12,396 bases of DNA, taken from the IMG/VR virus record IMGVR_UViG_2563366960_000005, positions 1 to 12,396 of that record, one strand, 5' to 3'. The DNA is from a virus (Duplodnaviria > Heunggongvirae > Uroviricota > Caudoviricetes). Both the position numbers and the translations under genes were made by a program. Positions within the stretch are counted from its first letter, which is position 1. Each line of letters starts with the position of its first letter. Under the pieces are notes generated by a model that saw nothing but the letters and a program-made list of their open reading frames with translations, ran no database searches and was not told the origin of the DNA. This document shows, one piece after another, positions 1-12,396 of this stretch.

Positions 1-810
1 CCGTTCAACGACACGGCCTCCGTTAACACGCTGGTGACCGAGATGAACGATACCAGCGGTCGCTGGAGCTATGCGCGTCAGCTGTATGGTCATGTGTATA
101 CGGCAAAGATCGGCACGTTGTCAGAACTGGTGACCGCAGGTGACCAGTTTAACCAGCAGCACATTACCCTGGCGGGGTACGAAAAAGAGACCCAGACGCC
201 TGCCGACGAGCTGGCGGCAAGCCGTACCGCCCGCGCAGCGGTGTTTATCCGCAACGATCCGGCACGTCCCACGCAGACCGGTGAGCTGGTGGGTATGCTG
301 CCTGCGCCGAAGGGGAAACGGTTCACGATGACCGAACAACAGACCCTGCTGTCTCATGGCGTGGCAACGGCGTATGTCGAAAGCGGGGTACTGCGCATTC
401 AGCGTGATGTCACCACGTACAGGAAAAACGCTTACGGGGTTGCGGATAACAGCTACCTCGACAGTGAGACGCTGCATACCAGCGCGTATGTACTGCGCAA
501 ACTGAAATCCGTCATTACCAGTAAGTACGGGCGTCACAAGCTTGCCAGTGACGGTACCCGCTTTGGTCCCGGTCAGGCGATTGTCACTCCGGCGGTGATC
601 AAAGGGGAACTGCTGGCAACCTACCGTCAGCTTGAGCGTGTGGGGATCGTGGAAAACTACGAACTGTTTAAGCAGTACCTGGTTGTGGAGCGTGATGCCA
701 GCGATCCGGACCGCCTGAACACGCTGTTCCCGCCTGACTATGTTAACCAGCTGCGTGTCTTTGCCGTGGTTAACCAGTTCCGTCTTCAGTATTCAGAGGA
801 GTCCGCATAA
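1..810 (+). CDS. Phage tail sheath protein, C-terminal part (Mu gpL-like); 5' end lies outside the window
   Basis: The reading frame is open from nt 1 to the TAA at 808-810, so the gene starts upstream of the window. It sits immediately upstream of a ~118-aa tube-sized gene with a TAATG stop/start overlap, as in contractile-tail operons. Sheath identity is inferred from position and size, not from a search. Confidence 0.55.
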   Translation, partial: PFNDTASVNTLVTEMNDTSGRWSYARQLYGHVYTAKIGTLSELVTAGDQFNQQHITLAGYEKETQTPADELAASRTARAAVFIRNDPARPTQTGELVGMLPAPKGKRFTMTEQQTLLSHGVATAYVESGVLRIQRDVTTYRKNAYGVADNSYLDSETLHTSAYVLRKLKSVITSKYGRHKLASDGTRFGPGQAIVTPAVIKGELLATYRQLERVGIVENYELFKQYLVVERDASDPDRLNTLFPPDYVNQLRVFAVVNQFRLQYSEESA

Positions 811-1166
811 TGGCCCGTATCGGGGGAACCTGTTATTTCAAAATTGACGGTCAGCAGCTATCGCTGACCGGCGGCATTGAGGTGCCCATGAACAGGACGG
901 TCAATGATGACATCATCGGCCTGGACGGTTCAGTGGACCGCAAGGAAACTCACCGTGCGCCTTATGTCAAAGGGACCTTCAAGGTGCCGAAGAATTTTCC
1001 GGTGAGCAAAATCACCTCGTCTGATGAGATGACCATTACTGCCGAGCTGGCGAACGGTCAGGTCTATGTACTGTCGTCTGCCTGGCTGCACGGCGAAGCG
1101 AACCATAATGCCGAAGAAGGCACGGTTGATCTTGAGTTCCACGGTGAAGAAGGGGATTACCAGTAA
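810..1166 (+). CDS. Phage tail tube protein (Mu gpM-like)
   Basis: 118-aa ORF coupled to the sheath gene by a TAATG overlap and to the next gene by a TAATG overlap at 1164-1168. Position and size fit a tail tube protein. Confidence 0.55.
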   Translation: MARIGGTCYFKIDGQQLSLTGGIEVPMNRTVNDDIIGLDGSVDRKETHRAPYVKGTFKVPKNFPVSKITSSDEMTITAELANGQVYVLSSAWLHGEANHNAEEGTVDLEFHGEEGDYQ

Positions 1167-1435
1167 TGAAAGAGCTTGAGTTAAAGAAACCGATTATCGC
1201 TCATGGCGAGACACTCTCCGTACTGGAGTTTGATGAACCCACCGGGAAGGATGTCCGCGAGCTGGGGTATCCTTACCAGATGAATCAGGATGAGTCCGTC
1301 AGACTTCTGGCGCATGTGGTGTCGAAATACATTGTGCGGCTGGCGAAAGTGCCGCAAAGCTCTGTCGACCAGATGTCTCCGGCAGACCTGAATGCAGCGG
1401 CGTGGCTTGTGGCTGGTTTTTTCCTCCAGGCCTGA
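1166..1435 (+). CDS. Tail assembly chaperone, short form (lambda G-like)
   Basis: 89-aa acidic ORF directly upstream of the tape-measure gene. It ends just after a TTTTTTC heptamer, and a -1 frame ORF overlaps its 3' end. Confidence 0.5.
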   Translation: MKELELKKPIIAHGETLSVLEFDEPTGKDVRELGYPYQMNQDESVRLLAHVVSKYIVRLAKVPQSSVDQMSPADLNAAAWLVAGFFLQA

Positions 1436-1584
1436 CGGCTGAATACCTCACTGATCGCTTCTTTGACTGCGCCAGTTACTGGCGCATTAATCCCTTCGAA
1501 TTGCTGAATAAGCCGATCAGTGAAATTCCCTTGCTGGTCAGTCAGGCAAACAGGATAGAGCAGGAGAAACGCACACATGGCTGA
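1166..1584 (+). CDS. Tail assembly chaperone, frameshift-extended form (lambda GT-like); -1 ribosomal frameshift at 1417-1423
   Basis: ORF 1402..1584 is in the -1 frame relative to 1166..1435. Slipping at T_TTT_TTC (1417-1423) gives the reading ...AGFF|PPGLTAEY..., which continues to the TGA at 1582-1584, overlapping the tape-measure ATG at 1577. Confidence 0.4.
1417..1423 (+). promoter_or_regulatory. Putative -1 programmed ribosomal frameshift slippery heptamer (T_TTT_TTC)
   Basis: The heptamer is in the X_XXY_YYZ register of the upstream chaperone frame and lies inside the overlap with the -1 frame ORF. Confidence 0.4.
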
Positions 1585-3409
1585 ATTTGAGCTTAAGGCG
1601 TTGATCACCGGTGTCGACAGGCTTTCTCCAGCGCTGTCGAAAATGCAAAAGAAAATCCGGGGATTTAAACGCCAGGCGGAAGAAGCGTCACAGGGTGGGC
1701 TGGCGCTTGGTGGCGGACTGGCAGCGGGTCTGACGCTTTCCCTGAAATCTTATGCCGATCAGGAAAACGCCGCCACCGGGCTGAAAGTCGCCATGATGGA
1801 TGCGAACGGCGAGGTTGGAAAGAGCTTTCAGGACATCAATAAACTGGCTATTGGCCTGGGTAACCAGCTACCCGGTACAACGGCTGATTTCCAGAACATG
1901 ATGCAGATGCTGGTGCGTCAGGGGATCCCGGCAGAAAACATTCTTGGCGGTGTGGGTAAAGCGACAGCTTATCTTGCGGTACAACTGAAAAAAACACCGG
2001 AAGCGGCTGCTGAGTTTGCTGCAAAGATGCAGGATGCTACCGGAACGGCGTCAGAAGACATGATGGGGCTGTTCGACACTATCCAGAAGGCGTTTTATCT
2101 GGGCGTTGACGATACCAACATGTTGTCCTTCTTCACTAAAACCAGTTCTGTTCTGAAGATGGTGAACAAGGACGGTCTTCAGGCTGCACAGAGCCTTGCC
2201 CCCATCAGCGTCATGATGGATCAGATGGGGATGAACGGGGAGTCGGCAGGTAATGCCCTGCGAAAAGTTATCCAGTCCGGATTAAGCGTTAAGAAAATCA
2301 GGGACGTCAATAAAGTCATGGCCCGCCAGAAACTCGGGGTACAGCTCGATTTTACTGACGGCAAAGGGAGTTTTGGCGGTCTTGATAACATGTTCAGGCA
2401 ACTGGCAAAGCTGCGAAAACTGACCGACGTTAAGCGAACAGGTGTACTTAAGGCAATATTTGGTGATGATGCCGAAACCCTTCAGGTGGTCAATGCACTA
2501 ATCGATAAAGGAAAGGATGGCTACGATCAGATCCAGCAGAAGATGAATAAACAGGCCAGCCTGAATAAACGTGTTCAGGCCCAGCTTGGTACGCTGTCCA
2601 ACCTGTGGGAGGCAATGACGGGGACCGCAACTAACGGCCTTGCGGCTATTGGCGGCGCATTTTCTGGTGACGCCAAAAATATCACGCAATGGCTGGGGGA
2701 GTTGGGGGAAAAATTCACGAAGTTTGCGGATGAAAATCCCCGGGTTATTCGCGGCGTCGTCGGGCTTGCTGCCGGTCTTGCGATTCTGAAACTGGGATTG
2801 ATGGGCGTTGGCGGTGCCATCAGTATTGTCAGCAGGATTATGTCGATGACGCCGATTGGCATGATTGCGACGGCGATAGCCCTGGCTGCGGGATTAATTA
2901 TCACTAACTGGGATGTTGTCGGACCTTATTTCAAGAAGCTCTGGGAAACCATTAGTCCTTATTTTGAGGCTGGCTGGGAACTTCTGAAGAAGGTTTTTGC
3001 CTGGTCGCCGCTGGGGATGGTGATCAATAACTGGGGACCGGTTGTTAAGTGGTTTCAGGATATGTGGGATAAGCTGAAGCCAATTATTGAGTGGTTTACC
3101 GACAGTTCCGGTGACACGGTCGATGCCATTAACTCGGCGCAGTGGGGCGCGGGTGCTTATGATGCTTATGGGACGGGAATACCGCCACGGGGATACACTC
3201 CTTATCCGGAGGTGGATCCGGCTCAGGCAAACAACGCCTCCGGTGCCACAGGCCCGAATCCTTTCATGATTAATAAAGCTACCGCGCCAAAAGTTGATGG
3301 TGAGATCAAGGTATCATTTATAAATATGCCATCAGGTATGCGGGTTACGGAAACACGCTCCAGTGGCATTGATATAAATCACGATGTTGGCTATACCCGA
3401 TTTTGGTAG
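1577..3409 (+). CDS. Phage tail tape measure protein
   Basis: 610-aa ORF right after the chaperone pair, with an AGGAG ribosome-binding site at about 1561-1565. It has a long Ala/Gly/Gln-rich helical N-terminal region, hydrophobic segments (GVVGLAAGLAILKLGLMGVGGAISIV...) and a C-terminal run of periodically spaced Trp/Phe (NWDVV...KLWETI...GWELL...FAWSP...NNWGP...KWFQDMWDKL...EWF), all typical of tape-measure proteins. Confidence 0.75.
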   Translation: MAEFELKALITGVDRLSPALSKMQKKIRGFKRQAEEASQGGLALGGGLAAGLTLSLKSYADQENAATGLKVAMMDANGEVGKSFQDINKLAIGLGNQLPGTTADFQNMMQMLVRQGIPAENILGGVGKATAYLAVQLKKTPEAAAEFAAKMQDATGTASEDMMGLFDTIQKAFYLGVDDTNMLSFFTKTSSVLKMVNKDGLQAAQSLAPISVMMDQMGMNGESAGNALRKVIQSGLSVKKIRDVNKVMARQKLGVQLDFTDGKGSFGGLDNMFRQLAKLRKLTDVKRTGVLKAIFGDDAETLQVVNALIDKGKDGYDQIQQKMNKQASLNKRVQAQLGTLSNLWEAMTGTATNGLAAIGGAFSGDAKNITQWLGELGEKFTKFADENPRVIRGVVGLAAGLAILKLGLMGVGGAISIVSRIMSMTPIGMIATAIALAAGLIITNWDVVGPYFKKLWETISPYFEAGWELLKKVFAWSPLGMVINNWGPVVKWFQDMWDKLKPIIEWFTDSSGDTVDAINSAQWGAGAYDAYGTGIPPRGYTPYPEVDPAQANNASGATGPNPFMINKATAPKVDGEIKVSFINMPSGMRVTETRSSGIDINHDVGYTRFW

Positions 3410-3437
3410 CCAGGATTCCCCTCACAGGTATTGCTGG

Positions 3438-3465
3438 TTGTAAGTCATAAATAGAGTGATAGAAT
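3438..3465 (+). promoter_or_regulatory. Putative sigma70-type promoter for the moron gene (-35 TTGTAA 3438-3443, 16-bp spacer, -10 TAGAAT 3460-3465)
   Basis: AT-rich intergenic DNA about 40-60 bp upstream of the ATG at 3501. Hexamers found by eye only. Confidence 0.25.
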
Positions 3466-3500
3466 TAATGCACATTTAGAAAAATGTTAATAGGCGAAAA

Positions 3501-4031
3501 ATGAAAGGCTATATCACAGCAAGTGTAATTCTTGGAGCAGCGGCTATTTTTTCATCTCTCATAATCTCTGGCAACATCTCCTTTAAAGATGAACATATTA
3601 TTCAGTTATCTGGAGGAGCCATAAAACTTGGTGATGTTTATAAAGAAAATAAATTGATAAGTGCAAAGATTATTTTTCCAGATAATCAGGGTGAACAGAT
3701 TCTTGTTGTCGACGGCAATCCTGAAAACTTTAAGGAGGATTTTCAGGAGAAATTAAATAAAGTAATAAAAACTTTAAATGCGTCAAAGAAAAAAGATGAA
3801 GAGAAAGTTAGCCTGGATAATTTAAGTGTTGTTGAAGAGTCTAAACTAGAGCTCGTTTCTGCGGTGCGTTACTCTGCTCAGTATGTTCCTATGTTTACTC
3901 TGACGCTGGACAAAAAAGAAATTACCATGCCTAAAAATACGGTAATATTTCCATTTGCCAGCGATGAAACAGCTAAGTATTTAAATGAACAACAGCAAAA
4001 GTATAAAGATTCGTTGTTTCTGACTCGCTAA
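3501..4031 (+). CDS. Hypothetical moron protein with an N-terminal hydrophobic segment (possible signal peptide or membrane anchor)
   Basis: 176-aa ORF in a sharply AT-rich block between GC-richer tail genes, flanked by non-coding DNA on both sides and followed by a hairpin terminator. The N-terminus MKGYITASVILGAAAIFSSLIISG is hydrophobic; the rest is Lys/Glu/Asp-rich. No family recognised. Confidence 0.6.
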   Translation: MKGYITASVILGAAAIFSSLIISGNISFKDEHIIQLSGGAIKLGDVYKENKLISAKIIFPDNQGEQILVVDGNPENFKEDFQEKLNKVIKTLNASKKKDEEKVSLDNLSVVEESKLELVSAVRYSAQYVPMFTLTLDKKEITMPKNTVIFPFASDETAKYLNEQQQKYKDSLFLTR

Positions 4032-4050
4032 TTAATAAAATTCATTACAA

Positions 4051-4076
4051 GGCCACCTTCTAATAGGTGGCTTTTT
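4051..4076 (+). terminator. Rho-independent terminator downstream of the moron gene
   Basis: GGCCACCT (4051-4058), loop TCTAAT, AGGTGGC (4065-4071), then TTTTT (4072-4076); about 20 nt after the TAA at 4029-4031. Confidence 0.65.
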
Positions 4077-4092
4077 AATTTTCGGAGTATAT

Positions 4093-5421
4093 ATGACGTG
4101 GAAAGACAGGCTTCAGGACGCGTCATTTCGCGGCGTGCCGTTTAAGGTCGAAGAAGAAAGTGCGGGAACAGGTCGCCGTGTGGAAACGCACGAATACCCG
4201 AACCGCGACAAACCCTATACCGAAGATCTGGGAAAAGTCACTTTCCGCCCGTCCATCACGGCTTATGTGGTGGGAGATGACTGCTTTGACCAGCGCGATC
4301 GCCTGATTGACGCGCTGAATAAACCCGGTCCCGGCACGCTTGTCCATCCGACATACGGTGAGCTGAAAGTCTGTGTTGACGGGGAAGTTCGGGTCAGCAC
4401 ATCGAAAAGTGAAGGGCGTATTGTCCGCTTTGACCTGAAGTTTGTCGAAGCAGGAGAACTCTCTTACCCCACATCAGGTGCGGCGACGGCGCAGACGCTG
4501 ATGTCATCCTGTTCTGCACTGGATGACTGCATCAGTGACAGCTTCAGCGGTTTCAGTATCGATGGTGTGGCGGATTTCGTGCAGAACGACGTTATCGGTA
4601 ATGCCAGCATAATGCTGGGGTATGTTTCTGATGCGATGAAAGTGGTGGATTCTGCCGTATCGGATGCCGCCAGGCTGTTGCAGGGGGATATCTCGGTACT
4701 TCTGCCGCCGCCATCGTCAGGCAAAAATTTCGTTGAGCAGGTGCAGAAAATGTGGCGTACCGGGAAACGCCTTTATGGTAACGCCAGCGACCTGGTCACC
4801 ATGATCAAAACGCTTTCCGGTGTCAGCCTCGGCAGCGATCTGCAACCGCGCGGCGTCTGGAAAACGGACAGTAAAACCACCGCCACGGCGACGCAGCAGC
4901 GTAACGTGGTTGCCAGCACCCTTCGTACGACCGCAATCAGCGAAGCGGCGTATGCCGTCACCCGATTGCCTGCGCCAACAACTTCCGCGGTGATGCAGAA
5001 TTCCGCAGTGGGGCAGGCAACAACACCCGCGCAGAGCACTGGCTGGCCTTCCGTCACGCATCCGGCACTGAACAATGCACCGGCGGTGAAAAACACGGTT
5101 GACCTGCCGACGTGGGAAGAACTGACTGACATTCGCGACACACTGAATACGGCAATTGATAAGGAGTTGTCCCGTACAACCAGCGATGCGCTGTTTCTGG
5201 CGCTGCGCCGGGTGAAAGCAGATCTGAATGCGGATATCAACACGCGCCTTGAACAGTCTGCACGGATCATTCAGCGCACACCGGATGAGGTTTTACCCGC
5301 GCTGGTGCTGGCGGCGACCTGGTTTGATAACGCGGCGCGTGACGCGGACATTATCCGGCGTAATGCCATTACGCATCCCGGCTTTGTGCCGGTGATCCCT
5401 CTGAAGGTGCCAGTGCAATGA
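4093..5421 (+). CDS. Phage DNA circularization protein (Mu gpN / gp43-like)
   Basis: 442-aa ORF with a GGAG ribosome-binding site at 4084-4087. The N-terminus MTWKDRLQDASFRGVPFKV...GRRVETHEYPNRDKPYTEDLG matches, as I recall it, the conserved N-terminal domain of Mu gpN-like proteins. It sits between the tape-measure and hub genes as in Mu-like tail modules. Confidence 0.75.
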   Translation: MTWKDRLQDASFRGVPFKVEEESAGTGRRVETHEYPNRDKPYTEDLGKVTFRPSITAYVVGDDCFDQRDRLIDALNKPGPGTLVHPTYGELKVCVDGEVRVSTSKSEGRIVRFDLKFVEAGELSYPTSGAATAQTLMSSCSALDDCISDSFSGFSIDGVADFVQNDVIGNASIMLGYVSDAMKVVDSAVSDAARLLQGDISVLLPPPSSGKNFVEQVQKMWRTGKRLYGNASDLVTMIKTLSGVSLGSDLQPRGVWKTDSKTTATATQQRNVVASTLRTTAISEAAYAVTRLPAPTTSAVMQNSAVGQATTPAQSTGWPSVTHPALNNAPAVKNTVDLPTWEELTDIRDTLNTAIDKELSRTTSDALFLALRRVKADLNADINTRLEQSARIIQRTPDEVLPALVLAATWFDNAARDADIIRRNAITHPGFVPVIPLKVPVQ

Positions 5422-6497
5422 ACGACAATGTCACGCTACGGGTAAATGGCCGGGAGTGGAATGGCTGGACATCGGTGCGCATCGGTGCCGGTATTGAACG
5501 GCTGGCGCGGGATTTCAGCGTGGAGATCACCCGCCAGTGGCCGGGTGATGAGGGTATCACCACGCTTCAGCCGCGCATTAAAAATGGTTCAAAAGTGGAA
5601 GTGCTGATTGGTGATGAGCTGGTGATCACCGGCTGGGTGGAGGCGACCCCCGTTCGTTACGATGCCCGTTCGGTCAGCACCGGTATTGCCGGACGTAGTC
5701 TGACTGCTGACCTGATTGACTGTGCAGCCGAACCGACACAGTTTAACGGACGATCGCTGGTACAGATTGCGCAGGCGCTTGCTGCGCCTTTCGGCATTGA
5801 GGTGGTGAACAGCGATGCGCCGTCGGGTGTTATTCCGGATGTCCAGCCTGATCACGGTGAAACGGTGATCGAGGTGATCAACAAAATACTCGGTCAGCAG
5901 CAGGCGCTGGCTTATGACGACCCGCACGGCAGGCTGGTGATTGGTGGTATTGGCTCAACGCAGGCACATACCGCGCTGGTACTTGGGGAAAACATCCTTT
6001 CCTGTGATACGGAGAAGAGTATCCGGGAGCGGTTTTCAGTTTACCAGGTGGCGGGGCAGCGTGCCGGAAACGACGATGATTTCGGTGAGGCCACCACCAC
6101 CGCGCTGCGGGCCCGCACAGAGGATGCATTTATTGCCCGTTACCGTCCGATGTATATCAGGCAGACAGGGCAGGCTACGGGGGCAGGCTGTATTGCGCGT
6201 GCTGACTTTGAAGCCCGACAACGGGCGGCGCGGACGGATGAAACCACCTATGTGGTGCAGGGCTGGCGACAGGGTAACGGTACGCTGTGGCAGCCCAACC
6301 AGCGGGTGATTGTCTTCGATCCGGTCTGTGGTTTCGACAATACCGAACTGCTTGTCTCGGAAGTCACGTTTACTCAGGACCAGAATGGCACCCTGACGGA
6401 AATCCGTGTCGGCCCACCTGATGCTTATCTGCCTGAACCCGAAGCCCCCGGCGCGCGGAAAAAGAAAAAAGCCAGAGTACAGGAGGACCCGTTCTGA
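5418..6497 (+). CDS. Phage tail/baseplate hub protein (Mu gpP / gp44-like, P2 gpD-like)
   Basis: 359-aa ORF coupled by ATGA overlaps to the genes on either side. Size and position match the hub gene that follows gpN in Mu-like clusters. Confidence 0.65.
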   Translation: MNDNVTLRVNGREWNGWTSVRIGAGIERLARDFSVEITRQWPGDEGITTLQPRIKNGSKVEVLIGDELVITGWVEATPVRYDARSVSTGIAGRSLTADLIDCAAEPTQFNGRSLVQIAQALAAPFGIEVVNSDAPSGVIPDVQPDHGETVIEVINKILGQQQALAYDDPHGRLVIGGIGSTQAHTALVLGENILSCDTEKSIRERFSVYQVAGQRAGNDDDFGEATTTALRARTEDAFIARYRPMYIRQTGQATGAGCIARADFEARQRAARTDETTYVVQGWRQGNGTLWQPNQRVIVFDPVCGFDNTELLVSEVTFTQDQNGTLTEIRVGPPDAYLPEPEAPGARKKKKARVQEDPF

Positions 6498-7045
6498 TGA
6501 AGGCGATTGAAACCATACAGCGACAACTCCTCGGCCTGATTGGGCGGGCGGTGGTGAAAAGCATCAGTGCCGCCACGAAATGTCAGACCGTGGATGTGTC
6601 CCTGATTGCCGGTGAACCCAAAGCCGGGGTTGAACATCTTGAACCCTACGGTTTTACCGCAAGAGCAAACAGCGGTGCGGAAGCGGTGGTGTTGTTTCCG
6701 GATGGTGACCGTTCTCATGCGGTGGTTGTTACGGTGTCGGACCGGCGCTACCGCCTGAAAGGGCTGCAGACTGGTGAGGTGGCTGTCTATGACGATCAGG
6801 GGCAGTCCGTGACGCTGACCCGGGAGGGGATCGTGGTGGACGGTGCAGGTAAAACGATCACGTTTCGCAATTCACCTAAAGCACGTTTTGAAATGGACCT
6901 GGAAGTGACAGGACAGGTGAAAGACCTGTGCGACTCCAGCGGCACCACCATGTCAGCGATGCGGCTTGCCTATAACGGGCATCGTCACAGAGAGAACGGT
7001 CAGGGCAGTAACACCGACAAACCTGATAAAGCGATGGAGGCATGA
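6497..7045 (+). CDS. Baseplate assembly / central spike protein (gpV-like, Mu gp45-like)
   Basis: 182-aa ORF with gpV-like small beta-rich character (GEVAVYDDQGQSVTLTREGIVVDGAGKTITF). TGATG coupling upstream, ATGA coupling downstream. Confidence 0.65.
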   Translation: MKAIETIQRQLLGLIGRAVVKSISAATKCQTVDVSLIAGEPKAGVEHLEPYGFTARANSGAEAVVLFPDGDRSHAVVVTVSDRRYRLKGLQTGEVAVYDDQGQSVTLTREGIVVDGAGKTITFRNSPKARFEMDLEVTGQVKDLCDSSGTTMSAMRLAYNGHRHRENGQGSNTDKPDKAMEA

Positions 7046-7470
7046 TGGAACTGTGGCTGACGGTGAACGGTAAACGCACCTGCGCCAGCGCACCGCTGGA
7101 TCCGCTGACCCGCGCCGTGGTGATTTCCCTGTTTACCTGGCGGCGGGCGGAGCCTGATGACAACGCCGACGTCCCGATGGGATGGTGGGGGGATACCTAG
7201 CCTGCGGTACAGAATGACCGTTACGGCTCCCGACTGTGGCTGCTTCAGCGCAGCAAACTGACCAATCAGCTGGTGCTGACGGTAAGGGGGTATATCCGCG
7301 AATGCCTGCAATGGATGATTGATGACGGCGTGGTGTCCCGTATTGATCTGGATATCCGCCGCACCGGGATTAATGAACTGGGTAACAGTATCACCCTCTG
7401 GCGTCGTGACGGACCGGTAATGATTTCTTTTGATGATCTGTGGAGTGCGATAACGCATGGCGGACAGTGA
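7045..7470 (+). pseudogene. gp46-like baseplate protein (Mu gp46 family) interrupted by an in-frame amber codon at 7198-7200
   Basis: ATG at 7045 with a GGAGG ribosome-binding site at 7036-7040. The frame is open except for a single TAG at codon 52 (...[27 protein letters not shown]...) and continues in the same frame to the TGA at 7468-7470. The ORF track's 7273..7470 ORF is simply the downstream part of this frame. Confidence 0.55.
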
Positions 7471-8515
7471 ATTTCAGCGCCCGACGCTGGCAGAAAATAT
7501 CAGTATGCTCCGTAACGATTTATTCGCCAGGCTGGACGTCAGCGACACGCTCCGGCGCATGGATGAAGACGTGCGGGCAAAGGTGTATGCGGCGGCGCTG
7601 CATACGGTTTACGGGTACATCGATTATCTGGCAATGAACATGCTGCCTGACCTGTGCGATGAGTCCTGGCTGGCGCGACATGCTGCGATGAAACGGTGTC
7701 CGCGCAAGGGGGCCACGGCTGCCAGCGGGTATATGCGCTGGGAAGGTGTCAGCGATGGCCTGAAGGTGACCGCCGGGAGTGTTATTCAGCGCGATGACCT
7801 GGTTCAGTACACGGCAACTGCCGATGCAACCAGCTCCGGTGGTGTCCTGCGCGTGCCGATCGCCTGCTCAAGTGCAGGCGCGGTCGGTAACGCTGACGAC
7901 GGTACGGCATTAATCCTGGTCACGCCGGTGAATGGTCTGCCGTCTTCCGGTGTGGCTGACACCCTGACAGGCGGATTTGATACTGAAGAGCTGGAAACGT
8001 GGCGCGCCCGCGTCATTGAGCGGTATTACTGGACGCCGCAGGGCGGGGCTGACGGGGACTATGTCGTCTGGGCTAAAGAAGTGCCCGGCATTACCCGCGC
8101 ATGGACATACCGTCACTGGATGGGAACGGGAACTGTCGGTGTGATGATTGCCAGCAGTGACCTGATTAATCCCATTCCGGAAGAATCAACGGAAACGGCG
8201 GCAAGACAACATATCGGGCCACTGGCCCCGGTGGCAGGCTCTGATTTGTATGTGTTCAGGCCGGTGGCACATACGGTGGATTTTCATATCCGCGTGACGC
8301 CGGACACACCGGAAATACGGGCTGCCATCACCGCGGAGTTGCGTTCGTTCCTGCTGCGTGATGGTTATCCGCAGGGAGAACTGAAGGTATCGCGTATCAG
8401 TGAGGCGATTTCCGGTGCGAACGGGGAATACAGCCATCAGTTGCTTGCACCGGCAGACAATATCTCCATTGCAAAAAATGAACTGGCGGTACTGGGGACG
8501 ATTTCATGGACGTGA
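7457..8515 (+). CDS. Baseplate J-like protein (Mu gp47-like)
   Basis: 352-aa ORF, translationally coupled to its neighbours. Size and position after gp46 fit the baseplate J family. Confidence 0.7.
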
Positions 8516-9090
8516 CAAACGATGATTACATCCGTCTGTTGTCGGCACTGTTGCCCCCCGGTCCGGCGTGGTCAGCCAGCGATCCGTCGATTGCCGGTGC
8601 GGCACCGTCATTAACCCGCGTTCATCAGCGTGCGGATGCCCTGATGCGGGAGCTGGATCCGCGCACCACCACTGAACTGATAAACCGCTGGGAGCGTCTG
8701 TGCGGTCTGCCGGATGAATGTATTCCCGCAGGGACACAGACCCTTCGCCAGCGTCAGCAACGGCTGGATGCGAAGGTTAACCTGGCGGGCGGCATCAACG
8801 AGAATTTTTATCTTGCACAGCTTGCTGCCCTGGGCAGACCAGACGCTACCATCACGCGATACGACAAAAGCACGTTCACCTGCTCATCGGCCTGTACTGA
8901 CGCGGTGAATGCGCCGGAATGGCGGTATTACTGGCAGGTCAACATGCCAGCCGCCACAAACACCACCTGGATGACATGTGGCGATCCCTGTGATTCCGCA
9001 CTGCGTATCTGGGGCGACACCGTTGTCGAATGTGTGCTTAACAAACTCTGTCCGTCTCATACCTACGTAATTTTTAAATATCCGGAGTAA
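8506..9090 (+). CDS. Phage tail protein (Mu gp48-like / DUF2313-like, P2 gpI-like)
   Basis: 194-aa ORF between the J-like gene and the tail fiber gene, the conserved position of gp48/gpI-type wedge proteins. Confidence 0.6.
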
Positions 9091-9093
9091 TCC

Positions 9094-9864
9094 ATGCATC
9101 GCATAGACACGAAAACCGCGCAGAAGGATAAGTTCGGCGCGGGTAAGAACGGTTTTACCCGTGGCAACCCCCAGACCGGCACGCCTGCCACCGATCTGGA
9201 TGATGACTACTTTGACATGTTGCAGGAAGAGCTTTGTAGCGTGGTGGAGGCATCCGGTGCCAGCCTGGAGAAGGAGAGGCACGACCAGCTGCTTACCGCG
9301 CTTCGTGCGCTGCTGTTAAGTCGCAAAAATCCGTTTGGCGATATCAAATCGGATGGCACGGTGAAAACGGCTCTCGAAAACCTTGGTTTGGGAGAAGGCT
9401 CTGCATTACCTGTTGGTGTCCCTGTTCCGTGGCCTTCAGCCACTCCGCCAACAGGCTGGCTGAAATGCAACGGAGCAGCTTTTTCTGCTGAAGAATACCC
9501 GGAACTGGCAAAGGCTTACCCGACAAATAAATTGCCAGATTTACGTGGTGAGTTTATTCGTGGCTGGGATGACGGGCGTGGTATTGATGCTGGACGTGCT
9601 TTATTGAGCCTTCAGGCTGGGATGCTGGAAAAACACCGCCATATTGTTGTTGCCAATGATGGTTACGACACAAAAGATGAATGGGAACTGGCTACGATTT
9701 TCAAAAAAACATACACACAAGGACGGGGACTTGATGCCACAAATACAGGAGGGAGTCTGATCCCATCACCGACACTTCATTCACGAGGGAGTATCGGTAA
9801 TACTGGCGGGAGTGAGACCCGTCCACGAAATATTGCATTTAACTTTATCGTGAGGGCTGCATAA
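9094..9864 (+). CDS. Tail fiber protein: constant N-terminal part (to about 9384) plus variable C-terminal part in the current orientation
   Basis: 256-aa ORF with a GGAG ribosome-binding site at 9084-9087. The C-terminal half has a tail-collar-like motif ([23 protein letters not shown]...[19 protein letters not shown]). A hix/gix-like crossover site lies inside the ORF at 9371-9396, spanning the codons for ENLGLGE. Confidence 0.75.
9371..9396 (+). promoter_or_regulatory. hix/gix-like invertase crossover site, left (CTCTCGAAAACC-TT-GGTTTGGGAGAA)
   Basis: 26-bp imperfect palindrome resembling Hin/Gin recombination sites as I recall them (TTCTTGAAAACC AA GGTTTTTGATAA). It shares a 15-bp identity (TTGGTTTGGGAGAAG) in inverted orientation with the site at 11219-11244. 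Confidence 0.55.
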
Positions 9865-10466
9865 TGGATAACGCAGTATTAAATAGCGAGTTTATTGCCA
9901 CGAAGGCGGGGAATATTACCGTCTATAACTACGATGGTGAAACTCGGGAATATATTTCTGCATCAACTGAATATCTTGCAGTGGGTGTCGGTATTCCAGC
10001 ATATTCCTGTTTAGACGCTCCTGGTACATATAAGGCTGGTTATACAATTTGCCGTTCTGTAGATTTAAATTCATGGGAATATGTGCCAGACCATCGCGGT
10101 GAAATCGTCTATAACACCGAAACGGGAGATGCCAAAGAAATCACAGCACCGGGTGATTACCCCGAAAATACAACCACTATCGCCCCATTAACGCCATACG
10201 ATAAATGGGATGGTGAGAAATGGGTGACCGATACTGAGGCACAGCATAGCGCCGCAGTAGACGCGGCAGAAGCACAGCGTCAGTCACTGATTGATGCTGC
10301 AATGGCTTCCATCAGTCTGATTCAGCTGAAATTACAGGCCGGACGGAAGTTGATGCAGGCAGAAACAACCCGGCTTAACGCTGTGCTGGATTACATTGAC
10401 GCGGTGACGGCAACAAATACCAGCACAGCGCCGGATGTCATCTGGCCTGAACTGCCGGAGGCGTAG
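9864..10466 (+). CDS. Tail fiber assembly chaperone (Mu U / Tfa-like)
   Basis: 200-aa ORF with a TAATG overlap to the fiber gene. Its C-terminal motif ...LDYIDAVTATNTSTAPDVIWPELPEA is shared with the convergent paralogue. Confidence 0.7.
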   Translation: MDNAVLNSEFIATKAGNITVYNYDGETREYISASTEYLAVGVGIPAYSCLDAPGTYKAGYTICRSVDLNSWEYVPDHRGEIVYNTETGDAKEITAPGDYPENTTTIAPLTPYDKWDGEKWVTDTEAQHSAAVDAAEAQRQSLIDAAMASISLIQLKLQAGRKLMQAETTRLNAVLDYIDAVTATNTSTAPDVIWPELPEA

Positions 10467-10881
10467 GCCATTCAATATCTGGCGCCCCGGAAGTATCGAC
10501 CAGTTCCAGTGCGTCCAGATAATCCAGCCACAAATTATATTGCGCCAGCTCGTCCCCCTTCAGGCGACCAATAGCTGCTTTACCAGGCCATTGCCTACTG
10601 TTCATGTATTCGTTGGCATGGTTAATCAATAATTGCCTCTCTGATTCGGCCTGTTCAATAAGTTCCTCATGTGATGGTGGAGGTATTTCAGCCCATGTGG
10701 GAAAACCATTTTCCCCTGCAACTCGGATTTTCCCTTGTGGCGGTTCCGCCATATATTTTACAGAAATGTCATCAGGAATATCTAATGCATCAGCAGGCCA
10801 TGTTCCATTTACTTCATAAGTGTTTTTTAAATTAACAGCATAAAAAGCATTTTCCGAAGGGGAATAAATATATTGATTCAT
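10438..10881 (-). CDS. Alternative tail fiber assembly chaperone (U'-like)
   Basis: 147-aa minus-strand ORF whose 3' end overlaps the 3' end of the + strand chaperone. Its C-terminus ...LDYLDALELVDTSGAPDIEWPTPP parallels the U-like C-terminus. It starts 1 nt after the stop of the alternative fiber segment. Confidence 0.7.
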   Translation of the reverse strand: MNQYIYSPSENAFYAVNLKNTYEVNGTWPADALDIPDDISVKYMAEPPQGKIRVAGENGFPTWAEIPPPSHEELIEQAESERQLLINHANEYMNSRQWPGKAAIGRLKGDELAQYNLWLDYLDALELVDTSGAPDIEWPTPPAVQAR

Positions 10882-10882
10882 A

Positions 10883-11232
10883 TTATCTTCCTATTGCGAT
10901 AATCATAGTTCCATACAAACCATTTCCGGTTGATACTTTTAAAGTTACTGATGTCCTTGTTGTCGTGTACCCCATAAGTTTAAAGGTCGGAGCAGCCGTT
11001 AATGAGCCATCTGACCATAAGGCACTAACAGCTAGTGCGCCTGAAGGAAATGCAATAGGGAAATTACCTGTAGTTCCGTTAGTGTCCGCCCCATAAACAT
11101 TCATCGAAAACATTTGGACAATATGACCACTTGGTAACTGAAACCAGTTTTTGCCAGATGGAAATGCAGACATATCTGGTATCTGATTTTCCCCTGTTCC
11201 CACATTCCGTTTTGCCGCTTCTCCCAAACCAA
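10883..11232 (-). CDS. Alternative tail fiber C-terminal segment (Sv'-like); has no start of its own and would be expressed only after inversion fuses it to the constant N-terminus
   Basis: Minus-strand frame open from the crossover site at 11219-11244 to the TAA at 10883-10885. Next to the crossover it encodes ...GLGE, identical to the residues encoded at the other crossover site in the + strand fiber gene. Confidence 0.6.
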
Positions 11233-11244
11233 CGTTTATGAAAA
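11219..11244 (+). promoter_or_regulatory. hix/gix-like invertase crossover site, right (TTCTCCCAAACC-AA-CGTTTATGAAAA)
   Basis: Inverted copy of the half-site plus core of the 9371-9396 site. It lies about 55 bp upstream of the invertase ATG, the canonical position for such sites. Confidence 0.55.
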
Positions 11245-11298
11245 TGCAGAAATAACGAGCAAATGGCATCATTCCTGCTTTTGCCAGGGGGAGCTACC

Positions 11299-11526
11299 AT
11301 GCTTATTGGGTATGTACGCGTATCAACAAATGACCGGAACACCGCTCTGCAACGTAATTCGTTGAACTGTGCAGAATGTGAGTTGATTTTGAAGATAAAA
11401 TCAGTGGCACAAAGTTCAATAAAAAATATACCTGACACATTATACGAAGAAGATTTTATGGTTTTTTCTGTTGATTTTTTAACATGGCTGCATGGATACA
11501 GATATGACGAAGGTAATGTAGAGTAG
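11299..11526 (+). pseudogene. Truncated serine DNA invertase (Gin/Pin/Hin family); only about 31 N-terminal codons are retained
   Basis: ATG at 11299 with a GGGGGAG ribosome-binding site at 11286-11292. The encoded MLIGYVRVSTNDRNTALQRNSLNCAECELI matches the invertase N-terminus including the catalytic-serine region. Homology ends at about 11390; the frame then continues through AT-rich unrelated sequence to the TAG at 11524-11526, giving roughly 75 aa instead of the roughly 190 aa expected. Confidence 0.6.
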
Positions 11527-11538
11527 TAAGAACATAAA

Positions 11539-11561
11539 TAGGCTGACAAAAGTTCAGCCTA
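11539..11561. terminator. Hairpin between convergent genes, possible bidirectional terminator
   Basis: TAGGCTGA (11539-11546), loop CAAAAGT, TCAGCCTA (11554-11561). On the minus strand it is followed by TTTATGTT, 14 nt after the stop of the 273-aa gene. The T tract is weak on both strands. Confidence 0.3.
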
Positions 11562-11574
11562 CAGTCTTTTCATC

Positions 11575-12396
11575 TTATCTTACAGCTGGTGTTTGAGGTG
11601 GCTTCGTTTTCGTTTTTTTCACGCCCTTGTTTTTTACTATTTCCAGTGCCCTTTTCTGAAGGTCTACTCCTGATGGATAGAGCACGTTGAGAATGTGCTC
11701 AGTCAGTCGGTACGCATCAAACAGATCACTTTGAGTTAAACCTGATGCTGCGTGACTCCCTTCATTACCTAACCACTTAACAGCAAATAAAAGTCCATCT
11801 AACTTTCCAAATGTTTTTTTTCTATGTGCAGCTATGGTAATTCGTTCATGAAGAGACATGAGGCACCGCTCGCGCTTGGACTTACCCTTCCGCTTAATTA
11901 ATTTGTATTTTGGTATATTGTATTCAGATAAAAGATTCTCTATTGCCATTCTAACCTTGTTTGCTGCTGAGCTTGGCGAAAGTAGTGTCAGTGAAAATGC
12001 TTCTTGCAAATTCTCATATACTTCAGATGGACATGTTGTGGGGATATCTATGTACTGTAGCGGAGGGATAAATACTTTGGGGATGTAATAGCTAAAGTAC
12101 TCCTGTATCTGTTCATCTCGATCATTTACAGTAATATCCATCTCAACATAACCAGTGCCTGAGCAGACGACAACTTCCTCGCATTCATGATTTTCGCATA
12201 CCAGAACCGCAGTAAAAACCTCTTTAATCAGTTCTGTATCGGAGCCGAGAATCTCAATAAGATTATGTGATTCACTAGTTACCTTTGCATAAAATTTTTC
12301 TTTATTTAATTTCAAACTGCTTCTTCCGCAACTTGGGCACGGGTATGTCACGTAGTCATTTACTTTGAAAGGTTTACCAATTGAAAACTTATCCAT
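11575..12396 (-). CDS. Hypothetical protein with N-terminal Cys-rich putative zinc ribbon and C-terminal DUF4145/HEPN-like region; candidate defence or abortive-infection cargo
   Basis: 273-aa minus-strand ORF in AT-rich DNA; its ATG is the last three bases of the window, so its promoter is outside. Cysteines at C20-x2-C23 and C67-x4-C72 (plus C78). The C-terminal third has SPSSAANKVRMAIENLLSEY ... KWLGNEGSHAAS, resembling the R/K-x-x-G-N-x-x-x-H signature I associate with DUF4145/HEPN-like domains. Ends in a Lys-rich tail. Family assignment is unverified. Confidence 0.55.
   Translation of the reverse strand: MDKFSIGKPFKVNDYVTYPCPSCGRSSLKLNKEKFYAKVTSESHNLIEILGSDTELIKEVFTAVLVCENHECEEVVVCSGTGYVEMDITVNDRDEQIQEYFSYYIPKVFIPPLQYIDIPTTCPSEVYENLQEAFSLTLLSPSSAANKVRMAIENLLSEYNIPKYKLIKRKGKSKRERCLMSLHERITIAAHRKKTFGKLDGLLFAVKWLGNEGSHAASGLTQSDLFDAYRLTEHILNVLYPSGVDLQKRALEIVKNKGVKKTKTKPPQTPAVR

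Follow-up and report, generated by a model that had tools for sequence, protein, structure and literature searches.

The prophage e14 of Escherichia coli K-12 is a defective element with a P invertible segment and pinE, in which a Pin-type invertase switches the fibre tip and its chaperone. It is a remnant of ~15 kb in icd that lacks most structural genes and retains pin. The SfV-type phages are myoviruses that combine an HK97-type head with a Mu-type tail and integrate at thrW (PMC3851460). In the Mu particle, gp43 serves as the tube initiator, while six copies of gp46, which is wedge protein 1, nucleate the sheath (PMC11915804). R-type syringacin, in turn, no longer has genes for replication, head, or packaging, and its locus, trpE–trpG, is fixed (PMC4542187). 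We compared these systems with a stretch of 12,396 nucleotides (the window), which is an exact match to a draft E. coli assembly (GCA_000351665.1). The window covers three parts of an SfV-like temperate myophage of ~41.5 kb: the tail-morphogenesis module, an invertible segment for the tail fibres, and the first of the cargo genes. The joint explanation that accounts best for the evidence, and that we regard as probable, is an otherwise complete SfV-like thrW prophage carrying a young amber codon in gp46 and a dead invertase, as opposed to a tailocin.

The genomic context carries most of this argument. Just 4 mismatches in 12,396 bases separate the window from PSUO2 and three further complete genomes (H21–H24), and a fifth genome is near-identical. 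In PSUO2, an E. coli genome, the window forms part of an SfV-like prophage of ~41.5 kb at thrW, with an intact integrase, xis-region genes, a LexA-type repressor, and Q; lysis genes (holin and GH104); and a head and packaging block encoding HNH, both terminase subunits, the portal, an HK97 protease, and an HK97-type major capsid protein. The integrase adjoins tRNA-Thr (thrW), and the other end of the element is marked by a 48-bp att repeat. The repeat copies the 3′ end of thrW and is found, in both PSUO2 and the source scaffold, 4.3 kb past the end of the window, placing attR at position 19641 of locus L006, or about 16685 in window coordinates. Directly upstream of the tail, the source scaffold (locus L017) encodes HNH, TerS, TerL, portal, S78 (HK97) protease, major capsid, connector, and tail-terminator genes, and these packaging and head genes are 100% identical to PSUO2 over 9,570 bp. 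The left third of the prophage, from integrase to lysis genes, is known from the near-identical relatives only and not from the source genome. A preliminary description of this DNA had noted the lack of head, lysis, and integrase genes within the 12,396 nt, as we also find, and had pointed to the flanks, which do hold capsid and terminase genes in the source and integrase, lysis genes, and the att repeat in PSUO2. Positions 1–9397 share 97.3–97.8% nucleotide identity with phages SfV, SfII, SfI, and SfIV, and every tail protein is roughly as long as its SfV and SfII counterparts. A Mu-type tail gene order, HK97-type head and terminase genes upstream, and an integrase at thrW with an att repeat place the element among the SfV-like prophages. 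The label "Mu-like" holds for the tail and fails for the rest, as the phage combines lambdoid regulation, an HK97-type head, a Mu-type contractile tail, and site-specific integration.

Tail genes were identified by Pfam matches above curated cut-offs (table), which bore out the earlier report of a near-complete contractile tail set, running from the sheath to a gp53-like fibre tip. The N-terminal part of the sheath gene lies upstream of a gap in the source assembly, and the window begins right after this run of 430 N. Because the contigs flanking the gap overlap by 16 bp when placed on PSUO2, the sheath gene is probably complete across it. The tail assembly chaperone is probably extended, to span 1166..1584, by a −1 frameshift at the T-run GGTTTTTTC near 1415–1423; the analogy is drawn from other tailed phages. 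Within the tape measure gene, the three differences from PSUO2 (1942, 1945, and 1948) are all synonymous. The gp46 homologue also matches the Mu structure deposited as "Baseplate protein gp46" (Protein Data Bank 9ki1, E=6e-14).

Table. Features of the window, with coordinates, strand, and supporting evidence.
Feature	Coordinates	Strand	Evidence
Tail sheath, C-terminal 269 codons	1..810	+	Pfam Phage_sheath_1, Phage_sheath_1C
Tail tube protein	810..1166	+	Pfam Tail_tube, E=2e-33
Tail assembly chaperone	1166..1435	+	Pfam Phage_TAC_7
Overlapping ORF, probable chaperone extension	to 1584	+	phrog_32181, E=6e-40
Tape measure protein, 610 aa	1577..3409	+	Pfam PhageMin_Tail
Moron (self-contained accessory gene)	3438..4084	+	GC, ORF, promoter- and terminator-like signals
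Moron promoter-like site	3438-3465	+	Sequence
Moron ORF, 176 aa, N-terminal hydrophobic anchor, GC 33%	3501-4031	+	phrog_5485
Moron terminator-like hairpin with T-rich tail	hairpin 4049-4074	+	Sequence
Tube initiator/"DNA circulation" protein, Mu gp43 homologue	4093..5421	+	Pfam DNA_circ_N, E=3e-34
Baseplate hub, Mu gp44/P homologue	5418..6497	+	Pfam GpP-like_1st, Gp44-like_2nd, GpP_4th
Baseplate spike, Mu gp45 homologue	6497..7045	+	Pfam Phage_Mu_Gp45
Baseplate wedge protein 1, Mu gp46 homologue, amber-interrupted	7045..7470	+	Pfam GP46
Baseplate wedge protein 2, gp47	7457..8515	+	Pfam Baseplate_J, E=2e-52
Baseplate wedge protein 3, gp48/YmfQ	8506..9090	+	Pfam Phage_Mu_Gp48
Tail fibre, expressed orientation	9094..9864	+	Pfam Collar
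Left crossover site (inverted repeat arm)	9378..9397	.	20-nt repeat
Tail fibre assembly chaperone (tfaE-like), expressed orientation	9864..10466	+	Pfam Caudo_TAP, E=2e-30
Alternative tail fibre assembly chaperone, silent orientation	10438..10881	-	Pfam Caudo_TAP, E=1e-32
Alternative fibre C-terminus (gp53-like), silent orientation	10883..11272	-	Pfam Gp53-like_C
Right crossover site	11218..11237	.	Partner arm
Pin-type serine invertase remnant	11299..11415	+	Alignment to intact pinE of strain C1 (184 aa)
Cargo gene, 273 aa, Cys4 zinc-ribbon and DUF4145 (HEPN-like)	11575..12396	-	Pfam DUF4145, E=2e-10

A whole contractile tail set in one block could also suggest a domesticated tailocin, an R-type bacteriocin derived from an SfV/Mu-like tail in the manner of the R-type syringacin of Pseudomonas syringae, and tailocins of such ancestry do exist (PMC4542187). 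Against this, terminase, portal, protease, capsid, and connector genes sit directly upstream in the source, near-identical genomes hold integrase, repressor, and the att repeat, and close relatives occupy other sites (ssrA in strain C1), which argues against a fixed chromosomal locus. Moreover, a stop in an essential wedge gene would leave even a tailocin non-functional. We therefore rejected the domesticated tailocin, which the preliminary description had left open alongside a complete prophage and a defective remnant, on its flanking head and packaging genes, and likewise on the baseplate, which is not intact (amber at gp46 codon 52); we consider it extremely improbable.

One lesion of the prophage is the nonsense codon already reported in a baseplate gene. 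An in-frame TAG at 7198–7200 replaces Trp52 of 141 codons in gp46, through a G-to-A change at 7199 inside a Dcm site (CCTGG to CCTAG, 7196–7200). Codon 52 is TGG in SfV, SfII, and PSUO2, and TAG occurs in 0 of 1,099 best-matching copies from matching complete E. coli records, all of which have TGG instead. The mutation is young: across the surrounding 27 kb, the sequence barely differs from that of relatives with TGG. As gp46 starts the sheath, we infer that this codon should block tail formation and probably prevents infectious particles. On induction, the prophage would undergo excision, replication, lysis, and filling of heads, yet would yield no functional tails or infectious particles.

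The absence of the TAG from these complete-genome copies raises the question of whether the draft is simply wrong at this base, through faulty sequencing or assembly, and the prophage fully intact and inducible. The source scaffold is an Illumina-era draft with N gaps, of which the 430-N gap is itself an artefact, and TGG is present in four complete genomes that otherwise match the window. However, among public assemblies, 79 indexed blocks contain the exact 51-aa truncated gp46 product, which was observed on 52 contigs, with the TAG on at least 5 distinct local haplotypes. In at least three of these (L006, L007, and L009/L010), the variants that most closely flank the codon are also known alongside TGG. 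The assemblies come from unrelated projects (NCBI, Logan SRA runs, and an ENA metagenome), and the change itself is one clean transition, at a site where the chemistry makes a hot spot plausible. Recurrence across unrelated assemblies is not what a sequencing error would look like, and we judge that reading unlikely. The preliminary description would have given up its view of decay for intact flanks combined with an erroneous TAG; the flanks do look complete, but the recurrence of the stop speaks against the second part.

A mutational route is suggested by the Dcm site (for background on Dcm, 5-methylcytosine deamination, and Vsr repair, see PMC2715241). If the bottom-strand cytosine methylated by Dcm were deaminated, CCTGG would become CCTAG. 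Of the 1,031 substitutions that could create a stop in the tail genes, only 10 are Dcm-type deaminations, and the observed amber is among them. When products labelled "partial" were set aside, the two Dcm-type gp46 ambers gave the most frequent truncated products (52 and 41 contigs, versus 16 and 10). The excess at Dcm sites is modest in gp46 and gp47 and is confounded by gene cuts at contig ends and by clonal sampling, while the tube gene shows none (20 versus 19 contigs). Counts were uninformative for gp48 (0 contigs at the Dcm site versus 0–1 at four control sites) and for the tape measure gene (0 of 10 prefixes found). The pattern fits recurrent 5-methylcytosine deamination as the source of the TAG, with an excess over control sites that is not proven.

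Recurrence could alternatively reflect selection rather than mutation bias, if a host in which the virion is silenced retains cargo and immunity while being spared the cost of induction; the gp46 amber would then be an early step of domestication. The same stop has arisen independently on several backgrounds, and the cargo genes (the moron and the DUF4145 gene) are intact and conserved. However, the allele is rare, found in none of the complete-genome best matches and on 52 contigs, whereas a single wild-type allele reaches at least 1,000, and truncations elsewhere show comparable counts. The downstream gp46 frame is otherwise open in each TAG allele, which argues that each is young, and the benefit to the host is doubtful given that induction remains lethal even when the tail is knocked out. 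We give selection very little credence.

The second half of the window contains an invertible tail-fibre segment. The fibre has a constant N-terminus to about 9377, followed by a variable Collar-domain C-terminus within the segment; similarity to SfV stops at 9397, and similarity to P2-like fibre cassettes begins at 9372–9383. The crossover arms form a 20-nt inverted repeat (95% complementary), with which the inversion breakpoints of EC6563 and L013 coincide exactly. Inversion would fuse the gp53-like C-terminus to the constant fibre part, and the Gp53-like_C domain belongs to the expressed fibre in L013, L015, and EC6563. Crossover repeats around alternative tips and chaperones, with both orientations present among relatives, are features of a Gin/Pin/Cin/Hin-type switch, although the functional serine invertase expected next to them is absent. 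The truncated invertase claimed earlier is real and falls just outside the interval then given, which ended at 11272: its ATG lies at 11299 and similarity ends near 11415, with about 39 of 184 codons left, a 1-bp deletion, and a replaced 3′ part. The remnant gives a weak Pfam Resolvase match, PGAP annotates its PSUO2 counterpart as "recombinase family protein, frameshifted, incomplete," and the remnant junction was found in only 6 of 5,426 complete genomes. Because the Pin-type invertase is truncated, the prophage can no longer flip its own segment and is locked in the Collar-domain orientation, which only a trans-acting invertase from another element could change. Two lesions are visible in the window, the gp46 amber and this dead invertase. 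"Defective" thus applies in a narrow sense, whereas "remnant" overstates the decay: the element is a recently acquired, otherwise complete prophage with a narrow defect.

Two AT-rich blocks had been described as cargo insertions and read as signs of decay; they are instead the normal accessory and variable DNA of temperate phages. The first is a genuine inserted accessory gene, a moron, with a GC content of 0.33–0.34 at 3401–4000 compared with 0.51–0.60 in the tail genes. It is not at the corresponding position in SfV or SfII, and it occurs in 179 of 5,426 complete E. coli genomes, with at least 99% identity in 174 records. Its product is a predicted membrane-anchored protein that returned no Pfam, NCBIfam, or PADLOC match; a role in superinfection exclusion would be a guess. 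The second block proved to be the alternative fibre tip and its chaperone. At the AT-rich right end, true cargo (the DUF4145 gene) begins only beyond 11415, outside the interval originally described.

From about 10600 to 12396, GC content is 0.38–0.43, again compared with 0.51–0.60 in the tail genes. The DUF4145 gene opens a variable cargo region that runs about 4.3 kb past the window to attR. Its protein has cysteines C20, C23, C67, and C72 and, in the family alignment, an invariant GNxGSH motif. The N-terminal Cys4 zinc-ribbon and C-terminal DUF4145/HEPN domain match the architecture described for the RAZR/PD-T7-4 abortive-infection RNases (PMC13017515), and the protein weakly matches the PD-T7-4 model (PADLOC, E=0.0034, 14.9 bits). 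It has no sequence match in the Protein Data Bank, and its structure model gave no Foldseek match at E≤0.001, with weak matches to HEPN toxins only. Beyond the fibre cassette, the right end is lysogeny cargo, the functions of which are predicted.

Among the known systems, phage Mu shows an identical succession of Pfam families between sheath and gp48 and shares the logic of an invertible fibre (G segment/Gin), with similarity detectable at the protein level only. Unlike Mu, this prophage has no transposition genes; it integrates site-specifically, is regulated in the lambdoid manner, and has a head of the HK97 type. PGAP gives it several e14 names (ymfK, ymfL, ymfT, ymfR, ymfQ, and tfaE) and assigns pinE in the relative strain C1. 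In contrast to e14, the structural module here is complete, the element resides at thrW, and the invertase is the dead part. The tail genes are also homologous to those of R-type syringacin (PMC4542187), whereas the head and packaging genes are kept here (source and PSUO2), as are integrase, regulatory, and lysis genes in PSUO2. The closest counterparts are the serotype-converting Shigella flexneri phages SfV, SfII, SfI, and SfIV, which have the same tail gene order from sheath to gp48 with near-identical lengths, the same upstream head and packaging genes, and the same thrW integration. Relative to this group, the prophage carries a moron that separates the tape measure gene from gp43, an invertible cassette of two fibres and a dead Pin-type invertase in place of the short fixed fibre of SfV, a cargo slot holding the DUF4145 gene and others with no gtr/oac O-antigen modification genes, and the gp46 amber. 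Together, these comparisons identify the prophage as an ordinary SfV-type element of E. coli.

The window carries an unbroken run of plus-strand contractile-tail genes, named here after their Mu homologues, each of which scores above the curated Pfam cut-off. Apart from gp46, the tail proteins are approximately as long as their SfV and SfII counterparts, so the decay proposed in the preliminary description comes down to one point mutation and an invertase lesion. The sequence observations behind that description (tail gene set, stop codon, shortened invertase, and AT-rich stretches) are real, with Pfam and GC data in agreement: GC content is 0.51–0.60 in the tail genes, 0.33–0.34 at 3401–4000, and 0.38–0.43 from about 10600 to the window end. 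An ORF at 1402–1584, which overlaps the tail chaperone gene 3′ of a GGTTTTTTC run and matches phrog_32181, is probably the usual frameshift-extended tail chaperone; it lacks a PGAP annotation in PSUO2, a near-identical complete Escherichia coli genome.

Coordinates and assignment of features in the window
Feature	Position	Strand	Basis or content
Sheath, C-terminus	1–810	+	Pfam
Tube	810–1166	+	Pfam
Assembly chaperone	1166–1435	+	Pfam
Tape measure	1577–3409	+	Pfam
Moron (self-contained accessory gene)	3438–4084		Promoter-like site, 176-aa ORF with N-terminal hydrophobic anchor, hairpin and T-rich tail
Mu gp43-type "DNA circulation" protein	4093–5421	+	Pfam
Hub gp44/P	5418–6497	+	Pfam
Spike gp45	6497–7045	+	Pfam
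gp46	7045–7470	+	Pfam
gp47/Baseplate_J	7457–8515	+	Pfam
gp48	8506–9090	+	Pfam
Collar-domain fibre	9094–9864	+	Pfam
Fibre chaperone	9864–10466	+	Pfam
Second fibre chaperone	10438–10881	−	Pfam
gp53-like fibre tip	10883–11272	−	Pfam
DUF4145 cargo gene	11575–12396	−	273 aa, Cys4 zinc-ribbon motif and DUF4145 (HEPN-like) domain

The window matches part of scaffold KB733395.1 from an E. coli draft assembly (NCBI: GCA_000351665.1) without a single difference, and its first base directly follows 430 consecutive Ns in the sheath gene (2527–2956 of the source-scaffold locus, L006). Mapping on PSUO2 shows a 16-bp overlap between the contig ends at this gap, which is therefore a scaffolding artefact; judged from sequence, the sheath gene is probably whole. 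Relative to PSUO2 and three other complete genomes, the window differs at four positions, and a fifth genome is nearly identical. Three of the four differences from PSUO2 (1942, 1945, and 1948) are synonymous and lie in the tape measure gene, while the fourth is at 7199. The three are third-position changes clustered within 7 bases, resembling a short conversion patch or a multi-base variant. Positions 1–9397 share 97.3–97.8% identity with the Shigella phages SfV, SfII, SfI, and SfIV, myoviruses that integrate at thrW (PMC3851460); the tail of SfV has been described as Mu-like (PMC4542187).

The PSUO2 prophage starts with an intact tyrosine integrase gene abutting a tRNA-Thr gene beside proA, followed by yfdP-T-type early genes, a LexA-type repressor, replication and Q genes, and lysis genes encoding a lambda-type holin and a GH104 endolysin. 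Genes for an HNH protein, small and large terminase, portal, HK97 protease, major capsid protein, connectors, and tail terminator then lead into the window. The 3′ end of thrW recurs as a perfect 48-bp repeat 4.3 kb past the window end; together with the integrase end at thrW, this defines an element of about 41.5 kb. In PSUO2, the interval from the window end to attR was searched for another, degenerate copy of att, and none was found. Inside the att boundary, to the right of the window (30397–34732 of the PSUO2 locus, L001), are an EamA/DMT transporter gene and a GntR-aminotransferase (MocR-type) regulator gene with a near-chromosomal GC content of 0.49, which may be unusual phage cargo or the relic of an earlier island at thrW. 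Beyond attR lies the remnant of another island, carrying the autotransporter gene vat. In the source genome, the 10 kb upstream of the window encode the HNH protein, both terminase subunits, portal, protease, capsid, connectors, tail terminator, and sheath N-terminus, with 100% identity to PSUO2 over 9,570 bp, and the att repeat is also present downstream.

Tailocins of SfV/Mu ancestry are known and are defined by the loss of replication, head, and packaging genes (PMC4542187). Since these genes are present and intact in PSUO2, with the head and packaging genes also found in the source, the suggestion of a domesticated tailocin fails. Close relatives of the module additionally occupy other attachment sites, such as ssrA in strain C1, which is the behavior of a mobile phage and not of a fixed chromosomal weapon. 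The window is the tail half of an ordinary SfV-like prophage. The further suggestion that the element is defective is probably true, but by virtue of one young point mutation and not of any wider decay. For annotation, a tail-only window beside a scaffold gap can mimic a tailocin or decayed remnant; this one belongs to a complete SfV-type prophage at thrW, of which it shows one half.

The point mutation converts codon 52 of gp46, TGG in SfV, SfII, and PSUO2, to TAG. A 61-base probe centered on this site hit 1,099 complete E. coli records, at 1,232 places in total; the best match in every record fell below 99% identity to the probe, and hence none of these best matches carries TAG. The exact 51-residue truncated gp46 occurs in 79 blocks of public assemblies and on 52 contigs, unlike a 52-residue version starting one Met earlier, which is not on record. 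The same codon also reads TAG at five other loci, drawn from one metagenome and from unrelated sequencing runs. With 900 bp taken on each side, the TAG alleles represent at least five distinct local haplotypes. For at least three of these haplotypes (the source scaffold and the further TAG loci L007 and L009/L010), TGG is also found alongside the nearest flanking variants, and the window haplotype equals that of five TGG-bearing loci except for base 7199. The combination of several haplotypes and TGG-bearing twins indicates that the amber is recurrent and, in this strain, very recent. Separately, a relative, GCA_009497625.2, has a 1-bp deletion in a G6 run just upstream of codon 52 (~15600–15622 of locus L015) and no gp46 gene call, reflecting either a further, independently arisen lesion in gp46 or an assembly error in the homopolymer.

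The gp46 protein matches Mu gp46 in Protein Data Bank 9ki1 (E = 6e-14), where it is baseplate wedge protein 1, present in six copies, whose β-sheet pairs with the first sheath ring and starts sheath assembly (PMC11915804). Given this role, and because the truncated product (51 of 141 residues) is missing most of the conserved region, the prophage is predicted to be unable to build tails. No suppressor tRNA for the amber was found in the prophage regions examined, where thrW is the sole tRNA gene, and an Rfam search of the window gave no match.

The amber lies in CCTGG, a Dcm site, where the first of the two Gs has become A. Such a change is what would follow if the methylated inner cytosine of the complementary strand were deaminated, and Vsr repair normally counters it at Dcm sites (PMC2715241). 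Of the 1,031 substitutions that could create a stop in the tail genes, only 10 are of the Dcm type. We looked for an excess by searching a public protein collection for the products of Dcm-type and non-Dcm stops.

Contigs encoding truncated tail proteins in the public collection; many such products are genes cut at contig ends, and counts are uncorrected for clonal sampling
Gene	Dcm-type stop	Non-Dcm stops
gp46	Trp52: 52; Trp32: 41	Trp47: 16; Trp48: 10
gp47	Trp71: 30	Two controls: 9 and 19
Tube	20	One control: 19
gp48	0	Four controls: 0–1
Tape measure	0	Nine controls: 0

The tape measure series (ten Trp codons, one in a Dcm site) gives no comparison, as 0 of 10 truncated products were in the collection. 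Mb-scale contigs are among those with the gp47 Trp71 and gp46 Trp32 stops. Deamination is a chemically apt explanation and is consistent with these data, with an excess at Dcm sites not proven. The recurrence is of minor note and does not amount to a discovery: a disabling mutation that reappears in unrelated strains at a Dcm methylation site illustrates how a predictable point mutation can be the first step in inactivating a prophage. A bolder proposal, which we consider improbable, is that Dcm sites coinciding with Trp and Gln codons in essential virion genes are recurrent "fuses" that ground SfV-like prophages, with the gp46 Trp52 amber retained. The amber may then be kept since a lysogen with a tail-less prophage retains immunity and defence cargo, and the stop could revert at an elevated rate because Vsr repair favors CTAGG to CCAGG. 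If true, a Dcm-site amber would be a slow, reversible on/off switch for infectivity.

The second lesion affects the invertase. A 20-nt inverted repeat (9378–9397 and 11218–11237) flanks the variable fibre tip and its chaperone together with the alternative pair on the opposite strand. In relatives with the opposite segment orientation, the breakpoints fall precisely on these repeats, and some of these relatives also have an intact 184-aa invertase. The invertase of the window starts at 11299, contains a 1-bp deletion, and loses similarity to pinE, the intact Pin-type invertase gene of strain C1, near 11415. This truncated-invertase junction is present in 6 of 5,426 complete genomes. In E. coli EC6563 (3754–10773 of locus L018), the junction between the truncated invertase and the DUF4145 gene is 99.2% identical to that of the window. 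EC6563, one of these six genomes, shares the dead invertase, yet carries the fibre segment the other way round, and the inversion breakpoints coincide exactly with the crossover repeats. This orientation could reflect inversion in trans by the invertase of another element, or recombination; the two are indistinguishable here because the fibre alleles of the two strains differ.

The preliminary description counted two AT-rich cargo insertions. The stretch at 3438–4084 is indeed an inserted moron, while the second, up to 11272, proved to be the silent fibre cassette. At the moron site, SfV and SfII have just a short spacer with a terminator. Among complete genomes, 179 carry the moron, almost all at ≥99% identity; it belongs to a PHROG of unknown function. 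It had no match in Pfam, NCBIfam, or PADLOC, nor in 50,697 phage records searched by tblastn, and a single-sequence AlphaFold model (mean pLDDT 36.5) was unusable for fold comparison. Its position and membrane anchor lead us to guess that the moron excludes incoming phages.

The DUF4145 gene, upstream of which lie two small, functionally unannotated ORFs (146 and 95 aa) on the same strand (L006 15639–16366), encodes a member of a family in which R149, R185, and GNxGSH(215) are invariant. In EC6563, retron Ec48 follows the same DUF4145 gene cluster, and SfV carries gtr genes at the matching position; the DUF4145/retron region fits a variable defence and cargo slot at the SfV gtr position. The zinc-ribbon/HEPN-like protein and the moron are reasonable candidates for exclusion or defence. 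Direct evidence that the DUF4145 protein belongs to RAZR is weak: the PADLOC PD-T7-4 model matched weakly (E = 0.0034), PDB sequences gave chance-level matches only, and Foldseek with a confident structure model (pLDDT 86.7) returned weak HEPN toxin matches, none significant. DUF4145 is a divergent HEPN RNase domain, and its pairing with a zinc ribbon is the architecture of RAZR/PD-T7-4, an abortive-infection RNase (PMC13017515, PMC3710099). The cargo protein has the same layout as RAZR, a Cys4 zinc ribbon joined to a DUF4145/HEPN-like domain.

Follow-up and report, generated by a model that had tools for sequence, protein, structure and literature searches.

The DNA analysed here is a stretch of 12,396 nucleotides, referred to throughout as the window, and it is the tail and baseplate module of an SfV-like Escherichia coli prophage, a type which combines an HK97-type head with a Mu-type contractile tail. 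The window is an exact substring of scaffold KB733395.1 of assembly GCA_000351665.1, in which window position 7199 corresponds to record position 101333. Its tail genes are approximately 97.5% identical to those of SfV/SfII/SfI-like phage, and related modules are found in 1402 of 5426 complete E. coli genomes. In E. coli PSUO2, the nearest of these genomes, the prophage occupies about 37 kb between tRNA-Thr/proA and a DMT transporter gene and looks essentially complete, with an integrase, repressors, Q, lysis genes, terminase, portal, protease and capsid. The prophage of the source strain was inspected over the window and up to 3 kb upstream of it, and its completeness was judged from PSUO2. 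The first base of the window (position 94135 of KB733395.1) follows a run of N inside the tail-sheath gene, where the ‘sheath’ ORF at 34–810 is the C-terminal part only and gene callers split the sheath into pieces of 234 and 269 aa; this split is an assembly gap and not a lesion.

The baseplate genes lie on the plus strand in the order gp44–gp45–gp46–gp47–gp48, and Pfam matches of the neighbours, PGAP and the SfV annotation all place gp46 between a gp45-like spike gene and the gp47 and gp48 wedge genes. The three genes flanking it are intact, these being the gp45-like spike or baseplate assembly protein V at 6497–7045 (Pfam Phage_Mu_Gp45 and annotation), the gp47 or Baseplate_J wedge protein 2 at 7457–8515 (Pfam Baseplate_J, E 1.9e-52) and the gp48 or YmfQ wedge protein 3 at 8506–9090 (Pfam Phage_Mu_Gp48). 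The gp46-family gene itself, a homologue of Mu gp46 and SfV orf18 (baseplate wedge protein 1) recognised by translation, Pfam, PHROG and a sequence match to the solved Mu gp46, spans 7045–7470 and is interrupted. Its frame has 141 codons and a terminal TGA at 7468–7470, and on translation the only internal stop is an amber TAG at 7198–7200, in codon 52. What remains of the product is an N-terminal fragment of 51 of the 141 residues, ending directly after a GWWGD motif and on record as ELE52348.1, phage tail protein [Escherichia coli]; at the same coordinates in PSUO2, PGAP has an intact gene named ‘phage GP46 family protein’.

Initiation signals and junctions with the neighbours can be read directly from the DNA. 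A Shine–Dalgarno sequence, GGAGG, is located at 7036–7040, the gp45 stop TGA at 7043–7045 overlaps the gp46 ATG at 7045–7047 (TGATG), and the start of gp47 overlaps the normal end of gp46 by 14 nt (7457–7470). An earlier sequence-only reading of this DNA had described a conserved gp46-family baseplate gene with a good ribosome-binding site and start, coupled on both sides and open for 141 codons apart from one TAG, and this description was borne out by the sequence itself, by retranslation and by the Pfam matches of both halves given below. Two competing frames were rejected. A start at the upstream ATG 7042 would give a 52-residue product, which is not on record, and the 7045 start is the one that fits PGAP and the gene calls; an antisense ORF of 152 aa at 7000–7458 is without a Pfam match and was set aside as a chance frame in GC-rich sequence.

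When the stop is repaired, the protein matches Pfam GP46 (PF07409) over profile positions 1–100 of 101 (E 2.2e-32), while the N-terminal fragment alone covers positions 1–35 (E 1.9e-8) and the C-terminal fragment positions 37–100 (E 3.1e-19). As both halves match one Pfam domain, this is one interrupted gene and not a chance open frame. There is also a match to PHROG 180, ‘baseplate wedge subunit’ (E 1.8e-54), and to the structure of Mu gp46 (9ki1 chain A), with E 5.8e-14 from the single sequence and E 1.2e-39 over the full length from a profile of 71 sequences. Mu gp46 and SfV orf18 share with the window's copy PF07409, PHROG 180, the gp44–gp48 gene order and the GWWGD motif, and SfV orf18 is identical to it at 140 of 141 residues after stop repair; unlike both of them, the window's copy stops at codon 52 and encodes the first 51 residues only. 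By profile, by relationship to Mu gp46 and by position the gene belongs to the GP46 family, its frame is interrupted, and 7045–7470 is a pseudogene copy of a member of the Mu gp46/SfV orf18 family. The Mu cryo-EM structure shows gp46, as baseplate wedge protein 1, seated on the tube initiator with one copy per wedge, six in all, and its two-stranded beta-sheet pairs with the first sheath ring and initiates sheath assembly (PMC11915804). It is regarded as the counterpart of T4 gp25, P2 gpW and the T6SS protein TssE (PMC6300606).

A stop in this position could also mean that the family naturally consists of two short genes divided here, a reading for which we find nothing beyond the stop itself. 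The stop falls within a single Pfam domain, Mu gp46 was solved as one chain, and the 120 nearest protein clusters together with 71 diverse homologues (32–82% identical to the query, with only one of them above 48%) are continuous at column 52; the alignments refute a natural split gene, and we consider this reading essentially untenable. Column 52 lies directly after the near-invariant G-W-W-G-D motif. In the 120 nearest clusters it holds Trp (108) or Phe (12), and in the 71 diverse homologues it is far more variable, with Y 21, F 17, L 9, W 6, V 5, I 4, T 4, A 1 and a gap in 4, Mu gp46 having Tyr and phage Milano gp28 Phe.

The nearest relatives of the window are four complete genomes including PSUO2, with four differences over 12,396 bases, followed by a fifth which is one mismatch worse. 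PSUO2 differs from the window at 7199 and at three clustered synonymous sites, which leaves 7199 as the sole non-synonymous difference. PSUO2 and F1267 have G at position 7199 where the aligned window has A, a G-to-A transition which converts TGG (Trp52) to TAG; codon 52 of SfV orf18 is likewise TGG. The sequence-only reading had proposed a recent single-base nonsense change, most simply from a Tyr or Gln codon. The first part of this proposal agrees well with the few differences from PSUO2 over the window and with the unsplit alignments, but the ancestral codon has to be corrected to Trp, which is encoded by TGG in PSUO2, F1267 and SfV and prevails among the near relatives. The Tyr and Phe that prevail at this column in distant homologues are variation within the family and not the source of the TAG.

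The three synonymous differences fall in the tape-measure gene (1577–3409) at 1942, 1945 and 1948, all third codon positions, where the window has ATT/CTT/GGC and PSUO2 has ATC/CTG/GGT. The version in the window occurs exactly in 363 E. coli records. Artificial editing or error was rejected as the origin of this cluster, since it is synonymous and a natural allele, and the patch looks like a very short recombination or gene conversion event between related prophages.

The changed base lies within a former Dcm site at 7196–7200, which reads CCTGG in all relatives and CCTAG in the window; on the minus strand, the partner of the G at 7199 is the inner C of CCAGG. Dcm acts on CCWGG and methylates the inner C of both strands. 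To our knowledge dcm is near-universal in E. coli, and Dcm is probably active in the source strain. The gene has a second Dcm site, CCTGG over Trp32 at 7136–7140, which is intact in the window and provides an internal replicate of the hotspot. CCWGG is a documented hotspot of G:C>A:T change in E. coli (PMC13250602; PMC10710837). In the mechanism that we propose, the 5-methylcytosine on the minus strand at CCAGG would deaminate to T, and a T escaping Vsr repair would turn CCTGG into CCTAG and Trp52 into an amber codon. The lesion would then lie at a mutational hotspot and would be expected to arise repeatedly in E. coli populations.

A 61-mer carrying the TAG had no exact match in 1099 E. coli records (best match 60/61). 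Further empty pattern scans had at first glance pointed to a private or artefactual allele: a TAG 26-mer was found neither in the IMG/VR viral contigs, at least 120 of which contain the TGG 26-mer, nor in JGI metagenome contigs, and a TAG 39-mer was not found in species-representative genomes. This suggestion was overturned by an exact-protein look-up in a larger public assembly collection, in which the exact 51-aa product is listed in 79 blocks. All 10 of the 10 places among the matches listed have an internal TAG52, and the 1-kb haplotypes around these 10 are all different, the median number of pairwise differences being 16; one TAG52 contig was seen in 12 samples, which indicates that the allele is heritable. 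Four distinct alignable TAG haplotypes differ mutually by 48–60 sites over the 2-kb gp45–gp47 region, while each of five TAG haplotypes (the window and these four) has a TGG counterpart in complete genomes with 0–4 other differences, as calculated from bit scores. For every TAG haplotype tested the nearest haplotype is a TGG one and not another TAG one. That the TAG haplotypes are mutually distant, and each near to a TGG twin, argues for repeated independent origin and against one old allele.

The same observations bear on the question of whether the strain really has TGG, with the TAG existing in the deposited scaffold only as a base-calling or assembly error. The A at 7199 is given as deposited in a draft scaffold with N gaps, the TAG allele is missing from all complete E. 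coli genomes, and a single-base difference is the smallest possible error. Such an error is nevertheless quite unlikely, as many independent assemblies have this TAG too, among them the contig seen in 12 samples, and the contig carrying the window is itself reported in 2 samples. The transition is moreover the one biologically expected at the site, and since the three remaining differences from PSUO2 represent a natural allele, the assembly shows no general noise in this region.

To place the recurrence of TAG52 in context, truncated products from other codons one transition away from a stop were tested, and places with a genuine internal stop were counted among the matches listed (at most 10 places per codon, on the 24 longest contigs); these are counts of assemblies and haplotypes and not of proven independent events. 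At the Dcm codons, at least 10 internal-stop places were found for each of gp46 W32 (10 TAG), gp46 W52 (10 TAG) and gp47 W71 (9 TAG, 1 TGA), and tube W92 had 6 among the matches listed (6 TAG). For W32 the internal TAG was present in 10 of the 10 places among the matches listed, on 9 haplotypes. The non-Dcm codons gave, again among the matches listed, 5 places for gp46 W47 (5 TAG, on 5 haplotypes), 1 for gp46 W48 (1 TGA), 5 for gp46 W65 (3 TAG, 2 TGA), 0 for gp46 Q56, 1 for gp46 Q75 (1 TAG) and 1 for gp47 W95 (1 TAG), the remaining listed places for these control codons being contig-end partial genes. Each of the four Dcm codons exceeds each of the six controls among the matches listed (exact one-sided Mann–Whitney p = 0.0048). 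The ratio of TAG to TGA among the matches listed is 35:1 at the Dcm Trp codons versus 9:3 at the other codons, a bias that hypermutability confined to the G opposite the methylated C would produce. Dcm targets make up 10 of about 240 transition-to-stop codons in the module, and the single nonsense change of the window falls on one of them; four of the ten were checked, and all four are repeatedly mutated in public assemblies. An ancestral CCWGG with a transition at the paired G, recurrence, and an excess over non-Dcm sites are thus all found at this locus, as they should be at a Dcm hotspot.

Counting genuine stops matters here, and raw contig counts of truncated prefixes (42 contigs for Q75 vs 52 for W52) were dropped because contig ends inflate the controls: 9 of 10 Q75 places and 10 of 10 Q56 places among the matches listed are contig ends and not stops. 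Draft contigs share a small number of break points within gp46, gp47 and the tube gene (in gp46, codons 55 and 74 are two after which they break), and databases consequently contain many ‘partial’ proteins of the same length which resemble nonsense alleles. The breaks are probably repeat-induced graph breaks between co-resident related prophages. This constitutes a technical trap, as short database entries labelled ‘partial’ for gp46, gp47 and the tube protein mostly end where a contig ends and not at a nonsense codon.

The control codons also show that non-Dcm Trp codons are mutated, from which it follows that part of the recurrence comes simply from how very heavily this widespread and weakly constrained prophage has been sampled, and that nonsense decay of this prophage is common in general. 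The recurrence might in principle come from selection for the loss of tail function, as in domestication or escape from costly virion production, and not from a hotspot. Prophage inactivation can benefit the host, and nonsense alleles are present at every Trp codon tested in gp46, as well as in gp47 and the tube gene. Selection would not, however, favour Dcm-site codons over neighbouring Trp codons of the same gene, nor would it favour TAG over TGA so strongly, by the 35:1 among the matches listed, at Dcm codons only. TAG52 is also rare, being carried by about 52 contigs when one intact allele alone has more than 1000, and it occupies tip positions, on haplotypes that do not otherwise differ from intact ones. 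We accordingly hold selection to be an unlikely source of the recurrence, and Dcm-site comparisons of this kind can help to tell mutation-driven from selection-driven prophage decay.

Lesions of other kinds were also encountered in gp46. In-frame fusions join the gp45 N-terminus to gp46 from about residue 20, one of them being present on 11 contigs, some copies (E. coli ECZU51) have a compensated double frameshift which replaces residues 32–48 and destroys GWWGD, and another copy is fused to an unrelated N-terminus; the proteins with these lesions have 227, 140 and 201 aa. Alleles with the amber at W32 are predicted by gene callers to restart at Met45, giving a 97-aa product in which most of the GP46 domain is preserved, and on the strength of this prediction these alleles, unlike the W52 allele of the window, might retain partial function.

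Turning to the consequences of the stop, the remaining fragment ends after GWWGD and is without about two thirds of the domain, which makes TAG52 probably a null allele. Baseplate wedges would be non-functional, assembly of the baseplate and tail would be blocked, and infectious tailed particles would not be made by the prophage. The baseplate region is single-copy in the five closest genomes, making trans-complementation unlikely. With the new stop at 7200, the 256 nt upstream of the gp47 start (7201–7456) are no longer translated, and gp47 expression may therefore drop through lost translational coupling, a polar effect that would add to the loss of gp46. Among the options of the sequence-only reading was a lesion that disables the tail module, and with 51 of 141 residues left and the domain cut this stands as the most economical reading, the phenotype being one that we infer.

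Expression of the gene could persist if the amber codon were suppressed by a tRNA, if basal UAG read-through sufficed, or if re-initiation gave a second fragment that assembled with the first. In favour of this, the frame beyond the stop is without any defect and the gene has coupling at both ends. Any recent mutation would, however, leave the frame behind it open, and the 12.4 kb are near-identical to intact relatives. No tRNA gene is present in the 12.4-kb window, and a UAG followed by C, as here, is a poor context for suppression. The first in-frame restart codon after the TAG is GTG at 7273, which has no Shine–Dalgarno sequence, and starting there would divide the one domain behind GWWGD. 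No homologue shares the stop: the conservation expected of programmed read-through is absent from the alignments, with a sense codon in the 120 near clusters and no stop in the 71 distant homologues. Continued expression by any of these routes is in our view highly improbable.

The account that we favour, and consider likely, is that of a recent spontaneous null mutation at a Dcm hotspot, which would leave an SfV-like prophage that otherwise looks whole without baseplates. Coulondre and Miller reportedly found amber hotspots at CCAGG sequences of lacI, and Lieb is said to have studied amber mutations in lambda cI, work which led to very-short-patch repair. The lacI and lambda cI ambers share with TAG52 the G:C-to-A:T change at the methylated C of CCWGG, which gives TAG and strikes the same nucleotide repeatedly. 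They differ in that the methylated C here is on the non-coding strand, so that Trp (TGG) and not Gln (CAG) is lost, and in that the present evidence comes from natural populations and public assemblies and not from a selection experiment, Dcm dependence being deduced from the pattern of mutated sites. A further comparison is with e14, a defective E. coli prophage with Mu-type baseplate remnants (ymfP, ymfQ, stfE, tfaE, pin). In e14-like cryptic prophages the same kind of tail module is inactivated in the lysogen, and the annotation here uses the names ymfQ and tfaE; in contrast to e14, however, the present case is a single point lesion in an otherwise complete-looking prophage of ~37 kb and not a deletion remnant.

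A more speculative extension is that Dcm-site Trp ambers of tail genes serve as a quasi-reversible switch at the population level, or make expression dependent on a suppressor. The ambers would form at a high rate by 5mC deamination, and Vsr very-short-patch correction of CTAGG/CCTGG heteroduplexes would restore TGG during recombination with related prophages, whether co-resident or incoming. Were this so, lineages would toggle between tail-proficient and tail-defective prophages, although we think it very unlikely.

TAG52 is ordinary, recurrent prophage decay and not a recoding signal, and it provides no evidence for recoding, amber suppression or a split gene. For annotation, the appropriate entry for 7045–7470 is a pseudogene with an internal stop, and the prophage is best recorded as probably tail-defective. 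More generally, Dcm sites over in-frame TGG or CAG are predictable weak points of E. coli prophage genes. A gp46-family pseudogene and a Dcm-hotspot amber are both already known kinds of feature, and the population-level recurrence described here is a neat natural example that will be unsurprising to the specialist.

Three further features of the window concern the content of the prophage outside the baseplate genes. At 11263–11526 on the plus strand there is a remnant of a serine invertase, with a weak Resolvase N-terminal match (E 0.005), which PGAP labels in PSUO2 as ‘recombinase family protein, frameshifted; incomplete’. It adjoins an inverted second cassette of tail-fibre C-terminus and assembly protein at 10438–11272 on the minus strand, and the whole of 10438–11526 looks like a frozen invertible fibre segment of the Mu G/e14 P type, in which case the prophage lineage already bears one older lesion. 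Between the tape-measure and DNA-circularisation genes lies a 176-aa ORF (3501–4031, plus strand), which matches PHROG 5485 (unknown function) only and had no Pfam or PADLOC match. Several related prophages are missing this ORF and have a 611-aa tape measure followed directly by the circularisation gene, and it looks like a moron inserted in the tail operon. Finally, the right end of the prophage carries a DUF4145 protein gene (11575–12396, minus strand), which has no PADLOC match and belongs to PHROG 1305, ‘DNA binding protein’; in the source strain it is followed by two small ORFs and then by host genes, and it is possibly a cargo gene.

Follow-up and report, generated by a model that had tools for sequence, protein, structure and literature searches.

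The stretch of DNA analysed here (12,396 nt, referred to below as the window) most probably carries, at a probability of about 0.85, a Pin-type invertible tail-fibre cassette of an e14-like prophage at thrW, with its own invertase dead and its crossover sites intact, in which the segment could be flipped only by another resident invertase. By descent, the locus is a switch of the Gin/Cin/Pin/Hin kind that has lost its enzyme. With only a stump of its invertase gene left, the cassette is probably fixed in the display of a single fibre tip; both sites and probably the Fis enhancer survive, so that inversion could still be brought about by an invertase from elsewhere. The prophage is located at thrW, next to proA, in E. 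coli. The region from thrW to the pin remnant contains an integrase, immunity and lysis genes and a full structural module, and the host prophage looks e14-like and complete. The features of the cassette and of the adjoining DNA are presented in Table 1.

Table 1. Features of the fibre cassette, the pin remnant and the DNA beyond it (positions are those of the window).
Feature	Position	Strand	Description and evidence
Constant 5' tail-fibre part, aa 1-97	9094..9384	+	Outside the invertible segment; corresponds to the StfP N-terminus / Mu Sc
Left crossover site (pixL)	9371-9396		CTCTCGAAAACC-TT-GGTTTGGGAGAA; within the fibre ORF, codes ..ENLGLGE; identical to K-12 e14 (L003) 3779-3804
Variable fibre end A, collar-type	9385..9864	+	Faces the constant part (expressed position); GLGE + 155 aa
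Assembly chaperone of end A, TfaE-like, 200 aa	9864..10466	+	Caudo_TAP, E = 2e-30; 88.5% identical to K-12 TfaE
Assembly chaperone of end B, 147 aa	10438..10881	-	Caudo_TAP, E = 1.4e-32; 55% identical to K-12 TfaP
Silent variable fibre end B, gp53-like	10883..11272	-	129-aa ORF; Pfam Gp53-like_C, E = 5e-9
Right crossover site (pixR)	11219-11244		TTCTCCCAAACC-AA-CGTTTATGAAAA; identical to K-12 e14 (L003) 5606-5631
pin invertase remnant, codons 1-39	11299..11415	+	Aligned to K-12 pinE, MB15 pinE, a P2-like invertase and SfMu gin
Putative Fis-dependent recombinational enhancer	11318..11390		Within the pin remnant; position rule and gin/pin homology
Foreign DNA in place of the remaining pin	11416..12396	-	AT-rich spacer, hairpin and DUF4145 gene; not part of the switch
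Bidirectional terminator-like hairpin	11538-11562		Terminator scan
DUF4145 cargo gene, 273 aa	11575-12396	-	DUF4145, E = 2e-10 (Pfam)

The repeat scan of the window showed that the arms 9378-9397 and 11218-11237 form an inverted repeat of 20 nt with 95% complementarity. The 15-mer TTGGTTTGGGAGAAG occurs in exactly two copies on opposite strands (9383-9397, plus; 11218-11232, minus), while about 0.02 matches were expected by chance and two or more copies were found in 0 of 200 shuffles. These arms belong to two imperfect palindromes of 26 bp (...AAACC NN GGTTT...), inverted relative to each other, with identical and compatible 2-bp cores (TT/AA). Base for base, pixL and pixR are the crossover pair of the K-12 e14 P segment, the inverting repeats of which have been given as TTGGTTTGGGAGAAGG (PMC12529663) and for which phase variation has been demonstrated (PMC4272514). 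Moreover, pixR aligns with the SfMu gix site adjoining gin. The inverted 26-bp sites at these positions, and their hix/gix-like nature, had already been proposed in a preliminary description of the sequence; both the repeat scan with the alignment and the likeness to the e14 and Mu-type sites agree with it.

The organisation around the sites is that of a tail-fibre host-range cassette, in which a constant 5' part lies outside the segment, two opposed 3' ends are each accompanied by their own Tfa protein, and the reading frame is kept across the sites. The window is 97% identical to K-12 e14 at the DNA level up to position 9398, and aa 1-105 of its fibre are 96% identical to aa 1-105 of K-12 StfP. 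The fibre at the expressed position has 256 aa, with GLGE at aa 98-101 followed by 155 aa; its end A contains a Collar domain (Pfam PF07484, E = 1.6e-15, aa 108-155) and is 60% identical to K-12 StfE. The silent 129-aa ORF begins with a 14-codon leader, its start being located between pixR and pin (a StfE-type start), and continues with GLGE at aa 15-18 and a further 111 aa. The two chaperone genes are convergent and overlap by 29 bp. After inversion, the constant part would be continued by nt 10883-11230 in a predicted fibre of 209 aa, and this fusion is a real gene in nine genomes. The promoter scan of the pin stump and the silent 129-aa ORF gave matches no commoner than in shuffled sequence. 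The earlier reading that both fibre frames cross the sites with a common GLGE junction is borne out by the translation, and the lengths of about 160 and 112 aa given there for the two ends were about right. The Pfam matches (Collar, Gp53-like_C and two Caudo_TAP) likewise support the two fibre-end/chaperone modules of the proposed exchange and the tail-collar-like motif in the fibre at the expressed position.

Both orientations of this type of cassette occur among relatives. In E. coli muskdeer13-4, the same cassette is flipped, with 99.46% identity over window positions 9378-11237 and breakpoints inside both repeats, and the crossover sites are thereby independently confirmed. The pinE gene of this strain is intact and its chaperone proteins are identical to those of the window; MB15, also with an intact pinE, has the orientation of the window. 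Among 5,426 genomes, 517 have the collar-type end joined to the constant part, i.e., expressed, and 953 have it next to pin, i.e., silent. For the gp53-type end, 9 genomes have the fusion and 21 the silent state. It might be argued that the repeats are only a chance or vestigial likeness and that the two modules are convergent fibre gene fragments unable to recombine. This explanation, for which we see hardly any room, was rejected: it would have to accommodate the twofold, inverted presence of a 15-mer expected 0.02 times, sites equal to the functional ones of e14, an identical cassette precisely inverted between the repeats in another genome and hundreds of genomes with each orientation.

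The enzyme of the switch is represented by the first 117 nt of pin only. Homology to pinE runs from the ATG at 11299 to 11415, and the truncation point is defined by the foreign DNA that replaces the rest of the gene from 11416. The remnant has a 1-bp deletion in a T-run near 11387-11390, which causes a frameshift at about codon 31. In addition, three conserved residues are altered by non-synonymous changes (D16A, A21S and G26E). The remnant is without the catalytic core beyond roughly aa 30 and gives a weak Resolvase match in Pfam (E = 0.005), and no intact serine recombinase gene of about 180-200 aa adjoins the cassette. In identical genomes, RefSeq labels pin as a pseudogene ('frameshifted; incomplete; missing C-terminus'). 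The truncation of the adjacent invertase, previously noticed from the sequence, is therefore confirmed by the end of the pinE homology at 11415 and by the 1-bp deletion. For the cargo next to the stump, the DUF4145 protein and two hypothetical proteins encoded downstream were scanned with PADLOC; the sole match, to PD-T7-4, was not significant (E = 0.003).

A Fis enhancer is probably kept inside the stump, judging by its position and by homology. In hin, a 65-bp enhancer is separated by about 100 bp from the closest hix site, and the distance between its Fis sites is 47 bp (PMC3798978). The corresponding stretch is present in the window and is conserved from gin to pin in the alignment; within it, the presumed distal Fis site differs by a G>A change, and the 1-bp deletion lies just beyond this site, at the distal edge of the enhancer.

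According to the proposed mechanism, the constant N-terminus of the fibre would be read through the left 26-bp site into whichever variable end faces it, followed by the chaperone of that end. A serine invertase would break the DNA at the central TT/AA dinucleotide of both sites, turn the segment between them round and rejoin the ends, so that the collar-type end with its TfaE-like chaperone would be exchanged for the gp53-like end with the other chaperone. The gene of the cognate enzyme is dead, with the frameshift near codon 31, the truncation after codon 39 and the DUF4145 cargo gene in place of the rest. With the crossover sites intact and an enhancer assigned by position and homology, the switch should still serve as a substrate for inversion; with its own enzyme absent, it would be effectively frozen with the collar-type fibre expressed.

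The orientation of the exact allele was compared between its copies. The cassette with the dead pin has one orientation in eight of eight copies, i.e., the window, five complete genomes (PSUO2, B1172, FDAARGOS_1267, AST216 and OZ547033) and two metagenome contigs. None of the complete genomes is that of the source strain; they differ from the window at 4-5 nt, none of which lies in the cassette, and the two metagenome contigs with the truncation junction are identical to the window. The truncation junction had no matches among contigs representing one genome per species. The difference between these eight copies and the carriers of an intact pin is weak (Fisher p = 0.07), and the copies represent one lineage and are not independent.

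The main alternative is that the switch is not locked, with a co-resident prophage invertase of the PinQ/PinR, Pin or Gin type flipping it in trans at a relevant rate. Such flipping is known from K-12, where the P segment of e14 is inverted in trans by overproduced PinQ of the Qin prophage, a protein with only 38% identity to PinE (PMC12529663), and the window has sites identical to those of e14 and has retained the enhancer region. Other invertases on the chromosomes were searched for with a chimeric pinE/pinQ/gin DNA query, which detects loci with at least roughly 65-70% identity to these three genes. Three of the five carriers have one or two further invertase-like loci (two in FDAARGOS_1267, one each in AST216 and OZ547033), and EC6563, a strain with the opposite orientation, has five; some of these loci may be Tn3-type resolvases rather than invertases. 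However, all three carriers show the same assembled orientation as the window, and the chromosomes of PSUO2 and B1172 had no other pinE/pinQ/gin-like locus detectable with this DNA query. In addition, within the first 100 kb of plasmid pPSUO2 (111 kb), tblastn revealed no invertase-like locus. The uniform orientation of the exact allele also speaks against flipping in trans, compared with the other carriers, in which the gp53-type end is fused in 9 and silent in 16 and those listed are annotated with pinE. Moreover, the P segment of K-12 pinE mutants is locked despite the presence of pinQ and pinR on the chromosome (PMC12529663). We thus regard frequent inversion by a resident enzyme as unlikely. 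The preliminary description had considered the switch probably locked unless another invertase acts in trans, which fits the single orientation, the two chromosomes without a candidate and the data on pinE and PinQ from K-12. Its question of other invertases elsewhere in the genome received a divided answer: none was detected on two of the five carrier chromosomes, one or two loci were present in three, and the source strain stands outside this set. It is plausible that the switch is locked in this lineage and that the collar-type fibre is the one shown, although the inability to flip is inferred and flipping at low frequency may occur.

EC6563 could be taken as an example of a site-specific flip that took place after the truncation of pin. 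It shares with the window the frameshift, the point of truncation and the DUF4145 protein (WP_001560836.1), has the segment reversed and contains the five further invertase-like loci mentioned above. However, the divergence between the two sequences is stepwise, with 8 substitutions in 11247-11336 and only 2 differences in 11337-12423. Identity is only 93-97.5% in the cassette and the fibre to its left, and the second modules of the two are unrelated. This pattern, seen in the sequence comparison, points to homologous recombination with a breakpoint inside the pin stump, by which the block of truncated pin and DUF4145 was joined to a different e14-like prophage body; the latter could already have been in the other orientation on its arrival. 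Owing to this breakpoint and the different second module, we downgraded EC6563 as proof of flipping after the truncation, which remains a somewhat doubtful interpretation of this strain.

The cassette was compared with the well-known inversion systems, of which the K-12 e14 P segment (pinE; stfP/tfaP versus stfE/tfaE) is the closest. Apart from the identical 26-bp sites, the two share the gene order ymfQ, constant fibre N-terminus, two variable ends with their chaperones and pin, as well as the high identity of the constant part (96%) and TfaE (88.5%). The orientation in the window corresponds to the 'inverted' state of K-12, in which the StfP N-terminus is fused to the StfE-type collar end. 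However, the e14 pin is a gene of 184 aa, whereas the window has a 117-nt stump, and the identity between the collar end and StfE is only 60%. No similarity could be detected between the second variable end and the C-terminus of StfP; the chaperone of this end is 55% identical to TfaP. The prophage of the window is of full length at thrW, whereas e14 is a deleted remnant at icd, and the cargo after pin is DUF4145 in the former and mcrA in the latter. Identity with e14 itself was therefore rejected on account of the integration site, the cargo and the variable ends, which are 60% identical or unrelated, and the element is regarded as an e14-like relative.

The G segment of Mu (gin) and the C segment of P1 (cin) follow the same logic, with a constant Sc, alternative Sv/U and Sv'/U' and an invertase just outside one site. 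The site of the window aligns with gix of SfMu (TTCCTGTAAACCGAGGTTTTAGATAA against TTCTCCCAAACCAACGTTTATGAAAA), and SfMu gin and the remnant are conserved over the first ~110 nt, including the stretch of the putative enhancer. Unlike in Mu and P1, the fibre of the window is different and much shorter (256 aa, about 97 of them constant), the half-site sequences differ, and the invertase is non-functional. The Hin/hix system of Salmonella belongs to the same recombinase family and has the same 26-bp site design and a Fis-bound enhancer of 65 bp, about 100 bp from one site and inside the recombinase gene (PMC3798978). However, Hin flips a promoter and the hin gene is located inside the segment, whereas the cassette described here swaps coding 3' ends and pin is outside. 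The inversion of the P segment by a non-cognate invertase and its locking upon the loss of pinE (Kirigo et al. 2025, PMC12529663) are the scenario of the preliminary description, but that case concerns K-12 with overproduced PinQ, and two of the genomes with the allele of the window have no detectable candidate on the chromosome.

The cassette is an ordinary one of the e14/Pin type, a decayed copy of a long-known system with nothing new in kind, and its significance beyond annotation is small. As it demonstrates, an invertible host-range cassette of the textbook kind can be deprived of its enzyme while the DNA sites persist; a prophage in this state is bound to a single receptor-binding tip unless an invertase is provided by another prophage in the same cell. 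The locus is a natural example for work on cross-talk between prophage invertases. Moreover, the exchange of cargo genes at a prophage end can clip the neighbouring pin. The ~1.1-kb block of truncated pin and DUF4145 is 99.8% identical between two e14-like prophages that have otherwise diverged by 3-7%. One could speculate that the loss of pin is not simple decay, that this block spreads by homologous recombination and fixes flipping switches, in the lineage of the window in the orientation that also gives a chimeric ORF of the StfE2 type (10883-11272), the K-12 counterpart of which reportedly blocks the adsorption of phage T2, and that the frozen state is a selected constitutive setting of host defence or host range, but we consider this very improbable.

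Annotators should interpret the 129-aa 'gp53-like' ORF jointly with the pseudogene labelled 'recombinase family protein': the former is a silent end of the fibre and the latter the dead enzyme of the switch.

The preliminary description proposed two inverted 26-bp crossover sites, pixL (CTCTCGAAAACC-TT-GGTTTGGGAGAA) and pixR (TTCTCCCAAACC-AA-CGTTTATGAAAA), and the repeat search, the 15-mer count and the sequence itself agree on both. The inverted-repeat search of the window returned a 20-nt repeat with 95% complementarity (9378-9397 and 11218-11237), and the 15-mer named in that description occurs exactly twice, on opposite strands, with about 0.02 matches expected and none of 200 shuffles giving two. 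Both sites are base-for-base those of the e14 prophage of E. coli K-12 (3779-3804 and 5606-5631 of comparison sequence L003), where the inverted repeats of the 1797-bp invertible P segment are 5'-TTGGTTTGGGAGAAGG (Kirigo et al., PMC12529663) and the P locus is phase-variable in culture (Goldberg et al., PMC4272514). Translation bore out that both fibre frames cross the sites and encode GLGE at each junction, followed by 155 residues in the expressed frame and 111 in the silent frame.

Genes and crossover sites at the right end of the window, with identity to K-12 e14
Feature	Position	Strand	Length	Identity to K-12 e14
Mu gp48/YmfQ baseplate protein	8506-9090			
Tail fibre, tail-collar domain	9094-9864	+	256 aa	constant N-terminus, 96% (StfP); collar end, 60% (StfE)
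pixL	9371-9396		26 bp	identical
Tfa chaperone	9864-10466	+	200 aa	88.5% (TfaE)
Tfa chaperone, convergent with the 200-aa chaperone	10438-10881	-	147 aa	55% (TfaP)
ORF, gp53-like C-terminal domain	10883-11272	-	129 aa	
pixR	11219-11244		26 bp	identical
ORF, weak resolvase N-terminal match	11263-11526	+	87 aa	
DUF4145 protein	11575-12396	-	273 aa	

The e14 protein comparison detected no similarity between the gp53-like end and the C-terminus of K-12 StfP. For pixR and the opening ~110 nt of the invertase gene, alignments were obtained to pinE (K-12 and MB15), to a P2-like prophage's invertase and to gix/gin of phage SfMu. By these matches the region is an invertible tail-fibre cassette of the Gin/Cin/Pin/Hin family, of Pin type. 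It belongs to the family by descent, and its mode of working is that of e14 P, Mu G and P1 C inversion, with one defining component lost, the enzyme. It is a degenerate new case of a known system and no departure from known biology, decayed invertase genes and cross-activation by other Pin proteins having either been documented or being expected. At their 3' ends the convergent chaperone genes share 29 bp (10438-10466), and an 18-nt inverted repeat (83%; 10385-10402 and 10511-10528) across them, the second and internal one of the invertible segment, codes for a conserved LDYIDA/LDYLDA motif on both strands.

The true start of pin is the ATG at 11299. Alignment to intact invertase genes extends to 11415, one T is absent from a T5 run (~11387-11390), and the sequence past ...GGCACAAAGT is unrelated to pin. 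RefSeq annotates the remnant as frameshifted and incomplete, and the truncation of the adjacent invertase, as originally described, is upheld on all these counts. The stump carries non-synonymous changes at conserved residues, namely D16A, A21S and G26E, which are what pseudogene status would predict, and Q13R in the window alone. Judging from its sequence, it cannot encode an active recombinase. In relatives, pinE is followed by one cargo gene that varies, K-12 having mcrA and both MB15 and muskdeer13-4 a gene for a GIY-YIG protein (nuclease); the cargo after the stump in the window is the DUF4145 gene, with a terminator-like hairpin, and pin was likely clipped through cargo replacement. The DUF4145 protein goes under the name DUF8608 in one RefSeq record, and two small hypothetical genes share its slot (11575-12396 in the window, 12784-13511 in comparison sequence L007); a few kb past the slot, the genome EC6563 has a retron Ec48 system. 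This prophage-end region looks like a defence-cargo hotspot; PADLOC on the cargo region returned a non-significant match to PD-T7-4 alone.

The e14-like prophage of E. coli muskdeer13-4, with an intact pinE, matches window positions 9378-11237 at 99.46% identity in reverse orientation. The alignments of the constant-fibre and pin flanks stop within the two repeats, and both of its chaperones share their protein accessions with those of the window's lineage. This flipped cassette is the proof that the two 26-bp repeats are the crossover points. MB15, also with an intact pinE, has the window's orientation. Synthetic 300-bp junction queries across 5,426 genomes found the collar end joined to the constant part (expressed) in 517 genomes and adjoining pin (silent) in 953, close to the 33% inversion reported for e14 (PMC12529663). 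The window's gp53-like end was joined to the constant part in nine genomes and adjoined pin in 21, including the five complete genomes with the truncated pin. The nine fusions are annotated stfP or gp53-like, and the predicted inversion product is therefore a real, naturally occurring fibre.

pixL and pixR have both survived intact. In hin, the enhancer spans 65 bp, sits ~100 bp away from the nearest hix and has its Fis sites at a spacing of 47 bp, and the Mu enhancer is positioned 'within the invertase gene' (PMC3798978). When hin distances were counted from the centre of pixR (11231/2), the predicted Fis enhancer fell roughly at 11318-11390, so that the stump would still contain it; the 1-bp deletion falls at its far edge, and the truncation lies 25 bp further. 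A few changes aside, conservation with pinE and gin is good over this stretch. The intact sites and the predicted enhancer suggest that the cassette is probably still competent as an inversion substrate. Carrier chromosomes were surveyed with a chimeric query (the unique DUF4145 region, the 3' part of pinE, pinQ and gin), the matching places being counted as other invertase-like loci: none in PSUO2 and B1172, one each in AST216 and isolate AF5, two in FDAARGOS_1267 and five in EC6563. On the 111-kb PSUO2 plasmid, tblastn over the first 100 kb detected no Pin/PinQ/Gin-like sequence, and this stretch has no annotated recombinase of the type. As to the suggestion that the switch is locked unless another invertase acts in trans, the survey detected no candidate locus in the chromosomes of two of the five complete genomes and one or two in each of the other three. 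All eight copies of the truncated allele with the window's cassette (in the window, in the five genomes and in two metagenome contigs retrieved with the truncation junction) are in one orientation; other genomes with the window's gp53-type end split 9 vs 16 (Fisher p=0.07, copies not independent). K-12 pinE mutants have a locked P segment, and overproduced PinQ, the invertase of another prophage and 38% identical to PinE, flips it (PMC12529663). With the cis, trans, orientation and K-12 evidence combined, the best reading is that the cassette is frozen with the collar-type fibre on and flippable by a foreign invertase alone.

A sixth genome, EC6563, shares the frameshift and the point of truncation with the window and encodes an identical DUF4145 protein, yet its segment is in the opposite orientation, which at first sight would suggest flipping after the truncation of pin. 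However, EC6563 differs from the window by eight substitutions in 11247-11336 and then at two places in the next 1,087 bp (to 12423). Left of the stump, identity is 97.5% for the fibre and baseplate and 92.8% for the collar/TfaE module, and the second modules are unrelated. Such stepped divergence places a homologous-recombination breakpoint inside the stump. From these alignments we infer that recombination has put one and the same pin'-DUF4145 block next to two distinct e14-like prophage bodies, which indicates horizontal spread of the block between diverged e14-like prophages. The orientation could have arrived with the incoming DNA, so EC6563 is no proof of trans inversion; it shows that the scar is older than the present prophages and transferable between them. 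In the frozen, collar-on state that we favour, the gp53-like end follows a short leader of StfE type that supplies an ATG (MMPFARYFCIFINVGLGE...), and the two form a complete ORF, annotated by RefSeq as a protein. By position this ORF corresponds to the 'StfE2' chimera of K-12, for which a block of T2 adsorption has been reported (PMC12529663). A promoter scan of the silent ORF gave no convincing promoter. The least ordinary reading, and a very improbable one, is that the frozen orientation, which creates the StfE2-type chimeric ORF, is under selection.

The five complete E. coli genomes matching the window (PSUO2, FDAARGOS_1267, B1172, AST216 and isolate AF5) are 100% identical to it over the queried 3.4-kb region and differ at 4-5 nt over the whole window. 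The same four positions (1942, 1945, 1948 and 7199) differ from all five, so the source strain is a sixth, unsampled relative; three of them cluster in a 7-bp stretch inside the tape-measure gene and may reflect a small conversion tract or a sequencing artefact. In PSUO2 the cassette lies at the end of a ~36-kb prophage integrated at tRNA-Thr (thrW), adjoining proA; this prophage encodes an integrase, e14-like immunity (ymfK/ymfT/ymfL), lysis functions and a complete head-and-tail module. K-12 e14 is a deleted remnant, of which the PSUO2 prophage looks like a full-length relative. About 4.3 kb to the right of the window, past DUF4145, two hypothetical genes, a DMT transporter and an aminotransferase, the 3' end of thrW recurs as a perfect 48-bp repeat (27686-27733 of comparison sequence L001), with a partial integrase and the vat toxin island after it; the unit bounded by thrW repeats therefore comprises the prophage and ~5 kb of additional genes and stands in tandem with the vat island. 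E. coli JP538 (4956-8487 of comparison sequence L014) carries this invertible cassette too, at 97.8% identity between the left site and the 5' end of pin, within a P2-like prophage between gpI and the tail sheath gene, joined to a much longer 509-aa gpH-type fibre and with a 188-aa invertase; the cassette is thus common to unrelated tail architectures.
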